Part shown: positions 1 to 64,000 of the stretch, in pieces
Numbering within the stretch: position 1 is the first letter of the stretch
How the letters are laid out: the number at the start of each line of letters is the position of its first letter
DNA from: Deltaproteobacteria bacterium
Lineage (GTDB): Bacteria > UBA10199 > JADGCS01
Assembly: GCA_024233595.1 (NCBI GenBank)
Contig: JACKPK010000010.1
Coordinates: forward strand, 2,373-66,372
Reading direction: 5' to 3'
DNA length: 64,000 nt
The notes under the pieces: generated by a model
Seen by the model: the letters and a program-made list of their open reading frames with translations, nothing else
Database searches by the model: none
Told to the model about the DNA's origin: nothing
Program-made: the position numbers and the translations under genes

Positions 1-1316
1 CAAGTCTTTGAAGTAGGTTGAGAAAAATTTAAATCAATGAGCAAATCAAAAGTTTGAGTTCGAAATTCAATAAAATTCAACAAATTTGCGATAAAAACAT
101 CGATCAGATTCAAGATATAAACTTCAATTTATTGAGATCTAAGAATAAGTGAAAAATACGTAGATGAAGCTATCTAAAAATCAGGATAAGCTAAAAAATT
201 AGCTGCAGACCAAAAAGACCTTCGTCATGAGGGGGGAACATGAGGGGGGCATACTCGGTTGAGGATTTCCACAATCTTTTGGGCGATAGTGCGACCGAAG
301 TTGATTAAAATTCTGGATGACGAAGATTATTTAGGAACCAAATTTTATAGCCGGGATGGCGTAACAGGATTACACACGCAGAATTAAAAGCTTTGTTGAT
401 CAAGGTGGGTGTTTTGTGATCAGAACAAATAAAAGAGCTGTCATGATTGATATTTCAGTTCACAAGTAATTTGATGTATCATTAAAAAATTTTTGCAGCC
501 GACTGTACTTCTGTTTGTGATGGATCCGGTAAAAGCTTCCTCCTTGTTAATTAGAATTAAAGAGACTTTATGAAAAATAAAATCGAATTCCATAGAAAAA
601 AGCCTGTGACGATCACTTTAATCCCAGTTCGTGGTCAAATTTGCTGCGTGATCAGCGTGGCGTTAGCGCATTTGTCAGATAATTGGGACGAAAAAATTGC
701 TACAGTGACATGCAAGATTCCGAATACGCAAAGGGCTTGGAGTGTGCATTCTGACTTTGAAACTTCTTTTACATCACGCACAATGATGCTCCTATGATGA
801 CGATGATAGCACGCTTTACGAAAGTCCTAAAATACTTTTGGCGCAGTATATTTTTGAATCTGTCATGGATAAATCAAGTACATTTATTACGATATCTGAA
901 CTCCGTACGGATTTTGTTGGAACTATTACAACCGTGCTTCAACTGGGGTTTATCATGTCGACAAAGGGCTTCACAAAGGTCATCAGTATTTCTGTCGTCT
1001 ATCATTTGAATACTTGTGATGGCGGAACGATCATTGAACAGAATGAAATGGTCGAGTGTTCCGGAAACGCCATGATCTTTCTAACCAACACCGCATCCGT
1101 AATTGTGGGACTAAAAGATCCAGCTCACGTTATGTGTTGAACTCTTGCTCCTTATTCAAGAAGGAAGCACAGTGATTTTTAGCGAAATTTTAAGACTCCC
1201 AAAGTACCACACTGGTGGGGTTGGCAGGGTCGGAAGCAGAAGAGTGTTTTCAATGTATTTACAATTTGATGATTTTATGATGATGCGCTTGCAGCAAAGA
1301 GGAAAAAGAGATTTTG

Positions 1317-2093
1317 GTTCAGCCTTTTTCTTCAAAAGCTTTTTGTTGAATACAGTCTAGCTCAGTGTATTGATTTTGAGCTTGGGCATTTAATAAAAGG
1401 CTCCGTAATATGTCACAAACCTTAGGAGCTGCTTGAGCCAGGCATTTTAGTAATTCAACAGGCACTTGCTGGACATTCTAATGGTGACAGTGAAGATCAA
1501 AATGGAATCCAGTTTTTGGCAAAAACGAAAGATCTGGATTAGTGTGGTCAAAAGAAAAAGCCCTGCAGATTGAGTTTTGCATCAAAGAGAAGAGTTATTA
1601 ATTGCCCTACCGCCACTCTTTGTGAACTCACCAGCATAGTAAGGGGTTCATCAGGACCACCATTGTAATAAAGCTCTATTAGGTTTGGCCATAGCCAGCG
1701 CAATTCAGCAGCGCCATGGGATTGGTGTTCCATGAGATCAATGAGAAAACTTGTTTTATCGAGTTGCATGTAATGGGGCACCGAAAAATCGAATCCCATA
1801 GGTACCATTCTTGTAAAGCTGTACGGTAAAGACTTGTCTGTGGCGCCAATAGAGATGTATGCGTTTTCGTGGATGTTGTTTGTGTTTGGGTAAATCGCTT
1901 TTTGTTGAAACTCGACTGTGTTAGTCTTTGGGTTTTTCGACCTGATGCGTGCGCTGGTGGGTGTAGCTTTTTGAATAATACGCAGAGGCTGGGTTTCGCG
2001 CCTTTGGCATTTCCGCGTTCATAAAGTTCAGTCGCAGTGCCAGGCCTGTTCGTAAAAATCCTGCCAGGTTTTTTGCTGAAAGCCCTCTGTCAT
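1317..2093 (-). pseudogene. Degenerate duplicate of the class I SAM-dependent methyltransferase gene at 3374-4312
   Basis: Aligns by eye with 3497-4357 on the same strand, including ~45 bp upstream of the start codon (cat at 2091-2093 vs 4310-4312). Many 1-nt indels, mostly in homopolymer runs, break the frame. Only an 86-aa ORF (1548-1808) survives. Confidence 0.7.
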
Positions 2094-2265
2094 AACATAA
2101 CGATAAAATTTTAAGGGAGGTCGTCTATTGAAAATAATCAAAGACTGATTTCTTATGTCCTGTCTTGTACGTTGACAGAGCTGGCTTTTGATAATGCCCG
2201 TTTCATGTGTCTTTCAGTCACTCAAAATCGTCTGCATAATAAAGCATTAGTTTTAACTTGGGGTA

Positions 2266-3465
2266 TGTTTCATTTTTGAGGGAATCTGTGCAAAAACACT
2301 TTCAAAGACAAAAAAAACAGCTGTTAAATCAATCGAAATCAAAGTCGATAATGAAATTTTACCAGGAGCAAAGACCGAAAAAGCTCTGAATCGCGCGCAA
2401 GCGGTGATTGATTTAATTTGGATGGCACGATCATCACAGCCAATGAGGAACTTTTTAAAAACGGTTGGTTACGAGCTAGCAGAATTCAAGGGAAACATCG
2501 TATTTTTGTGATCCTGATTACGCCAACACCCCAGCGTATCCAAGATTTTTGGAAAAACTCAACAGAGGTGAGTACGATGCTGGTGAGTACAAGCGGCAGG
2601 TAAAGGTAGCAAAGAGATTTGGATCAACGCGTCCTTATAATCCTATTTTTGATGCCGATGGCAAAGCCTATAAAATTATACAAAATTTGCCACTGATATC
2701 ACCCAACAAAAATTGAATCTGCTGAAAATGCGGGCAGAATGAAAGCTGCATTGATAAAGCCCAAGCGGTCATTGAATTCAATTTAGATGGCTCAATCATC
2801 ACAGCCAACGATAATTTTTGAATGCAATGGGCTACGAGCTTGCCGAGATTCAGGGACAACATCATCGCATTTTTGTGATCCTGCTTACGCAAACACAGCT
2901 GCGTACCAGAGCTTTGGAAAAAACTCAACAGAGGTGAGTACGATGCTGGTGAGTACAAGCGCTTCAGGTAAAGGTGGTAAGAGATTTGGTCAACGCGTCT
3001 TATAATCCTATTTTTCATTTGCCGATGGCAAAGCCTATAAAATTGTAAGAATTTACCTGATATCACCCAACAAAAAAATTGAATCTGCTGAAAATGCGGG
3101 CAGAATAGAAAGCCATCGATAAAGCCCAAGCGGTCATTGAATTCAATTTGGATGGCACAATCATCACAGCCAACGATAATTTTTAAACACTCTTGGCTAT
3201 AGTTTAGAAAATCAAAGACAAGCATCACCGCATTTCTGTGATCCTGATTACGCGAGAATCACTGCTTATTCTGCGTTTTGGGGAAAAAACTCAACAGAGG
3301 TGAGTACGTGCTGGTGAGTACAAGCGTCTTCAGTAAAGTGGTCAAGAGGTTTGGATCAGCGCGTCTTATAACCCTATTTTAATGCTGATGGTAAAGATTT
3401 TGCGCAGGTTATTAAGTTTACCACAGACATCACCAGTTTAAAGCGCGTGATTTCAAGTAGACAGA
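2266..3465 (+). pseudogene. Frameshift-riddled multi-PAS sensor gene (three tandem PAS domains), 3'-truncated
   Basis: Reading across shifting frames gives three copies of a PAS pattern typical of chemoreceptor/sensor proteins (..AVIEFNLDGTIITANDNF.., ..HHRIFCDP.Y.., ..RGEYDAGEYKR.., ..YNPIFDADGK.YK.., DITQQK). No frame stays open for long. The 3' end abuts the methyltransferase copy. Confidence 0.7.
2399..3465. repeat. Three tandem ~364-bp repeats, one PAS domain each (2399-2761, 2762-3126, 3127-~3465)
   Basis: The landmark 'caagcggt(g/c)attga(t/a)tt(t/c)aattt(g/a)gatggc' recurs at 2399, 2762 and 3127. The units align by eye, with substitutions and 1-nt indels. Confidence 0.8.
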
Positions 3466-4312
3466 ACCCGCAAACGGGAAATAGCTGGAAATGGCTAATC
3501 AGATGGTTCCAGCCTTTTTCTTCAAAAGCTTTTTGTTGAATACGGTCTAGCTCAGTGTATTGATTTTGAGCTTGGGCCATTTGAAAACCAAAAGGCTCCA
3601 TGTGTAATACCCAAACCTTAGGAGCTGCTTGAGCCAGGCATTTTAGTAATTCAACAGGCACTTGCTGGACTTGTTCTAATGAATGACAAGTGAAGATCAA
3701 AATGGAATCCAGTTTTGGCAAAAACGAAAGATCTGGATTGGTGTGGTCAAAAGAAAAGCCCTGCAGATTGAGTTTTGCATCAAGAGAAGAGAGTTTATTA
3801 ATTGCTTCTACGCCACTCTTTGTGAACTCACCAGCATAGTAGGGGATGTCAGGACCACCATTGTAATAAAGCTCTATTAGGTTTTGGCCATAGCCGGCAC
3901 CCAATTCAACAAGCGCCATGGGATTGAGTTGTTCCATGAGATCAATGAGAAAACTTGTTTTATCGAGTTGCATGTAATGGGGCACCGAAAAATGCGAATC
4001 CCCCATAGAGTGCCATTCTTGTAAAGCTGTACCCGGTAAAGACTTGTCTGTGGCGCCAATAGAGATGCCTTGTGCGTTTTCGTGGATGTTGTTTTGTGTT
4101 TTGGGTAAATCGCTTTTTTGTTGAAACTCGACTGTGTTGGTCTTTGGGTTTTTTTCGACCTGATGCGTGCGCTGGTGATGGTGTAGCTTTTGAATAATAC
4201 GCAGAGGCTGGGTTTCGCCTTTGGCAATTTCCGCGTTCATAAAGTTCAGTCGCAATTGCCAGGCCTGTTCGTAAAAATCCTGCCAGGTTTTTTGCTGAAA
4301 GCCCTCTGTCAT
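3374..4312 (-). CDS. Class I SAM-dependent methyltransferase (C-terminus probably non-native)
   Basis: 312-aa ORF with motif I 'LVELGAGYGQN' and a Rossmann-like MTase pattern. The last ~40 codons (3374-3496) read antisense through the PAS pseudogene, so the native C-terminus appears to have been replaced. Confidence 0.65.
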   Translation of the reverse strand: MTEGFQQKTWQDFYEQAWQLRLNFMNAEIAKGETQPLRIIQKLHHHQRTHQVEKNPKTNTVEFQQKSDLPKTQNNIHENAQGISIGATDKSLPGTALQEWHSMGDSHFSVPHYMQLDKTSFLIDLMEQLNPMALVELGAGYGQNLIELYYNGGPDIPYYAGEFTKSGVEAINKLSSLDAKLNLQGFSFDHTNPDLSFLPKLDSILIFTCHSLEQVQQVPVELLKCLAQAAPKVWVLHMEPFGFQMAQAQNQYTELDRIQQKAFEEKGWNHLISHFQLFPVCGFCLLEITRFKLVMSVVNLITCAKSLPSALK

Positions 4313-4362
4313 AACAACAACGATAAAATTTTTAAGGGAGGTCGTCTATTGAAAATAAAAAA

Positions 4363-4668
4363 TCATTGATCCTTCTTAATTCCTAAGATTTTTAAAACCC
4401 ACCACACCGGACCAACAAGAAGGTGAATGGGATTTTTAAAAAAAGCAGGGGGCTTGCCTTCAAAGGCGTGACCAATGAATTGTAAGACCCATCCTAAAAT
4501 AAAAAGACCAACAGCCCACTCCACGTACAACCAATTATTAAATAAGGCCACGTAAAGGAACAGGAAAATTGAAAACACAATCATTGGGATCCCAATGCTG
4601 TGTGTGAGCTTGTTCATGGGATGAGTGTGAGTGTCTTTGTATGTTTGTAAAAAGTCATTAAAAGACAT
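4363..4668 (-). CDS. DUF962 (Mpo1/YGL010w-like) small membrane protein
   Basis: 101 aa with two hydrophobic segments. The pattern 'H....NK..H.IGIP' ... 'W.LQFIGH..FEGK.PA' is typical of DUF962. Confidence 0.7.
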   Translation of the reverse strand: MSFNDFLQTYKDTHTHPMNKLTHSIGIPMIVFSIFLFLYVALFNNWLYVEWAVGLFILGWVLQFIGHAFEGKPPAFFKNPIHLLVGPVWWVLKILGIKKDQ

Positions 4669-4722
4669 CTTGGCCCCTTTTCTTATTTTAAAAGGCTATC
4701 GTCTTTTTGCAAAATGTCAATC

Positions 4723-6969
4723 TCACGCAGCGCTAAGACGTTTGTGTTGAGATCGTTGCCACAAAAAGAGTCCGGCAAAGAGCAACGCTCCCAAAAGGTA
4801 AGAGAATTGTCTTGGCGTGCCTTGGCGTTCTACAAATTCGCTGATCTGAGCGACACGCTCTTGATCAAATTGTAAAAGCACCAGAGCTTGGTCTATGCCT
4901 TCTGTTGTCCAAGAGTCTGCAGCAATGAGGCTTTGGTAGGTTGCTTTGTCGTGATCAGAGAGAGAGTTCGCAAAGACAAAAAGATCATCACGCAAATTCG
5001 AAAGCTGGTCAGCTTTTTTATCAAAGTCTTTTAGGATCAGTTCAAATTTGTCTGTGATTTGAATGCTTCGTTCGATTTGTGGGGACAATGGCAAGTAACG
5101 ATCAAAGTGTTCTGTTGCAAAACCTGGGCGCAAGCAAAGTAACACCACAGCCAACATGATGACACTTCCTAAAATTTTATTTTTGGTTACAAATTGATTT
5201 TGTGTGAGGCTGGTGAACGCAATCATTCCCAAAGAGGATGCAGCAAAAATCAACACGGCTTGAAAATGGCTATCGACTCCTATGAGTAAGATGTCGGTGT
5301 TAAAGATAAACAAAAAGGGCAAAACGGCTGTTCTGATGTCGTAAGCAAATCCTTGCAAGCCCGTTTTAATGGGATCCGCTTTAGCAATAGCTGCTGCTGC
5401 ATAAGCGGCAAGTCCAACCGGCGGTGTGTCATCAGCAAGAATACCAAAATAAAACACAAAAAGATGAGCCGCAATCAAAGGCACAACAAGGCCGTTGGCA
5501 GCTCCTAAGTTGACAATGACGGGAGCAGTTAGTGAAGCCATGACAATGTAATTGGCGGTGGTTGGTAAGCCCATTCCTAAAATCAAACAGGTGATGGCGG
5601 TGATGATCAGGATCAGATAAATGTTACCACCAGAAATCCATTCGACCAGGCCTGTGATCATGCCGCCAAGGCCCATTGTGATGACCCCAACAATGATGCC
5701 CGCTGTTGCTGTAGCGGCAGCGATTCCCACCATGTTTTTTGCACCACTTTCTAAGGAATCAAAAATAACCTTAAGAGCTTCTTTGCAATTTGTGGCAAGG
5801 TCATTTTGGTTTTTATTTAAAAAGTGGGTGATAAGAAATGGACGAATGATAATCAATGCGATGATGATCAAAATAGCGCGGAAAGCGGCTAATTGCGGTG
5901 AGTGACGCAACACCATCAGTTCAAAAATAAGCAAAACCAAAGGAATGAAAAAATGAATGCCACCTTTAAATGTTTGCCAGAAGGGCGGGAGTTCTGCTTT
6001 TGGTAATGGTTTTAAATCGAGCTTTAGGGCTTCTAAATGTGTGATAGTGAGAAGCCCTATATAAGACACAATGGCAGGGATAAAAGCAGCGATGATGACT
6101 TCGGAATACGCAAGGTTTGTGTACTCGGCAATGATGAAAGCGGCTGCCCCCATGATTGGTGGTGTGAGTTGGCCGTTGGTTGACGCAGCGACTTCGACAG
6201 CAGCTGCTTTGTGTGCGGGGTAGCCAACTTTTTTCATGAGAGGGATTGTGAACGTTCCTGTTGTGACAGTGTTGGCAATGCTGGATCCGCTGATCATCCC
6301 TGTAGCAGCGCTGGCCAACACGGCAGCTTTGCCAGGGCCTCCACGAAAGCGACCCAAAAGACTAAAAGACAAATCTACAAAGTAAGTGCCACCACCGGCT
6401 TTTTCCAAAAAGGCACCAAACAAAACAAAGAGAAAAACAATGTTGGCAGAGACATCCAAAGGCACGCCAAAAATACCTTCTGTGGTCATGGTGATTTGGC
6501 TCAAAAAGCGTTCCAGAGAAACACCTTTAAAAGCTAAAACAGAAGGCATGTAAGGACCCAAAAAGGAGTAAGCGATAAATACCAATGCAACAATTGGAAG
6601 AGCAGGGCCAAGCGAGCGTCTGGTGGCTTCTAGTAATAAGACGATGAGAAGCAAGCCCATGATGATGTCTGGTAATATTGGCACACCTGCGCGACCGCTG
6701 ATGCCCACGTAATCGAACGACAGGTAAAGCGCGCTGAAGATCCCCAAAATGGCAAGGATGATGCCTTTAAAACTAAGAGGTGGAGCAATGGCTTCAGCCA
6801 TTTCTTCTGTTGTGCTCTTAAAGTTTGGTTTGATCAGAAAGATCAACGCCATGGCAAAGGCCAGGTGAATGGTTCTTGTGTGCAAAGAGGTGATTGTTAA
6901 AACCCCTCCGAGCGAAAGTTGAAAAAGTGACCAGGCGACAGCAAGGACGGCAATCAGAGTACGACTCAT
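4723..6969 (-). CDS. TRAP transporter fused permease (TAXI-type 4TM/12TM fusion)
   Basis: 748-aa polytopic membrane protein, Gly/Ala-rich, with the DctM-like pattern. It lies directly downstream of a TAXI solute-receptor gene. Confidence 0.85.
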   Translation of the reverse strand: MSRTLIAVLAVAWSLFQLSLGGVLTITSLHTRTIHLAFAMALIFLIKPNFKSTTEEMAEAIAPPLSFKGIILAILGIFSALYLSFDYVGISGRAGVPILPDIIMGLLLIVLLLEATRRSLGPALPIVALVFIAYSFLGPYMPSVLAFKGVSLERFLSQITMTTEGIFGVPLDVSANIVFLFVLFGAFLEKAGGGTYFVDLSFSLLGRFRGGPGKAAVLASAATGMISGSSIANTVTTGTFTIPLMKKVGYPAHKAAAVEVAASTNGQLTPPIMGAAAFIIAEYTNLAYSEVIIAAFIPAIVSYIGLLTITHLEALKLDLKPLPKAELPPFWQTFKGGIHFFIPLVLLIFELMVLRHSPQLAAFRAILIIIALIIIRPFLITHFLNKNQNDLATNCKEALKVIFDSLESGAKNMVGIAAATATAGIIVGVITMGLGGMITGLVEWISGGNIYLILIITAITCLILGMGLPTTANYIVMASLTAPVIVNLGAANGLVVPLIAAHLFVFYFGILADDTPPVGLAAYAAAAIAKADPIKTGLQGFAYDIRTAVLPFLFIFNTDILLIGVDSHFQAVLIFAASSLGMIAFTSLTQNQFVTKNKILGSVIMLAVVLLCLRPGFATEHFDRYLPLSPQIERSIQITDKFELILKDFDKKADQLSNLRDDLFVFANSLSDHDKATYQSLIAADSWTTEGIDQALVLLQFDQERVAQISEFVERQGTPRQFSYLLGALLFAGLFLWQRSQHKRLSAA

Positions 6970-6982
6970 AGCATTCCTTTTC

Positions 6983-7939
6983 TTATTTTAAACCAGCTTC
7001 TTTAAAATACTTAAGAGCTCCAGGGTGAATAGGGGCACTAAGGCCTGTGAGGAGATCTTCTTTTTTAAGTGTGCCTAAAGCGGGGTGTAGTTTTTTGAGG
7101 ATAGCCAAGTTTTCAAAAACCTCTTTGGTGAGTTTGTAGACAACATCGTCGTTAATTTTAGCAGAGGTGAGCAGTGTTGCTTTTACCCCAAAGGTTTTGA
7201 TGTTCGATTCGTTGGTGGCATCAGGATAGAGATCTTTGGCAATTTCGGCAGCAGCGTAGTAAGGCTGCTTCTGAATGAGATCTTTGGAGTTAGGGAAACC
7301 AATGAAACGTACTTTAATTCGGCCAGCGGTTGATTCTTTTAATGAACCATTTGGGTGGCCAACTGTGTAAAAGTAACCATCAACGCGTTCATCTTGTAGC
7401 ATGCTAGAACCTTCTACTGCTTTTAAACCTTCAGCAGCGGCTAAATCTGAAAAATTAAGCCCACAGGTTGCCAGCGCATCTTTGGCATTTTGTCTTGTGC
7501 CAGATCCGGGGTCGCCAACAGCAATGCGTTTGCCTTTGAGGTCTTCACATTTTTTGATGCCTGATTTTTCGGAAACAACGAGGTTGACTGTTTCTGAGTG
7601 CAAAGAAAAAACGCTGCGTAAATCACTTTGAGGGCCACTGTCTTTCCATTCTGCTTCGCCTTTAAGGACTTTGTAACCGGCGTCTGATTGCTGATACCAA
7701 AGTCAGGTCACCAGCCATTAAGGGCATTCACGTTAAAAATAGAACCCAGTGAAAGCCCACTGTTGCTTTGATTTTGTAGCTATCGGCCTTACGATTGATG
7801 AGTTTAGCAACGGCACCCCCCAACGGGATAATAAACCCCATTGACACCGCCTGTTCGATGGTGACGAATTTGAGATCTTCAGCAAGCTGGGTGCGCTTAA
7901 AGTGAAAGAATGATAAAAAGGTAAGAATAATTTAGACAT
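6983..7939 (-). pseudogene. TAXI-family TRAP solute receptor, N-terminal third frameshifted
   Basis: The intact 206-aa C-terminal ORF (6983-7603) matches the TAXI receptor pattern. Upstream, a start with an AGGAG RBS at 7939 and fragments 'LKFVTI', 'GGAVAKLINRKADSYKIKATV', 'NVNALMAGDL' and 'KVLKGEAEWKDSGP' are recoverable only by switching frames. Confidence 0.7.
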
Positions 7940-8026
7940 AGGGCTCCTATAAAAATTGATCCCCTAGATGCATGAGAAAGATCGGCACATTTGTCAAGGA
8001 TAGCTTTGGATAAAGTCTCAATTTCT

Positions 8027-8515
8027 TTAGACTTTAAAGCTTTTATCGGCTTCTTTGGCTTCGTTCACCAGAGAGCGAATTCTGTTTTTTCGAGTGGATT
8101 CGTAATGGTAGCCGCAGCCTTTAGCCAAATGTGATTTTCCAAAGGCAAGTTGTTTGGGGTGATCGCGACATAATTTGGGGCGGAAGCGGTAAATCTGACA
8201 GCGGCGATTTTCTTTTAAGTAACGACAGTTATAAATGAGATGCTCTTCTTCGTCTTTGATGAATTCAAAATTAAAACGAAAGCCATACCATTTTTTTGCA
8301 ATCTCTTTGGTGACTGTGTTTTTGATGACAGGTTTGGGGAGCTTGATGCCAATGCCTTCACAGCAATTGCCTGTTCCTTGGCACTGGCCAAGTCGTTTGT
8401 ATTGCGGTGTGACAGATTGACTTTGTATTTTGTACGATAGGCGCTCAAATCCCTCTAATATATATTCCCAAACCCAAAGCAGGGCTTGCACAGGAAAGCG
8501 CGCGATATGAATCAT
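8027..8515 (-). CDS. YkgJ-family (CxxCxxCC-type) cysteine-cluster protein
   Basis: 162 aa with 'CQGTGNCCEG' and 'CRYL..RCQIYRFRPKLCRDHP'. It has a 4-nt ATGA overlap with the upstream gene. Confidence 0.65.
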   Translation of the reverse strand: MIHIARFPVQALLWVWEYILEGFERLSYKIQSQSVTPQYKRLGQCQGTGNCCEGIGIKLPKPVIKNTVTKEIAKKWYGFRFNFEFIKDEEEHLIYNCRYLKENRRCQIYRFRPKLCRDHPKQLAFGKSHLAKGCGYHYESTRKNRIRSLVNEAKEADKSFKV

Positions 8516-9903
8516 GCAAACTCAAATAAAATGCCTTCGACATCACGATGACGTCCTTTGCGAACGGTCAAGTCGAGGCGGTTTTGTTCGTTTAGGTCAT
8601 GCTCAGCTAATTTTTTTATGATGTGCTCGGGGTTGTGAGCGTAGCGGCCAGATGGTTGTAAATGATATGGCGCATTGCTTGTTGATTCGACACTAAAATA
8701 AAATCGTCCTTGGTCTTTAAGGAGTCGTTTGACCTGAGCAAATAAATCTGACCAATCACCTCCGTAACACAGAACATCAGAAGCAATGATCACATCGAAG
8801 CTGTCTTCTATATTATGTGTTGTTTCGGCAATGTCGCCTTGGTGCAGGGTGTTGTAGATTTGTTTTTGTTTAGCTTGCGCTAACATTTTGTCGGATAAGT
8901 CGATGCCGATGATTTCTGAGTTGAGATCATTGAGCTCGCTACCACAAAGGCCAGTGCCACAACCCAAGTCCAACACTTTTATTTTTTGTCCTTTGAATTG
9001 ATTGCGCACAAGTTTAGCGATCTCTTTTGGCAATTTGTAACCCAGTGTGCCAACAAGGTGTTCATCGTAGCGAGACGCGTAGCGATCAAAGAGGTTTTTG
9101 ACATAGTTTTGCGAATGATGATCTGAATCTTGTTTACGCGCCATGGCATCCAAAAAGAATTTGGCTTCTTGTAATTCAGGGTGCTCTTGCAGTGTCTCTT
9201 CAAAAAGTTGTTTTGCGGTTTCAAAGTTTTCATTTTCGAGCTCTGCCATGCCTAGAAAAAATTTAGTGCGCGCATCGTTAGGGGCTAGTTCCAAAGAATG
9301 ATGATAAGCTTTGCGCGCTTCGTCTAGGTTACCTTGTTCGTAGTGAGCTTGCCCTAGGTTAAACCAAATGAGTGGGTGTTTTGGGAAAATGCTATTGGCT
9401 TTTTTGTAAGCGGCAATGGCTTGTGTGATTTGACCGAGTTTGAGTTGGGCGTTGCCAAGATTGTACCAAGCTGTCCAGTGCTCTGGGGCAAGCTCCAGGC
9501 AGCGTTGAAAATAGCCAATGGCCTGAGCGTATTTGTTTTGTCGGTGGTAGAGATTGCCTAAGCCATAAAACGCAAGCGGGTGTTCTGGATTGAGTGCCAT
9601 TACTTTTTCGTAGCAGCCTTTGGCTTCGGTAAATAAATTAAGGCCAGCCAACGCGTTGCCTAAATTGACCCAAGCATTTTGATCACTGGGTTCTTGCTCA
9701 ACGATTTCAAAAAAACGATCGCGAGCGCCTTCAAAATTTTCGGCTTCTAAATCGGCGCAGCCTGCTAAGAATAAAGTTTGTCTGTGACCCGGTAGGGATC
9801 TTAATATTTCTTCGCAGATTTCTTTGGTGGTTTCGAAATCGCCAGATTGGAAAAACTGCAGGGCCTTATCGTAAAATTCTTTGAGTTCACTCATGAATCT
9901 CAA
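8512..9903 (-). CDS. TPR-repeat protein fused to a class I SAM-dependent methyltransferase
   Basis: 463 aa. The N-terminal ~270 aa are TPR repeats (repeated A..Y/F..AL.L.P). The C-terminal part has MTase motif I 'VLDLGCGTGLCG'. Confidence 0.8.
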   Translation of the reverse strand: MRFMSELKEFYDKALQFFQSGDFETTKEICEEILRSLPGHRQTLFLAGCADLEAENFEGARDRFFEIVEQEPSDQNAWVNLGNALAGLNLFTEAKGCYEKVMALNPEHPLAFYGLGNLYHRQNKYAQAIGYFQRCLELAPEHWTAWYNLGNAQLKLGQITQAIAAYKKANSIFPKHPLIWFNLGQAHYEQGNLDEARKAYHHSLELAPNDARTKFFLGMAELENENFETAKQLFEETLQEHPELQEAKFFLDAMARKQDSDHHSQNYVKNLFDRYASRYDEHLVGTLGYKLPKEIAKLVRNQFKGQKIKVLDLGCGTGLCGSELNDLNSEIIGIDLSDKMLAQAKQKQIYNTLHQGDIAETTHNIEDSFDVIIASDVLCYGGDWSDLFAQVKRLLKDQGRFYFSVESTSNAPYHLQPSGRYAHNPEHIIKKLAEHDLNEQNRLDLTVRKGRHRDVEGILFEFA

Positions 9904-9940
9904 GTGACATAGGGTGAGGGAGAAGGCAAGGAATAGGTAC

Positions 9941-11587
9941 TTAGGTACTTAGGGTTCTCTTTCCCATTTCTGCTATCACCACAAAACTAAGAGACAAAAG
10001 AATCATCGCAATGAGCGCAATAAAATAATCTGGAGAGTCTTTTAATTGCATGACAAGTTCATCATTAACGCTGGCAAAAAGCGCGTGGGTGAGTTGATAA
10101 ATGAACGCGCAGGTTGTGGTGATCATCATGATGATGCCAGGGATCAGAGTGTACCAGGAAGATTTTTTGTTTTTTATGAGCCAAGCGCTAGCCACCAGCA
10201 AAGATAATCCTGCGATCAATTGGTTTGCTGTGCCAAAGGCCGGCCAAAATTTAGACCATTGTCCGCTTAGAGCAAGCAAAGCTGCCAACAAGACCACAAG
10301 CATGGTGGCAATGTATTTATTTTTGATGTGAAACAAGTCCATGGTCAGGTAGCGTGCTATGCGTGTGGCGCTATCAAGCGTTGTGAGGATAAAGGTGTTG
10401 AGCGCTAAAATAGCAAAGCCGCTTGCGTAGTCGCCCAGTAAAAAAGAACTTAGGTTGCCAAAGCCTTGTCCAAAGGCAGCAATGGGGCCACCTTGGCCGA
10501 GTGTGCTTTTTAAATCACTGCTGCTTAAACCGGCCGCCACACAAATCAAAACCAAGACCGCCACCAAGCCTTCTGTGAGCATGCCGCCGTAACCAATGCG
10601 GCATGCGTGGGTCTCGCGATCAATCTGTTTGCAGGTGGTGCCTGAAGAAACCAAAGAGTGAAATCCCGAAATGGCCCCACAGGCAATGGTCACAAAGAGC
10701 ATCGGGAAAAGAGGGCCCGCGCCTTTCCATTCGCTAACAGGGTTCCAAGCGTGAAACGCTGTGTTGGGTAGCGATGGCGCGTTGTAAAAAATACCGATCA
10801 GACCAATCAGGATGGTTCCAAAAAGTAAGAATGACGCCAAGTAATCACGTGGTTGTAAAATGAGATTCACAGGCGTCACAGAAGCGATCAAGCAGTAAGC
10901 GAGTAAAATCAAAATCCAAAGGTTTTGCGCGCTCAAGAATCCCATGTCGGGTAAGCTCAAAGGCATGATGTTACCACCAATCAAAAGAAGAGCGAGCAAA
11001 GCAAGGCCAATGAAAGTGGCCAAAAGGTTGTTCATTTTTTTAGCGTACAACAACCAGCCTGTGAACATAGCCGCTGGGATCAACCCTGTGGCAGGAACAA
11101 CGGAAGTGGGATCCATGTTCAGTGTTTTTGCGCCAAAAATGGCGAACACGGCCACAACCAGAATCACAAGAATCCATATGAACCAGGAAAAAAACAAGCG
11201 CGCGCGATTCGAAATGGTGGGGCCAGCGATTTCGGCAATGCCTTCGCCTTCGGAACGCATGCTCACAACCAGAGAAGAATAATCGGCAACAGCGCCCATG
11301 AGCGTGGCGCCTAGTAAAATCCAAATGAGCGAAGGCGCCCAGCCCCAGTACGCGACTGCCAGCACAGGTCCGACGATAGGGCCTGCCCCACAAATAGAAG
11401 AGAAGTGATGCCCAAAAAGCACAATCCAATTTTTGGCAGGCATGAAATCTTCCCCATCGTATTTGCTGTGAGCTGGGGTGATGTTGCGGTCATCGATGTT
11501 GAATTTTTTATCTAAAAAAGAGCCATAAAGTTTATAGGCCAGGCCAAAAACGCCCAAGGAGAGGGCAAGGATGATTGCAGCATTCAT
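9941..11587 (-). CDS. cstA: Carbon starvation protein A (peptide/pyruvate transporter family)
   Basis: 548-aa polytopic membrane protein with N-terminus 'F..HHFSSI.GAGPIVGPVLA..YGW.P' characteristic of CstA. Confidence 0.85.
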   Translation of the reverse strand: MNAAIILALSLGVFGLAYKLYGSFLDKKFNIDDRNITPAHSKYDGEDFMPAKNWIVLFGHHFSSICGAGPIVGPVLAVAYWGWAPSLIWILLGATLMGAVADYSSLVVSMRSEGEGIAEIAGPTISNRARLFFSWFIWILVILVVAVFAIFGAKTLNMDPTSVVPATGLIPAAMFTGWLLYAKKMNNLLATFIGLALLALLLIGGNIMPLSLPDMGFLSAQNLWILILLAYCLIASVTPVNLILQPRDYLASFLLFGTILIGLIGIFYNAPSLPNTAFHAWNPVSEWKGAGPLFPMLFVTIACGAISGFHSLVSSGTTCKQIDRETHACRIGYGGMLTEGLVAVLVLICVAAGLSSSDLKSTLGQGGPIAAFGQGFGNLSSFLLGDYASGFAILALNTFILTTLDSATRIARYLTMDLFHIKNKYIATMLVVLLAALLALSGQWSKFWPAFGTANQLIAGLSLLVASAWLIKNKKSSWYTLIPGIIMMITTTCAFIYQLTHALFASVNDELVMQLKDSPDYFIALIAMILLSLSFVVIAEMGKRTLST

Positions 11588-11641
11588 AAATTGGCATCTG
11601 AGCAGCTTGTGTTTGGGATGTCAATTGAGTAGAAAAAAACA

Positions 11642-12382
11642 ATGCCGACCAAAAGTTCTTATCAAGTCTTGGAAGAAAAACTAAAAGCGACCTTGTTTCC
11701 AAATGGGGAATACACAGAGTTGCCATACAACTATGGTTATCGCGATGACATCCGTGATGTTTGTATAAAGAGAATGATTCAGAATGCGCGCGCTCTTGAT
11801 GAAGAAGGTAAAAAAGAGTTTGTGCGGTTTGTTTTTTTGGATGGCATTTTGGCAAAAAACGCAAAGGCGCAAAGACAAGCAGAGTACCCGCATTGGGTCT
11901 TTTTGGAAGATTTATGCAAGCACGATGCGCTTTATTTATTAACATGGACTCAGTTGGTTGAGCAAAACAAACAAAAGCTATTGGCTTTGCCAGGTGCTTA
12001 CCAAGGAGTGCATTGGCATTCCTTTGCGGCGTCTCTAGGAACTTATCAGGATCATGAGCTGGTTAAAAATTCTTCTTATTTAAATGTGCTGCATGAGTTG
12101 GCTTTGACAAGCAAGATGGCAAAAGAAGTGATGGCAGCACTTTTTTATTATGACCGCGATTGGGTTTATGAAAACTTAGAACAAATTTGTACTACCACAC
12201 CAAAGGTTTTGGATCTTTTGGTGACGTTCATACAGAGGCATAAAGAAGATAAGAGTAAATGGATTCCAGAATTATTGAAATGTTATTCGAAAATAGAAAT
12301 CTTGAAGCAGGCTAAGGATCATTATTTTGTAAAAAAACATATTTCTGAATGGGAAGATTTTTTTTCGTCATATTCAGATTGA
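11642..12382 (+). CDS. Uncharacterised cytoplasmic helical protein, paralog 1 of a tandem family
   Basis: 246 aa with no signal peptide or TM segment. It shares conserved blocks with the next two genes ('HW..F', 'D.DW..(E/D)N'). Confidence 0.6.
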   Translation: MPTKSSYQVLEEKLKATLFPNGEYTELPYNYGYRDDIRDVCIKRMIQNARALDEEGKKEFVRFVFLDGILAKNAKAQRQAEYPHWVFLEDLCKHDALYLLTWTQLVEQNKQKLLALPGAYQGVHWHSFAASLGTYQDHELVKNSSYLNVLHELALTSKMAKEVMAALFYYDRDWVYENLEQICTTTPKVLDLLVTFIQRHKEDKSKWIPELLKCYSKIEILKQAKDHYFVKKHISEWEDFFSSYSD

Positions 12383-12386
12383 TGGT

Positions 12387-13163
12387 TTGGTAGAAAGCTT
12401 TATGGCAAATCTTTTTTATCCCTTTTTAATAGAAACGCAGCTTGAGGATAGGTTTTTTACAAAGATCAAATATGATGACAGTATTGCAAAGCTAAATTCT
12501 TTTTCGGAACCAGATTTGGATATCATAAAGCAGATTATCCATAATCTTCTTAAATTAGGAGATGAAGAAAAACGAGAAGCAGTGGGGATGATTTTTGAAT
12601 TTAGCAAAGATCCCAAATGTGTGGCTTGTTTTCGGCAGCGTAATTTTTTTCTTTGGGATCTATTAAGAGACCTGTCTCGCAAAGATATCGAGTTTTATCT
12701 TGCTTGGAACAAGTTAATTCATTTGAATTCAGATTGGTTGCAAGATTTAGATCTTAAATATCAAAGGGAACATTGGCAGCGTTTTTCTTCTTGTTTTCGT
12801 TTTTACGAAAATGATCAAAAAAAAATGAAGTCTGTGAAAGAAACTTTGCGGAAGCGAGCGCAAAACTCAGGTGATCAAACAGAAGGGTTGCTCATATTGT
12901 ATAAATGGGATCACGACTGGTTGTTAGACAATCTATTTTCGGTGATTCAAGATTCTAAAAAAAAGCTCAAGTGCATTGTTTCTTTTTTGTGTTTTGTGAA
13001 TAAAAAGGTCGATAAATTTGTGTGGGTTCGAAAAATTTTAGAAGATTGGGATGTGCCTGCTTTGAAAAAGGCTTTGCAGACAAATTTATTGGCTCAATCT
13101 GATAAAGATAAGCGTAAAAAATTAAGAGAAGAGTGGAAAGAAGTTTTGCAGAAAGTGATTTGA
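12387..13163 (+). CDS. Uncharacterised protein, paralog 2 of the tandem family
   Basis: 258 aa, with a TTG start at 12387 or ATG at 12402. It has 'REHWQRFSSCF' and 'KWDHDWLLDNL' blocks matching paralog 1. It starts 5 nt after the paralog 1 stop. Confidence 0.6.
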   Translation: MVESFMANLFYPFLIETQLEDRFFTKIKYDDSIAKLNSFSEPDLDIIKQIIHNLLKLGDEEKREAVGMIFEFSKDPKCVACFRQRNFFLWDLLRDLSRKDIEFYLAWNKLIHLNSDWLQDLDLKYQREHWQRFSSCFRFYENDQKKMKSVKETLRKRAQNSGDQTEGLLILYKWDHDWLLDNLFSVIQDSKKKLKCIVSFLCFVNKKVDKFVWVRKILEDWDVPALKKALQTNLLAQSDKDKRKKLREEWKEVLQKVI

Positions 13164-13781
13164 TGAAACCTCAAATGGATTATTATTGTCAGTTGGAAGA
13201 ACGTTTTAAACTAAGTTTTTTTAAAACAAATCAGTATCACTATCCTGGTGAAGAAAAATATGAGGTAGGCGAGGCTTATTTTGTTAGGGCGATTGTTTAT
13301 AATGCCCATCAAATTGAAGGGGTTTCTGAAGATGAGATTATGAATTGGTTTTGTCGTGATTTTTTAGAGTGTTTAGAATCAAAGGATACAACAGATAATG
13401 CACCACAATGCATTGTGATGGGTGATCTTTCCAATGATTCGGTGTGGCTTTTGCCGTGGATTAAATACACGATTCATAACAAAAAAGTTAAAAAATGCCT
13501 CTCAAGTTGGGGTTAGAGAGTATTGGAGGTGTTTGTCTGCTTGTTTTGATCCAAATTTAGCTTTGAAGGAGCCTGTAAAGCATGAATTTTTAGAATTGTT
13601 GCGCGAAATTGCTTTGAGTGGTGATATAGCGACATCAGTTTTATGTTCTTTGTCAGAAAAGGACGGCGACTGGTTTTGTGAAAATGCAGCGAAGATTTCT
13701 TCACAGTCATCAAAGGTATCAGAGTTTGTTGATTTTTTTATTCAGCAACGCAAAAAAGAAAAATCAAAACAAGGAAAATAA
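13163..13781 (+). pseudogene. Paralog 3 of the tandem family, split by a frameshift near 13490-13515
   Basis: ATG 13163 overlaps the paralog 2 stop (TGATG). The N-terminal half is in one frame (to 13516) and the C-terminal half ('VREYWRCLSACF', 'EKDGDWFCENA') is in another (to 13781). The switch falls within A-runs 'aaaaaagttaaaaaatg'. Confidence 0.55.
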
Positions 13782-13782
13782 A

Positions 13783-14178
13783 ATGGCCGATCAACCTTAC
13801 CCGATTCACCCTAAGCTCGATGAACTCATTCAGCAGTTTAAGAATTTTAAAAACCAAACCTTTCCTCGTGGCATGCCGGCACCAGTCGATCATTGGAAAC
13901 CGCTTTTGCAGCAGGTCACCAAATTTGAGGCCAAGATCATCAAGCTTGCTAGTGATTACATGGGTGGGTCTAAAATTGCCGAACAAGATCTGCAAACTCC
14001 CAGCAGCATGAAAGAGGTGTTTTCGTCTTTTCGCTCACGTGGTGGTGATGACGATGCTTTTTACAATGAGTTGCGCGAGTACCGCGATCAGATCGAAGTT
14101 GTGGCGCAATTGGCAGAAGATTGCATTCATGAGCTAGGCAACCCATGCTCGCAGTATCGTTTGTTGGAAGATGCTTAA
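13783..14178 (+). CDS. Uncharacterised 131-aa protein, last gene of the tandem-paralog operon
   Basis: ATG 13783 lies 1 nt after the paralog 3 stop. No recognisable motif. Acidic and predicted helical. Confidence 0.5.
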   Translation: MADQPYPIHPKLDELIQQFKNFKNQTFPRGMPAPVDHWKPLLQQVTKFEAKIIKLASDYMGGSKIAEQDLQTPSSMKEVFSSFRSRGGDDDAFYNELREYRDQIEVVAQLAEDCIHELGNPCSQYRLLEDA

Positions 14179-14262
14179 ATCTTACGGGGATAGATTTGTG
14201 GTGTAAATATAAAGTTCAATTTTAGATTTGCACTTTTTCAAAAAAAGCTTTAAAATTCAAAT

Positions 14263-15414
14263 ATGTATGACCGTAAATTAGAGAGCTTTGCAAAAAAAAT
14301 TCATAAACAATACCCCATTTTAACCATCATTGGTCCTCGGCAAAGTGGGAAGTCGACTTTTGCACGTAAAGTGTTTCCAAAATATCATTATGTATCTTTA
14401 GAAACCACAGCAGACAAGGAACTTGCCCAAACAGATCCCAAGGGTTTTTTTGCAAAGTACCCGGCTCCTCTCATTATTGACGAAGTCCAGCGAGTGCCAC
14501 AGCTTTTATCGGACTTACAAACACTGGTGGATCAACCAGGTTTTAATAGTCATTACATTTTAACGGGCTCGCATCAGTTGCTCTTAATGGAAAAAGTCTC
14601 GCAGTCTCTTGCAGGGCGAACAACCATACTGACCTTGTTGCCGTTGTCACTGTTTGAACTCAAACAAAAGAAAGTCCAGAAAAACATTGATGTGAGAATT
14701 TTCACAGGCGGCTACCCTCGTATTTATGATCAGAGCTTAGATCCTGGTCAATGGGTGAGTCAGTACATTCGAACCTATGTTGAACGTGATGTTCGTGCTA
14801 TTGCGCAACTAAAAGACTTGGATATCTTTCAGAGGTTTTTGGCATTGTGTGCCGGCCGTGTTGGACAAATTCTTAATTTTGATTCTTTGGCAAATGATTG
14901 TGGGATCACAGGGCCAACCGCTAAGGCTTGGGTGTCTATTCTGGAAGCGTCTTTTTTAGTTTTCCGTCTAAATCCACATCATAAAAATTTTGGCAAACGA
15001 GTGATCAAATCTTCTAAGTTGTATTTTTATGATACGGCTGTTTTGTGTTCCTTGCTTAAGATCAAAGAACCCGATCATCTCAACGTACACCCCCTAAGAG
15101 GTTTTATATTCGAGAATTTCGTTATTCTAGAAAAATTAAAAACTTTACTTAACAAAGGTGAAGAACCTCAGTTTTATTTTTGGAGAGACGCTAAAGGCAG
15201 AGAAATCGATTTGGTAGAAGACCGTGGTTTGTACTTGTTTCCTACGGAAATCAAAGTGGGTCAAAGTTTTCAAAGAAGTTATTTGGATCATTTAAAATAC
15301 TTTAACAGTTTGCAGAAGATAGAAAACCAAGAAGAATTAGGAGAATTGGTTCTTGGTGGCGATGAGAATTATAAGACGGAAGGTTATTCTGTCCATTCTT
15401 GGTGGGATGACTAG
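14263..15414 (+). CDS. AAA+ ATPase with C-terminal DUF4143 domain (COG1373-like)
   Basis: 383 aa with Walker A 'GPRQSGKST' and Walker B-like 'LIIDEVQ'. The family pattern 'YFWRD..G.EIDLV' is present in the C-terminal domain. Confidence 0.8.
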   Translation: MYDRKLESFAKKIHKQYPILTIIGPRQSGKSTFARKVFPKYHYVSLETTADKELAQTDPKGFFAKYPAPLIIDEVQRVPQLLSDLQTLVDQPGFNSHYILTGSHQLLLMEKVSQSLAGRTTILTLLPLSLFELKQKKVQKNIDVRIFTGGYPRIYDQSLDPGQWVSQYIRTYVERDVRAIAQLKDLDIFQRFLALCAGRVGQILNFDSLANDCGITGPTAKAWVSILEASFLVFRLNPHHKNFGKRVIKSSKLYFYDTAVLCSLLKIKEPDHLNVHPLRGFIFENFVILEKLKTLLNKGEEPQFYFWRDAKGREIDLVEDRGLYLFPTEIKVGQSFQRSYLDHLKYFNSLQKIENQEELGELVLGGDENYKTEGYSVHSWWDD

Positions 15415-15435
15415 GTATGCAAAAAATGTTTTAGA

Positions 15436-17121
15436 TTAAATTTCGCGGCAAACGCGGACAGCCTCGGCAAGCGATGTGACGCCTTGAGCGACTTTATCAA
15501 GAGCGTCTTCCCACATGCTTGTAAAACCTTGGTCGCGCGCAAGTTTTAATAATTCCACTTCGCTTTTGTGATTATTAATCGCATCACGAAGTTCGTCGTC
15601 TACGGCCACCACTTCAAAAATTCCCAAACGACCCGAGAAACCAGTGTTGTGACAGTGTTCACAGCCTTTGCCGTGATAAAAGGTTTGCACTTTATCGCCG
15701 GCCTTTTCGCGTTCTTCGGCGGTGGGTTCGTGCGTTTCTTTGCAGTGCGAACAGATTTTGCGAAGCAAACGTTGCGCCATCATTCCAATGAGCGAGTTCG
15801 AAAGCAAATAGGTTTGCAGTCCCAAATCCTTTAAGCGTGTGACAGTGCCCAGGGCTGAGTTGGTGTGCAATGTCGAAAAAACCAAGTGGCCAGTCATGGC
15901 GGCACGTGCGGTGATGTCGGCTGTTTCGCTATCGCGGATCTCGCCAACCAAAACAATGTCGGGATCATGGCGCAACATAGAACGCAAAGCATTGGCAAAG
16001 GTGACGCCGGCTTTTGTGTTTACTTGGGCTTGATTCACGCCAACGATTTCGTTTTCGATAGGGTCTTCGATAGAGAGCGTGTTTTTCTCGTTTAAATTGA
16101 GTTTGTTAAAAGCGGTGTAAAGCGTGGTTGTTTTACCAGAACCGGTTGGTCCTGTGACCAAGAAAAAACCATGTGGTTGTGTGATGATGTTCTCGAAGAT
16201 CTCTTGATCTTTTTTTGAAAGGCCGAGGCTGTCTAAGGTGAGCCCAACATCTTTGGTGAGAACGCGGATAGAAACTTTTTCGCCCCACATGGTGGGGTAG
16301 GTGGCGATACGCAGGTCAACAATGCGATTGCCAATTTGCACGCGTGTGCGGCCATCTTGAGGGATGCGTTTTTCAGAAATATCCAAGTCAGCCAAAACCT
16401 TAATGCGCGAAAGCACTGCCAGTTGTAATTCTTTATCGACTGTTTGAATGTCGTGCACAGTGCCATCAATACGAAAGCGCACGCGTAAACCACTGGCGAT
16501 GGGATCTAAATGAATGTCGCTGGCTTTTTCGTTAAGCGCCATTGCCAAAATGTTGTTGGCAATGTTCACGACTTCATCACCGTTTTGAATGGAGTCCTGG
16601 CCCAGGTCATCCATGATTTTGCTAAAGTTGGTGATTTGTACGGTGACATCGCAAGGCTGATTCAAACTTTCGACAGCGTAATTTTTTAAAATGGCTTCCG
16701 AAATGTGATCATCCACACCCAAGCAAACTTCGATTTCCCCTTGGTAAAGACGCATGAGCTCTTCAAGGGCGGATTGATTGCGAGGATCTGCCATGACAAT
16801 GCGTAAGCGCTCTCCATCCATGGCAAAGGGAAAGAATTTGAATTGGCGTGCTGCGTGCGCGGGAATTTTTTCGAGAGCGGCCTTGTCGATTTTTTCGTTA
16901 CTGGGATTGACAAAAGGCACGTCTAAGTCATCAGCAATGAGCACCGTGATGGCGTTTTTATCAAGCTTGCCTGCGGTGATTAGAAGTTCAATCAATGAAA
17001 AATCAGCATTGCGTTTTTGATCGGCGCGCGCCTGTTCTAAATCGGCACTTTGAATCAAGGCTGCTTCCACAGCTTTGTCGATTTTCTGATCCCATTCTTT
17101 CCAGAGCGCGTATTTAGCCAT
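15436..17121 (-). CDS. GspE/PilB-family type II secretion / type IV pilus assembly ATPase
   Basis: 561 aa with an N-terminal T2SSE_N-like domain and Walker A 'GPTGSGKTTT'. Also 'VGEIRD', 'TGHLVFSTLHTN' and the tetracysteine motif 'CSHC...CEHC'. Confidence 0.9.
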   Translation of the reverse strand: MAKYALWKEWDQKIDKAVEAALIQSADLEQARADQKRNADFSLIELLITAGKLDKNAITVLIADDLDVPFVNPSNEKIDKAALEKIPAHAARQFKFFPFAMDGERLRIVMADPRNQSALEELMRLYQGEIEVCLGVDDHISEAILKNYAVESLNQPCDVTVQITNFSKIMDDLGQDSIQNGDEVVNIANNILAMALNEKASDIHLDPIASGLRVRFRIDGTVHDIQTVDKELQLAVLSRIKVLADLDISEKRIPQDGRTRVQIGNRIVDLRIATYPTMWGEKVSIRVLTKDVGLTLDSLGLSKKDQEIFENIITQPHGFFLVTGPTGSGKTTTLYTAFNKLNLNEKNTLSIEDPIENEIVGVNQAQVNTKAGVTFANALRSMLRHDPDIVLVGEIRDSETADITARAAMTGHLVFSTLHTNSALGTVTRLKDLGLQTYLLSNSLIGMMAQRLLRKICSHCKETHEPTAEEREKAGDKVQTFYHGKGCEHCHNTGFSGRLGIFEVVAVDDELRDAINNHKSEVELLKLARDQGFTSMWEDALDKVAQGVTSLAEAVRVCREI

Positions 17122-17316
17122 AATAGAGTATTTTGGACTAAAAAGAGGTGGTAGGCAACTGTTTAAACCTCTTAGATTGGCATTGATTTTATTTAACGAG
17201 ACAGAACATTCATAGACTTTTCTCTAGACGCAGCTTCATTTCCCCGAAACAATCCCGTAACAGTTTTTTAACAATTAACCTTAAAGCCGCCAGGCATTTT
17301 CCCAAAAGGAGTCAGT

Positions 17317-18348
17317 ATGGTGTTTTCCGTTTCACGTTCATCTCAGGTCAAGGTCATTGATCCCGTGTATGATGAGCCGCAAGTCAATTCGAGTGAATCA
17401 AGTTATGTTGCCGATCAAGCGGCAACAAAGAAGACTTTGAATGTTAGAGATGAATATATAGCAGACGGGAATCTGGACACAGGTCTGGGCACCGAGATCG
17501 CGCCTTATTGTGCAGCTGATGAAACTGTCACATGGACAGAAGCAGTCGATTGCGATGGTGTCGATGCCATTGTTGAGGTTAGGGGCAAGCGAAAAATCAT
17601 CATTCCAGAAGAAGAGCGTCGTAAAGAAGTGATTCAACAGGTCATGCCATCGGTGGCTCGCATTACCGTGTCGGGGCCTTATACAGATCCTCAAACAGGT
17701 GAAACTTTTGCGGCTCAAGGCATGGGCTCTGGTTTTTTTGTGGATCCTGCAGACTTGCCCTTAGAAGGATTTAAACCAAGAGCGGGTTACTCTTATGTGC
17801 TCACCAATTATCATGTGGCAACAGATGAAGATTTGGACATTCAGAGTTTAACCGTAGAACGCTTTGGTGAAGAAGCTCCTTACATGGGTGATGAGGGCAC
17901 AACAGGATTGATTCTGGCAAATCCAGATTGGGACATTGCTTTGCTCGAGGTCTACACAGGTGATGCGGATATCCCGACGGTTGAGTTTGGGGACATCAGT
18001 GATGTTGAGCAGGGTGATTCGGTGTTGGCCTTTGGGCAACCACGTGGGACTTATTTTAGAGTGACCTCTGGTATTGTGAGTAGCCCCACAACTGACCCTA
18101 TGGGTGTTATTCAAACAGATGCTGCAATCAACCCCGGTAATAGTGGTGGTCCATTGGTTGATTTAGCGACTGGTCGTGTGATTGGCATGAACTCATTTAT
18201 CTATGTGAATTCTGATAACATGGGTTTTGCTTATTCAATCTGGATGCAGCTTGAGGCTTTGGCTGATACTTGGGAAAAAGGTAATTCCATTCGCAAACGC
18301 ATGTATGATTTTTGGAATGATCAAGTTGGTTCTGATTTGAATAGCTGA
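17317..18348 (+). CDS. Trypsin-like (S1C/HtrA-like) serine protease without PDZ domain
   Basis: 343 aa with catalytic-triad contexts 'TNYHVA', 'DIALLEV' and 'GNSGGPL'. An AAAGGAG RBS precedes the start. Confidence 0.8.
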   Translation: MVFSVSRSSQVKVIDPVYDEPQVNSSESSYVADQAATKKTLNVRDEYIADGNLDTGLGTEIAPYCAADETVTWTEAVDCDGVDAIVEVRGKRKIIIPEEERRKEVIQQVMPSVARITVSGPYTDPQTGETFAAQGMGSGFFVDPADLPLEGFKPRAGYSYVLTNYHVATDEDLDIQSLTVERFGEEAPYMGDEGTTGLILANPDWDIALLEVYTGDADIPTVEFGDISDVEQGDSVLAFGQPRGTYFRVTSGIVSSPTTDPMGVIQTDAAINPGNSGGPLVDLATGRVIGMNSFIYVNSDNMGFAYSIWMQLEALADTWEKGNSIRKRMYDFWNDQVGSDLNS

Positions 18349-18594
18349 TTATTTTGAAGTGAGAGCAACGGGGTCGTGTCTGAAAAATTGGGTGTTCTCA
18401 GCAAGTTCTGTTTGTTCCAAAAGTGGCTTGTTGGAGTCGAATTTTTTAAGGCGACCCATTGCGATTTGATCGCGGGCTTTACTGGGCGTGGCTTCCATTT
18501 GGTCGGGATGATAGTCATAAAAATAGACAGTTCCCACCAACGCCGAGGCCATGACAATGGCCATTAAGGTTGTGCCTAAAATGAATAATTTCAT
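18349..18594 (-). CDS. Small membrane-anchored protein (81 aa)
   Basis: N-terminal hydrophobic helix 'MKLFILGTTLMAIVMASALVGTV'. No recognised family. Confidence 0.4.
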   Translation of the reverse strand: MKLFILGTTLMAIVMASALVGTVYFYDYHPDQMEATPSKARDQIAMGRLKKFDSNKPLLEQTELAENTQFFRHDPVALTSK

Positions 18595-18845
18595 AAAAAT
18601 GTTGTCGTTGTTAAAAGATTGATCAGCAGCTCATAGGGCAACTTAAAAAGCAATGCTTGTGCCAGAAAAGGCGAGGAAAATTCTCTTCAAAATTTGAACA
18701 TTTACTGTTGAGTCATTTCTTGTGACGGCAAGATTTCCCGGGTTAAGCTTACCCAATAGGAATATTCTGACTATTGACGAATGCCTTGTTTTTTTGGGTG
18801 CGGGAAGATTCGATGCTTAGTTTTGAAGTGATAGTCTTTTTTGAT

Positions 18846-19595
18846 TTATTCTGAGTTGATTTGACAGGTCGCGTCTGTTTCCTGATCAATTGTTTCGCCA
18901 TCTTCATCGGTGCAGCTGGCACTCACCACCACCTCGTTGATATCTAAGAAAATAGTGCAATCCACAGTGATGCTGTCGCCATCTTGAGAGAAATTGAATG
19001 TGCCATAAATCTCAGGTTGATACAGTGGGTCTCCGTTTTCGTCGACACGGTTGCGATAAATTCCCGAACTACCAGCTTGCATGGCGAAGGTGGTGGTTTC
19101 TGAACCGTCGCTGCACTGTCCAGGCACATCGGCATCGATCTCAAAGGCTGCAAAACGTCCGTTGTCGTCTGGCCCCAGTCCAGGGTTGTCTGTGCCATTG
19201 GGAAGCTGGCAGAAATCCTCTTCGCTCACAGTCATGCTTGACCCTATAGCACCGTAAGTTCCAGGGTCCGTGTAAAATGTTGAGGTGATGTTATCGGGAT
19301 CTGTGTCCGCGGCAACAATTTCGCAGGTGCAGCCAGGGTCATCTTCGGCACATTCTGAAAACTGGCCGTCATCCTCTGGGTCTTGGTTTTCCGTTTGCAT
19401 GCGAATCAGAAAATCAGCGACAATTTGAGCGTTTTCTTGGTTACCAAAAACAGAGGCTACCAGAGCGGCTGCTTTTGTGGTGGCTGTGGGGGTGGGTGGG
19501 TTTGACACGCCAGTGCCTATGCTGCCGCCACAGTTCACAAGCAATAAAACAAGAAGGGCGCTGGTTAAAATTAAAAATCTAAAGATGGAAGTCAT
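18846..19595 (-). CDS. Acidic Cys-rich lipoprotein, paralog A
   Basis: 249 aa with signal peptide and lipobox 'LLVNC'. The C-terminal ~130 aa align with the 20768-21511 product ('AGSSGI(Y/W)RN', 'YQPEIYGTF', 'DCTIFLD'). ATGA overlap with the upstream regulator gene. Confidence 0.7.
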   Translation of the reverse strand: MTSIFRFLILTSALLVLLLVNCGGSIGTGVSNPPTPTATTKAAALVASVFGNQENAQIVADFLIRMQTENQDPEDDGQFSECAEDDPGCTCEIVAADTDPDNITSTFYTDPGTYGAIGSSMTVSEEDFCQLPNGTDNPGLGPDDNGRFAAFEIDADVPGQCSDGSETTTFAMQAGSSGIYRNRVDENGDPLYQPEIYGTFNFSQDGDSITVDCTIFLDINEVVVSASCTDEDGETIDQETDATCQINSE

Positions 19596-20458
19596 GAGCT
19601 TTCCCCTTTCTTGGATTTGTTTTTTGTGACCGGAAAGAGTTGAAAGTTTATTTGGTAAACATCGTCAAATTTTTCGTTGCTTCCTTCTAGTTCGTTGAGC
19701 TTGGAAACAATGCGATCACGAAAAGCATAAAAGTCCTGAATGACCTCTTCAAACATTTTTTTAGGCAAGGGCACGGTGAGCGCATAAAAACTGCGCTCTT
19801 CTTGAGGAATGTCGATAAGCGCTTGCCGAGCAATTTCTAAAACGTTTTCGTGATGATGAAAGCTAGCGGCTATTTGAGTGTCACGGTCCGGTGTGTGTAC
19901 GAATTGTTCGGTTTGTTTTAAATCGTCGTTTTTATCGCGTTTGAGTAAACCCAGTTTAATAAGGGTTTTAACAGCTTTGCGTGCTTGATCAGGACTAATG
20001 GCAGGGTAGCAACGTTTGGCAATGAATTTGTAATCTTCTTTAAAGTCTTTGAGCATGACCATTTCTCGAATGGTCACATAGTGATGCTCGCTGATGTATT
20101 CGTTAAAATTTTTATCATCTTTGAATTCTTGCGAGCGAGGTCTTTGTTTGATGAGTTTGCTGAAGAGTTCTGTTTTTTTATCTGGATCTGCTTCTTGGTT
20201 GTATTGAACCAAGGTTAAAAAATAGGTGCTTTGCTTTTTATTCAGCAAGAAGGCCTTGGAAAAATTTTTTGCTGTGTCATCTTTGATGTTGCGTCGACCG
20301 TCGATGATCATTTTTAAATAACCAGGTGAACGTAGTTTTGCTTTCTTAGCAAAGTCGCGAAGATTGAACTGACCTGTGGCGCGCAATTCCTCACTAAGAT
20401 CGTTAAGAAAGGCGCGGTAATCAAGATAGGTGAAGATGTCTGTTTTGCTCTTGGTCAT
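19592..20458 (-). CDS. TIGR02147-family protein (N-terminal HTH, DUF4423-like)
   Basis: 288 aa. 'IFTYLDYRAFLND...LRDFAKKAKLRSPGYLKMIIDGRRNI....A..F.KAF.L...Q..YF..LV.YNQA' fits the family pattern as I remember it. Confidence 0.75.
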   Translation of the reverse strand: MTKSKTDIFTYLDYRAFLNDLSEELRATGQFNLRDFAKKAKLRSPGYLKMIIDGRRNIKDDTAKNFSKAFLLNKKQSTYFLTLVQYNQEADPDKKTELFSKLIKQRPRSQEFKDDKNFNEYISEHHYVTIREMVMLKDFKEDYKFIAKRCYPAISPDQARKAVKTLIKLGLLKRDKNDDLKQTEQFVHTPDRDTQIAASFHHHENVLEIARQALIDIPQEERSFYALTVPLPKKMFEEVIQDFYAFRDRIVSKLNELEGSNEKFDDVYQINFQLFPVTKNKSKKGESS

Positions 20459-20464
20459 ATCCTT

Positions 20465-20493
20465 ATTATATATAAAATTTGTTTACAAAACAA
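20465..20493 (-). promoter_or_regulatory. Putative sigma70-type promoter for the TIGR02147 gene (possibly leaderless)
   Basis: On the minus strand: TTGTTT (20493-20488), a 17-nt spacer, then TATAAT (20470-20465). The predicted +1 falls at or near the ATG (20458). Confidence 0.35.
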
Positions 20494-20617
20494 TATGAGT
20501 TTTTATCTTTCTTGTTGGTATTCAATAATAAATTAAAAATATTGTTTACAATAATAATAAAAAATAAAGTAAAAACAATATATTAAAAATAATATTGTTA
20601 AAATACTTAAAAATAAG

Positions 20618-20646
20618 TTTACAAAAATGATTAAACTGTTTAGAAT
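20618..20646 (+). promoter_or_regulatory. Putative sigma70-type promoter for lipoprotein paralog B
   Basis: TTTACA (20618-20623), a 17-nt spacer, then TAGAAT (20641-20646). It lies ~120 nt upstream of ATG 20768. Confidence 0.4.
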
Positions 20647-20767
20647 GGTATTCAGGTTTAGCAGTAATGCTAAAAATTTGTTAACACAACGTTTCTTTCT
20701 GAAGACGAGAGGCTCTTCAAAAAGAAACAACGGAGGGCGAAAGCCTCTCGACCTTTTGGGGGTTAAA

Positions 20768-21511
20768 ATGACAACACGATACACACAAAAACAAAACTTA
20801 GTAAAACTCATCTTGGCTGGAACAATTCTTGTTTCAAGCTTTGCTTGCGGCAGCGCAAGTTCAACATCAGGTATTTCTGATGCAGATGATTCTTCGAGTA
20901 ATTCTTCTGTTGCTTCTGCAGCAGGTGCTTTATTTGGTGGTAGCAGTTCACAATCAAGTAATCTGACTGTTCCTTCTGCTTTGTTGCAAGAAGCAATTCG
21001 TCACGCTGAAGAGGAATCCGAAGAAGATGGCAACGAAACATGCAATACAATAGAAGATGAATCCGGTCCCAGTGGCATTGTTATGGGATACAATGGCGCA
21101 GAAGGATCTTATGGTGCAGAAGATTACGCCATGGATGTTTTAGAAGAGGATTTTTGCCGTGATTCAGACAACAACGAAAACACTGGCACTGGTCCAGATG
21201 GAGTTGGTCTTTTTGGAACATTCGAAATGGAAGAGGATGTGATCGGTAACTGTGAAGATGCTGATGGCAATGCTTTTACCATAGATATGTTAGCCGGTTC
21301 TTCAGGTATCTGGAGAAACACAGGTGATTATCAGCCAGAAATCTACGGAACCTTTGTCGTAGAAGACGAAAGCGGTAACCAAACCACAATCGACTGCACC
21401 ATTTTCCTAGATGAAGACGAGAACATCGTTCAAGCTTCTTGTTCAGATGAGAATGGGGTGGAAGTGGAGCAGGAGTCAGAAACTGAATGCTCTTTTAGTA
21501 GCGAGGAATAA
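20768..21511 (+). CDS. Acidic Cys-rich lipoprotein, paralog B
   Basis: I chose internal ATG 20768 because 'MTTRYTQKQNLVKLILAGTILVSSFAC' is a signal peptide plus lipobox. The ORF-track start 20627 lies in the AT-rich intergenic region. Paralogous to 18846-19595. Confidence 0.7.
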   Translation: MTTRYTQKQNLVKLILAGTILVSSFACGSASSTSGISDADDSSSNSSVASAAGALFGGSSSQSSNLTVPSALLQEAIRHAEEESEEDGNETCNTIEDESGPSGIVMGYNGAEGSYGAEDYAMDVLEEDFCRDSDNNENTGTGPDGVGLFGTFEMEEDVIGNCEDADGNAFTIDMLAGSSGIWRNTGDYQPEIYGTFVVEDESGNQTTIDCTIFLDEDENIVQASCSDENGVEVEQESETECSFSSEE

Positions 21512-21516
21512 GCCTT

Positions 21517-21636
21517 AAACAAACGAGGTTTGCGAATCTCGGCGTTACTGCCCAAAAACCAAATCCTCAAGTACTTTATGTACGTTCCGGTTTGGTTTTT
21601 GGGCAAAGCCTTGATCTCCGCAAACCTCGTTTGTTT
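21517..21636. repeat. 120-bp nested imperfect palindrome between convergent genes (bidirectional terminator or MITE-like element)
   Basis: Outer arms aaacaaacgaggtttgcg (21517-21534) / cgcaaacctcgtttgttt (21619-21636). Inner arms gcccaaaaaccaaa (21550-21563) / tttggtttttgggc (21591-21604). Apical gtac-tttat-gtac. Confidence 0.6.
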
Positions 21637-21671
21637 TTATTAATCTCGATCTTCATCATCCTGGCTTATTT

Positions 21672-23114
21672 TTATTCCTGGATTACCGATTCTCGCCACT
21701 TTCTCACAACATCCTCCCATTTGTAATTCTCATTGGCCCACTTGATTGCGTTTTTGCTGAGGGTGCTGTGTTTTTTTGGATCTTGATCCAGTTCTTGAAT
21801 GGATTTTGTTAAAGCATTGGCTGCTTCAGTTTGATTTTCTGATCGTGGGAGCACAAGCCCTGTGACATTGTGTTGGATAGTTTCTTTAAGCGCGCCACCA
21901 TCTTGGCAGATCACAGGAACCCCGCAGGCCTGTGCTTCAATGGCAACAATGCAGGATGTTTCTAAGTTTTGTAAGCTATTGGGGTGCAAGAGATAACGAC
22001 ACGATTGCATGACTTTAGCAAACTCTGGTTTTGCCAAACTCCCCAAAAAACGCACGCCCTCAGTTTGGAGAGCGTTCTGGACAGCTTGATAAGATTCATC
22101 ATCTTCAAAGTTTTCTTTTTGCGTGTAGGTGCAACAGAGCAATTCGTAGTCAGGATCTTGTTTGCGCAAATTTTCTAAAACTTTAACTGCGGTGGTGAGG
22201 CCACGCTCTGGCCTGCTAGCAAATAAGATTTTTTTGGATTGAGGGTTTGGGATTGGGAAAAACAGATTGGGGTCGAAGCCGTTTGTTGTTTGGTGAAAAC
22301 GGGAATTGGTCCAATCTGGAAAGCGTTCTTGCCAGCGTTTTTGATGACTTTGACTCAGGAACAAGACGTCGTCGATTCGGTAATTTTGCGGTGAGAAGTT
22401 TCGGTAGACCTCGGTAAAAGCATCATCGTGTAACCAAAGAGTGTGTCGTGCCTTGGGGTTCAGGTTGCCTAAAAAAGGATCGGCAAAACGAGTCGCGATA
22501 ATGTTAGGGAATTGATTGAGAGCGTGCCGGTAAGCAAATTCTGAAATCTCAAAATACGAAACCCCTTGGTGTTGACCTGGCTGATCGCAGTTACAAAACA
22601 CCGCGACTTTAAGTCCTTGGTTTTTTAAAGCCTGGGCAACGTAAATCAGAGCTGATTCGGAACCGCCCAGAGCGCGTTCGTTTAGGGTGTTGGCGTTGAA
22701 TTTTTTTTCAAAAAAAATACCGCCGGTGCAAAGAACAACATCAAACTGTTCTTGGTCATCGGCAATGCTTTTTCCTTTGAGGCGTTTTATATTTGTAAAA
22801 GCTTGGTTGTTTGCGGGATTGATCGCAAAGGCGATTTTGTAATGACTGATTGCAGCGTCTGACTGTCCTTGTTTTTCAAAAAGGAGAGCTTTAAAAAAAT
22901 AACTACTGGCATCATGCAGAACATTGGCGTCTAATTGTTCTAAGTAAAAATACGCAGCTTTAAAGAGCTTGGCCTCAATGGCAATTGCAATCACAGTTCT
23001 GAGGTTTTCGACTGTTTTGAATTCGTTGAGCTCTTGTTCTGCTAAAGGCAGGGCATCAGCAAATTTTTTTTGTTGTAGCAAAAGATTGATTTGTTCTTGC
23101 CATGTAGTGCTCAT
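21672..23114 (-). CDS. TPR-repeat protein fused to a GT4-type (GT-B) glycosyltransferase
   Basis: 480 aa with N-terminal TPRs. The C-terminal part has 'E.SCIVAIEAQACGVPVI......L.E.I.....G' typical of family 4 glycosyltransferases. Confidence 0.75.
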   Translation of the reverse strand: MSTTWQEQINLLLQQKKFADALPLAEQELNEFKTVENLRTVIAIAIEAKLFKAAYFYLEQLDANVLHDASSYFFKALLFEKQGQSDAAISHYKIAFAINPANNQAFTNIKRLKGKSIADDQEQFDVVLCTGGIFFEKKFNANTLNERALGGSESALIYVAQALKNQGLKVAVFCNCDQPGQHQGVSYFEISEFAYRHALNQFPNIIATRFADPFLGNLNPKARHTLWLHDDAFTEVYRNFSPQNYRIDDVLFLSQSHQKRWQERFPDWTNSRFHQTTNGFDPNLFFPIPNPQSKKILFASRPERGLTTAVKVLENLRKQDPDYELLCCTYTQKENFEDDESYQAVQNALQTEGVRFLGSLAKPEFAKVMQSCRYLLHPNSLQNLETSCIVAIEAQACGVPVICQDGGALKETIQHNVTGLVLPRSENQTEAANALTKSIQELDQDPKKHSTLSKNAIKWANENYKWEDVVRKWRESVIQE

Positions 23115-23254
23115 GAGGTGTTCGTATTATTTATCTTGCTTGTCGGCAAGCGAATCTGATGATTTTGTGCACTGACAATCGTGATTGCCAGATGACTGTA
23201 GAACTCGATAGAGCAGGGCGAGACACTCTTATTGTATCATTTTAGGGAGATAAA

Positions 23255-24427
23255 ATGAGGATCCGATTTAAAAAGACCGTCATCTGTGTTTTGTTTTTGT
23301 GTACAGTGCTGCCTCTTGGCAGCGTTTTTGCGCAAAAGCCAAGCTTAAAAATCGCCGTGGTGGAACGCTCTCGGCTTTTAAACTCAAATGAAGCACGTGG
23401 GACTCTTCTTAAACTTGCGGCCTCTTATAAAAAACAAATTTTAAGAAGAACAAACTCATCTCTTCGTATCGATTTAAAAAAAATACCGTTCTCAGGTGAT
23501 CAAGAACGTTTAAAAGAACAATTAGAACAATTTGTGGCTGATGGCGGGCATTTTGTTTTTCTTCCTGATGACCCAGAGGCGCAAAGTGAAATCTTGGCAA
23601 AACAAGCCAAATTGCCTGTGAGCTTTTTGTCTTTTAGCGGATCAAAACCCAAAAAGCTCCCTAAGAAACGCTATTGGCGTTTTGTACCGGACACAACGGC
23701 GGGGTTGCAAGGTTTGGCGGAGCGTCTCAATGCCAAAGGCATTCAGAATGTGATTCTTGTGGCAGAAGATTCCGAAGCGGGAGAGCAAAGGCTGAGTTCA
23801 TTCACAAAGCTTTGGAGTGCCCGCAAAGGAAAAGTGCAACTGGTCGTTAAGCATGACCAAAAATTAGGGCGTGTTTCTAAAATCACAGCCGACCTGATCC
23901 GTGGTGTTAGCGAGAGCCTGCAAGAAGCAGAAAAAACAGCCATTGTTTTGATGATTCCTGAATTTTACGATGAGATTTTAGCTGATGCCGAACACTTTGC
24001 GATTTTAAAAAAGGTGTCTTGGTATGCAGAGGAGTCCGTATTTAAAGATAATGTGTTAGATCGCGGCTTTTCGCAGGCTATGGCTGCTGCGGTTAAATTA
24101 ACGGCGATTCGTTTACAAGAGCGTGCGTCTTCTAAAACCTATCGAGGCATTCAGTATCGCTTGAAACAAGGGGTCAGAAGTAAAACCAGTTTTGCCGATT
24201 GGGCGGCTGTGGATGCGTTGTTTTTGTTAACGGATCAAGCGATAAAAGACCCGCGTTTTTGGGAACAGAAGAATTGGCAAAGCGATTTCATAGAATCGGC
24301 AGCGAGTAAAAATCTCTTTACTGGTCGTTTTGACTTTGATCGCAATCAATTAAGAAGTGGTGGCTCATTTGAAATCAAACAGGTCACCGAGCGTAATGGC
24401 AGGGTTTATTGGAAAGTTATTAAGTGA
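23255..24427 (+). CDS. Secreted protein, possible type-I periplasmic-binding-protein fold
   Basis: 390 aa with signal peptide 'VICVLFLCTVLPLGSVFA'. The alternating beta/alpha pattern resembles LivK/ANF-receptor-like binding proteins. This is a weak call. Confidence 0.35.
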   Translation: MRIRFKKTVICVLFLCTVLPLGSVFAQKPSLKIAVVERSRLLNSNEARGTLLKLAASYKKQILRRTNSSLRIDLKKIPFSGDQERLKEQLEQFVADGGHFVFLPDDPEAQSEILAKQAKLPVSFLSFSGSKPKKLPKKRYWRFVPDTTAGLQGLAERLNAKGIQNVILVAEDSEAGEQRLSSFTKLWSARKGKVQLVVKHDQKLGRVSKITADLIRGVSESLQEAEKTAIVLMIPEFYDEILADAEHFAILKKVSWYAEESVFKDNVLDRGFSQAMAAAVKLTAIRLQERASSKTYRGIQYRLKQGVRSKTSFADWAAVDALFLLTDQAIKDPRFWEQKNWQSDFIESAASKNLFTGRFDFDRNQLRSGGSFEIKQVTERNGRVYWKVIK

Positions 24428-24434
24428 TGACTTC

Positions 24435-26159
24435 TTAAAAACTTTTGTTTTTAAGCTCTACATTGATGCGTTCTAAAGTCTCGCTCCAACTATTAACCTG
24501 TTCTTGATGAAACAAAGTGAGGCTCTGAAACCACTTGGACGCTGTTTTGTTTTGATTATTTGGTGCGGGCTCAAAATCGTGCCCATGAACCCGGTGACAA
24601 AGCATCCAGGTTTCTTTGCCTAGAGCGGCAGATAAAATCGCGTTGCAGGAATTAATCGAAATCACCAAATCGAGGCTCGCGATCAAAGCGGCCAGCTCAT
24701 CGAGATCGTCTTTTAAATTGATGTTCTCTAAGTGTAATAAATCAAGTCCGGTGCGTTGGGTGAAATCAGCGCGTTCTTTGCTAGTGTCGCCATATTGTAA
24801 ATCAACAAAACAAATGTCTTTTAAAGCGAGGATGTTTTGCCAGCTTAAAAGAGGGATGCTGGAACGGTTGCGCACACTACGGTCCAGGCCTTCTGATTTA
24901 GCAAAGCTGCGCCAATTGATCCCAATAAAATGCTTTTTGTCAGAAAGTGAGCTGAGTTTTTGTCGCCATTTATTTTGTTTTTTTGTGCAGGCCTTTAAAT
25001 AGGATGGCAAGGCTTCGTGTTTGGGTTCAAAGAAAAGAGGTCCCAAAGCGGTGGCGCTGGACGCGTAAAAATCGATGGTGTCGTCTTGGCTTGGTTCAGG
25101 AATGGGGCGATTTGTGGGCACAACTTCTGTTCCTGGAAAACTGCGTTCAAATAACGTTTTTAAACGAGCGTCAGCTTCTATGATGAGGAAGTCGACTTCC
25201 TGTTGCAGTTTAGAAAAAGTTTGCGCAAAAAAAATCTCGTCTCCCACACCTTGCTCAGAGAGAAGCAATAAAGCCTTTTTGTTTAATGGTTCTCCGGTCC
25301 ATAACGTTTGCGAAAGGTGTTGGAGGTGTTTGTATTCGGGCAGGCTGAGTCTGGCTTCGTAAGCTTGTTGCGCTTCTTTAAAAAGGTTTAATTTAAAAAG
25401 CACCAGAGCCTTGTGGAAACTCACTCTTTTGTCGTTTGGGGTTAGTCTTTCGGCCTGCTCAAATTCGGCAAGGGCTTTAAGCCACTGCTCTTGCTCCTTG
25501 TAAACCAAAGCTTTTTGACAAAGCGCCGGCGTGTAATTGGGGTTGATTTGCAACACTGTGTCTATGAGTTTGGTTGCTGCTTCAAGATTGCCAAGGTCTA
25601 ATTCAAGGGCAGCTAAATTGTGTAAGGCAGGGATGTGTCTAGGAGCAATTTCTAAGGCATTTGTGTAGGCAGCGTGGGCTTTGCGGTCTTCGCCTAAACT
25701 CCGAAAGCAATTGCCCAAATTAGTCCACGTTTTGAGGTGTTTGGGCTGTGCTTGCAAGGCTTTGTGAAAATACTCCAAAGCTTGCTCGTGATTTTGTGTG
25801 GTCGACAACAGAATTCCTTTTTGACACAGGGCTTCGGTGTAATGAGGATCTAGCTGTAATGCCTGATCAAAGGCTTGTGCAGCTTTGCTAGGGTTTGCTG
25901 TTTTTTGGAAAGCCAGTCCCAAATTAAACCAAGCTGCTTTGTTGTCTTTTTGAAGGTCCAAGCTTTTTTGTAAATGAAGAATGGCATCAGACTCTTGTCG
26001 GCTTTGGATCAGAGCGGTTCCCAAAAGAAAGTGGGCCTGGTCTGAATGACTGTGTTGTTTTAAAAAGTCGCGGTAAAGTGAGATCGCTGTTTTGATGTCT
26101 CCTTGTTGGTGGAGATTTTTTATGTGTTCTAAATTTTGAGGAGATGTTTTTTCACCCAT
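24435..26159 (-). CDS. TPR-repeat protein with C-terminal GT9 (heptosyltransferase)-like domain
   Basis: 574 aa, with ~8 TPRs followed by 'LLLSEQGVGDEIFF' and 'LDELAALIASLDLVISINSCNAILSAALGK', typical of GT9-like TPR fusion proteins. Confidence 0.65.
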   Translation of the reverse strand: MGEKTSPQNLEHIKNLHQQGDIKTAISLYRDFLKQHSHSDQAHFLLGTALIQSRQESDAILHLQKSLDLQKDNKAAWFNLGLAFQKTANPSKAAQAFDQALQLDPHYTEALCQKGILLSTTQNHEQALEYFHKALQAQPKHLKTWTNLGNCFRSLGEDRKAHAAYTNALEIAPRHIPALHNLAALELDLGNLEAATKLIDTVLQINPNYTPALCQKALVYKEQEQWLKALAEFEQAERLTPNDKRVSFHKALVLFKLNLFKEAQQAYEARLSLPEYKHLQHLSQTLWTGEPLNKKALLLLSEQGVGDEIFFAQTFSKLQQEVDFLIIEADARLKTLFERSFPGTEVVPTNRPIPEPSQDDTIDFYASSATALGPLFFEPKHEALPSYLKACTKKQNKWRQKLSSLSDKKHFIGINWRSFAKSEGLDRSVRNRSSIPLLSWQNILALKDICFVDLQYGDTSKERADFTQRTGLDLLHLENINLKDDLDELAALIASLDLVISINSCNAILSAALGKETWMLCHRVHGHDFEPAPNNQNKTASKWFQSLTLFHQEQVNSWSETLERINVELKNKSF

Positions 26160-26333
26160 GGTCTTTTCTTAAAGCAATAGTTAAACGCGAAATAAAGGCT
26201 TATTTGGGCATTTATCTGTTTAAAAAAAATTGCCTAAGCATGCGTGTTTGGGTAGGGGTGTTCAGATAGGCCTTTAATAAGTTTTTATTTTGGGCAGTTT
26301 TGACTTTTAAAAACCATGTTAAGGAGAACAAAA

Positions 26334-26564
26334 ATGGCTAAGAAAAAAGCAAAAAAGAAAGCAACCACTACTAAGAAAAAATCAAAAGAAATGCTTTTGG
26401 TTGGTAGCAAAACTAAAGACGCTTTGCGTTCTGCAGGATGCAACGTAGCTGGTGATGCATTGGATGCATTGAACGAAGTTGTTTACTGGTACATCCAACA
26501 AGCTTCTACACGTGCACAAGCAAACGGTCGTAAGACAGTTCGTGGTCACGATTTCATGGCTTAA
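26334..26564 (+). CDS. Histone-fold DNA-binding protein (bacterial histone, Bd0055-like) with Lys-rich N-terminal tail
   Basis: 76 aa. AAGGAG lies 7 nt upstream of ATG 26334. The core 'MLLVGSKTKDALRSAG.NV.GDALDALNEVV......AS.RAQANGRKTVRGHDF' carries the histone-fold 'GRKT(V/I)...D' signature. The tail is 'MAKKKAKKKATTTKKKSKE'. Confidence 0.7.
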   Translation: MAKKKAKKKATTTKKKSKEMLLVGSKTKDALRSAGCNVAGDALDALNEVVYWYIQQASTRAQANGRKTVRGHDFMA

Positions 26565-26586
26565 TTTGTATTTTATTTAAGCATAA

Positions 26587-26620
26587 AAAAACCCCGGTAC
26601 CTTGCGGTATCGGGGTTTTC
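26587..26620. terminator. Bidirectional rho-independent terminator between the histone gene and rpsT
   Basis: The stem aaaaccccg / cggggtttt is flanked by an A-run upstream and a T-run downstream. Confidence 0.75.
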
Positions 26621-26645
26621 TTTTGTCTAAAATCTTTAAAAAAGA

Positions 26646-26888
26646 TTACGCAGCGTTTTTCATAGCGCGTGCTACTTTTTTAGCAGCTGATTTACGTTTG
26701 ATCACACCTTTGCGAGCAGCAGTGTCTAATTTGCTTTGCAAAAGGCTCAAAAGTTTTGTGGCTTCTTCTTTAGGCGCATTGAGGAACTTTTTAGTCAATG
26801 TGTGTAGTTCTGCTTTAATGCTTTTGTTGCGAGCGTTTCTTTTTAAGTTCTGACGGTGCCTTTTGAGTGCCGATTTGTGGTTTGCCAT
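26646..26888 (-). CDS. rpsT: 30S ribosomal protein S20
   Basis: 80 aa starting 'MANHKSALKRHRQNLKRNARNKS', the canonical S20 N-terminus. The longer ORF-track start (27056) is rejected. Confidence 0.9.
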   Translation of the reverse strand: MANHKSALKRHRQNLKRNARNKSIKAELHTLTKKFLNAPKEEATKLLSLLQSKLDTAARKGVIKRKSAAKKVARAMKNAA

Positions 26889-27197
26889 AAAAATCTCCAA
26901 TAAATTCAAACTTTTTAAACGCCTATTCTGAATAAGCGTTTGGGAGCGCGTATCTACCAAAAACTTTGTCTCAGAGTCAATGAATCTTCCAAGAGAATCC
27001 CAAAGAAGCCTCTGATTTAGCCTGAATTGCATGACGAAGGTCTTATTTTTTCGCAAAATTATATGACGAAGGTGCTCTGGGTTTTCCTGTCTATTCTATA
27101 TAAATATAATAAAAACAATGTGTTATGTTTTTTGTCGTGTTTTTCAGGTGCAATTGAATCTTTTTACAGCTTTCCTGTTCTCTTATATAATACGTCT

Positions 27198-28238
27198 ATG
27201 GGTGATTTACGGTCAGGAGATAACTTGGGGCTGCATCGGGTGCTTGATACCCCCAAGGTCATTCCTCAAAACGCGAAACAATTGGATGCCAAGTCTTCGT
27301 TGTATGACAATGAACTTTGCGCGCAGGTGCATTTTTTACAGATTGATTCAGCGAGTTTCAATCAGCTTGCCAAGGCTTACCCTGATGACAGCGATTTAAA
27401 AGCGGCGGTGATGAGCATTGTGAATGAGCGGGGCAAAATGCAGAATCCTGTGACGGGTTCTGGAGGTATGTTTTTAGGGCAGATTGCCGAAATTGGTCCG
27501 AAGTTTCCAAACAAAGACATTCAGATTGGTGATGAGATCTGTTCTTTGATTTCATTAACAGCGACACCTCTTTTGCTTGAAGAAATCGAAAGTGTTGATC
27601 GTAAAAAAGAACGTTTGGCTGTTCGTGCCAAAGCTTATCTTTTTGCTAACTCCATTTTTGCTAAAATGCCGCAAGGGATTTCTCGTGGAGCTGCGTTGGC
27701 ATCCTTTGATGTTTGTGGCGCGCCCGCTTTGGCATTGCATCACGCCAACGCAGGGCAGGTCGTTTTTTTGATGGGGCTTGGCAAAGCTGGTCGACAAGTG
27801 GCTAGCGCTTTAAGGAATCGCTTTGGCAAGGACATCAATTTATTTGGCTGTGACGCTAGTCAGAATGCGGTCGATGATTTTAATCAAGAGTTTGAGTCTG
27901 GGCATTTTTTTACAGCGAACGCACAGGATCCGATTGCATTGCGACAGGCTTTGGTGTCGCGAGCACAAGATCTTGCTGACCTGAGTATCAATTGCGTCAA
28001 CGTACCTGACACAGAGATGCCAAGTATTCTTTGCACCAAAGACCAAGGTTGTTGTGTGTTTTTTTCGATGGCAACTGATTTTCAAAAAGCCACTCTGGGT
28101 GTTGAGTCAGTTGGCAAAGATATCAATTTAATCATGGGGCGTGGCTATGTCCCGGGTCATTCAGACTTGGTTGTGACTTTGCTTAAAAAAGATCCTTGGT
28201 TACTTAATTTTTTTGAAAATAATTTTGGCGGGGAGTGA
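27198..28238 (+). CDS. kdd: L-erythro-3,5-diaminohexanoate dehydrogenase
   Basis: 346 aa from ATG 27198. It has the blocks 'ERGKMQNPVTGSGGM', 'INCVNVPDTEM' and 'FFSMAT' that I recognise from Kdd of lysine fermenters. Confidence 0.8.
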   Translation: MGDLRSGDNLGLHRVLDTPKVIPQNAKQLDAKSSLYDNELCAQVHFLQIDSASFNQLAKAYPDDSDLKAAVMSIVNERGKMQNPVTGSGGMFLGQIAEIGPKFPNKDIQIGDEICSLISLTATPLLLEEIESVDRKKERLAVRAKAYLFANSIFAKMPQGISRGAALASFDVCGAPALALHHANAGQVVFLMGLGKAGRQVASALRNRFGKDINLFGCDASQNAVDDFNQEFESGHFFTANAQDPIALRQALVSRAQDLADLSINCVNVPDTEMPSILCTKDQGCCVFFSMATDFQKATLGVESVGKDINLIMGRGYVPGHSDLVVTLLKKDPWLLNFFENNFGGE

Positions 28239-29593
28239 TGATGGAACCTCATATCGAAAATCAAAATGAACAAATGATTCCTGAGCACCGACGTTTGCGC
28301 TCGGGCGAGTTCTGGCAAGTGATTCCTGCTTATCAAAGCGTCGATGAAAAAACATTTTTGGATTACAAATGGCAGCTTAAGCATTCTATCACCAGTGTGA
28401 AAAAACTTTTAGAAACGCTCAAAGACCTTGTGCCGGCAGATTTTTATAAAGATGTGGAAAAAGGTTTTCATCATGTTCCCATGGCGGTGCGCATTTCTCC
28501 TTATGTGATGTCTTTGATCGATTGGGACAACCCTTACGAAGACCCTTTGCGCAGACAGTTTTTGCCATTGGCCAGTCAGCTTAAACCTGACCATCCCGAA
28601 TTGCATTTGGACACTTTGCACGAGCAGGCTGATTCGCCTGTACCGGGCTTCACGCATCGTTATCCCGATAAAGCGCTTTTACTCGCTCTGGATATTTGCC
28701 CAGTGTATTGTCGTTATTGCACGCGCAGTTATGGTGTGGGTTTTGATACCGATGAAGTCGAGAAGGTTAAGTTTTCGCAAGACGTGGCACGTTACCAAAA
28801 AATATTTGAGTACATTAAAAGTCAGCCACAGTTAGAAGACATTGTGCTCAGTGGTGGCGATGCCTACATGTTGCGCTCCGAGCGCTTGCGCTATCTTGGT
28901 GAAAATCTTTTGGCGATCCCGCATGTGCGTCGTATTCGCATTGCGACCAAAGGACCGGCCATTATGCCCATGAAGCTTTTAACTGATCACGATTGGTATG
29001 GGGCTTTGCGCGACATTGTTGAACAAGGGCGGTACTTGCACAAAGAGGTTTGTGTTCACACGCATTTTTCTCACCCTCAAGAAGTCAGTGATATTTCAAA
29101 ACGCGCCATGGATCGCCTTATGGAAGACGGCATCACTGTGCGCAACCAAGCTGTTTTGCAACGTGGTGTTAACGATGACAAAAACATCATGGTGCTTTTG
29201 GCAAGACGTTTGGCTTACCTGAATGTGCAATCGTATTATGTTTACATGCATGATTTGGTGAAAGGGGTAGAGGATTTGCGCACCACTTTGCAAACTGGGT
29301 TGGATATCGAAAAATTTGTACGGGGTTCCACTGCTGGTTTTAACACGCCTAACTTTGTTGTGGATGCTCCTGGTGGTGGTGGTAAACGCAGCATTCATAG
29401 CTACGAACATTATGATCCCGAAACAGGAATTTCTATTTACACCGCACCCAGTGTGAAACCAGGGCAGTATTTTTATTACTTTGACCCCATCGACACGCTC
29501 TCGCCAAATATTCAAGCAGACTGGCAAAACCAAACCAAACGCGAAGAAATGAAAGAAGCCGCTCTTGTGGCAGCCAAACATGGTCGTAAATGA
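28238..29593 (+). CDS. kamA: Lysine 2,3-aminomutase (radical SAM)
   Basis: ~451 aa with radical-SAM motif 'CPVYCRYCTRS' and the KamA pattern 'LSGGD'...'VDAPGGGGK'. The start overlaps the kdd stop (GTGATGATG). Confidence 0.9.
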   Translation: MMEPHIENQNEQMIPEHRRLRSGEFWQVIPAYQSVDEKTFLDYKWQLKHSITSVKKLLETLKDLVPADFYKDVEKGFHHVPMAVRISPYVMSLIDWDNPYEDPLRRQFLPLASQLKPDHPELHLDTLHEQADSPVPGFTHRYPDKALLLALDICPVYCRYCTRSYGVGFDTDEVEKVKFSQDVARYQKIFEYIKSQPQLEDIVLSGGDAYMLRSERLRYLGENLLAIPHVRRIRIATKGPAIMPMKLLTDHDWYGALRDIVEQGRYLHKEVCVHTHFSHPQEVSDISKRAMDRLMEDGITVRNQAVLQRGVNDDKNIMVLLARRLAYLNVQSYYVYMHDLVKGVEDLRTTLQTGLDIEKFVRGSTAGFNTPNFVVDAPGGGGKRSIHSYEHYDPETGISIYTAPSVKPGQYFYYFDPIDTLSPNIQADWQNQTKREEMKEAALVAAKHGRK

Positions 29594-29728
29594 TATTGAT
29601 GATCAAAAAAAGAGTCTCTTGAAAATGTTAACCTTGTTAAATGCTGTTAACTTTTGTTTGAACTCAAAGTTCGTGCAAAGACGGTTTTTACTGTAGGCAA
29701 TTGTTAAGAATGAGGGTAGAATATTAGG

Positions 29729-32089
29729 ATGCGTCTTTTGGATTCTAAAATCTCTAGTCGTTCTATTCTCATGCTTTCTATAGCGACTTCAGTGGTGATT
29801 TTTTTGGCCTTTTTCCAATTGCATCACGAAGCTAAAAATCAAAATGAAGCTTACATTCAAAACCAGATCGATCATTTGAATCGCAATCTGGCTAGCGAGT
29901 TTGAACTCAATTTTACTCACCTCTTAAAAGCTCAAGAACGAATGGCCGCACGCTGGGAAGTTAATAAAGGCACTCCTCTCTATAAGTTTGAACAAGATGC
30001 TTTGCAGTATTTATCGAGTCACCACGAAATCCAAGCTCTAGAGTGGGTGAATGCCGACGGGGTTGTGGAATGGATCGTTCCTTTAAAAGGCAATGAAGGT
30101 GTTGTGGGGTGGGATAATAAAAAAAGCCCTGAGCGTTGGCGTGCTTTGCAAAGAGCGCGACGTTTGGATGAACTCGCGTTTAGTGATCCCATCAACTTAA
30201 TCCAGGGTGGCAAAGGCTTTTTGGTGTTTTCGCCAATTTTGTACGATAAAAAATTCGATGGTTTTGTTTTGGCGGTTTACCGCTTTGAAGAGTTGATCAA
30301 ATCTTTGATTGCATTGGATCAGCGACGCGAAGAAAATTACATTGAAGTTTTTTTTAACGGGCAAGCCGTTTTCCAATCTAAAAATAAGCCACCGGTGGAT
30401 TCTGATATTGCCTCCTTCACTGAAGTGAAAGTCATGGGACAGCGCTGGGGTTTTCGATTTGTTCCGGGACCACAGCTATTGCACTCATATCATTCTAATA
30501 TGCATGAGATTCTTCTTGGGCTTGGGGCTTTGGTGTCCTTTTTGGTGGGCATTGCGGTCTTCTTGGGATTGCACGCTTCCCGAAGAAAAACCCAAGAAGA
30601 GGAAGTGCGTCGTTTCTTGGATTTGATTTTTTCTAATATCCCTTTGTTGGTCATAGTGAAAAGCATTAAAGAAGACCGGATTGTTCGAATCAATCATGCG
30701 GCGGAATTGTTTTTTAAGGACTCGCTTCATGATCCTGCTGTTAATGAGCAACTCGAAAAAATCATAACGGCAGAAGGCGAAGTTGAACTGCCTTGTTCAA
30801 CTGACCGACGTTGTTTTTTAGAATGCCGTTCTTTGGTTTTAAATGATCATCAAGGACAGGCAGCGTATCTTTTGCAAATTGCAGAAGATGTGACCTTGAA
30901 GAAAAAAGAACGCGATAAAAGAAAGAATCTAGAAGCCCAGCTCATGCAATCACAAAAACTCGATGCGCTTGGAAAATTAGCTGGTGGTGTGGCGCACGAT
31001 TTTAACAATATCTTGGGCGGCATTATGGGTTACACCTCTTTGCTCAAGAGTAAGTTTTCTGAACAAGCAGATGTTGTTAAAAAATTGAATGTGATCGAAA
31101 GCTCAGCCATGCGTGGTGCGGATCTCACAAAAAAAATGCTCGGCTTTGCGCGCAAGGGTCAGTACGAGCAGGCTGTTTTGTCAGTGAATGATGTGGCTAC
31201 TGAAGTTTGTGATTTGTTATCAGAATCAATGCCCAAATCAATTCGCCTACATATCAATTTGAATCCCGATGTGGCCAGCATGAAGGGCGACACCACGCAA
31301 ATTTTTCAAGTCATTCTCAATGTTGCTAATAATGCTATAGATGCCATGCCAGACGGTGGCGAGTTGTCGGTTTCAAGCAAGGTCACTGTTTTAGAAGAAG
31401 ACGATGCGCAAAAAATGGGATTAACAGGTGGACGTAAATTCACAGAATTGCGCATTTCGGACACCGGCATGGGGATGCCTCAAGATGTCATTCAAAGAGT
31501 TTTTGAGCCCTTTTTCACAACCAAAGAAGTTGGTAAAGGCACCGGTTTGGGACTTGCGATGGTGCATGGGATCATGGCTAATCATGGTGGTGGTGTTTTG
31601 ATTGAATCGCAAGAAGGCAAGGGAACGACCTTGCGTTTATTCTTTCCGATCTTTCATCAGCATGAAACCAAAATGCACGAAACCAAAGGTCTTGATTCTG
31701 GTGAAACAAAAATTTTGCAAAACAGTCGCGTCTTGATTGTGGATGATGAGCCTATGATTCGAGATTTAGTCAGCGAGCTTTTGGAACCTTTGGGTGCTAA
31801 CATCATCACAGCAGGTGATGGTTTGGAAGCGGTTGAAAAATTCGAAGAACAAAAGGAACTCGATTTGGTGGTGCTGGATGTGATCATGCCTAATTTGGAC
31901 GGCTTGGCCACCTATAAAAAAATCAAAGAGATCGCTCCGCAAACAAAGGTTGTTTTTGCCAGTGGTTATTCTGAAAGTGATGAGATCAGAGAATTGCGTA
32001 AAACGGGTTTGGTGGATTTTGTTCAAAAACCCTTTAAGACCGAGCAGTTGGTTAATAAGGTTTCAACCCTGATTGCCAAATCCAAGTGA
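29729..32089 (+). CDS. Hybrid sensor histidine kinase (periplasmic sensor - PAS - HisKA - HATPase - REC)
   Basis: 786 aa with two TM segments bracketing a ~230-aa extracytoplasmic domain. H-box 'GGVAHDFNNIL', G-boxes 'DTGMGM' and 'GTGLGLA', and a receiver domain 'VLIVDDEP...VLDVIMPNLDG'. Confidence 0.9.
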   Translation: MRLLDSKISSRSILMLSIATSVVIFLAFFQLHHEAKNQNEAYIQNQIDHLNRNLASEFELNFTHLLKAQERMAARWEVNKGTPLYKFEQDALQYLSSHHEIQALEWVNADGVVEWIVPLKGNEGVVGWDNKKSPERWRALQRARRLDELAFSDPINLIQGGKGFLVFSPILYDKKFDGFVLAVYRFEELIKSLIALDQRREENYIEVFFNGQAVFQSKNKPPVDSDIASFTEVKVMGQRWGFRFVPGPQLLHSYHSNMHEILLGLGALVSFLVGIAVFLGLHASRRKTQEEEVRRFLDLIFSNIPLLVIVKSIKEDRIVRINHAAELFFKDSLHDPAVNEQLEKIITAEGEVELPCSTDRRCFLECRSLVLNDHQGQAAYLLQIAEDVTLKKKERDKRKNLEAQLMQSQKLDALGKLAGGVAHDFNNILGGIMGYTSLLKSKFSEQADVVKKLNVIESSAMRGADLTKKMLGFARKGQYEQAVLSVNDVATEVCDLLSESMPKSIRLHINLNPDVASMKGDTTQIFQVILNVANNAIDAMPDGGELSVSSKVTVLEEDDAQKMGLTGGRKFTELRISDTGMGMPQDVIQRVFEPFFTTKEVGKGTGLGLAMVHGIMANHGGGVLIESQEGKGTTLRLFFPIFHQHETKMHETKGLDSGETKILQNSRVLIVDDEPMIRDLVSELLEPLGANIITAGDGLEAVEKFEEQKELDLVVLDVIMPNLDGLATYKKIKEIAPQTKVVFASGYSESDEIRELRKTGLVDFVQKPFKTEQLVNKVSTLIAKSK

Positions 32090-32346
32090 GGGTGATCATT
32101 CGGTTCTTGCCAAGCTTGCCGGGGTTCGATATCACTCCCGTGGCTTTTTGAGCCCTATTAATGGGGGCCAAAACACAACCTTTTACCACATGGGAACAAG
32201 GTTTTACGGACTGACCGGTGCCAGATTTCAAAATCGATATTGCCAATCGATTCCGCAGGCGGCACTGTTATGCTACATTTTTATGGAATGTCGTTGCGAG
32301 AGCGTTTTTTGTCATCTCCTTCCGTTAAGACTCTGTTTTCAAACTC

Positions 32347-33921
32347 ATGACCAAAATTAATTTGGATCGCGATATCATCGATCATTGTCGGGAACTTGCT
32401 GAATCTGTTGCTCACCCGGTGCTCATCTACATCAATCGACACTCCACTGTTTCTATTGAACGCTCTGTGTTGCGTCTCTTGGGTTTTCAAGGCGCTCATG
32501 AAGTCGAAAAGGGCATGCCTTATCCCGTTTGCAATCTGATTGTCGACAAGCTGGGGCAGGACAAACTCAAAATGGGTGTGGCCTCGGTCATTGCTTCTAT
32601 TAAAAATCGTTACCCGCGTTGGAACCAAGCCAAAATGGCTGAGAAAATCATCAAAGGCGAAGTGAACTTTGAGCGTCTCGAAATTCTACCGCCTGATAAA
32701 GCGCAAGCTTTGCTCAAGCCTTGGATCGACACAGCTGTGCGCCACATCGATAAAATGCGTTACCGCAAAGAAGACATGCGCCACAAACTTGGCCGCGGTA
32801 AAAAAATGGGTCCTTTAAAATACATCATTGTGGCCACTGGTAACATATACGAAGACGTCAAACACGCGCAGTCAGCTGCCAAGCAAGGTGCTGATATCAT
32901 CGCCGTGATTCGTTCCACAGCACAAAGTTTATTAGATTATGTGCCGCACGGTGCCACAACAGAAGGCTTTGGTGGAACCTTTGCCACGCAGGAAAATTTT
33001 AAAATCATGCGCGAGGCTTTGGACGAAACCTCTGAAGAATTAGGCCGCTACATTCGTCTTTGCAATTACTCATCGGGTCTTTGCATGTCTGAAATTGCGG
33101 TCATGGGTGCTGAAGAAGGATTAGATTACCTTCTTAACGACGCCATGTATGGGATTTTGTTTCGTGACATCAACATGAAGCGCACGCTCATTGATCAGCA
33201 CTTTTCACGCATGGTGATTGCACGTGCAGGCATTGGCATTCAAACAGGCGAGGACAATTACCTCACCACCGCCGATGCTTTTCACAATCATCATCAGGTT
33301 TTGGCTAGCCAGTTCTTGAACGAAAACTTAGCCAAGCACGCTGGGTTGCGCGATGAGCAAATTGGCTTGGGACATGCCTTTGAAGTCGATCCCATGGTCG
33401 AAGACAGCTTTTTAATTGAATTAGCTATGGCGCAGATGGTGCGAGAAATTTTCCCACGTTGCCCCATTAAATACATGCCACCAACGCGACACAAGCAAGG
33501 TGATATCTTTTTTAGTCATGTCATGGATGCCATGTTCAATATGGTTGGTTCCATGACGGGGCAAAGCATTCAACTTTTGGGAATGGCAACAGAGGCCAAC
33601 CACAATCCTTATTTGCAGGATCGTTTTTGGGCTTTAAAAAGCGCCAACTATATTTTTTCGGCTTGTCGTTCTTTGTACGACGACGTGCAGTTTGTACCCA
33701 ATGGCAAGGTCATGCGTCAGGCGCGTCAGGTTTTAGACCGCACGCACCGCTTTTTGCGCAAGATCGATCAGCAAGGTTTGTTTGAATCCATTGAGCACGG
33801 CATGTTTGCCGAAATGCCGCGCGCCAAAGATGGTGGCAAAGGGCACGATGGCATTTTTGAAAAAGCAAGACAGTACTTTAATCCTTTTTACGATCTCTTT
33901 CAGGGACAAGGACGGAGATAA
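32347..33921 (+). CDS. kamD: Lysine 5,6-aminomutase alpha subunit
   Basis: 524 aa. Its size, position immediately upstream of the B12-binding beta subunit and TIM-barrel-like pattern fit KamD. Confidence 0.8.
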   Translation: MTKINLDRDIIDHCRELAESVAHPVLIYINRHSTVSIERSVLRLLGFQGAHEVEKGMPYPVCNLIVDKLGQDKLKMGVASVIASIKNRYPRWNQAKMAEKIIKGEVNFERLEILPPDKAQALLKPWIDTAVRHIDKMRYRKEDMRHKLGRGKKMGPLKYIIVATGNIYEDVKHAQSAAKQGADIIAVIRSTAQSLLDYVPHGATTEGFGGTFATQENFKIMREALDETSEELGRYIRLCNYSSGLCMSEIAVMGAEEGLDYLLNDAMYGILFRDINMKRTLIDQHFSRMVIARAGIGIQTGEDNYLTTADAFHNHHQVLASQFLNENLAKHAGLRDEQIGLGHAFEVDPMVEDSFLIELAMAQMVREIFPRCPIKYMPPTRHKQGDIFFSHVMDAMFNMVGSMTGQSIQLLGMATEANHNPYLQDRFWALKSANYIFSACRSLYDDVQFVPNGKVMRQARQVLDRTHRFLRKIDQQGLFESIEHGMFAEMPRAKDGGKGHDGIFEKARQYFNPFYDLFQGQGRR

Positions 33922-33923
33922 TC

Positions 33924-34805
33924 ATGGCGAGACCAAATAAAAAGAAAAGTTCCAGAGGCAGAGGTCGTCGCCCGCAATCTACACAAAATCAAGCGGAGCG
34001 CTCTTCTCAAAATTCACAGGTTGCGGCAGCCAAAGAAGCACCCGTTAAACGTAAGTTTGCTGGTAAAATTCGACTTTATGGCGATGTCGAGAATGATGGT
34101 GTTGTGCAGATCAGTTTCACCTTGCCGATGCCGGCTTGTGATGAAGCTCGTGTGGCAGCTTTGCAGTTCGCAGAAAAAATGAACATCCAAAAGGCTTCGG
34201 TCTTGCACATGGAAGCCATTGACGACGATTTTTCGTTTTTTGTTGTTTATGGTCAATGCGAAGCAGAAGTGGATTTGGAGCAAATTGAAGTTCCTAAATT
34301 AGACCACCCGCAATATGGATTTCACGAAATCAACGACATGCTTGGTCAAAAGCTAGATCGTAAGCTTGTTGTGTTGGGAGCTTGCATTGGCACTGACGCG
34401 CACACTGTGGGCATTGATGCCATCTTCAACATGAAAGGCTATCTTGGTGATTATGGTTTGGAGCGTTACTCGTGTTTTGAAGCCATCAACCTAAGAGCGC
34501 AGGTCGATGTGAAAGACTTGGCCGATAAAATCATCGAGAAGCAAGCCGATGTTGTTTTGGTATCGCGTGTTGTGACACAGCGAGATTCGCATATCGAAGA
34601 ATTCAAGAAGTTGTTGGCAGAGTTGTCGTCTCGCGAAAACGTGCCGGCAAAACTCATTAAGATTTGCGGCGGTCCACGCATGACTCACAAAGAGGCGATC
34701 GACATTGGTTACGACGCAGGCTTTGGTCCTGGAACATTGCCAGGGCAGGTGGCCAGTTACATTGCCACCGAAGCTTTACAGCGTTTTGCCGATCAACAAG
34801 ATTAA
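33924..34805 (+). CDS. kamE: Lysine 5,6-aminomutase beta subunit (B12-binding), with basic N-terminal extension
   Basis: 293 aa with cobalamin-binding 'GTDAHTVGIDA' (DxHxxG), 'GGPR' and 'GYDAGFGPG'. The first ~45 aa are Lys/Arg/Ser/Gln-rich. Confidence 0.85.
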   Translation: MARPNKKKSSRGRGRRPQSTQNQAERSSQNSQVAAAKEAPVKRKFAGKIRLYGDVENDGVVQISFTLPMPACDEARVAALQFAEKMNIQKASVLHMEAIDDDFSFFVVYGQCEAEVDLEQIEVPKLDHPQYGFHEINDMLGQKLDRKLVVLGACIGTDAHTVGIDAIFNMKGYLGDYGLERYSCFEAINLRAQVDVKDLADKIIEKQADVVLVSRVVTQRDSHIEEFKKLLAELSSRENVPAKLIKICGGPRMTHKEAIDIGYDAGFGPGTLPGQVASYIATEALQRFADQQD

Positions 34806-34817
34806 AGCTGTTGCTTG

Positions 34818-35231
34818 TTAGAATCGAAACCCAAAGCCGCGCATTTCGTCGCTGGCTTCTGTGTCTAGATCAACGTGCAATTCAAAAGCATCTAAATCGC
34901 CACCTTGCTCCACGTATTTTTCGCGAAACAAATGACAACCAATGTCCGCGCGTTCCTGTGCGTAGAGCATGTTTTCTTCGGCAACGCCTTGGTCATCAGC
35001 GTAGCCGACAACGGTGAGGCCGGTGATGCCTTCATTCAAAACATACTGGACGATTTCATCGATAAGAAATTCGTCTTCGGTGTCAAATAACTCCATGCTG
35101 GCGAGATCGACTTCGAAGAGATAATTTTCGAATTCTGTAGTTTTGTGGGATTGATCGTTTAAGGTCCTTGATGCGTTGTCTTCTTCGACATCGCTTTGGC
35201 CATAGCCGCTGGCCTGTTCGAACTTGTCCAT
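34818..35231 (-). CDS. OmpA-like (peptidoglycan-binding) domain protein, no obvious signal peptide
   Basis: 137 aa. 'LTVVGYADDQGVAEENMLYAQERADIGCHLF' resembles the OmpA_C 'GhtD..G....N..LS..RA' core. AAAGGAG RBS. Confidence 0.45.
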   Translation of the reverse strand: MDKFEQASGYGQSDVEEDNASRTLNDQSHKTTEFENYLFEVDLASMELFDTEDEFLIDEIVQYVLNEGITGLTVVGYADDQGVAEENMLYAQERADIGCHLFREKYVEQGGDLDAFELHVDLDTEASDEMRGFGFRF

Positions 35232-35462
35232 CAGAAAATACTCCTTTTGAGTTTACCGTAAACGGGATGGGCTCAAAACCCGTACTCACTATTATAATTG
35301 AGTCTGCAGCCCTTCACAATAGGCAGATTTTTCTCTTGGGTGCGATTTTGTGACTTTTTTCCCTATTTCCACTGAGCCATAAAATGCGGAAGGATAGGGG
35401 AGCGTGGACTCAAGATATTAAAATTCTTGGCAAAATCACCGATTTTACCGTAAGCTAAGGGC

Positions 35463-35834
35463 ATGAAAACGACTTTTAAAGTGCGCTTGAGCGAAGCCGA
35501 TGCCCATTACGCGGATCACCTGGTCAGTGGCGCCAAGGTGTTGGAGTTTTTTGGCGATGCCGCAACAGAGCTGTTGATTCGGCATGATGGCGACGAAGGG
35601 TATTTTAGAGCTTACGAGGATGTGGAATTCTTGGCCCCTGTTCGCAGCGGAGACTTTTTAGAAATTGAGGCCGAGATCATCAAGGTCGGGAACTCGTCTC
35701 GTCAAATGCAGTTTTCTGCTAAAAAAATCATTGAGGCCACGCCAAGTGCGCAGAACCCTCACGCGGCAACTTTATTAAAGGATCCTGTTCTTTGTGTGAA
35801 AGCAACGGGTACCTGTGTTGTTGTTAAAAACTAA
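35463..35834 (+). CDS. kal: 3-aminobutyryl-CoA ammonia-lyase (hotdog fold)
   Basis: 123 aa. The hotdog-size protein 'VRLSEADAHYADHLVSGAKVLEFFGDAATEL' is consistent with Kal and sits in a lysine-fermentation context. Confidence 0.7.
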   Translation: MKTTFKVRLSEADAHYADHLVSGAKVLEFFGDAATELLIRHDGDEGYFRAYEDVEFLAPVRSGDFLEIEAEIIKVGNSSRQMQFSAKKIIEATPSAQNPHAATLLKDPVLCVKATGTCVVVKN

Positions 35835-35845
35835 GAGATCGCATC

Positions 35846-36772
35846 ATGTCTGGTATTGGAGTCATACTTAATCCCAACTCAAAAAAGTTCAAACGCAATC
35901 CTTCTAAGTTGGATCAGATGAGTTTCATCATTGGCGACAAAGCCAGTTGCAAACCCACTCACGATCTTGATGATTTATATCGCGTTGCTGATGAATTTAA
36001 ATCGCGCGACATTGACGTGTTGGCAATTTCGGGAGGCGATGGCACTATTCATTGCACCTTAACCACCTTTATTAATGTCTATGGTGAAAAACCTTTGCCC
36101 AAGGTGACTCTTTTGCGTGGTGGGACCATGAACATCATCGCGTCTACTTTTGGTATAAAAGGCAGCACAGAAGAGCTCATGTCGAGTCTTCTGATGAAGT
36201 ACCACGAAGACAAAGAGGCAACAGAAAAAAAATTACGCCTCATGAAAATCAATGGCGCTTATGGTTGTATTTTTGGCATTGGTGTCGCCTTTAAATTCAT
36301 GCAAGAGTATTATTCAAATCCAAAACTCAATGCCTTTATTGCAGCCAAAACTTTAGTGCAGGTTCTTTCTTCTGGAGCCATAGATGGCAAAACTAGTCAG
36401 CGTTTGTGCCAGCGCTTTGATGCTGAAGTCATTGTTGATGGCAAAAAGCTTCCCTTTGCCAATTACAATGCCGTGTTTGCAGGATCTATTCGTCAACTGG
36501 GTTTGGATTTTAATGCCTTTCATCACATGCTGCACCAAAACGAGAACTTCCACACCATTGCGATGAACGTTTCTCCCAAAGAGCTTTTACCGCACATCAA
36601 AAAAATCTACGATGGGGAGCCTTTGCCCATTCCTGAACTCATGAATGAACAGGCTAAAAAGATGACCATCCAATGCCAAGAGCCCATGGGTTACACAATC
36701 GATGGCGACATGCTTGGCCCCGTCAAAGAATTCACTGTTGAGGCCGGGCCAGAGATCACGGTGTTGGTGTGA
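35846..36772 (+). CDS. Diacylglycerol-kinase-like (DAGK_cat / YegS-type) lipid kinase family protein
   Basis: 308 aa with 'VLAISGGDGTIH' (the GGDGT nucleotide-binding motif) and 'LLRGGTMN'. Confidence 0.7.
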   Translation: MSGIGVILNPNSKKFKRNPSKLDQMSFIIGDKASCKPTHDLDDLYRVADEFKSRDIDVLAISGGDGTIHCTLTTFINVYGEKPLPKVTLLRGGTMNIIASTFGIKGSTEELMSSLLMKYHEDKEATEKKLRLMKINGAYGCIFGIGVAFKFMQEYYSNPKLNAFIAAKTLVQVLSSGAIDGKTSQRLCQRFDAEVIVDGKKLPFANYNAVFAGSIRQLGLDFNAFHHMLHQNENFHTIAMNVSPKELLPHIKKIYDGEPLPIPELMNEQAKKMTIQCQEPMGYTIDGDMLGPVKEFTVEAGPEITVLV

Positions 36773-37566
36773 GTTCCTTAGCAAACAAAGTTGTGTTAAT
36801 AAGTGGTGCTAGCTCTGGCATTGGTGAGGCCTTGGCTTGGGAGCTGGCGCGTTTGGGCTGCCATTTAATTTTATGGGCGCGTCGTGAAGATATTTTAAAA
36901 AACATCACCAACAATTTAAGCAAAGAGTTTCCAGAACAAAAATTTGTTTTTTCAAAATGCGATGTCACGCAAACAGAAGCACTCCCAACTTTGCTTACGC
37001 AAGATCTTCAAAAATTAAATAAGGCTTTAGACATTGTCATTGTGAACGCTGGAGTGGGTGGCAACACAAGCGGCTGGGCAAGCGATTTTGAAATCACAAA
37101 AAAAATATTTTTAACCAACCTTGTGGGAGCAACAGCTTTGGTCGAAGCCTGTTTGCCGCTTTTTATCAAGCAAGGATATGGTCATGTCGTGGGCATTTCG
37201 AGCATTGCCTCGGTCAGGGGCTTGCCGCAAAACTCAGCTTATTGTGGTTCTAAAGCAGGGTTCTCAACTTATTTAGAAAGTTTGCGTTTGGATCTGCTCA
37301 CGCAGGGCATTACCGTGACAGCGATTCATCCGGGTTTCATTGCCACACCCATGACTGAAGACAATGGCACCATGCTGTTTTTGATGAGCGCTGAACGCGC
37401 CGCAAAACTCATCAGCAAAGCGATCATAAAAAAGAAAGCTCGCTATTCTTTTCCTTTGCCGATGGCGTTCGCAGAATGGTTTTTGCGAGTCATGCCTCAT
37501 GGTCTTTTTGATTTTGCCTTAGGGCTTTTGAGAAAACGCATTCAGGTGTTTAGGGAAAAAAGATGA
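36769..37566 (+). CDS. Short-chain dehydrogenase/reductase (classical SDR)
   Basis: 265 aa with a GTG start overlapping the upstream stop (GTGA). Motifs 'ISGASSGIG', 'NAG' and 'YCGSK'. Confidence 0.85.
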   Translation: MSSLANKVVLISGASSGIGEALAWELARLGCHLILWARREDILKNITNNLSKEFPEQKFVFSKCDVTQTEALPTLLTQDLQKLNKALDIVIVNAGVGGNTSGWASDFEITKKIFLTNLVGATALVEACLPLFIKQGYGHVVGISSIASVRGLPQNSAYCGSKAGFSTYLESLRLDLLTQGITVTAIHPGFIATPMTEDNGTMLFLMSAERAAKLISKAIIKKKARYSFPLPMAFAEWFLRVMPHGLFDFALGLLRKRIQVFREKR

Positions 37567-37570
37567 TTTA

Positions 37571-37598
37571 TAGGGACTAGGGTTTAGGGGCTAGGGGC
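37571..37598. repeat. Four tandem heptamers TAGGGAC-TAGGGTT-TAGGGGC-TAGGGGC (G-quadruplex-type motif)
   Basis: Read directly. It starts 5 nt after the SDR stop codon. The G-runs are 3, 3, 4 and 4 long, with loops of 4, 4 and 3 nt. Confidence 0.9.
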
Positions 37599-37629
37599 TT
37601 GTTTTTCGAGCTTAGAAAGAAGTTTTCAT

Positions 37630-37845
37630 ATGTCATGTAAAGATGAAGACAAACAGAAACAACTTAAAGAACACATCAAGCATCATTTGAACAGGGCTTG
37701 TCCAAAATGTGGTCAAGCTATGCACTGCGAAGATGGTGCTCTTCCTTTTGGCGAAGCCTTGATGATGAACTTTGTCTGCGCTTGCGGCGAAGAGGATGTG
37801 GTGTTGGTGAAACCCGATGGGGAAACTTTTGAGGTTGGCAATTAA
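37630..37845 (+). CDS. Small zinc-ribbon-like protein (71 aa)
   Basis: 'CPKCG' and 'CACG' cysteine pairs. No family recognised. Confidence 0.4.
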   Translation: MSCKDEDKQKQLKEHIKHHLNRACPKCGQAMHCEDGALPFGEALMMNFVCACGEEDVVLVKPDGETFEVGN

Positions 37846-37880
37846 AGCACAAATCATGAGCCTCCAAATACTGGATTGCT

Positions 37881-38203
37881 TTCTCCTTCGCTAAAGCTAC
37901 GGAGAACAAGTCATCAGCCTCCGGCTGATCGCAATGACACTCTCGTCACTGCGAGGAGTTCTGCGACGAAGCAGTCCAGATAATCAAATGCAGTTTCTCG
38001 GCTCCGCCTTTCTTCTTCGTCCGCTACGGCGGACTATGGAGAAGGAGCAGGAAGACTGACTCGTAATGATAATAAGATCAGTGGAACAATTAGAGCATTT
38101 GATCAGTAGAGCTTCTTAACCTAGGCACCTAGGCACTTACCTGTCGCGCCGTAGTCCGCCGTGGCGGACGAAGGCGGAAGCACCTAGGCACTTAAGCCCC
38201 TAA
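37881..38203. repeat. Cluster of REP-like palindromic units and short direct repeats in a 370-bp non-coding region
   Basis: Unit 'cttcgtccgctacggcggactatgg' (38016-38040) has an inverted partner 'ccgtagtccgccgtggcggacgaag' (38149-38173). A degenerate third copy lies at 37881-37906. 'cctaggcactta' occurs twice (38128, 38183), and 'cctaggca' is tandemly duplicated (38120-38135). Confidence 0.75.
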
Positions 38204-38217
38204 AAAAACTTCCAAAC

Positions 38218-39081
38218 TTAATTGCTATAATCATAAAAACCTTTGCCGGCTTTACGGCCAATGTGACCGGCTTCGACAAGTTTGCGTAACAAGGGGCAAG
38301 GGCGGTAGCGTTCAGGGCTAAGGTTTTCTTGATAGACTTCCAGCACGCTCAAGATCACATCTAAACCAACAAAGTCAGCTAATTCCAATGGGCCCATGGG
38401 GTGATTGGCGCCGAGCTTCATGGTGTTGTCGATTGTTTTGGCATCGCTAATGCCTTCGTAAAGGGCGTAAGCGGCTTCGTTGATCATGGGAACTAAAATG
38501 CGGTTCACAGCAAAGCCGGCAAAGTCTTTGACCTTAGCAGGGGTTTTGCCAACGGCTTCGGCAAATTCACAACCCTGTGCTTCTGTTTGGTCATTGGTTT
38601 GCATGGCTTTAATGACCTCGACAAGGCGCATGACAGGAACAGGATTAAAAAAGTGCAATCCCAAAACCTTTTGTGGGTTTTTGTAGCAAGCTGCCAAACG
38701 CGTGATAGAAATGGAGCTGGTGTTGGTGGCAAGCGCACAGTTGTCGCTAAGAATTCCCGAGAGTTCTTTAAAAAGATTTTCTTTAGCGGCAGTGTTTTCG
38801 GTGATGGCTTCGATCACCAAATCGCAGGAGGAAAAATCGCTTAAGGAAGAACACGCTTTGATTCGAGAAAGAAAAGTTTCTTTGTCGGACTCTGTGATTT
38901 TTTCTTTGGCGACCAATTTGTCGTAGCCTTTGGCAATGCGTTCGATTTGTTTGTTGAGCTGAGTGGCATCGGTATCAAAAACCAAAACTTCCTTTGCACC
39001 GGCTTGTGCCGTGATTTGAGCAATGCCGTGTCCCATGGCGCCAAGACCAATGATGCCGACTTTTTGTTCTTTAAGGGTCAT
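38218..39081 (-). CDS. hbd: 3-hydroxybutyryl-CoA dehydrogenase
   Basis: 287 aa with '[14 protein letters not shown]' (Rossmann motif), 'ATNTSS' and '[12 protein letters not shown]'. Confidence 0.9.
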
Positions 39082-39229
39082 AGAGTGTCCTTTGTTAAGG
39101 CGTTAAATTTCTTGTCCTGTATCTTTTTCCTTAATCTAGAATGAAGAATGATCAACGAATAATTAAAAATTCGATTCATAATTTATCAGCACCGTTTTTT
39201 GATCAGCCTTTTTCTGAACGCTTGCCAAG

Positions 39230-39865
39230 GTGCCTCAAACCGATTTAATCACCCGCTTTATGATTAAAGATCTATACAATTGGATGATTCAGTGGTCCGG
39301 AACGCCAGCCGCTCCCTACGCTTTGTTTTTGATCGCTTTTGCCGAAAGTAGTTTTTTCCCATTGCCACCTGATTTGCTTTTGATTCCCATGTGCCTTGCC
39401 GAACCTGATCAGGCTTTTTGGTACGCCGCGCTTTGCACGCTTGGTTCTGTGTTGGGTGGCGGCTTTGGTCTTGGTATTGGCAAATACGGTGGGCGTCCTG
39501 TTTTGCAAAAGCTCATACACGAAGACCGCATTGCCTGGGCGGAACAGCTTTATCAAAAATACGATGCTTGGGCCATTGGCATTGCTGGCTTCACACCAAT
39601 TCCTTATAAGGTCTTCACTATTCTGGCGGGTATTCTGCGCATCAAACTGCGTAAATTGATTTTGGTGTCGATTTTTTCACGTGGTGCGCGGTTCTTTTTG
39701 ATCGCCACCTTGCTGCATTATAAGGGCGAGCTCATGCGGGAGTTTATCGATAAGTACTTTAATTTACTTTCGATTCTCTTTGTTTTGGCCTTGCTTGGTG
39801 GTTTTGCGGCGGTTAAGTTTTTGGGCCGAAAAAAAACAGCAACATTTGAAGAGGCCTCGCGATAG
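39230..39865 (+). CDS. YqaA/DedA-superfamily membrane protein
   Basis: ~211 aa (GTG 39230, or ATG 39260) with 'F..AF.ESSFFP.PPD.LL' and 'Y.KYD.W....AGFTPIPYKVFT'. Confidence 0.7.
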   Translation: MPQTDLITRFMIKDLYNWMIQWSGTPAAPYALFLIAFAESSFFPLPPDLLLIPMCLAEPDQAFWYAALCTLGSVLGGGFGLGIGKYGGRPVLQKLIHEDRIAWAEQLYQKYDAWAIGIAGFTPIPYKVFTILAGILRIKLRKLILVSIFSRGARFFLIATLLHYKGELMREFIDKYFNLLSILFVLALLGGFAAVKFLGRKKTATFEEASR

Positions 39866-39933
39866 AGGCTATTGACGTCATTTGTATAAAACAGCATTAG
39901 GATTTGCGATAAGCACAACACGAAGGACACATC

Positions 39934-40770
39934 ATGACTTTACCAAAAGCCGCCCTGGGCTGGGGACAAGCTAGTTCATTTTTACAAACACAGGCACCGC
40001 AAGCATAAAAAAGAAGCGATGTCTTTTCGACCCCCGATGGAACGGAAGCAGTCTTTTTAAAACCATATGCCAATTCTGGGCTTAAAGCGGCTCTTTACTT
40101 AAAAGATTTAAGCGATCAGCACAAACAGCCTCTTTTTGTGATCAACAATGCGGTTGGCGCTTCCAGGATGGCTTCACCAAAGATGGTGCCTGCCATTTCA
40201 AAAGAGGGAGAAGCATTAGAATTGCCTTTTGCTGAACCAGATCCTTTTTGGCTTTTGGGCACAGATGGGGCTGTGAATCGGATTGATTGGGAGGCTGGGC
40301 GGTATTGCAATAATTCATACTGGCATAGCCAGAGCTTGCTAGATGTTTTGCAATTGCGTGAGCGATACGGTGAAGTCATTCCAGATAATATCCCTAACCG
40401 TGAGATTTTACCCCTATTAGAAGGCCTTGCTCATTTTGTTGATGTGATGCCTGCCAATGAAAACGCTTTGAGCCAAGGACCTGCTGCCTTGCATGTGAGT
40501 GCTTATCAATTTTTGTACGCACGCCAATTATTTGATCAAATCAAAGGCGCAAAACCATGGGATGTTTTGCAATGCGCGTTGCGCTTTGGTTTGCATGGCC
40601 GTTTTTCGGTAGAAGACCTGATGGATTTTGAAAAATTTGGAAAACTGGGTCTCTTTGGAGCTCAAGATGAGCTGGCCTCTGAGATCCGTAAACTTGTGAG
40701 AGCTAAGATGCTTTCTGATGCTCTGGGTGATGTGAAAAAGCGTCGCATGAGTGGCTATTCCGGGGCTTAG
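39934..40770 (+). pseudogene. Uncharacterised protein interrupted by a single in-frame TAA (40006-40008)
   Basis: ATG 39934 has a GAAGGA RBS. Codon 25 is TAA, and the frame then stays open to 40770. There is no ATG/GTG/TTG in frame before GTG 40138, which has no RBS. Confidence 0.5.
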
Positions 40771-40837
40771 GTAAACTTTCTAAATTCACGCAACTTTTGC
40801 GGGATGCTAATAGCAGCGCCCGCGGTGTGGGCGACAT

Positions 40838-42805
40838 TTAAACCCGCTCCACCCATTGTCCGTGATTCTTAATGAGCGCAATCAGCTCGTCTAAGGCATT
40901 GGCTTCTGGGATATTACGTGTCACGCAATCTTTTCCCACATAAAGGCTGATCTTGCCTGTGCCCGTGCCCACGTAACCAAAGTCAGCGTCGGCCATTTCG
41001 CCAGGCCCATTCACAATGCAACCCATGATCGCGATCTTAACGCCTTTAAGGTGGTCGGTGCGTTTTTTGATTTTTGCTGTGACCTCTTGCAGATCAAAAA
41101 GAGTGCGTCCACAAGACGGGCAGGCAATGAATTCTGTTTTAGAGATCCGCACCCGACAGGCTTGCAGCACACCGTAAGAGAGCGAGAGCTTTTCTTTAAA
41201 ACTTAAACGAGAGCTATTGATTTGAATGCTATCGCCAAGTCCCGCCAGCAAAAGCGAGCCAAGTTCAGCTGAAGCCGATAGCAACACAGGAAGAGCGCTC
41301 TCTTTAAAAAGCAAATGAATGTGATGCGCGGGTTGATCGCCCAAAGCCTTTTGCAAAAGACGGTAGTCTTGTGCCGGTTGCGCCGAAATAACAGAGAGAA
41401 CCAATGCTTGCGTCGCGTTCTGCAACGCGTTTTTTAAGACACTTAAATTCTGTTGCTCAAATAAATTGATTTCTGTGGCATCAAGTCTGAGCTCAAAACT
41501 TTTGTCTTTAATCTGAGATAAAAATCTAGGCAATTGCTCTAATTGAGCCAGGTCTTTAAGAACCCAACACAGTTTGTCAGCAAGGGTTGCTTCCATGAGT
41601 TCAGTCAGGTTGGCCGAGCAAACCGCTAAGGCAAAGTTTTGTGCTTTGAGTTCTTCTGCAAATTCAGGCCAGTATTGTGTGGCTGCGATCTCGATGCCTT
41701 CAAAACGCATGTCTGCATTTTGCGCCAATAAGAAGTTTTTAAATTGCGAGGCGTCGTCTAGTCTTGTCCAAACGCTAACAGGGTGTTTGCCTCCCTGAGG
41801 CAAAGGGCCAATTTTGAATTCTTGCGTTTCGCGTCGCGCTGGTGTGGCTTGAAACCGTGACGTGGTTAAAAAATCTAAATGCGCAGGAATGTCCTGATTT
41901 TGGTTTTGCTGAACTCTGTAGTTTTGAATCGCAATGAGCTCATTAAAAGGCGCCACCAACGCGGCTGCCACAGGGATTTCTTTGTCGGCGTCTTCGGTGA
42001 GCGAAACACGGATGGTGTCGCCAAGGCCTTCGTTAAGGAGCGTGCCAATGCCAACGGCTGATTTCACACGGCCGTCTTCGCCTTCGCCCGCTTCAGTCAC
42101 ACCCAAGTGCAAGGGGTAATCCATGCCCTCGGCTTCCATGCGCTCGGCAAGCAAGCGGTAAGCGTTCACCATGACCTGCGTGTTAGAGGCTTTCATGGAG
42201 AGGATGATGTCGTGGTAATTGTTCTTGGCGGCAATGCGTAAAAATTCCAGAGCTGATTCCACCATGCCTTCGGGCGAATCACCATAACGGTTCATGATGC
42301 GGTCCGAAAGCGAACCGTGATTGGTGCCAATGCGCATGGCCACACCATGTTCTTTGCATTTAAGGACAAGAGGCGCAAAGCGTTCTTCAATGCGAGCTAA
42401 CTCTTGTTCGTATTGCTCATCGCTATACTCTTGCACTTTAAATAATTTTTTATCGATAAAGTTGCCTGGGTTGATACGGACTTTTTCGACAAAGGGAACC
42501 ACATCCATGGCAATGGAGGGCGTGAAGTGAATGTCAGCAACCAAGGGCACCGATAATTTCAGACGCTGCATTTCGGCGCGGATGTTTTTTAAATTATTAA
42601 GATCGGCTTTGGTAGGGACCGTTAAACGCACAATTTCGCAACCAGCGGCCACAAGCTTTTGGATTTCGTTGATGACACCTGCTGTGTTTTTTGTGTCCGA
42701 TGTGCACATGCTTTGCACACGGATGGGGTTGTTGCCACCAATGCCAATTTGGCCCACAAAAACTGTTCGGGTTTGGCGCCGCTTGTAGAAGCGAGGAGTG
42801 CTCAT
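40838..42805 (-). CDS. ispG: 4-hydroxy-3-methylbut-2-enyl diphosphate synthase, long form with inserted domain
   Basis: 655 aa from ATG 42805. 'VGGNNPIRVQSMCTSDT', 'RIGTNHGSL' and C-terminal 'CPSCGRT...GC.VNGPGE' frame a ~270-aa insertion, as in the long-form enzymes. Confidence 0.9.
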   Translation of the reverse strand: MSTPRFYKRRQTRTVFVGQIGIGGNNPIRVQSMCTSDTKNTAGVINEIQKLVAAGCEIVRLTVPTKADLNNLKNIRAEMQRLKLSVPLVADIHFTPSIAMDVVPFVEKVRINPGNFIDKKLFKVQEYSDEQYEQELARIEERFAPLVLKCKEHGVAMRIGTNHGSLSDRIMNRYGDSPEGMVESALEFLRIAAKNNYHDIILSMKASNTQVMVNAYRLLAERMEAEGMDYPLHLGVTEAGEGEDGRVKSAVGIGTLLNEGLGDTIRVSLTEDADKEIPVAAALVAPFNELIAIQNYRVQQNQNQDIPAHLDFLTTSRFQATPARRETQEFKIGPLPQGGKHPVSVWTRLDDASQFKNFLLAQNADMRFEGIEIAATQYWPEFAEELKAQNFALAVCSANLTELMEATLADKLCWVLKDLAQLEQLPRFLSQIKDKSFELRLDATEINLFEQQNLSVLKNALQNATQALVLSVISAQPAQDYRLLQKALGDQPAHHIHLLFKESALPVLLSASAELGSLLLAGLGDSIQINSSRLSFKEKLSLSYGVLQACRVRISKTEFIACPSCGRTLFDLQEVTAKIKKRTDHLKGVKIAIMGCIVNGPGEMADADFGYVGTGTGKISLYVGKDCVTRNIPEANALDELIALIKNHGQWVERV

Positions 42806-42806
42806 G

Positions 42807-44321
42807 TTACTTTTTGCTGAAGGAAAAACGGTAACCACCGATAGAGACTTCGTCGCCATCTTGTAGCACTGCTTCGTCGACTTTGTTGCCGTTTACGTAA
42901 ACACCGTTGGAGCTTTTGAGATCAATGATGATGTACTGGTTGTTGTAAACATTGATGGCAGCGTGTTGGCGCGAAACCTTGGGTGCTTTGAGGATAACGT
43001 CGTTAGAAGGAGAGCGGCCAATGGAAGTATTGGCTTTGAGCTCGTATACAGTTTGCTCTAATTCGCCTTCAGTGAGTCGTAAAATATATGGAGCGTCGCT
43101 AGTCTCTGTGCTCAAAGGGATTTCGCCAGTGGCGTCACCGACTGATTCTGTTTTTTTTTCTGCGTTTTCGTCGACTTTGATCGAAGAAAGGATGTCGCTG
43201 ATAGAATCGTCTGCGATGCTTTCGTTTTGCTCTAGTTTGGCTTCGTCTTTATTGGGTGTGAGCTCTTCACCAGTTAGATCAGCGCCAGATTCTTTTTTTA
43301 AAGTAAAAGATTGTTCGCTCACGTCTTGGTTGGCAAAGTAGTTTTCGGAACTGTCGGTTTTAAGACTGTCCTCTTGTGGCTCGTTGATGAGATCGTTGAT
43401 GTCTTCTTCGGCCAAGCCTTTTTGGGGCTCATCTTGCAAGAGGCGATTGATGTTCGATTGGCTTTCTTCAATTTGGATGTCGTCTTCGCTGTCTTCTTCT
43501 AAAAAAAGGTCTTCGAACTCGCTGGATTCATCTTGAGATTCTTTTGGTTGTGGTGGCTGAATGGTTTCTTCTTCGGGTTGAATCACCGAACCGCCTTCTT
43601 CCAACGCCATGTTGGCACGTGTGTTCACAGAAGGTTCAAATTCGTAATCTTCTTCTGGCGTGCTTTGTTCGGGAGCTCTTTGAGGTTGTGGTTCGGTTGC
43701 AGGGGCTGTTTCTTGTTGTTTTGGAGAATCAGCCAAGCGACCACGGTATTCTGGCTCTTTGGGTTTGTAAGAAGAGGGTTCGCTGGCAGAGCGGCGGCCT
43801 AAATCTTCAGGGTCAAAGAGGTCTTCGTGAGAACGGATGTACTGGCTGATGCGAGCCAAATCGCTTTCGAGTTTTTCGATCTCTTTGGTTTCGTAGGTTT
43901 CGACTTCTTGGAACTGGTTGTGAGAGAATTCGCTGAGGAAATAGCGGAAGTCGGCTTCTTCAAGGATTTCTTTGTGGCGATTGATTTCGACAGAAAGTTT
44001 TTCGCGACGCACGTAAAGGTCTTTGATCTCTTTTTTAAGGAGTTCCTTTTTTTCTTGAAGGAGATCATTGATGGTTTGCAACTGCAAGTCGTAGTCGCGT
44101 TTGACTTTATCGTAGACAGATTGCGACACGCGGCCACGTGCTTCATCCATTTTTTGGATGCGTTCTAAGATGACATCACGCTGATTTTTAATGCGTGTTG
44201 TTGCCTGTAAAAGCTCTTCATCGGGCTTGTAATTGGCAAATTTAGAGTTGAACGGACGATCCCCGTCGCGACCTGCGCTTTTGAAATCGATGACCTTTGA
44301 GTTATTGTTTCTGTCTTCCAT
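42807..44321 (-). CDS. FHA-domain protein with coiled-coil N-terminus and long acidic linker
   Basis: 504 aa. The C-terminal FHA domain reads 'IGRSPSNDVIL.APKVSRQHAAI....NQYIIIDLKSSNGVYVNG'. The middle ~220 aa are Glu/Asp/Pro/Gln-rich. Confidence 0.85.
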   Translation of the reverse strand: MEDRNNNSKVIDFKSAGRDGDRPFNSKFANYKPDEELLQATTRIKNQRDVILERIQKMDEARGRVSQSVYDKVKRDYDLQLQTINDLLQEKKELLKKEIKDLYVRREKLSVEINRHKEILEEADFRYFLSEFSHNQFQEVETYETKEIEKLESDLARISQYIRSHEDLFDPEDLGRRSASEPSSYKPKEPEYRGRLADSPKQQETAPATEPQPQRAPEQSTPEEDYEFEPSVNTRANMALEEGGSVIQPEEETIQPPQPKESQDESSEFEDLFLEEDSEDDIQIEESQSNINRLLQDEPQKGLAEEDINDLINEPQEDSLKTDSSENYFANQDVSEQSFTLKKESGADLTGEELTPNKDEAKLEQNESIADDSISDILSSIKVDENAEKKTESVGDATGEIPLSTETSDAPYILRLTEGELEQTVYELKANTSIGRSPSNDVILKAPKVSRQHAAINVYNNQYIIIDLKSSNGVYVNGNKVDEAVLQDGDEVSIGGYRFSFSKK

Positions 44322-44447
44322 GGGCAGCGGGTATAACCAAGCTGCTCATCCGGGGCAATAAGGAAATGGGCTAATTTTTAAAAAGGCTTCTTGCGCCTAA
44401 ATTGGTATTTCTTTATGGATATCAAGGACATTTACGAAGGGGGGCAG

Positions 44448-45092
44448 ATGAGGCTGATTCATTTTTTTAAGCAAGCGAGCGTGGGCTTGCGGTGCCGCAA
44501 AGGGCAGGCTTTTGTCATGGGATTCTTAGGGCTGCTTGTCATTTCGTCATTGCTTTTCCCACAAACAAGCTTTGCCTGGAGCACAAAATCAGCGCGCTCT
44601 GGTTCTCAGAAAATCAAATTACTTTCTAAAACCAAACGCAAAAGAATAGCCGCCAACGCGGCCATGCGGCTTTTTAGGTCTGAATTCATTAAAGATGCCG
44701 GCTTGCCGCGTAAAATTGCTTTGGCCAAAATCTACGTGGAAGGTGAAGACCTTAACACCAGTTCAGAAGAATTCACAGATCTCTACCTAAACGAAATTTT
44801 CGATCATCCTTATATTTTAGTTGTGAATCAAGACGTCACCACGGATCTGAGCTTGGCTTACAAGCTCATCGATTATTACCCTGAATACGAAGCGCGCAAA
44901 CAAGGTGTGTTGTTGGGCGCAAATTATTACATTTCGGGAACCTTTCGTTCCGAACCCTACACAAAAGAAAGCGGTAAGGTCGAACAGCGTTATGTGTTTG
45001 ATTACACGCTTCGAAACATCCGCAATAATAAAGTGATTGTGCATGTGAACTACGTGCATGGACAAAAAAAGACCAAGCGTAAGAAAAAATAG
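44448..45092 (+). CDS. Secreted protein of unknown function
   Basis: ATG 44448 with an AGGGGG RBS. The signal-like segment is 'FVMGFLGLLVISSLLFPQTSFA'. Confidence 0.45.
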   Translation: MRLIHFFKQASVGLRCRKGQAFVMGFLGLLVISSLLFPQTSFAWSTKSARSGSQKIKLLSKTKRKRIAANAAMRLFRSEFIKDAGLPRKIALAKIYVEGEDLNTSSEEFTDLYLNEIFDHPYILVVNQDVTTDLSLAYKLIDYYPEYEARKQGVLLGANYYISGTFRSEPYTKESGKVEQRYVFDYTLRNIRNNKVIVHVNYVHGQKKTKRKKK

Positions 45093-45103
45093 TTTGAGGA
45101 AGC

Positions 45104-47902
45104 ATGTCGAATAACGAAACCGAAAACACAGAAGACTCCGTCAAAGAAGAAGACCTTTTTGAAGACGCGAACGATCCTGTTACCGACTACAAAATGGAAA
45201 ATCTGGATGATCAAGGCGAAGACGAAATGAACGCCACCATGATGGCCATTGATCTCACCAGGGCTGATCTTGATGCTGCCACCAAGGTGAACATCAAGGT
45301 CGATGAGCCCACAGACGAAGAGATCATTCAGGAACAGCTCGAGCAAAAAAAGTTCTTTTTGTTTCGTTGGTATCGTCAGGCTAGAAAAAAAGCCGAGCGC
45401 GTTTTTTCGCAATTGAATTTTGGCAAACGACCCGCTTGGTTTTCAAAATTTGAAGGCTCTTGGTTGCCAAGCCCAGGACTTTCAAAAGTAGAAATGCTCA
45501 TGTTCTTTTTGTTGCGTGTGCTTGTGATTGCCTTGTCGGCTTATTTGCACAAGGTTCTTTACGCGCAGGCCAGTTTGATGCTCGGTGGTGATTTTGCCGG
45601 GAGCCAATCTGTTTATTTGGGGTTGCTGGGTGCAGAATCAATTTTGCTTTTGCTGGCGATTGTTTTGCGTTGGTCACCGTTTTTTCTTATGGCGTTGCCG
45701 GTTGCCATGGTGTTTTTGTTTTTTTCGTGGCTGAGCTTTTTTTATCATCCTGCAGATGGCGCCATTTATGCCTTAAACGGCGAGCCCATTAACACTTATT
45801 TAAATCAAATCATCTTTGCCTTTGTGGCTGGCTTTGGGGTTTTGGTTGTGTTGGGTGTGGTAAATCAATGGCGCGCGTTTTGCAGGTCTTGTTTTGTTGC
45901 TCGCCGTTTTTCCGCTTGTGCTTAATTTTAACCGGAAAATTTTTGCTTTCGAGTTTTTTGGCGGACCTTTACAGAAAGTTTGCCGTGGTATTTTACCAGC
46001 CGAGCACCGCGTTGTTTTTGGCTGTATCCCATCTTGTTTTTTGTTTTAGAAGGGCTTTTGCTTCTGGGTCAGGTCAGGGGTATTTTGATAAAGAGGATTT
46101 TATCGTGCAACTTTATTGCCCTTGTTTGCTTTTGGTGCTCTTTGGTTTTGTTTGCTGCAATCTGTTTATTTGAATCCTTTAACAGATCTTTTGAGGTGGC
46201 GCCAAAAGGCCTTGGCCAGTGGCGGTTGGAAAGATGGTGATCAAATTCTAGGGATTCAAACGCAAGATTTAAATGCCTCTTGGGGACAGGACCAAGGCTA
46301 CCGTGGCCAAATCAAAATCGCACAAAAAAAAGACGAAATCATTTTAATTAAAGTGGAAGACGCCTTTATTTTCCTGTTTCTGTAGTTACCAAAAGTGACT
46401 TTGCTGTGTTTTCGGACGAACAAGAATTAAAATTAAAAAGTTTAAAGAACAAATCGAAGGGATCGTATTCGATGCACTTGACCTTAGGTAAAAAGAAGCC
46501 TTGGTCAGCTGGGATGCCAAACGTCTGATTACAAGAACACAGATGATTTCAAAATCACCTTTGTCGCAGCCCGAACAAATCGGAACGTTTGTTAATCAAA
46601 GAAGGGCAGCGCGTCTTGATCAATGAAAAGCCGCAAAGCGATCAGGTTTTTATTCCTTTGGCGTACTTTTGCGCAGGGCGAAACAAATTGGGATGTGCTG
46701 GCCTATGGCAAAGACAACCAGGTTTTGTTTGAAGCTATCGCAAAATTAAACAATGAGGCCAAAGCAGGATTTCAAATCATCAGCCCAATGCCTGGTGACT
46801 CTGTTGGTAAGGTGTTTTCTGTTTTACACACAGCCGCAAGGTATTCCGGTGAATGATATCAAAAGCATTCGTTACTACCTTGAACGATGAACTCATTGAT
46901 GGAAACAGGCTTCTGATTCATCTTCATCAAATGAACTGCCTGAACAAACACCCAAAACTTTGAGCGATTAGCCTTGGGCTTTTCTTTGGCCACAGGAGAA
47001 ATCAAGAAAAACCATTTCGGTGCACAATGCCGTGCCTTCTGATTTTGAAAATCACATCTCCTGGCAGGGCGCTTTTGTGGGCAATAAGTGCCAAGATACA
47101 ATTAGGGTGCCACAAGGAAAAGACTTTTGCAGGTCTGCATGTTTCTTGTGAATGGCTATCGCATTCCCGCGAACTTGCTTCGAAAAACAACACCCTTTGA
47201 ATTGCCCGTGTCACGGTGGTCGCAGGCAGGTTGTTTTAGACCTTGCAGGACAGTTCTAGATGGAACAAAAGTTAAGCGATTGATCCGGTGAATCGTGGCT
47301 TAGGGGTGGGTTGATGGCAATCACAAGGCAGGCGCATTCTTCTTGTCCCAACCAGCAAAAACGATTTTTGTTTTGACGCGAGCTTAAGTCAAAAGAGGTG
47401 GGGCTGGCAGAGCAAGTGGCAGCATGCACGGGCTTTGTTTTCTGACACGCTGTTGAGTGCGGAGGAAAGAACAAAACCCGGGGTTTTGGTTTTTGGTCAG
47501 GATGCTTGGTACCAAGATGACTGGCGATCATGTGCAGAGACATCACGGGGTTCTGGCGTTTTGGAACGCACGCCGTGTGCTTGATTCTTTACAAAAAGCG
47601 GAACCGGCTGGGCGTTCTGCTTTAAAAGAGGCTCTTAAAAAAGCGCTGTCTTCAAAACCGAATCAGATTTTTGTTGTGGTTGATGGTGGCGACGGTTGTG
47701 ACCCAATGTGGTTAGAAGGTTTGGAATCTGATCTTAAAATCGCCGCAAACACAGGTCAAAATTTTTCATGGGGCTATAGCAGAAAGATGAAGTGAGCTTA
47801 AAGGCCTTGGCCAAATCAACAGACGGACCTACTTTTGCGGTTCGTGATCCTGAATCCTTGAATCAGCCTGTTTTGAAAGCGAACAGAGCTTTTGATTTAT
47901 GA
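45104..47902 (+). pseudogene. Membrane protein with C-terminal von Willebrand factor A domain; frame lost repeatedly after ~45868
   Basis: There is an intact 273-aa ORF (45104-45925) with TM helices. Continuation is recoverable only across many frames. VWA hallmarks appear near 47330-47880: 'FCFDASLS' (DxSxS MIDAS), 'IFVVVDGGDG' and 'LKALAKSTDGPTFAVRDPESL'. Confidence 0.6.
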
Positions 47903-50373
47903 AAAATAATATCCTAGAGTCGCCTTGACTTGAAGCACAGAAACTGAGCCTGATGCCAGCCGCTGCTAACGCAAAAAGTACCAACATCTCAAGGGGCTTA
48001 AAGAATTGGTTTGATGTCTTGTGGCAGCAACAAAACCTTGCAGCTTGATTATGATCAAAAGAGCTGAGTTTGTTAGCGCTGTTGACAGGCTTCTAAAATC
48101 GATTTTGCTCGTTTTCACTAAAGATTTTTACAGCATTGTTATGGGCCAAATTCCTCACAGAAACCCCACAAAGTCTAGAAACGCAAGCGACAACGCTTCC
48201 GGAAGATAACATTCCTCATGAACACCCAGAGAGGTTGCAGAGACTTGTCATCATGAATCTCATGATGCTGAATACAAAGAAAATTTTGGTGGCCGTGATG
48301 TGCAGTGGGCGATCCACGATCATTATTTTCCGGTGGATAGCTTGGCCAAGTCAAGGGCAGATCTTTGTCATTGCCGATCAACAAATGGGCATGCTCAATG
48401 GGGCGCGCACGTTTTTTCAAAGTAACACGGTCGATGGTATGGTGGATCCCGCTGTGCGACCAGTGGCCCTCGATTTATTTTCGTTCACGGTTTCGCAAGC
48501 CCACATCATGCAATTGGAAGAGAGTCTTGTTGGCAAGAACTACCCCTTGGTCATTGTGAACAACGGCGATTTGGCGGATCGTTCTTGTGCGCCCGAATAC
48601 GATTTGGCTTTGTTCTCGTCCGGTTTTTTTGCGGGTGGGTTTAAGCGCGACAACACGCATCGCATGCTTGGCATTGGTAATCATGATCTGACGCATTTGG
48701 GCAACTTTACAACTGAGCAAAATTTGCGGGGCTTTTTTGGCGAGATTTTAGGTTTGCCGGGAACAGAGCAAAGTTATCGTGAGCGTTACTGGGCACCCAA
48801 TTGTGGCAATGACGCTCAGGTGTTGGATAAAAAGCGCCTTATCGAATTCATGGCGCGTTTTTATCAGGTCGACTTGGACCAAGCGGTCACTAAAATTGCG
48901 GAGTCATCTGATGAGATGTTTCGTTTAAATGACGACACAGAGCCACGGTCCTGGCACGTTGAAGGCGATGAGCTTCCTAATTTTAAAGAAGTTTACCGGA
49001 CGTTTTGGAAAGACGCGCCTGATCAGATGCAAACAGCCATTGTGAGAAAAAGAGATCGCAGTGGTGATTCAATTCACGAGTGGTTTGCGATTATGGCAAA
49101 AAAATTAGAAGACGGCACGCATGTGATTTTGTTGGATTCTATGGATCACACGGAAACATCTCCTTTGGTGCCAGGATTATCACCGCGCTTTTCGGTTGCT
49201 GCGGCGCGCATTGTGCATGCTTACATTGCGTATCAAAATTCTATTTCTGATACGCCTCAGCATTATGTTTTGGTTTCGCACTTTCCGATGCAAGAGGTTT
49301 ACAACGGTTTATTGGGTAACAAACGTTTGTGGCGCCGAGGCATGGGGAAGGTTTTGGATTTGCCAGAAGTGGAGTGGGTGATTTCATCACATGATCACGT
49401 CGAAAGCAGTCGTGACCTGGCTGATCTTTTGCATCGTAAAAAATCACTTTTAAAACGAAGCAAGGCTTTGCCTGAAGACACAACGGGGAGTGTAACCGAC
49501 TTCCCGAACTCAACTTATAGTTTAAAATGGGAACAAGCAGAGGGCAGGCGTTTGTATCAAGCTGACTTTGTCCGATTAGAGAGCAAGTACACTGAATCGA
49601 GCCCTTTGGTTGACCGTTATGTCAAACGCCATCTTGGCGAATTGGCACGTTACCGCGAGCTTTGGCAGCATTTGCCGACAGCGGCCATGCAGCGTGCTGC
49701 GGGGCCTAATGGCACCCCTGGAAAAACTTGGGCTGCGCTTTCGGCCATTAACCGGCCTTCGGTTTTACAAAAAGAGATTTTAATTTTCGACACGCTCAAT
49801 CTGATGGAGTTTCAGTTTACGGAAGCCCTGACTTTATTGGATTCCTTGCTTTCGCTCATGGAGGAAGAAATCAAAACCTTAGAAGAGCAAGGTGATTTTG
49901 ATGCGTCTGAAAGTCTTTCGCCTTCTTTTATTATTTTGTCACAAGAATGGAATCATTTGAACGCTCGTTATGAACGCTGGCAAGGGCAAATGAATGAGCC
50001 TCGTGATTTTTTTGGTCGGTCTCTTTCGGTCAAAGAAGCCATTCAGGAGTACAACGACCTCTATTTACAAAATCAAAAGAGCAATCGCCCGAGCGAAGAG
50101 CAAAAGGCGTTGTTGAATCAAATTGAATCGTATTTATTCAAGCCAGGCACCATGGGAGTGGACAAACGCTTGCGGAAGGGATTGAATCTTTTGGAGTTGT
50201 TTGTGAGCCCCTGTGGGGAAACAGCTTATTGTTTTCAAACCATCCAGATGTTGCTTGCCGAAATCCCCAAGAATAGTGAGTCCTGGCGCTTCATGTTAAA
50301 AATCGCATTGGCTGCCGCCGAAGAAGACACCTGGAGAGTCCCACAGAGTCGAGTTGTGGGGGCGGGGGAATAG
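47899..50373 (+). CDS. Calcineurin-like metallophosphoesterase family protein with large C-terminal helical region; first ~460 bp frameshifted
   Basis: 'NNGDLADR' and 'GIGNHD' motifs lie in the long ORF 48136-50373. A likely original start is ATG 47899, which overlaps the upstream stop (ATGA). The frame is broken several times before ~48360. Confidence 0.6.
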
Positions 50374-50391
50374 GGACTAGAGGTTAGGGGT
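50371..50391. repeat. Heptamer repeat TAGGGAC-TAGAGGT-TAGGGGT beginning with the stop codon
   Basis: Same family as 37571-37598. It is preceded by the coding G-runs 'gtgggggcggggg'. Confidence 0.8.
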
Positions 50392-50471
50392 TCAATTTTA
50401 AAACCGACATAAATTCACCTCAATTGCTAAAGCTTCTCGCTCTCTTTTGAACAGTATTATATAGATGCTCC

Positions 50472-51194
50472 ATGATCTACTTTATTTTGTTCCTGCTCAG
50501 CACGGCCACTTCTATTCTTTCCGGCACCATTGGCATGGCTGGCGGCATTGTGCTCTTATCTCTTCTGACCTTTGTTTTGCCCTTTGAGCTTCTGATTCCC
50601 ATTCATGGCACAGCCCAATTGGTGAGCAATTTTTCACGTTTGCTGTTTTTGCGGAAGAACATCAATCTGATTGTTTTAAAGTGGTACATGGTGGGCTCTG
50701 TCTTTGGTTCTTTGTTATCTGTTTTGGTCATCAAGTCTGTCGAAAACAAAGAAGTGTTTCTGCTTTTGATCGCAGGGATTATTTTTTACACGCTTTTTAA
50801 ACCCAAAAAATTACCAAAGATTCAAATCCCTTTGTGGGCGTTTTCTTTTGTTGGTTTTGGGGCGGGGTTTTTAAGTTTATTGGTGGGCGCCACGGGACCT
50901 TTTATTGCGCCGTTCTTTTTACGAGACGAATTTTCCAAAGAAGAGATTGTTGCGACCAAGGCGGCCGTACAGTGCTTTACCCATTTTCTAAAATTACCGG
51001 CCTTTTTCTACCTTGGCTTTGCGTTTTCGGAGCACCTTGGTTTTATCATGGTGCTCAGTGCTGGGGCCATTGTTGGCACCAAGATTGGTGTGAGCATTTT
51101 AAAAGGTTTGCCCGAAAAGCAATTTCGCATCTTGTTTCGTCTGGCTCTTTTTGCAGCTGCCTGCCGTTTGGTTTACAAGGTGTTTTTGGGATAA
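50472..51194 (+). CDS. TauE/SafE (TSUP) family anion exporter
   Basis: 240 aa with ~7 TM segments and the internally duplicated pattern 'G.GGG....P.L' ('GMAGGIVLLSLL', 'VGATGPFIAPFF'). Confidence 0.75.
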   Translation: MIYFILFLLSTATSILSGTIGMAGGIVLLSLLTFVLPFELLIPIHGTAQLVSNFSRLLFLRKNINLIVLKWYMVGSVFGSLLSVLVIKSVENKEVFLLLIAGIIFYTLFKPKKLPKIQIPLWAFSFVGFGAGFLSLLVGATGPFIAPFFLRDEFSKEEIVATKAAVQCFTHFLKLPAFFYLGFAFSEHLGFIMVLSAGAIVGTKIGVSILKGLPEKQFRILFRLALFAAACRLVYKVFLG

Positions 51195-51206
51195 AAAGAT
51201 TTGATA

Positions 51207-52655
51207 TCAAAGTTCCGATTTCAGAAAAGTAAAGAGTTCAATGGGATCCATTTGAGTATAGCTCATCCAGGCTAAGTCGTAGGTGTTAATTTTAGCGCCA
51301 CCATTTAAAACTCTTTTAAACTCTGTCTTAAGCGTAGAAGGGGCTTTTAACGCTGCAGCAGCAGAATATGCGGCGACTAAATATGAGATAGAGTAGTAGG
51401 CTTTGCGAAAAAACTGAGGGATAACCACCCATAGGTTTTTTAAATATTCTTTATTGGAAAAATCTTTGCCCCAAAAAATCTCTAAATGTTTTAAAAAGTT
51501 ATCGTTAATATCTTTTGAAAGTGATTGTGGATTGTAAAGATCGTTTTCGAAACAGATAAAGAGGCTGTTCCAAAATATTTTCTGCCACCATCTCTGTATG
51601 ATAAAATCAGAATCAATACCAAGCTGCTTGTAACAGATTAATTCAGAAATATGAGAAATGGTTTCCGAAACAGTTGTTGATGCTTGTGTATTTAAAAAAG
51701 AATTATTTTTTGATGATTCTATAAAATGCAATGCGTGTCCGATTTCGTGAGCAAGATTTAAGTAAGAGCTCAAAGTTTCGTCATAGTGAACAGAAATCAC
51801 AGGCCTGATCTTTGTTCCTAAAAAGTAGCAAAATGCTCCTGGTCGTTTGCTACTTGAGGGGGCGGTATGAATTGATTTTTCATTGAATAAGCGTTCGATT
51901 TCAGATTGGTACATGGTATCTATTTGGCCAAATGCAGACAAAATATTTTCTTTAGCCTCATTTAATGAAATTTTTTTAGAGCTGCTCACAGGTGCAGCAA
52001 AAACATTTTCCGCACAATTTTCAGTTCTTGCATAATTGCTTATTAAATCTTTTGCCTGTGTTTTGATTGTGTCGATTAAATGACTGATGAATTCAGGAGG
52101 TATACTTTCTGTTTCTAAAATCAAATTGCTTAAGTTGTTGTTGGTGTTGCTCAAGCGTTCTTGCAGGATGGCTTTGTAAATGCTTTCAAACTCTTGACTC
52201 ACTTTGTTTAAACTCTTTGCTAAGCCTTGTAAGGCTATTTTTCGCAATTTTTGATCAGGTAATCTGTAAACCATGTTAAAACGAGAAATTGGAAAACTCT
52301 GGTTGAAGATTTTAAAGTTGGTGGCGGCAAAAAGATTTTCGTATTGTTTGATAAGAGAATGTTCTTTTTCTGAAAAAATAATTTTGTTTTTAATGAGGTA
52401 GTTAGTGCGAAAAGTTTTTATATCGATATTTGTTGTTTGTGAATTATTAATGAAGGATTGTAGATGTTTTGATCTTGCGAGCTGATTGTGTTTTCTGTCT
52501 TTGTTTTTAAGATCCAGCCACGCTTTTTTCTTTTGACTGTTTTTTATATCAAAAAGATATTTGATCTCTGCCTTTGATATATTGGTGTAAGCAGACTCGA
52601 AGCGATGATTGAGCTCTTGAAATTGAACGGCAGTCATGTCTTCGTTTAATTTCAT
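51207..52655 (-). CDS. M3-family (PepF-like) zinc oligoendopeptidase
   Basis: 482 aa from ATG 52655, which has an ATGA overlap with the MFS stop. HExxH reads 'LAHEIGHALH'. Confidence 0.75.
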   Translation of the reverse strand: MKLNEDMTAVQFQELNHRFESAYTNISKAEIKYLFDIKNSQKKKAWLDLKNKDRKHNQLARSKHLQSFINNSQTTNIDIKTFRTNYLIKNKIIFSEKEHSLIKQYENLFAATNFKIFNQSFPISRFNMVYRLPDQKLRKIALQGLAKSLNKVSQEFESIYKAILQERLSNTNNNLSNLILETESIPPEFISHLIDTIKTQAKDLISNYARTENCAENVFAAPVSSSKKISLNEAKENILSAFGQIDTMYQSEIERLFNEKSIHTAPSSSKRPGAFCYFLGTKIRPVISVHYDETLSSYLNLAHEIGHALHFIESSKNNSFLNTQASTTVSETISHISELICYKQLGIDSDFIIQRWWQKIFWNSLFICFENDLYNPQSLSKDINDNFLKHLEIFWGKDFSNKEYLKNLWVVIPQFFRKAYYSISYLVAAYSAAAALKAPSTLKTEFKRVLNGGAKINTYDLAWMSYTQMDPIELFTFLKSEL

Positions 52656-53863
52656 TTTGTTGCTCCAACAGGGATCAATTGCTTTGCTCTTGCAAAGAAA
52701 ATAACGAATCCAAAAAGAAAGATCCCTAGTCCAGGAATCCAGCAAAGACTTTGTGGGTTTTGTAATGATTGCGCCCAAGCCACCATCAAGCCGGCGATTG
52801 GCAATGTGCTCTGATTGATCAGAGTCATGATTGAAACTGTTTGCCCGAGTTTTTGTTTTGCAATGATTTCGCCTCTTTTGGTTCTAAAATACACGCCGAT
52901 AAACAATGTGCTTGCTATTGAAAGCGCAAAAAGCCCCGAGAAACCAATGAATGTTTTAGTGAACGAGATAGAGAATGAGGAAAGGGCTAAAACAAAATAG
53001 GCAAAACGGCTCACATTGAGAAGGCTGAAACGACGAACAAGATAAGGATGAATTGATAAAGCAAAAGCTCCTGCTAATCCGGCGCTTAAGGTTATGATGC
53101 TAAAATATTGATCAGGCAGATTGAAGTTTCCGGTAACAACACCGGCAGCAGCTGCTTCAACGATTCCCGCAAGTAGGTTGTTGCACATTGCCATTAGACA
53201 AAATACCAAAAGAACAGGTTTTGATTTGAGTTCTTTTAAGGCATTTTTAAAACTCAGCGAAAATTTTATGTGCTCAGCGTGGTTTTGTTGCTCAGATTGT
53301 TTTTTTAAGATTTGTCGAATTAAGAAAAAATTGAATAAGTAAAAAATGGCTGAAAGACCCAGCATATTATGTAGTGATAAGAAGTAAGTTAAGACAATGG
53401 CAAACAGGGGACCAATGATCATAGAGAATTGATCAATTCTTAAGAATTTTGATTGTCTGTTTGCTAGTTCTTCTCCAGAAAAGCGATGAGATATGAGTGT
53501 TTCGATTGCAAGAATTGTTTGTCCATTGCCAAGTGATGTGATGGATCCGTACAATCCCAGAAATAAAGCAGAGGGAACATGTCCCGAAAGATAGACTAAA
53601 AAGACAATGATGGAGGCCAAGGCTTTTGTTAAGTCTGCTAGTAAAATGGCAAAGCGACTACCAAAGCGATCGATCAAATGGCCAGTGAAAGGAAGAGTCA
53701 AAACGCGGGGAAGCCATTCTATAAAATAAGCTAACCCCGCGTCTTTGAAACTACCAGAAATTTTAAATACCAAAAGCGGAATGGCAAACATCAAAAGTTG
53801 GTCACCAATTAGCACACTAAATAATCCCAAATTCAGCATCGAAAATTTCTTTTGTTCAATCAT
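52652..53863 (-). CDS. MFS transporter
   Basis: 403 aa with ~12 TM segments and the MFS loop motif 'GHLIDRFGSR'. Confidence 0.8.
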   Translation of the reverse strand: MIEQKKFSMLNLGLFSVLIGDQLLMFAIPLLVFKISGSFKDAGLAYFIEWLPRVLTLPFTGHLIDRFGSRFAILLADLTKALASIIVFLVYLSGHVPSALFLGLYGSITSLGNGQTILAIETLISHRFSGEELANRQSKFLRIDQFSMIIGPLFAIVLTYFLSLHNMLGLSAIFYLFNFFLIRQILKKQSEQQNHAEHIKFSLSFKNALKELKSKPVLLVFCLMAMCNNLLAGIVEAAAAGVVTGNFNLPDQYFSIITLSAGLAGAFALSIHPYLVRRFSLLNVSRFAYFVLALSSFSISFTKTFIGFSGLFALSIASTLFIGVYFRTKRGEIIAKQKLGQTVSIMTLINQSTLPIAGLMVAWAQSLQNPQSLCWIPGLGIFLFGFVIFFARAKQLIPVGATK

Positions 53864-53877
53864 GACATTCCCTCGTG

Positions 53878-55214
53878 TTAAACGATTTCTTCTACTTCAG
53901 ACATTTGATTTTCAGCTCTTCTGCGCAAAACAATCCGGAATTCTGTTTTTGTTTTTGGGTCAATGAAAGTCTGTGACCGAGGAGCAGAGTAATCAGATTT
54001 TTTCATCATAAGAGCTTTTTGCTCAGTTGCTGATTTAATGTAGTAGTCGTCTATTGTAGGTATGGTGTTAATTTTATAAACAGGGTAATTCATGCAATCG
54101 ATTGGCCAGTCGATGACATCATGACCTGGTCTATAATTTTGCCGATCATCCATAAAATGAAAAGGTCGGTTGAGTGTGTAAACACCTTCCATCCCTCTTA
54201 AGGCATGCGCGACTCCTTGAGGAATGACAAGTTCTTTAAAACTTGAAACTTCCAGAACGAGTTCTTCTTTTTTATGAAGGGTTTTTGATCCTTCTCGGCA
54301 ATCAACTAAGGTTAAGTGAATTTTTTTACCCGGTCGACCCAAGAAGGTTAGTCTGTCTTCTTGGCCCAAGTGAATGCCGTAGGAGTCATGGTTATAACTT
54401 TGGTGGCCATGCTCAACTACGTAAAACGGTGATTTACGGATTAAAGGCAAAACTGCGCTATCAGGTCCTGTTGCCACCTTAAGATGATCTTGCCAAAACA
54501 CCCCTTCAATGGATCCTAGCTTTTCTATTTTTTTAGCTTCGTTTGAAACAGGATCAACTTTTTTTCTCATCAACAGTGAATGGGTTTTGTTATTAGCATC
54601 CGTAAAATTGAATTGCTCCGGAAAACCCGCTGTTATGTTTGGCAATATCTTTTCTTGGAAGGCTGCTAATCTAGAGTAAACAAGCTCAGAGGCCTGATGA
54701 GGGTTGGGTTCTACCACAGGGAGTTTTTTTGATCCAATGGGAACATTGATGATGTCGTTTTCTAGTTTCCAAAGCGAATTGGGATCAAAAATTTTGTCAG
54801 GCTCTGGAAGGTAGAGATTGAATTCATTGATGGTGTCGATGTTTTCTAAATTATAAAATGTGTGCGCAATACCAGCAGGAATCACAAGGGTCCTTCTTGA
54901 GCTTGGCGTGAATTCAATTTCTAGTTGTTCGTGAAGAGTTGGTGAGCCTTTGCGACAATCAATGAAAGAAGCTTTGATTTTTGAGTTATGTCTCCAAAAA
55001 GGTGAGCTGGTCTTCTGTCCTAAATGAATCCTGTAATGTCAAGATTCGAATTTTTTGTTCCGTGGTGAACAATATTTAGTTCGATTTGTTGGGAATGGCA
55101 CAACAAATGAATCAGGTTGCTCATTATTCATTCTCAACGTGATTTCCAGTGTAGTCCCGCGATAGAAAGTTCAGTCGTCTCCAAGTGCGGTTTCAGTTGA
55201 TTGGCACATTTCAT
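53878..55214 (-). pseudogene. Double RmlC-like cupin protein (sugar epimerase/isomerase-like); first cupin domain frameshifted
   Basis: The intact 335-aa ORF (53878-54885) contains 'IHLGQ....DCREGSKT....VIPQGVAHA'. Upstream, a second copy of the same pattern ('IHLGQKT...IDCRKGSPT...VIPAGIAHT') continues to ATG 55214 (AAGGAG RBS), but with at least 2 frame breaks. Confidence 0.6.
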
Positions 55215-55261
55215 TTTTATCTCCTTCTGCCCTCGGGCAAAACTAATTTAGTTGGTCTATT

Positions 55262-55293
55262 TGCAAAAAAGGGCGAGAGAAAAACTCTCGCCC
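55262..55293 (-). terminator. Rho-independent terminator downstream of the 95-aa gene
   Basis: Minus strand: gggcgagag-tttt-tctctcgccc followed by tttttt. Confidence 0.8.
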
Positions 55294-55299
55294 TCTATT

Positions 55300-55587
55300 T
55301 TAGCTTTGAGCTTCGCTTGTTCCCAAAACTTCAATTTCGTAACCCGCTGCGCGTGCTGACGAAATCAAAGATTCAAGATCTTTTGCGTTTAAAGCATCAA
55401 AACCTTCTAGGGCGCTTGCACACTTGATAGCTGCTAAAAAAGACAAGCTATCGTATTTGGCAGAATCGCCATGGCTTTCTGCGAGCAAAACGCTGGAAGC
55501 AATGGTTCTGTTTTCTAAAGAGGTTTCTTTGTTGCCGAAAGTTTGTGGTGACTCATAGAGGTCTGAGAGCATTTGATTGATATTCAT
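55300..55587 (-). CDS. Small acidic Ser/Ala-rich protein (95 aa), unknown function
   Basis: ATG 55587 is preceded by AAGGAG. The 149-aa extended ORF in the track has no RBS. No family recognised. Confidence 0.55.
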   Translation of the reverse strand: MNINQMLSDLYESPQTFGNKETSLENRTIASSVLLAESHGDSAKYDSLSFLAAIKCASALEGFDALNAKDLESLISSARAAGYEIEVLGTSEAQS

Positions 55588-55848
55588 GGTTTTCTCCTTT
55601 TGATTTTTGGTTGTGAGTTGAACACAGATTTTTTCTGTGTTTGAAATTTTAAGGAGCAACAAGAATGCCAGTTCTGTTTTTATAATTTTGTCTTTATGTC
55701 TTGAGTGTTTAGCTGGACTGTTGCCTAAAAAGCTAAAAAGTCTGTTCATAATTCTAGATTTTTGGACGTTGTGTTTTGGACAAAGCTGTCTTTTTTTTGA
55801 TATTTTTATGTTTTTTGTGGCAGAAGGCGTTGGACTCTGGAGAGATTT

Positions 55849-56409
55849 ATGGCAGATTTATACGTAGCGTTGGTTCATCATCCCATCCTTAATAAAGGAG
55901 GGCAGGTGGTCACCACATCAGTGACCAATTTCGATCTTCACGATTTGGCTCGTAATTGCCGTACTTTTGATGTGAAGAAGCTTTTTATTGTGACCCCCTC
56001 GGAGCCGCAGCTTGCCATGGTCGATTACATCAAAGAATACTGGCATGATGGCTGGGGAGCCTCTTATAACCCGGACCGCAAGCAAGCTTTTGATATCCTT
56101 CAGGGTGCTCCCAGCGTTGAAAACACCACATTGACAATCAAAGAACTCAGTGGTACAAGCCCCGTTCTTGTCGCGACCACAGCTAAAAAGCACGAAAAAT
56201 CAGTGGCTTACACTGGTGTTCGTGAGCTGTTAAAAGGGCAAAAACCAGTTCTGCTCATTTTTGGGACAGGGCATGGTCTGACGGAAGAGTTTTTAAATTC
56301 CACAGACCAAATATTAGACCCCATTTATGGTGCAAGTGATTACAATCACCTGCCTGTAAGGAGTGCGGTGGCCATCATTTTAGATCGCCTGCGTTCTCAA
56401 TGGGATTAA
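55849..56409 (+). CDS. SPOUT-type RNA methyltransferase family protein (Methyltrn_RNA_4-like)
   Basis: 186 aa. 'YVALVHHPILNK.G.VVTTSVTNFDLHDLAR' and 'YNHLPVRSAVAIILDRL' fit that family as I remember it. Confidence 0.55.
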   Translation: MADLYVALVHHPILNKGGQVVTTSVTNFDLHDLARNCRTFDVKKLFIVTPSEPQLAMVDYIKEYWHDGWGASYNPDRKQAFDILQGAPSVENTTLTIKELSGTSPVLVATTAKKHEKSVAYTGVRELLKGQKPVLLIFGTGHGLTEEFLNSTDQILDPIYGASDYNHLPVRSAVAIILDRLRSQWD

Positions 56410-56493
56410 AGATTTTAAGAATCATTTTTTTAAGGCAGAGAAGACTTTTGTGAAGATAGGCTTCACGATTCTTTTGCTTCCTGGGCCGTTGTT

Positions 56494-56967
56494 ATGAATG
56501 CGATTGATTGGGTAAACCAAAAGTACAACAAGAAAAACAATTTTCCACATTTCAAAGCTGGCGATAGCGTTCGCGTGCACGTGAAAATCAAAGAAGGCGA
56601 CAAAGAGCGTGTTCAGGTTTACGAAGGTGTTGTGATCGGTATCCACCGCAAAGGCAGTGGCTCTTCTTTCACTGTTCGTAAAGTTTCTTACGGCACAGGT
56701 GTAGAGCGTATTTTCCCATTCAGCTGCCCAGCGGTTGAAAAAATCGAAGTCACCAACGTTGGTAAAGTTCGTCGTGGTAAAATTTACTACCTTCGTGACT
56801 TGGCTGGTAAGAAAGCTCGTATTGCTTCTGTTGACAAACTTGGTTTGGCTAAACGTGAAGAAATCGACGCGGCTCGTGCTGCTGAGTTTGCAGAAGCAGC
56901 CGAAGCCGATGCAACAGAAGCTTCAGCAGAACAAGCTGATGCAGCTCCAGCTGAAAACAAAGAATAA
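56494..56967 (+). CDS. rplS: 50S ribosomal protein L19 with Ala/Glu-rich C-terminal extension
   Basis: '[29 protein letters not shown]...G....FTVRK.S.G.GVERIFP' is the canonical L19 sequence. It carries ~40 extra C-terminal residues. Confidence 0.9.
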
Positions 56968-56993
56968 AAATTTAGGCTTAATCAGCTTTTATA

Positions 56994-57028
56994 AAAGGCC
57001 GGTTGTTTTTTGCAGCCGGCCTTTTTTT
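56994..57028 (+). terminator. Rho-independent terminator after rplS
   Basis: Stem ggccgg (56997-57002) / ccggcc (57016-57021), followed by ttttttt. Confidence 0.8.
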
Positions 57029-57087
57029 ATGTGTTCATTCCCGAATCATTATTGGCGCGATTTGAATTTGTGAAGTAAGGCCACTTC

Positions 57088-57687
57088 ATGGATTTACTCG
57101 CTATCGAAAAAAAACATTGGGATCATTACGAACACATTGCTGGCATAGATGAAGCCGGTCGCGGTGCCTGGGCTGGTCCTGTGTGCGCTGCTGCGGTCAT
57201 CTTAAAAAAGAACATTGGGCTTCCTGGTGTTGACGATTCAAAAAAACTCACTCCTAAAAAACGCGAAGCACTTTTTGATCTGATCACTTCGCAAGCTTTA
57301 AGTTATGGAGTCGCTTTGGTTCCAGCAGAAGAGATTGATCAAATCAACATTTTGCAAGCCACCAAAAAAGCCATGCTCATGGCTGTGGCACAATTGAATC
57401 CCCAGCCGGGTTTGTTGCTCATTGATGGCAACGCGGGCTTGGACACTAAAATACCATTTGAAACCGTAATTGATGGCGATGCCCTGAGCCAAAGCATTGC
57501 CGCGGCTTCCATTATTGCCAAGGTGACTCGTGATCGTCTGATGATTGAATTGGGTGCGCAAATTCCTGGTTATGGTTTTGAAAAGCACAAAGGCTACGGG
57601 ACTAAAATTCATCGTGAGGCCATGAAGCAACATGGTGTTCATGCTCTTCATCGTAAAAGTTACGCGCCTGTGCGTGAACTTTTGTAA
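57088..57687 (+). CDS. rnhB: Ribonuclease HII
   Basis: 199 aa with 'GIDEAGRGAWAGPV', 'DSKKL' and 'IAAASIIAKV.RD'. Confidence 0.9.
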   Translation: MDLLAIEKKHWDHYEHIAGIDEAGRGAWAGPVCAAAVILKKNIGLPGVDDSKKLTPKKREALFDLITSQALSYGVALVPAEEIDQINILQATKKAMLMAVAQLNPQPGLLLIDGNAGLDTKIPFETVIDGDALSQSIAAASIIAKVTRDRLMIELGAQIPGYGFEKHKGYGTKIHREAMKQHGVHALHRKSYAPVRELL

Positions 57688-57688
57688 A

Positions 57689-58624
57689 TTACAAATACAC
57701 AACAAAGGTCCAGGCCATGTGCACAAGATTGTCTTTTTGCAGCAAATGGCTTGGTGGTCTTGAGAAGGGCGCTGAGGTGCGGATGGTTCTGAGCGCTTCG
57801 TTATCGTATGGCGTGATGCCGGAGCTGCGCAGCATTTTGACTTCTTTGAGATTACCGTTTGAGTCCACACTGACGCCCCAGACAACAGCAATTTGGCCAC
57901 GTGATATCTGGTGAATGACAGGCCGGAGCACAGGAACAGGGTTGAACGCAAAACGAAATTTTTGTCGCAATTCGACAAAAAAGCCAACGTTGGGATTGGC
58001 TAAGGTGTTTAGGTAAGTGCGATCACCAACTTGGTAATTGCGAAGATAGTCATCGGTGTAACCACCAACAGGTGAACCTATGCTGCTTTTGAATGTGGGA
58101 GCGGGTTGTTGCTGTGCGTTTTGAAATAGCTTGGCGTATTGCTGTTTTTCTTTTTGTTGTTGATCGTTTCGGATCATTTTTAAACGGTCACGAATATCCT
58201 GCGGTTCTTGTTGCTGCGCTGATTGCTGTGCTTTGTTGTCTGGCATTTGTTTTTGCGCGGCTTGTTGCGAAGATGGAGGAGCCCCAAATTGTTGGTTGGC
58301 TTTAGAAAAACGCCGTGAGACAGTTTCTTGTTTGACGCTGGAATTGTACAAAGCTTGCGCCGAAGCTTTTTGCGGCTTTTTTTGAACTTTGGGTTTGGCA
58401 ATGTCGGCAATTTGTTGCGGGAAATTCATTTCCTGTAAATTCACCATGACCGGTTTCTGCTTGGCTTGATTCAAAGCCAGCTGCTGGGCGCTTTGGTTTT
58501 CGAAGGAATGAAACAAAAAGAAATACACCAATGGCAAGTGAATGAACAAGATGCTCAATAACAAAGCAATGAGAAAGCCATTTTTAAGCTTGTTGTTGTC
58601 TTGGTTTTTGAGTGGCGCAAACAT
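57689..58624 (-). CDS. TonB-like energy-transducer protein
   Basis: Start at ATG 58624 ('MFAPLKN'), followed by an N-terminal TM helix and a Gln/Pro/Lys-rich linker. The C-terminal TonB_C-like region reads 'G.IAVVWGVSVDSNGNLKEVKMLRSSG....D.EAL..I....F.'. Confidence 0.65.
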   Translation of the reverse strand: MFAPLKNQDNNKLKNGFLIALLLSILFIHLPLVYFFLFHSFENQSAQQLALNQAKQKPVMVNLQEMNFPQQIADIAKPKVQKKPQKASAQALYNSSVKQETVSRRFSKANQQFGAPPSSQQAAQKQMPDNKAQQSAQQQEPQDIRDRLKMIRNDQQQKEKQQYAKLFQNAQQQPAPTFKSSIGSPVGGYTDDYLRNYQVGDRTYLNTLANPNVGFFVELRQKFRFAFNPVPVLRPVIHQISRGQIAVVWGVSVDSNGNLKEVKMLRSSGITPYDNEALRTIRTSAPFSRPPSHLLQKDNLVHMAWTFVVYL

Positions 58625-58721
58625 GGGTATTCTTTCTATTAATAGGGCTCTAACAGAGTGGTTGAGCAAAACAAGTCTGTTTTAGGTTGGCCTTTAATAA
58701 TGAAAACGCTAGGTTAGCTGT

Positions 58722-60563
58722 GTGGAACAGAATGAATTGTTAAAAGAGCTAGAAAGCAAAGCCCGTCTTTTTCCGCGGTCTCCTGGCGTTTATCTTATGA
58801 AAGATAAACGCGGGCGCATTATTTATGTGGGGAAAGCCAAAAACATCAGGGCACGTTTGCGTCAGTATTTTACACTGAAGGATTCACGTTACCACATTCA
58901 GTTTTTAATGAATCGTTTGGCGGACCTGGATTTTTTACAAACCAGTAACGAGAAAGAAGCCTTACTTTTAGAAAACTCTCTGATTAAAAAGCATAAGCCA
59001 AAGTACAATCTGTTTTTAAAAGACGATAAGACTTATCAAGGGCTTAAAATTACTTTGAGGGATGAGTTTCCAAGGTTAACGACAACGCGTCGTAAAAAGA
59101 AAGATGGCGCCGAGTATTTTGGCCCTTTCACAAGTGCAGACAATCTTTACCGTGTTAAGGAATTCATTGATGAGCACTTTCAATTGCGTACCTGTTCTGA
59201 TCATGAATTTAAAAACCGCACACGGCCTTGTTTGGAGTATCAGATTCATCGGTGTTCGGCCCCCTGTGTTGATTACGTTTCCAAACAACAATACCAAGAT
59301 CAAATCCAAGCGGTTCGGCATTTTTTGCATGGGCGCAATCACGATTTAAAAAAAGTGGTCGAACAAAAGATGCAGCAGGCCGCGGACAAGGAAGACTACG
59401 AACAAGCAGCCAAGTGGCGTGATTTATTAACAAGCATGTCGACCGTTCTGGAAGGACAAAATGTCACTCATCTTTCTTTTGATTTTGTCGATGTGCTGGC
59501 CATGGAGCGGCGCGACGATAAAATTGGTTTGGCTGTGCTCATGGTGCGCGAAGGTCAATTGATTGATTCTCGTTATCACGTCTTTTTGAGCTTAGAAGAA
59601 GATGATGCTTTTCTCGAAAACTTTTTGGCGCAATATTATTCGGAGCAAGCCTTTATTCCGGGTGAGATCTTGCTGCCTTTTGCTTTAGAAAACGCAGAGG
59701 TGATAGAACAATTGTTGAGCGAGCGTGCCGGAAAACGTTGTCATTTGCGTGTGCCCAAGCGTGGCGAAAAGCGAGATCTACTCAAGATGGCGGCGCAAAA
59801 TCTGAACAGCCATTTTCTTAAAAAAGACAAACAAGAAAAAGACCAAGAAGAAATTCTAAGCAATTTGCAGAGCAAACTGCACATGGATCGTTTGCCGGAG
59901 CGCATAGAGTGTTTCGATATCTCTAATATTTCCGGAAAATTTGCTGTGGCCAGTATGGTGGTGTTTAAAAATGCTGAATCCGATAGCCAAAGCTACCGAC
60001 GGTTTAAAATCAAAAGTAAAGACACGCCTGATGACTACGCAATGATGCGTGAGGCTTTGTCGCGACGCTTTCATCGCAAAACAGATGCCTGGCAATGGCC
60101 TGATCTTTTGCTTTTGGATGGTGGCAAGGGACAGCTCAACATGGCGATTCAAGTTTTAGAAGAGCTCAATGTTGTGGGGGTGAATTTGGCCAGCATTGCC
60201 AAAGGTGCTGGAGCAGGGGCGCGCGCCAAAGGTCTTTGGGATGCCAAAAAAGAAGAAGAGATTTTTTTGCCCAACCGAAAAAATCCAGCGTCACTCAGAC
60301 GAGGCAGTTCTGAACTCATGCTTTTGCAACAGGTGCGCGATGAAGCTCATCGTTTTGCGATCACCTATCACCGAAAACTTCGCGAAGACAAAGCCAAGCA
60401 ATCGGCCTTGCAATCTGTGTCAGGAATTGGTCCCAAAAAGAGCGCGGCTTTGATCAAAATGTTTGGCTCGCTCAAAAAATTGGCCGAGGCAAGCGATGCC
60501 GAATTGCAGCAAAAAGCCAAATTGAGCCCAGAACAAATCCGACAGATTCGAGATTTGTCCTAG
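58722..60563 (+). CDS. uvrC: Excinuclease ABC subunit C
   Basis: 613 aa with a GTG start. GIY-YIG 'PGVYLMKD..GRIIYVGKAKNIRARL', a UVR domain and a C-terminal HhH. Confidence 0.95.
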   Translation: MEQNELLKELESKARLFPRSPGVYLMKDKRGRIIYVGKAKNIRARLRQYFTLKDSRYHIQFLMNRLADLDFLQTSNEKEALLLENSLIKKHKPKYNLFLKDDKTYQGLKITLRDEFPRLTTTRRKKKDGAEYFGPFTSADNLYRVKEFIDEHFQLRTCSDHEFKNRTRPCLEYQIHRCSAPCVDYVSKQQYQDQIQAVRHFLHGRNHDLKKVVEQKMQQAADKEDYEQAAKWRDLLTSMSTVLEGQNVTHLSFDFVDVLAMERRDDKIGLAVLMVREGQLIDSRYHVFLSLEEDDAFLENFLAQYYSEQAFIPGEILLPFALENAEVIEQLLSERAGKRCHLRVPKRGEKRDLLKMAAQNLNSHFLKKDKQEKDQEEILSNLQSKLHMDRLPERIECFDISNISGKFAVASMVVFKNAESDSQSYRRFKIKSKDTPDDYAMMREALSRRFHRKTDAWQWPDLLLLDGGKGQLNMAIQVLEELNVVGVNLASIAKGAGAGARAKGLWDAKKEEEIFLPNRKNPASLRRGSSELMLLQQVRDEAHRFAITYHRKLREDKAKQSALQSVSGIGPKKSAALIKMFGSLKKLAEASDAELQQKAKLSPEQIRQIRDLS

Positions 60564-60686
60564 CAAAGGCTTAAAAAGACTCGCTTTGCGAGCAGGCTAA
60601 GAATTTGTGTATTTTCTTGTGTAAAGGCCTGTATTTAGATAAGCTATTATTATCACGTCGTTTTTTGGCGTAAGCGAGCTTTTTAA

Positions 60687-62027
60687 ATGAACACAAAAGC
60701 ACAACAGCCGGTTCAAAATAAATTCTCCCCCATACGAATCACAGTCCTGAGTTTTTTGGCCCTGATCCTCTTTGGAACGGTCTTGCTCATGTTGCCGTTT
60801 TCGACAGCGGGCGCCAACACGGCTGGTTTAATCGATGCCTTTTTTACAGCGGTGTCTGCAGTTTGTGTGACAGGTCTTATTGTGCAGGACACAGCCACGT
60901 TTTTTTCTCGATTTGGACAAGGCGTGATTCTTATTTTGATTCAGCTGGGTGGTTTGGGCATCATGAGTTTGTACGCAGCACTCCCTGTTATTTTTGGGGC
61001 GCAGTTGCGTCTTTCGCAACGCCGCATGTTTAGCGCTATCTTTGAAGCCGATAACTACACCAGTTTAAAGCAAACCATTCGTGCGATCGTAAAATACACT
61101 TTCATCATTGAATCTTTGGGCGCCATCATTTTGAGCCTGCGTTTTTATTACCTGCTAGATGATTTGAAAAAAGCAATTTTCTACGGCGTATTTCATTCTG
61201 TCAGTGCGTTTTGTAACGCGGGCTTTGCGTTGTTTAGCGATAGCTTGATTCAATTCAGTGGCGATTGGATCATCAACATAGTCATCTCGTCTTTGTATAT
61301 TTTAGGTGGTCTGGGCTTTGTGGTTTTGTTTCAGCTCATTCATCGCCGCTCTTTTAAAAAACTCTCAGCAAATTCTAAATTAGCGGTTGTGTCCACATTG
61401 GTCTTGATCATTGTGCCAAGTATCATTGTGTTTCATTTTGAATTCAACAATGCCTTTGTGGGGCGTGGCATTGGCGAGAAAACCCTGCTGACCTTTTTAC
61501 AAGTCACCTCCACAAGAACAGCTGGTTTTAATTCCATTGATCTCAATCTTTTTAGCAACGCGACTTTATTTTTATTTTGCATCTTGATGTTTGTTGGGGC
61601 TTCTCCTGGGGGCAGTGGCGGTGGTGTTAAAACCACCACAGCGGGTTTGATGTTCTTATCGATTCGGTCTATTTTTAAAGGCCAGCCCGATATCGAGTGT
61701 TTTGGTCGTCGTGTTCCTCGTGATGTGGTCACGCGCTCTGTGGCAATCATTGCGATTGGTTTTTCGATTGTTACGGTGTTCATCATTGCGCTCATGATGA
61801 TTGAAGAAGCGTCTTTTGTGCATGTGTTTTTTGAAGTGATTTCTGCGTTCAGCACAGTTGGTTTGTCGCTGGGGTTAACGCCTGAGTTAACCGATTGGGG
61901 TAAGTTTTTGATTAGTATCGTGATGTTTGTGGGGCGTATTGGAACCCTGTCATTGATCTTCTTGATCGGTGCAGAAGACAAAAGCCCCAGCTATCAGTTC
62001 CCATTGGGAAAATTTATGGTCGGTTGA
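60687..62027 (+). CDS. ktrB: TrkH/KtrB-family potassium uptake membrane subunit
   Basis: 446 aa with repeated pore-loop motifs ('CVTGL', 'SAFCNAGF', 'TRTAGF', 'FSTVGLSLG') and 'GASPGGSGGGVKTTT'. Confidence 0.85.
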   Translation: MNTKAQQPVQNKFSPIRITVLSFLALILFGTVLLMLPFSTAGANTAGLIDAFFTAVSAVCVTGLIVQDTATFFSRFGQGVILILIQLGGLGIMSLYAALPVIFGAQLRLSQRRMFSAIFEADNYTSLKQTIRAIVKYTFIIESLGAIILSLRFYYLLDDLKKAIFYGVFHSVSAFCNAGFALFSDSLIQFSGDWIINIVISSLYILGGLGFVVLFQLIHRRSFKKLSANSKLAVVSTLVLIIVPSIIVFHFEFNNAFVGRGIGEKTLLTFLQVTSTRTAGFNSIDLNLFSNATLFLFCILMFVGASPGGSGGGVKTTTAGLMFLSIRSIFKGQPDIECFGRRVPRDVVTRSVAIIAIGFSIVTVFIIALMMIEEASFVHVFFEVISAFSTVGLSLGLTPELTDWGKFLISIVMFVGRIGTLSLIFLIGAEDKSPSYQFPLGKFMVG

Positions 62028-62045
62028 TCACGAGAAAGGTAAGCT

Positions 62046-62729
62046 ATGGTACAGATTGCAGTCATTGGATTGGGTGACTTTGGATACAAACTAGCAACGT
62101 CGTTACACGATTTTGGTGCCGAGGTCATTGCGATCGATAAAAAAGAAGAACTGGTTGATCGCATTAAAGACAGTGTTGCTCAGTCCGTTCAGCTTGATGC
62201 CACCAAAGAAAACGCATTACGCGATATCGGTATTTCAGAAGTCGATGCGGGGGTGGTGGCCATTGGAACCAATGTTGAAGAAAACATCATGGTGACCACT
62301 TTGCTAAGACGCATGGGAGTGACCCGCATCATTGCGCGTGCCATGTCAAACTTGCACGAAAAAATATTAGACGAAGTTGGTGCTTCTAAAATCATTCGTA
62401 TTGAAGAACAAATGGGCGATCAGATCGCGCGTTGGTTGGTGGCTCCTCACGTGTTGCAGCAGGTTAAGTTTTCTTCTGGGTACACGCTGGTCGAAATGAA
62501 GCCCAAAAAAGAATTCATTGGGAAAAAGGTTTGTGATTTGCAATTGCGCGAACAATACAAAGTGAACATCGCGGCTTTGCAAAAAAGAATTTTATCGATC
62601 GATGACGATGGCAAATCAATTTACAAAATTGAAACGCGCTCACCGCCAACACCAGACGAGATTGTGAACGAAGATGATATTTTGGTTTTGGTTGGAATGG
62701 ACGCAGCGATTTACGCCATCACGAAGTAA
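62046..62729 (+). CDS. ktrA: TrkA/KtrA-family K+ transport regulatory subunit (RCK_N + RCK_C)
   Basis: 227 aa with 'IAVIGLGDFG' (Rossmann motif). Its size and position after ktrB fit KtrA. Confidence 0.85.
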   Translation: MVQIAVIGLGDFGYKLATSLHDFGAEVIAIDKKEELVDRIKDSVAQSVQLDATKENALRDIGISEVDAGVVAIGTNVEENIMVTTLLRRMGVTRIIARAMSNLHEKILDEVGASKIIRIEEQMGDQIARWLVAPHVLQQVKFSSGYTLVEMKPKKEFIGKKVCDLQLREQYKVNIAALQKRILSIDDDGKSIYKIETRSPPTPDEIVNEDDILVLVGMDAAIYAITK

Positions 62730-62744
62730 GAGAAGGGGAAGTTC

Positions 62745-63998
62745 ATGAATTCTTCGATTGAAAAACGCATTAAGGTCATTGTGGCCATAGCTTTCACCTT
62801 GGTGGTGATGATGGCGGGTGTGTCCTTGTATTATTTTTCCATCATCAACGATAGCTTGGAGCAAGAAATCTTAGCGGATATCCGCCGTGAGCGTTTAGGA
62901 CAACAGCTTAAAGCTGCTTATTTTGATTTGCAAAATGAAGAACGCAAGATGTCGCTAGAAATCGTAAATGGTGGCGATGGGATTTTTTTGGCAGGTCTTA
63001 GCGATAAAATTGACCCTGTGGTGGCTTCTCTTGAAGAGCTCAACGAGCTCATCACTAAGTTTGAAGCCCTAGGGCCATCGCCTAAAAACCAGGAACGCCT
63101 GGTGACTTTGGCCAAGCAAAGTCGTTCTTACAGAGAACTCTTAAAAAAATTACGCAAAGAAGAGATCCAAAGAAAAGAACTTTTAGAACGTTTTGAAACT
63201 CAGTACACGGGCTTGCTTTTTGAGCGTCGTGAAGAGCTTATTAAAACCATAAATCATATTTTGGCGACAAGCGCGGAGCGTTTTGCCAAACACGAGGCTT
63301 ACATTTACCGGCTCATCACCGATGCCAATCAGAACATGCTCATCATGATGCTCTTAATGTTTGCTGCGGCGATCATCATCTACATGACGCCTCGTCGCGT
63401 GACGCGTCCGATTCGGGTTTACATTAATGCCATCCGTGAATTGCGGGAACTAAAGTTTGAAACGCGTTTGCCTATTTCGAGCGACAACGAGCTCAGCCAA
63501 TTGGGCCAAGAGATCAATGCTTTTGTCGATACCTTTGTTGAATTTGACGAGATGAAGCGCAAGAAAATCCAGTTTGAAAAACGCAAATACCAAGTTTTGT
63601 CCGATATCCTCAATTTAGGGGTTGTGATCATTTCGATTGAGGGCGAGGTTTTGTTCTTGAATGCGCAGATGGCTAAATTTTTGCAGTTGGGCACCGAGAG
63701 TTTTCAAAAGAAAGATTTTCACTTTGTGCGTTTGCCTGAAGAAATGAAAGAGCTGTTCGAAGACGCGATTCAAAAGAAAGAAAAGTTTGAGAACCGCATG
63801 ATCATCCTCAACTACGAAAAAGAAGACGAGAATGGCGAAAGCAGTGAAGAGGCTGTTGAGCTTTTGGTCGATGCGGGTATGGTGCGAAACTATGTCGGTG
63901 ACGTCGCCAACATCATCCTGACCTTTGAGGACATTTCTGGTGGGCCAGAGGGGTCTATTTTCAAGAGGATCTCGTTTCGCAAAGAAAACGTGTCTTAA
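62745..63998 (+). CDS. Membrane sensor protein with HAMP and PAS-like domains, no recognisable output domain
   Basis: 417 aa: TM, ~170-aa helical region, TM, then a HAMP-like 'RPIRVYINAIRELRELKFETRLPISSDNELSQLGQEIN', then a PAS-like ~130 aa. Confidence 0.6.
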   Translation: MNSSIEKRIKVIVAIAFTLVVMMAGVSLYYFSIINDSLEQEILADIRRERLGQQLKAAYFDLQNEERKMSLEIVNGGDGIFLAGLSDKIDPVVASLEELNELITKFEALGPSPKNQERLVTLAKQSRSYRELLKKLRKEEIQRKELLERFETQYTGLLFERREELIKTINHILATSAERFAKHEAYIYRLITDANQNMLIMMLLMFAAAIIIYMTPRRVTRPIRVYINAIRELRELKFETRLPISSDNELSQLGQEINAFVDTFVEFDEMKRKKIQFEKRKYQVLSDILNLGVVIISIEGEVLFLNAQMAKFLQLGTESFQKKDFHFVRLPEEMKELFEDAIQKKEKFENRMIILNYEKEDENGESSEEAVELLVDAGMVRNYVGDVANIILTFEDISGGPEGSIFKRISFRKENVS

Positions 63999-64000
63999 AC

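What the first reader, a model, noticed from the sequence alone, without database searches (positions are those of the whole stretch)
26334..26564. Bacterial histone-fold protein with a eukaryote-style lysine-rich N-terminal tail
This 76-aa ORF has a strong SD (AAGGAG, 7-nt spacing). It sits back-to-back with rpsT across a bidirectional terminator, a context expected for an abundant protein. Residues 20-76 read as a minimal histone fold ending in ...ANGRKTVRGHDF. The 'GRKT(V/I)xxxD' block is the loop-2/alpha-3 signature of archaeal HMf-type histones. The overall layout resembles, from memory, the Bdellovibrio bacteriovorus histone Bd0055, which coats DNA in an unconventional way. The unusual part is the 19-residue tail MAKKKAKKKATTTKKKSKE (10 Lys, a TTT patch), which I do not associate with the characterised bacterial histones. 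A tail of this kind could add DNA bridging or compaction, or act as a modification platform.
Basis: partly seen in the sequence, partly recalled or inferred. Interest (0 to 1): 0.75.

Follow-up and report, generated by a model that had tools for sequence, protein, structure and literature searches.

The report
Tailed bacterial face-to-face histone gene

Summary
The 76-aa ORF at 26334-26564 (+) has AAGGAG 7 nt upstream, and a bidirectional hairpin terminator shared with convergent rpsT.

It is a histone fold. The AlphaFold2 model (pLDDT 87.7) superposes on the Leptospira perolatii histone HLp at 0.6 Å (TM 0.97).

The family assignment needs correcting. The nearest relative is HLp, a face-to-face (FtF) α3-truncated histone that forms DNA-wrapping tetramers, not the dimeric Bd0055/HBb. 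The FtF tetramer residues R60, N64 and R66 are invariant here; HBb has S and D at the first two.

The tail is real and translated:
- In 19 of 81 loci the codon at M20 is not a start codon, yet an upstream MAKK-type start with its own SD remains.
- 111 of 120 close homologues have tails of at least 10 residues.
- Tails keep K/(K+R) near 0.85 from 30% to 74% genome GC.

The tail is not novel. Schwab et al. 2024 (PMC11390915) already state that positively charged N-terminal tails occur in most bacterial FtF histones.

Tail function is still untested, and the tail resembles the H1 C-terminal domain more than an H3/H4 tail. Verdict: new member of a known kind, modest interest.

The parts
26321..26326 (+). 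Shine-Dalgarno AAGGAG, 7 nt upstream of ATG 26334
   Evidence: Read directly. In 74 of 80 related loci the script's chosen start had an SD core 3-11 nt upstream; in two of the six exceptions (L015, L019) the heuristic had skipped the real long-tail start.
26334..26564 (+). CDS of a 76-aa α3-truncated (face-to-face type) histone, stop codon included
26334..26390 (+). [quoted passage not shown]
   Evidence: pLDDT about 59-72 and no secondary structure. Family-wide tail survey.
26391..26561 (+). Codons 20-76: histone fold with α1 24-33, α2 42-63 and truncated α3 71-75. It contains the RxTxxxxD motif (R66, T68, D73) and the FtF interface residues R60, N64 and R66
   Evidence: AlphaFold2 model. Foldseek to HLp: TM 0.97, rmsd 0.6 Å. 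Invariant columns.
26588..26619 (.). Bidirectional intrinsic terminator shared with convergent rpsT (26646-26888, - strand)
   Evidence: 14-bp stem, 7 GC pairs. (-25.0 and -24.2 kcal/mol, z about -6, U-tracts on both strands).

Best explanation
The gene encodes a bacterial face-to-face (FtF) α3-truncated histone that acts as a nucleoid-associated DNA-packaging protein.

Shown here:
- Residues 20-76 form a minimal histone fold with a truncated α3, nearly superposable on HLp from Leptospira perolatii.
- The fold carries the RD-clamp/RxTxxxxD motif.
- It has the three residues that build the FtF dimer-dimer interface (R60, N64, R66).
- It has most of the HLp DNA-backbone contacts (S25, K26, K28, R32, G40, T68).
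- Translation starts at ATG 26334, so a 19-residue disordered tail that is 53% lysine precedes the fold.

Inferred by homology to HLp (PMC12701072):
- Two handshake dimers close face to face into a rigid torus-shaped homotetramer.
- That tetramer wraps roughly 60 bp of DNA around its positively charged rim, without sequence specificity.

Inferred from composition and from analogy with the lysine-rich tail of Deinococcus HU and the H1 C-terminal domain:
- The four flexible tails (+9 each, likely starting at Ala2 after Met removal) add low-affinity, multivalent, non-specific DNA contacts.
- These contacts would neutralise charge on wrapped or neighbouring DNA, raising affinity and favouring compaction or bridging between duplexes.

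The gene is a stand-alone monocistronic unit with a strong SD and a strong terminator.
For: Fold:
- PDB sequence search: HLp 9QT0 E 2.2e-9, ungapped over residues 15-74; HBb 2e-3; HTkC 4e-3.
- Family profile: HLp 2.6e-16, HBb 1e-9, HTkC 1.2e-7.
- AlphaFold2: pLDDT 87.7, helices 24-33, 42-63 and 71-75.
- Foldseek against PDB: HLp TM 0.97, rmsd 0.6 Å, 46% identity. HBb and HTkC come next, then archaeal and eukaryotic histones.

FtF signature:
- Invariant columns are R60, N64, R66, K67, T68, R70 and D73.
- R60, N64 and R66 map onto HLp R49, N53 and R55, which that paper reports as the conserved tetramer-assembly residues.
- HBb has S and D at the first two positions.

Start codon and tail:
- The codon at M20 is not ATG/GTG/TTG in 19 of 81 loci, while the upstream start remains (in nearly all cases MAKK-type).
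- The chosen upstream start has an SD core 3-11 nt before it in 74 of 80 loci. An SD core before the internal codon appears in only 7, at long spacing (13-14 nt) in all but one.
- Tails are at least 10 aa in 111 of 120 close homologues, with median length 20 and median net charge +9.
- K/(K+R) is 0.84-0.90 in tails across genome GC 0.30-0.74. Lysines in high-GC genomes are encoded 108 AAG to 11 AAA.

Literature:
- HLp tetramer and roughly 60-bp wrapping.
- Tails common in bacterial FtF histones.
- The Deinococcus HU lysine-rich tail drives non-specific binding and bridging.
Against:
- Two HLp interface residues differ (S52→A63, T61→H72).
- The query has two residues after F74. HLp ends at the equivalent Phe, and in the archaeal FtF model the C-terminal carboxylate takes part in the interface.
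- The archaeal FtF histone HTkC has E where the query has N64.
- Three HLp DNA contacts are not conserved (A13→G24, T27→V38, T56→K67).
- There are no expression or proteomic data for this organism.
- The σ70 consensus scan found no promoter upstream.
- Tail function has not been tested for any member. HLp itself has only a short, non-lysine-rich N-terminus.
Confidence: 0.8

Rival explanations
1. One reading: a Bd0055/HBb-like 'bacterial dimer' histone that stays dimeric and bends DNA or coats straight DNA as a filament, rather than wrapping it.
For: HBb is a significant sequence and structure match: E 2e-3, profile 1e-9, Foldseek TM about 0.85. It shares the truncated α3, the S-K motif at the start of α1 and the RKT motif.
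Against: HLp is a much better match in every search and aligns without gaps, whereas HBb needs a loop-1 indel. Bacterial dimers are defined by lacking the R48/N52 interface residues. The query family has both, and they are invariant.
Confidence: 0.1
2. Translation starts at the internal ATG 26391, giving a tail-less 57-aa histone. On this view the lysine-rich stretch is only an A-rich 5' leader.
For: M20 is an ATG and is conserved as Met in most homologues. Tail-less natural variants exist, for example MSD-, MAD- and MNGE-MLLVGSK.
Against: There is no SD before 26391, while AAGGAG sits 7 nt before 26334. In 19 of 81 loci the equivalent codon is TCG, CCG, GCG, ATC, GTA or GTT and cannot initiate, yet the upstream start persists. 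Tails stay in frame and lysine-rich (AAG codons) even in genomes of 65-74% GC. Tail-less variants still carry 2-5 residues before this Met, so it is a structural residue; the equivalent position is L in HLp and V in HBb.
Confidence: 0.03
3. The tail is mainly a regulatory platform in the eukaryotic sense. Reversible lysine acetylation or methylation of the tail would tune chromatin compaction or recruit readers.
For: Lysine, not arginine, is retained in high-GC genomes: K/(K+R) is about 0.84 against a much lower background. That fits selection for a modifiable residue. Schwab et al. raised, and doubted, ZZ-domain reading of such tails.
Against: Tail sequence and length are not conserved, ranging from 3 to 38 aa in the loci, so there are no fixed modification sites. 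No acetyltransferase, deacetylase or any other gene is a conserved neighbour in 80 loci. The lysine preference is equally typical of unmodified H1-like and AKKA-type DNA-binding tails (own knowledge). This reading is also not exclusive of the best explanation.
Confidence: 0.1
4. It is not a chromatin protein but an RNA- or ribosome-associated basic protein, as the position next to rpsT and the r-protein-like MAKK start might suggest.
For: It is adjacent to rpsT. It is a small, basic protein (pI 10.2).
Against: The rpsT adjacency is absent from all 80 related loci. The fold and the DNA-contact residues are those of DNA-binding histones solved with DNA.
Confidence: 0.03

Closest known systems
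HLp, the face-to-face (FtF) α3 histone of Leptospira perolatii (PDB 9QT0/9QT1/9QT2; PMC12701072)
   Same: - It is the best sequence, profile and structure match: 45-46% identity, ungapped, rmsd 0.6 Å.
- It has the same truncated α2 and α3.
- It has the same RD clamp.
- It has the same tetramer residues R49/N53/R55, equivalent to R60/N64/R66.
- It shares the S-K 'paired ends of helices' motif and the α1 lysines.
   Different: - HLp has only about 8 non-basic residues before the fold and ends exactly at the Phe. The query has a 19-aa tail with 10 lysines and two extra C-terminal residues.
- The motif is RKT in the query and RTT in HLp.
- A63 and H72 replace HLp S52 and T61.
- The Leptospira SMC/MAP synteny is absent here.
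Tail-bearing bacterial FtF histones of Schwab et al. 2024 (for example E1WYC3 of Halobacteriovorax marinus and D0LYZ1 of Haliangium ochraceum; PMC11390915)
   Same: They share the category (face-to-face) and the feature, a positively charged disordered N-terminal tail. Halobacteriovorax and Kofleriaceae genomes carry members of the query's own family at about 60-70% identity.
   Different: I could not read the E1WYC3 or D0LYZ1 sequences, so orthology is inferred. The window's organism is an uncultured MAG that NCBI labels 'Deltaproteobacteria bacterium'.
HBb / Bd0055, the bacterial dimer histone of Bdellovibrio bacteriovorus (PDB 8CMP, 8FVX)
   Same: Both are α3-truncated histone folds with the S-K motif and the GRKTV loop 2, and both are bacterial nucleoid proteins.
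   Different: HBb lacks the R and N interface residues, is strictly dimeric, has essentially no tail, and has a loop 1 one residue longer.
Lysine-rich tails of other bacterial nucleoid proteins (Deinococcus radiodurans HU N-tail; from own knowledge also mycobacterial HupB/MDP1 C-tail, Chlamydia Hc1 and Pseudomonas AlgP) and the eukaryotic H1 C-terminal domain
   Same: All are disordered, low-complexity K/A/S/T/P tails attached to a folded DNA-binding core. In Deinococcus HU the tail provides the main non-specific DNA binding and bridging. This is the model for how the tail works here.
   Different: The folded core is unrelated (HU fold or winged helix rather than histone fold), so there is no homology. 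The tail here is shorter than those.
Eukaryotic core-histone and Asgard archaeal histone N-terminal tails
   Same: The position (N-terminal to a histone fold), the disorder and the positive charge are the same.
   Different: No sequence motif is conserved. Length varies 0-50 aa within the family. The composition is K/A-dominated rather than the K/R/G/T/S mix of H3 and H4. No evidence of modification or readers exists.

Membership tests
Histone fold, α3-truncated ('α3') histones (Schwab et al. 2024) | Three helices α1-L1-α2-L2-α3 with a long central helix, matching solved histones | tested here: met
   AlphaFold2 helices 24-33, 42-63 and 71-75, pLDDT >= 90 for 55 residues. All top 50 Foldseek PDB hits are histone-fold proteins, and the top 9 are α3 histones.
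Histone fold, α3-truncated ('α3') histones (Schwab et al. 2024) | α3 of only 3-5 residues and α2 shorter than in nucleosomal histones | tested here: met
   α3 is 71-75 (5 residues) and α2 is 22 residues. TM to HLp, HBb and HTkC is 0.84-0.97, against 0.56-0.62 to HMfA/HMfB.
Histone fold, α3-truncated ('α3') histones (Schwab et al. 2024) | RxTxxxxD motif (RD clamp plus loop-2 Thr) | tested here: met
   R66, T68 and D73 are invariant in 52 family members.
Face-to-face (FtF) histones | Torus-shaped homotetramer of two dimers (the feature that defines the category) | not testable with these tools
   Only monomer prediction was available. The tetramer is inferred from HLp (SEC-MALS and crystal).
Face-to-face (FtF) histones | Conserved dimer-dimer interface residues: R48/N52/R54 of the FtF HMM, equal to HLp R49/N53/R55 | tested here: met
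   R60, N64 and R66 align to them without gaps and are invariant in the family.
Face-to-face (FtF) histones | Remaining HLp interface residues (S52, T61, C-terminal F63) | tested here: inconclusive
   F74 is conserved, but A63 and H72 differ, and two residues follow F74.
Face-to-face (FtF) histones | Nearest characterised relative is an FtF member | tested here: met
   HLp is first in the phmmer, profile and Foldseek searches.
Face-to-face (FtF) histones | HLp DNA-backbone contact residues (A13, S14, K15, K17, K21, T27, G29, T56, T57) | tested here: met
   Six of nine are kept or conservatively replaced: S25, K26, K28, R32, G40 and T68. G24, V38 and K67 differ.
Bacterial dimer histones (HBb/Bd0055 type) | Absence of the R48 and N52 interface residues; dimer only | tested here: not met
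   The query has R60 and N64. HBb has S and D at these columns.
Archaeal nucleosomal (HMf-type) histones | Full-length α3 of about 10 residues and a four-helix-bundle tetramer interface | tested here: not met
   α3 is 5 residues. The Pfam CBFD_NFYB_HMF and NCBIfam archaeal-histone models are not significant. TM to HMfA is only about 0.6.
Eukaryote-type core-histone tail | Conserved tail sequence with fixed modification sites | tested here: not met
   Only composition is conserved. Length is 3-37 aa among the close homologues, and the sequences cannot be aligned.
Eukaryote-type core-histone tail | Post-translational modification and reader or writer enzymes | not testable with these tools
   No conserved neighbouring gene of any kind in 80 loci. 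Testing this needs proteomics.

The most novel reading that the evidence does not exclude
The lysine-specific tail (K/(K+R) about 0.85 regardless of genome GC, variable length, K/A/S/T composition) may act as a built-in linker-histone-like module. Four such tails projecting from an HLp-type tetramer would turn a DNA-wrapping particle into one that also bridges or condenses neighbouring DNA. Compaction might then be tuned by lysine acetylation. This would give many bacterial phyla a 'nucleosome plus H1 in one 8-kDa polypeptide'. No tail of a bacterial FtF histone has yet been tested experimentally.
Probability: 0.3. Interest if true: 0.55.

Novelty: new member of a known kind. Interest (0 to 1): 0.3.

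Why it matters
Bacterial histones were characterised only in 2023-2025, and only two have been studied (HBb and HLp), neither with a lysine-rich tail. This gene belongs to a very large, strongly conserved tailed clade. At least 552 loci were found in species-representative genomes of Acidobacteriota, Planctomycetota, Bdellovibrionota, Myxococcota, Elusimicrobiota, Krumholzibacteriota and other phyla. Pfam and NCBIfam do not recognise the protein, and NCBI labels it 'hypothetical protein'.

The finding itself adds little beyond one more member. The comparative results obtained here give a clean starting point for the experiment nobody has done: comparing a bacterial FtF histone with and without its tail. 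Those results are:
- The start codon is validated.
- Lysine, rather than positive charge alone, is retained against GC pressure.
- Tail length runs from a few residues to about 40.
- There is no conserved partner gene.

Tried and rejected
- Pfam and NCBIfam scans of the protein gave no significant family. The best hits were Synuclein at 0.037 and archaea_histone at 0.031, far below cut-off. The fold had to be established through the PDB sequence search and structure prediction.
- The look-up of encoding contigs found no record of the exact protein, so the organism is known only through NCBI's label 'Deltaproteobacteria bacterium'. I ran no further search on a taxonomic marker.
- Synteny: tblastn with rpsT, the TPR protein, kdd, kamA and the ANF-receptor protein found none of them in 80 related loci. 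All-against-all clustering of flanking ORFs found no neighbour shared across phyla, only a Kofleriaceae-specific block. Both the 'ribosomal-protein neighbourhood' idea and any partner-enzyme idea were dropped.
- The σ70 promoter scan of 26100-27100 found nothing, so the promoter is unidentified.
- No HU/IHF and no second histone were found in the window.
- Giant 'hits' in the representative search (P0202, 3900 aa) are Calx-beta repeat proteins and therefore spurious.
- A single-chain concatemer to mimic a tetramer was considered.
- The K/(K+R) background comes from mechanically called ORFs, including spurious Arg-rich antisense ORFs in high-GC loci. It therefore exaggerates the contrast. The flat 0.84-0.90 in tails across GC content is the robust part.

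Full report
**1. Observation**

The ORF is exactly as described. ATG 26334 to TAA 26564 encodes 76 aa, MAKKKAKKKATTTKKKSKE-MLLVGSKTKDALRSAGCNVAGDALDALNEVVYWYIQQASTRAQANGRKTVRGHDFMA.

- AAGGAG lies at 26321-26326, 7 nt before the ATG.
- The internal ATG is at 26391 and has no SD.
- rpsT is convergent at 26646-26888 (Pfam S20p 5e-19).
- The 81-bp gap contains a 14-bp-stem hairpin at 26588-26619, with an A-run on one side and a T-run on the other.
- The hairpin folds at -25.0 and -24.2 kcal/mol on the two strands, about 6 sd better than shuffles.
- An earlier in-frame ATG at 26316 lies 2 nt upstream of the SD, which therefore cannot serve it, and is not matched in homologues.

**2. The fold**

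Pfam and NCBIfam do not recognise the protein. NCBI calls the identical MAG protein 'hypothetical protein'. The sequence nevertheless matches solved histones:

| Solved histone | Sequence E | Family-profile E |
|---|---|---|
| HLp, Leptospira perolatii (9QT0) | 2.2e-9, ungapped over residues 15-74 | 2.6e-16 |
| HBb/Bd0055 (8CMP, 8FVX) | 2e-3 | 1e-9 |
| HTkC (9F2C) | 4e-3 | 1.2e-7 |

An AlphaFold2 model built on 52 homologues has mean pLDDT 87.7, with helices at 24-33, 42-63 and 71-75. Residues 1-19 have low confidence and no secondary structure. Foldseek against the PDB ranks HLp first (TM 0.97, rmsd 0.6 Å, 46% identity). HBb and HTkC follow at TM 0.84-0.89, then archaeal and eukaryotic histones at TM about 0.4-0.6. 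The histone-fold reading is therefore correct, and the protein belongs to the α3-truncated class.

**3. Which histone family**

Schwab et al. 2024 (PMC11390915) divide α3 histones into face-to-face (FtF) histones and smaller groups. FtF histones are defined by a torus-shaped tetramer built through conserved R48/N52/R54. The smaller groups include the 'bacterial dimers' such as HBb, which lack R48 and N52.

The HLp paper (PMC12701072) shows experimentally that R49, N53 and R55 make the dimer-dimer hydrogen-bond network, and that these residues are conserved among tetrameric bacterial FtF histones. In the ungapped alignment they correspond to the query's R60, N64 and R66. All three are invariant across the family, as are K67, T68, R70 and D73. 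HBb has S and D at the first two positions.

Of nine HLp DNA-backbone contacts, six are retained or conservatively replaced: S25, K26, K28, R32, G40 and T68.

I therefore file the protein as a bacterial FtF histone, not a Bd0055-type dimer. The caveat is that the tetramer itself could not be tested with the tools available. In addition, A63 and H72 and the two residues after F74 differ from HLp.

**4. The tail is real and is translated**

- Among the 120 closest database homologues, 111 have at least 10 residues before the fold. Median length is 20, median K+R fraction 0.48 and median net charge +9. 107 start with MAK-like sequences.
- I extracted the DNA of 80 related loci from species-representative genomes. 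In 19 of 81 loci (80 plus the window) the codon equivalent to M20 is TCG, TCT, CCG, CCC, GCG, ATC, GTA or GTT. None of these can initiate, yet the upstream start, MAKK-type in nearly all cases, is kept.
- An SD core lies 3-11 nt before the start the script chose in 74 of 80 loci. Before the internal codon an SD core appears in only 7 loci, at 13-14 nt spacing in all but one; in the four with 3-residue tails it is simply the upstream site.
- Natural tail-less variants (MSD-, MAD-, MNGE-MLLVGSK) still keep this Met internally, so it is a structural residue. HLp has L and HBb has V at this position.
- Tail composition is K 46%, A 24%, S+T 11%, E 5%, R 4% and P 2%.
- K/(K+R) in tails is 0.90, 0.83 and 0.84 in low-, mid- and high-GC genomes, with no correlation to GC (rho = -0.02). 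High-GC tails encode lysine 108 times as AAG and 11 times as AAA.

Lysine, and not merely A-rich DNA or generic positive charge, is therefore maintained. The background ratio is distorted by spurious ORFs and should not be quoted.

Tail length in the 80 loci ranges from 3 to 38 residues. 34 loci have short tails (10 or fewer, typically MAKKME) and 45 have long tails (12 or more). Only composition is conserved, not sequence.

**5. Context**

- The family is widespread. They come from Acidobacteriota, Planctomycetota, Bdellovibrionota (Bacteriovoracaceae, Halobacteriovoraceae), Myxococcota (Kofleriaceae), Elusimicrobiota, Krumholzibacteriota, Gemmatimonadota, Nitrospirales, Omnitrophota and others.
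- Fold identity to the query is 53-81% in the best aligned segment across these phyla.
- The rpsT adjacency occurs in none of the 80 loci. No other neighbour is shared across phyla. The gene is a stand-alone unit, and the rpsT argument for abundance does not generalise.
- No σ70-like promoter was found.
- No HU or second histone lies in the window.

**6. Mechanism**

The steps shown are the fold, the interface and DNA-contact residues, the start codon, and the tail's disorder and charge.

By homology to HLp, I infer that handshake dimers pair face to face into a rigid homotetramer. Its positively charged rim would wrap about 60 bp of DNA without sequence specificity, protecting fragments of about 35-72 bp.

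By composition and analogy, I infer that the four +9 tails add multivalent, low-affinity, non-specific DNA contacts. These would increase affinity and promote charge neutralisation, compaction or bridging. The lysine-rich N-tail of Deinococcus HU has just been shown to act this way. Met1 is probably removed, because Ala follows it (established MetAP specificity; own knowledge).

High abundance is plausible, since the Leptospira interrogans FtF histone ranks second in its proteome. It is untested here.

**7. Comparison with the literature, and novelty**

Hocher et al. 2023 wrote that most bacterial singlet histones lack long tails. Schwab et al. [quoted passage not shown]

Their supplement gives length histograms. 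It also aligns the tails of Halobacteriovorax marinus E1WYC3 and Haliangium ochraceum D0LYZ1 with the H3 tail. Both proteins are catalogued as face-to-face, and D0LYZ1 has a predicted tetramer. Halobacteriovorax and Kofleriaceae genomes carry members of the query's own family.

The protein is a new member of a known kind. Tail function remains open: the only FtF histones studied biochemically, HLp and HTkC, have no lysine-rich tail.

**8. Rivals**

- Bd0055-like dimer, 0.1: contradicted by the interface residues and by every ranking.
- Start at 26391, 0.03: contradicted by the SD position and the 19 non-initiating orthologous codons.
- Tail as a modification platform, 0.1, not exclusive of the best explanation: the lysine specificity is compatible, but the variable length and sequence and the absence of any linked enzyme argue against fixed sites.
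- Ribosome- or RNA-associated protein, 0.03: the synteny is not conserved.

**9. Verdict**

This is a new member of a known kind, with interest 0.3.

The most novel reading still open is that the tail acts as a built-in, possibly acetylation-tuned, linker-histone-like module on a wrapping tetramer. I give this a probability of about 0.3 and an interest of about 0.55 if true.

Noticed in passing
window 27027-34805 (+): Immediately beyond rpsT lies a lysine-fermentation gene set. It includes L-erythro-3,5-diaminohexanoate dehydrogenase (kdd, NF052381), a lysine-2,3-aminomutase-like radical SAM protein (28235-29593) and lysine 5,6-aminomutase alpha (32347-33921, NF052384, 3e-221). A CckA-like hybrid histidine kinase is inserted at 29729-32089. 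The proximity to a lysine-rich histone is probably coincidental, since it is not conserved in related loci.
   Followed up: partly
P0121-P0130 and others: Tandem doublets of this same fold (about 118-132 aa, two stretches, 45-53% identity to the query domain) are the top-scoring 50%-cluster representatives, and most lack a lysine-rich tail. A histone doublet is already reported for Bacteriovorax (PMC11789641).
   Followed up: partly
P0144, P0151, P0220, P0221, P0224, P0263: These are α3 histone-fold singlets and doublets that begin with what looks like a signal peptide or membrane anchor, for example MRHLAISLALVLFASATSFAAGAQRKPKEIVVVGSKVKD... This suggests exported or membrane-tethered histone-fold proteins. 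Pfam gives only weak DUF1931/DUF5805 hits for P0144. The transmembrane histones described by Schwab et al. carry the membrane segment at the C-terminus instead.
   Followed up: partly
P0196 (650 aa): This protein has a Sigma70 region 4 domain (residues 183-228) and a C-terminal α3 histone fold (593-648, 54% identity to the query domain). It may be a fusion of a regulator and a histone.
   Followed up: partly
query C36 and the C-termini of homologues: Position 36 alternates between Cys and Val across the family. Many Cys-36 members also carry one or two cysteines right after the HDF C-terminus (HDFCAC, HDFCVC, HDFCAM), and one has cysteines in its tail (P0018, KKSCKKCE). Because the C-termini lie at the FtF dimer-dimer interface, this could mean disulfide or metal cross-linking of the tetramer.
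   Followed up: no
L012 and L023 (same MAG, JASFRZ01): One Acidobacteriota MAG carries two tail-less copies (MAD-MLLVGSK...) on different contigs. Other Acidobacteriota carry long-tailed copies. Tailed and tail-less variants therefore coexist within a phylum, and possibly within a single genome.
   Followed up: no
window 24435-26159 (-): The upstream divergent gene encodes a 574-aa protein with an N-terminal TPR array (residues about 20-270). Its roughly 300-aa C-terminal half has no Pfam match.
   Followed up: no

Follow-up and report, generated by a model that had tools for sequence, protein, structure and literature searches.

A rearranged locus for a predicted 3,5-diaminohexanoate route of lysine degradation, with a candidate Kce on another contig, in a deltaproteobacterial genome

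How might a bacterium degrade lysine through 3,5-diaminohexanoate when the locus that holds most of the dedicated genes lacks the one for the cleavage enzyme? This question is raised by a 64,000-nt stretch of DNA (hereafter the window) from Deltaproteobacteria bacterium (GCA_024233595.1, contig JACKPK010000010.1, positions 2,373–66,372 of the forward strand). For Fusobacterium nucleatum and Clostridium (Acetoanaerobium) sticklandii, Kreimeyer et al. reportedly described in 2007 the lysine fermentation genes kamA, kamBC, kamDE, kdd, kce, kal, and atoAD. We consider it probable, on the strength of the gene set, that the region encodes this known “lysine fermentation” route and that its host, a respiring bacterium, uses the route for catabolism.

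Profile searches used NCBIfam models (NF and TIGR series, with curated cut-offs) and Pfam, and the source genome was searched by tblastn for some queries. KamD, Kce, Kal, KamC, and DAGK-like genes were counted in 61 genomes of the same class. C2, C5, and C12 denote other contigs of the source genome, and G and L numbers denote comparison genomes and loci. The source assembly is 78% complete (22% unassembled), so that absences from it are weak evidence. The label “Nitrospira” carried by some relatives is probably wrong; other relatives are labeled “Deltaproteobacteria bacterium” or “bacterium”.

Pathway genes of the window

The genes kdd, kamA, kamD, kamE, and kal were all intact and full-length, and their NCBIfam profile matches lay far above chance. 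Alignments to solved structures showed the cofactor and substrate residues to be kept in all five enzymes, including the motifs ERGKMQNPVTGSGGM, INCVNVPDTEM, CPVYCRYCTR, and DAHTVG. The kdd gene for L-erythro-3,5-diaminohexanoate dehydrogenase (27198–28238, plus strand) encodes 346 residues from an ATG at 27198 and passed its profile narrowly (NF052381, 200.6 bits, cut-off 200); a longer ORF starting with TTG at 27027 runs into rpsT. Its product aligned full-length (residues 7–343, 215 bits) with the solved 3,5-diaminohexanoate dehydrogenase 7DL3. The kdd stop overlaps by 4 nt the start of the next gene (28235–29593, plus strand, 452 residues), which encodes a KamA-family radical-SAM/PLP enzyme, a 2,3-aminomutase from a divergent subfamily of Myxococcota type (TIGR00238, 235.9 bits, cut-off 199.2). 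This overlap shows the divergent kamA to be tied to the pathway by translational coupling.

A hybrid sensor histidine kinase with Pfam domains CHASE-HisKA-HATPase_c-REC (29729–32089, plus strand) lies between kamA and kamD. Both subunits of lysine 5,6-aminomutase then follow on the plus strand and pass curated cut-offs: the alpha TIM-barrel subunit KamD (32347–33921; NF052384, 735.3 bits, cut-off 600; PF09043, E = 3.5e-223) and, after a 2-nt gap, the B12/PLP-binding beta subunit KamE (33924–34805; NF052385, 320 bits, cut-off 280). KamE has a basic 47-residue N-terminal extension and matched the solved beta subunits 9Q1A/8T0V/1XRS at 234 bits, with the DAHTVG (DxHxxG motif) and NMKG segments conserved. 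It is separated from kal by a 137-residue putative ORF on the minus strand (34818–35231), which had no Pfam or NCBIfam match and for which no homologue was found in related loci; a promoter-like site (10/12) lies 60 nt upstream of it, in a scan that as a whole was not above chance. The kal gene for 3-aminobutyryl-CoA ammonia-lyase (35463–35834, plus strand; NF052388, 166.1 bits, cut-off 160) is followed on the same strand by a DAGK_cat/YegS-like kinase (35846–36772; PF00781, E = 9.5e-11), which overlaps by 4 nt an SDR oxidoreductase (36769–37566; PF00106, E = 6e-43). No paralogue of the pathway genes was found elsewhere in the source genome, and the window copy is therefore the sole one. A sequence-only reading had named these five enzymes, had noted that unrelated genes split the set, and had seen neither kce nor a CoA-transferase in the 64 kb. 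The profile cut-offs and the matches to solved enzymes bear out the names, the hybrid kinase and the opposite-strand ORF are the genes that split the set, and the window indeed holds no BKACE and no AtoAD-type transferase.

Convergent to the kal unit is a 3-hydroxybutyryl-CoA dehydrogenase homologue, hbd (38218–39081, minus strand; NF004474, 379.5 bits, cut-off 408; NF005715, 365 bits), whose product is 39.5% identical to E. coli PaaH; hbd is not adjacent to the lysine cluster in other loci of the class. This gene, the lack of KamB/KamC, and the non-canonical type of kamA had gone unremarked in the earlier reading. Hbd likely catalyzes the predicted downstream step from 3-hydroxybutyryl-CoA to acetoacetyl-CoA. 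The source genome also encodes two thiolases, a FadB-like protein, a crotonase, and a CyoB-like haem-copper oxidase. The oxidase supports aerobic respiration, and together with the thiolases and the crotonase it points to oxidative completion to acetyl-CoA. Acyl-CoA dehydrogenases would not tell fermentation from beta-oxidation.

From these sequences we infer the enzyme activities of the following pathway, the direction in which it runs, and its oxidative end. KamA would convert L-lysine into beta-lysine, from which KamDE, with adenosylcobalamin and PLP, would form 3,5-diaminohexanoate. Kdd would oxidize this to 3-keto-5-aminohexanoate, and a distal Kce would combine the latter with acetyl-CoA to yield acetoacetate and 3-aminobutyryl-CoA. 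Kal would deaminate 3-aminobutyryl-CoA to crotonyl-CoA, which most likely would pass through crotonase, the adjacent Hbd, and thiolase to two acetyl-CoA, feeding respiration, not butyrate formation. The families are those of the F. nucleatum and C. sticklandii fermentation, with the same five in the window and Kce elsewhere, and the NCBIfam Lys_ferment and Lys_5_6 models match. In contrast to the fermenters, whose fetched loci read kal-kce-kdd-kamA-kamB-kamC-kamD-kamE, the source genome has an unlinked kce, an inserted histidine kinase, and a kamA of another subfamily that lacks the zinc site; it is without KamB/KamC, and no AtoAD was found. It also differs in having a haem-copper oxidase and beta-oxidation-type enzymes, consistent with an oxidative end rather than butyrate.

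A Kce-type enzyme on another contig

In relatives, kce occupies the space between kal and the DAGK-like gene, which is reduced to 11 nt in the window. A whole-assembly search detected only two BKACE genes, on contigs C2 and C5. The first, KceC2 (C2:158719–159549), matched the solved Kce 2Y7D at 304 bits and 51% identity. 2Y7D is the structure of the Cloacamonas Kce. Against the NCBIfam Kce equivalog NF052387, KceC2 scored 368.7 bits, just under the cut-off of 382, which was exceeded in only 5 of the 61 class genomes, though most have an in-cluster Kce. KceC2 conserves His46, His48, and Glu230, which are reportedly the Zn ligands, and Ser82, Glu143, Arg226, and Asp231, said to be catalytic (2Y7D numbering; both sets are attributed to Bellinzoni, 2011). 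It also has Glu14, a position that is Glu in 37/37 cluster-embedded Kce sequences and Leu in the non-Kce BKACEs 3NO5 and BkaceC5. In the tree, KceC2 grouped with 2Y7D and the distal Kce of G003, G004, G032, and G045 (support 96/89), and this group was nested in the Kce clade (100/99 against other BKACE types); the long-branched 3NO5 was placed beside the KceC2 clade.

Could KceC2 have another role? An SDR gene lies 10 nt upstream, and BKACE–dehydrogenase pairs reportedly act on other beta-keto acids, a result ascribed to Bastard et al. (2014). KceC2 might thus act with this SDR on a different beta-hydroxy or beta-keto acid, for which its score below the curated cut-off, its identity of only 40–46% to the in-cluster Kce of the class, flanks that hold no lysine genes and vary from genome to genome, and the unassembled part of the genome could all be cited. 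Such a role appears unlikely, however, given the identity to, and grouping with, the biochemically and structurally characterized Cloacamonas enzyme and the full set of catalytic residues plus Glu14, unlike BkaceC5 and 3NO5. Moreover, G003, G004, G032, and G045 all have kamDE, yet their sole Kce-level BKACE match (E ≤ 1e-40) belongs to the KceC2 clade and is likewise distal, and in none of them is the SDR pairing kept. A distal kce recurs in sister families, and in G032 it lies 364 kb from kamD on the same contig. The preferred reading is hence, on the residues and phylogeny of KceC2, that this protein serves as the Kce of the pathway and that the gene for the “missing” cleavage enzyme lies on a different contig. 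This is the distal kce that the sequence-only reading had offered as one alternative, together with a genome-wide DUF849/BKACE search.

A dispersed variant is known from “Candidatus Cloacamonas acidaminovorans”, where the aminotransferase Kat stands in for Kal (Perret et al. 2011, PMC3149608). The source genome shares with it the dispersal of the pathway genes and a Kce of the same clade, whereas it keeps kal and therefore has no need of Kat.

KamA subfamily and partner genes

The window KamA reached 289.2 bits against the AblA equivalog TIGR03820, below the cut-off of 525.4, and passed only the broad TIGR00238 model. Against the Clostridium subterminale lysine 2,3-aminomutase 2A5H (252 bits), it keeps the radical-SAM cysteines C125/C129/C132 (CxxxCxxC), the PLP-binding K337, and S169, G171, D172, H230, Q258, and Y290. 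Arg134, Asp293, and Asp330, the lysine-specific substrate residues of 2A5H, are present in this KamA and in those of G003/G004. The zinc site is gone, with Cys268 replaced by Asp, and the C-terminal tail, unrelated to that of 2A5H, is without the CxCxxC-like motif of canonical sequences. Of 96 positions invariant among cluster-embedded KamAs, 24 differ, and in the KamA tree the sequence sits on a stem of 4.4 substitutions/site. Its subfamily relatives (62–81% identity) are labeled simply “KamA family radical SAM protein”. The window kamA is not of the canonical cluster type and belongs to the Myxococcota-type subfamily.

In Haliangium and Sumerlaeia, members of this subfamily stand alone, away from kdd and kamDE, and uses outside the lysine pathway therefore exist. 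This fact, and the lack of any other KamA/EpmB paralogue in the source genome, would fit a biosynthetic function, in which beta-lysine or 3,5-diaminohexanoate is made, for example, to serve as an osmolyte precursor, to modify a protein, or to enter a secondary metabolite. We regard this function as very improbable: Kdd, Kce, Kal, and Hbd act in degradation and consume the intermediates derived from beta-lysine, kdd is translationally coupled to kamA, the neighboring genes encode no acetyltransferase, ligase, or NRPS-type partner, and the same gene set forms one catabolic-type cluster in same-order relatives. Catabolism remains the preferred function.

Several partners of the fermentation enzymes were not detected. 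The reactivase KamB/KamC, present in 65 other loci fetched for comparison, was absent from the source genome by tblastn, and none of the 61 class genomes exceeded the KamC cut-off (control P. maris, 543 bits). For a family-I CoA-transferase, the source assembly gave no PF01144 match and no tblastn match to E. coli AtoD/AtoA; 8 of 31 class genomes had an AtoAD-type enzyme and the 7 same-order genomes had none, while the same-family G003/G004 gave weak two-subunit matches. The sequence-only reading had called for a genome-wide atoAD-like search and had held that a kce plus CoA-transferase operon elsewhere would count against an unusual pathway. A kce does lie elsewhere, and no CoA-transferase, paired or otherwise, was found in the 78%-complete assembly. 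The best candidate for acetoacetate activation is a divergent enzyme of the Acs/acetoacetate-CoA-ligase family (C12:26416–28332). No adenosyltransferase was found in the source assembly, which is probably an assembly gap, because 28/30 relatives have one.

Gene order and distribution in the lineage

The same-order MAGs “Deltaproteobacteria bacterium RIFCSPHIGHO2_02_FULL_40_28” (L007/G008) and “Nitrospira sp.” Bin_29_2_1 (L006/G005) carry a contiguous kdd-kamA-kamD-kamE-kal-kce-(DAGK-like) cluster. The source proteins are 64–65% (KamD), 57–59% (KamE), and 55–57% (Kal) identical to theirs, and in all three genomes kamBC is missing and the DAGK-like gene closes the cluster on its 3′ side. The source differs in its empty kce slot, the kinase that splits kamA from kamD, the 0.65-kb segment with the opposite-strand ORF that splits kamE from kal, and a KamA of another subfamily with just 33% identity. 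The order kal-kce-DAGK was seen in L006, L007, L093, L094, and L105–L110. The DAGK-like gene is a conserved cluster neighbor but a class-wide core gene, as it occurs in single copy in 60/61 class genomes, even where KamD gave no match; the SDR gene beside it was found in family f1 only (L085, L086, L088) among the loci compared. The hybrid kinase, a lineage-specific insertion, is missing from this position in every other class locus, those of the same-family G003/G004 among them. The synteny comparison proposed in the sequence-only reading therefore yields a contiguous cluster in the order and a different arrangement in the source. This arrangement is probably a rearranged form of the ancestral contiguous cluster, into which the hybrid kinase would have been inserted, from which the in-cluster kce would have been lost, its role being filled by a second-clade Kce located elsewhere, and in which the canonical kamA would have been displaced in situ by the Myxococcota-type KamA.

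Such a broken cluster with an empty kce slot could also mark a decaying or incomplete pathway, whose remaining genes are relics or catalyze partial reactions without degrading lysine to acetyl-CoA. The source genome has the only kal in its family (it is absent from G001–G004), several families of the class retain only very divergent KamD-like ORFs, and the assembly lacks a detectable adenosyltransferase and CoA-transferase. We judge decay improbable, however, as the five ORFs are full-length with intact catalytic and cofactor residues, a Kce with complete active-site residues is present elsewhere, tight coupling is retained (4-nt overlaps, 2- and 11-nt gaps), and the adenosyltransferase is probably lost to the assembly gap. 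Family f12 is kal-less as well, and these kal-less relatives might use a Kat-type route.

The functional pathway that we favor is not peculiar to this organism, in which the sequence-only reading had found it noteworthy. KamD was found in 57/61 genomes of the class, Kce in 43/61, and Kal in 28/61, and named MAGs of Bdellovibrio, Bacteriovoracia, and Myxococcota have KamD too. The pathway is hence a lineage-wide trait, in a form without reactivase genes and often without a CoA-transferase.

Five lysine genes in the window and a distal kce

Open reading frame (ORF) calling and profile searches with Pfam and NCBIfam models were used to define the gene set of the window. Five genes of the 3,5-diaminohexanoate lysine route were confirmed, all on the forward strand and all recognized by curated NCBIfam models: kdd (27198-28238; NF052381, 200.6 bits against a cut-off of 200), a kamA-family gene (28235-29593; TIGR00238, 235.9 against 199.2), kamD (32347-33921; NF052384, 735 against 600), kamE (33924-34805; NF052385, 320 against 280), and kal (35463-35834; NF052388, 166 against 160). 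Kdd aligned over its full length with the solved 3,5-diaminohexanoate dehydrogenase 7DL3 (215 bits), KamA aligned with lysine 2,3-aminomutase 2A5H (252 bits), and KamE was aligned to solved 5,6-aminomutase beta subunits, in which the DAHTVG and NMKG segment was kept. The motifs quoted in the sequence-only reading were each seen in alignments to solved structures, and KamDE, Kdd, and Kal are members of their enzyme families. A 47-residue N-terminal extension on KamE (33924-34064), strongly basic and of low complexity (MARPNKKKSSRGRGRRPQ...), precedes the family-model match, and the real start codon may lie further downstream than the annotated ORF start. The set had been described as split by other genes, and two such interruptions were found: a hybrid kinase with CHASE-HisKA-HATPase-REC domain matches between kamA and kamD (29729-32089), and a 137-aa ORF on the opposite strand that gave no family match (34818-35231). 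The CHASE hybrid sensor kinase was observed at this position in the source genome only; lysine-related sensing and unrelated insertion are both possible. No cobalamin or other riboswitch was detected, with zero Rfam matches in the 64 kb, and a scan for transcription units gave promoter and terminator matches in counts not above shuffled expectation.

The same reading recognized neither kce nor a CoA-transferase gene and proposed a distal kce as one explanation. The absence was borne out by profile searches, which found no BKACE and no family-I CoA-transferase gene in the 64-kb window. The window occupies C10:2373-66372 of an assembly of 1.79 Mb in 15 contigs, 78% complete, and a search of this whole assembly with the Pfam BKACE model recovered two genes, on contigs C2 and C5. 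The C2 gene (C2:158719-159549) encodes 276 aa, and its top NCBIfam match was Lys_ferment_KCE at 368.7 bits, slightly below the 382-bit cut-off; its alignment to 2Y7D, the solved Kce of Cloacamonas, scored 304 bits with 51% identity. His46, His48, and Glu230 (2Y7D numbering), which we take to be the zinc ligands, and Ser82, Glu143, Arg226, and Asp231, presumably catalytic, are all kept. Glu14 is also kept, a column that holds Glu in 37/37 cluster-embedded Kce and Leu in both 3NO5 and the C5 protein. The C2 protein is placed in the Kce family by its residues and phylogeny, and narrowly missed by the curated score.

In the BKACE tree, Kce-type sequences stand apart from other BKACE types (support 100/99) and include two clades. 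Clade I, found in families f2, f4, f5, f8, f11, and f21 of the class, always shows the order kal-kce-DAGK-like, the last being a DAGK_cat/YegS-like kinase gene, and is the ancestral Kce of the class. Clade II (96/89) holds the C2 Kce together with the distal Kce of G003 and G004 (family f1, that of the source genome) and of G032 and G045 (f12), a Bacteriovoracia MAG sequence, and the Cloacamonas enzyme, which has been characterized. The Kce-type residues and this placement indicate that the distal-kce alternative was right, and the in-cluster Kce is predicted to be functionally replaced by one from another clade that is encoded elsewhere. This accounts for the missing kce, and the solution is an ordinary one. 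On C2, an SDR gene (C2:157933-158709) is followed 10 nt downstream by kce (locus L003, 7934-9550); a conserved SDR-Kce module was ruled out, as the pairing does not occur in G003, G004, G032, or G045, and the flanks of the distal kce were unlike in every genome compared. The C5 BKACE (C5:96899-97783, reverse strand; locus L004, 8900-9784) scored 196 bits to the Kce model and fell far outside the Kce clade. It directly adjoins a biotin carboxylase/BCCP fusion gene and carboxyltransferase genes, with which it may form a different beta-keto-acid cleavage module.

Rearrangement of the cluster within the class

Fermenter loci of Bacillota, Bacteroidota, Fusobacteriota, and others show the order kal-kce-kdd-kamA-[2.6 kb]-kamD-kamE. 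The nearest relatives (loci L006 and L007 of the same-order genomes G005 and G008) carry a contiguous kdd-kamA-kamD-kamE-kal-kce-(DAGK-like) cluster. Same-family G003 and G004 show kamA-kamD-kamE-DAGK-SDR without the kinase insertion, their kce lies on another contig, and no kal was found anywhere in these two genomes. The gene order of the window derives from the ancestral contiguous cluster by rearrangement. The proposed steps would comprise insertion of the kinase gene between kamA and kamD, insertion of ~0.65 kb with the orphan opposite-strand ORF between kamE and kal, and a clean loss of kce, the gap from kal to the DAGK-like gene being 11 nt.

Among the 61 class genomes, KamD matches were found in 57 (34 above the curated cut-off), Kce matches at E <= 1e-40 in 43 (5 above), and Kal matches in 28 (17 above). 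The kamD-kce distance is 1-7 kb in many families, whereas f1, f12, and other families show no linkage of the two genes; in G032, an assembly of three contigs, they lie on one contig 364 kb apart. Bdellovibrio and Bacteriovoracaceae MAGs also carry kdd-kamD-kamE (L011, L042, L068, L070, L071). This distribution, together with the loci of the relatives, indicates that the pathway is a lineage-wide trait in which gene dispersal is common. Judged from gene content, the B12/radical-SAM lysine route is predicted to be near-universal in this poorly known, small-genome class and present in the phyla of predatory bacteria. Genomes with kamDE and without Kal were G001-G004 (f1) and G018, G032, G045, and G051 (f12), with a clade II Kce in G003, G004, G032, and G045; such kal-less genomes may rely on the variant pathway with the Kat aminotransferase. 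An additional 0.8-0.95 kb separates kamD from kamE in family f8 (L105-L107, from G058, G029, and G036), and several kb of extra genes separate kamE, kal, and kce in G017 (L110).

The DAGK-like gene of the window (35846-36772) has counterparts downstream of the cluster, or of kce where kal-kce moved, in essentially every class genome, and it sometimes overlaps kce. Since it is single-copy in 60/61 class genomes, including G016, G049, and G054 with no KamD match, it was set aside as a pathway enzyme and is more plausibly a core gene, probably lipid-related, whose synteny is conserved; a role as substitute reactivase was unsupported. About ten class genomes (G013, G015, G021, G023, G025, G035, G043, G047, G056, G059) carry a very divergent KamD-like ORF of about 475-620 aa (E 1e-11 to 1e-50 with the KamD model) directly upstream of the DAGK-like gene. 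It leaves no space for kamE, Kce and Kal matches are absent from these genomes, and the protein may have been repurposed and paired with the DAGK-like kinase. The SDR gene at 36769-37566 was ruled out as a conserved pathway member, being adjacent in family f1 only. A small ORF at 26316-26564, which precedes rpsT and kdd, has no connection with the lysine genes.

A divergent KamA and the auxiliary proteins

The window KamA shares 68-73% identity with those of G003 and G004, but only 33-41% with all other cluster-embedded KamAs, same-order ones included, and the f1 clade stands on a stem of 4.4 substitutions/site in the KamA tree. Its Fe-S cysteines, PLP Lys337, and SAM/PLP motifs are kept, as are Arg134, Asp293, and Asp330, presumably the lysine-binding residues of 2A5H. 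Cys268 and the C-terminal Cys motif are gone, and the zinc site is not retained. It keeps 72/96 otherwise invariant KamA positions, compared with 59/96 for E. coli EpmB. The protein is thus assigned to KamA by catalytic and substrate residues, its score falling short of the equivalog level. A large-database search placed it in a large subfamily whose members measure about 450-490 aa (62-81% identity) and come from Haliangium, Kofleriaceae, other Myxococcales, "Sumerlaeia", and unclassified MAGs; their only given name is "KamA family radical SAM protein". The subfamily kamA stands alone in Haliangium and Sumerlaeia. A Haliangium member (L117 7169-9428, contig JBNLBH010000051.1) adjoins a bacterial globin gene with no nearby kdd or kamDE, which indicates that this Myxococcota-type subfamily functions outside the lysine cluster as well. 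The window kamA overlaps kdd by 4 nt, exactly at the canonical kamA position, and no second KamA/EpmB paralogue was found in the source genome. The most economical reading is that a functionally equivalent aminomutase would have displaced the canonical kamA in situ.

In fermenters, the 2.6 kb between kamA and kamD codes for both reactivase subunits, KamB (361 bits) and KamC (548 bits), which were present in 65 fetched loci, mostly of Firmicutes and Bacteroidota. Neither subunit was found in the source genome or in any Bdellovibrionota, Myxococcota, or same-class KamDE locus (L005-L011, L029, L042, L068, L070, L071, L085-L096). Genome-wide, KamC exceeded its cut-off in 0/61 class genomes and 0/9 named Bdellovibrionota/Myxococcota-type MAGs, with MutS-like matches only in both groups; the Propionigenium positive control scored 543 bits. 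An AtoAD-type CoA-transferase gave neither a PF01144 nor a tblastn match in the source genome (78% complete), and was absent from each of the seven same-order genomes with a full cluster. Matches occurred in 8/31 class genomes; those of G003 and G004 were weak two-subunit matches, so that the 22% of the source genome missing from the assembly may yet hold a transferase. No PduO-type or CobA-type adenosyltransferase was found in the source assembly, which we treat as an assembly gap because 28/30 relatives, including all four same-family genomes, carry a PduO-type gene. Since the assembly lacks relevant genes, absences in the source genome alone are weak, and the class-level patterns are stronger. 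A MeaB gene on C5 marks a second B12-dependent system in this genome.

Proposed downstream steps and meaning for the lineage

A 3-hydroxybutyryl-CoA dehydrogenase homologue (Hbd) at 38218-39081 on the reverse strand (379.5 bits) had been overlooked in the sequence-only reading. The source genome also encodes a second Hbd, two thiolases, a FadB-like protein, a crotonase, and a CyoB-like haem-copper oxidase. From the presence of these enzymes, we infer an oxidative route in which crotonyl-CoA would be converted through acetoacetyl-CoA to two acetyl-CoA, not to butyrate. A search for Acs/AACS enzymes gave two matches. The first is a genuine Acs, scoring 974 bits to TIGR02188. The second (C12:26416-28332) is a divergent enzyme of the Acs/acetoacetate-CoA-ligase family that could not be assigned as a true acetoacetyl-CoA synthetase, at 443 bits against a cut-off of 639. 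This ligase is the sole candidate for acetoacetate activation, and no recurrent neighbor gene able to fill this step was found among the class loci.

The 3,5-diaminohexanoate lysine pathway is known from Fusobacterium and Clostridium (PMC3149608). The system of the source genome is predicted to work like theirs, and resembles Cloacamonas in its gene dispersal and Kce clade. Unlike those fermenters, the class is without KamBC and usually without AtoAD, and the route is tied to beta-oxidation enzymes and an oxidase. The B12/radical-SAM lysine route is usually taught as fermentation by anaerobes; the source genome does not hold a complete fermentation pathway in this sense, as the searches recovered neither KamBC nor AtoAD. 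It is quite probable that the known route here serves lysine catabolism in a respiring bacterium. Overall, the lineage shows a known pathway in a variant of modest interest, one that has no reactivase, usually no transferase, and an apparently oxidative course. Full-text search of the accessible literature returned no account of the route in Bdellovibrio/Bdellovibrionota, Myxococcus/Myxococcota, predators, or aerobes, though a 2007 JBC paper might mention such genomes.

More tentatively, and as a combination that we consider rather unlikely to hold as a whole, the entire class and its Bdellovibrionota/Myxococcota relatives might run the lysine route as respiratory, oxygen-compatible catabolism built unlike the textbook version. 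KamDE would then function with no KamB/KamC reactivase. Activation of acetoacetate would need no AtoAD-type transferase and might instead depend on the Acs/AACS-like ligase, and the canonical KamA of f1 would have given way in place to a zinc-less enzyme of the Myxococcota type.

The finding as originally posed is mostly ordinary, as the missing enzyme is encoded elsewhere and each gene is recognized by curated models; such value as it has lies in the lineage-level picture. This raises the questions of how lysine 5,6-aminomutase activity is kept up without KamBC and how acetoacetate is recovered. For annotation, "butyrate from lysine" completeness calls based on kamA/kamD/kamE/kdd markers would misclassify such organisms as fermenters. 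If the respiratory reading is true, this lineage would have a naturally inactivation-resistant B12 aminomutase, or else an unrecognized system for reactivation and acetoacetate activation.
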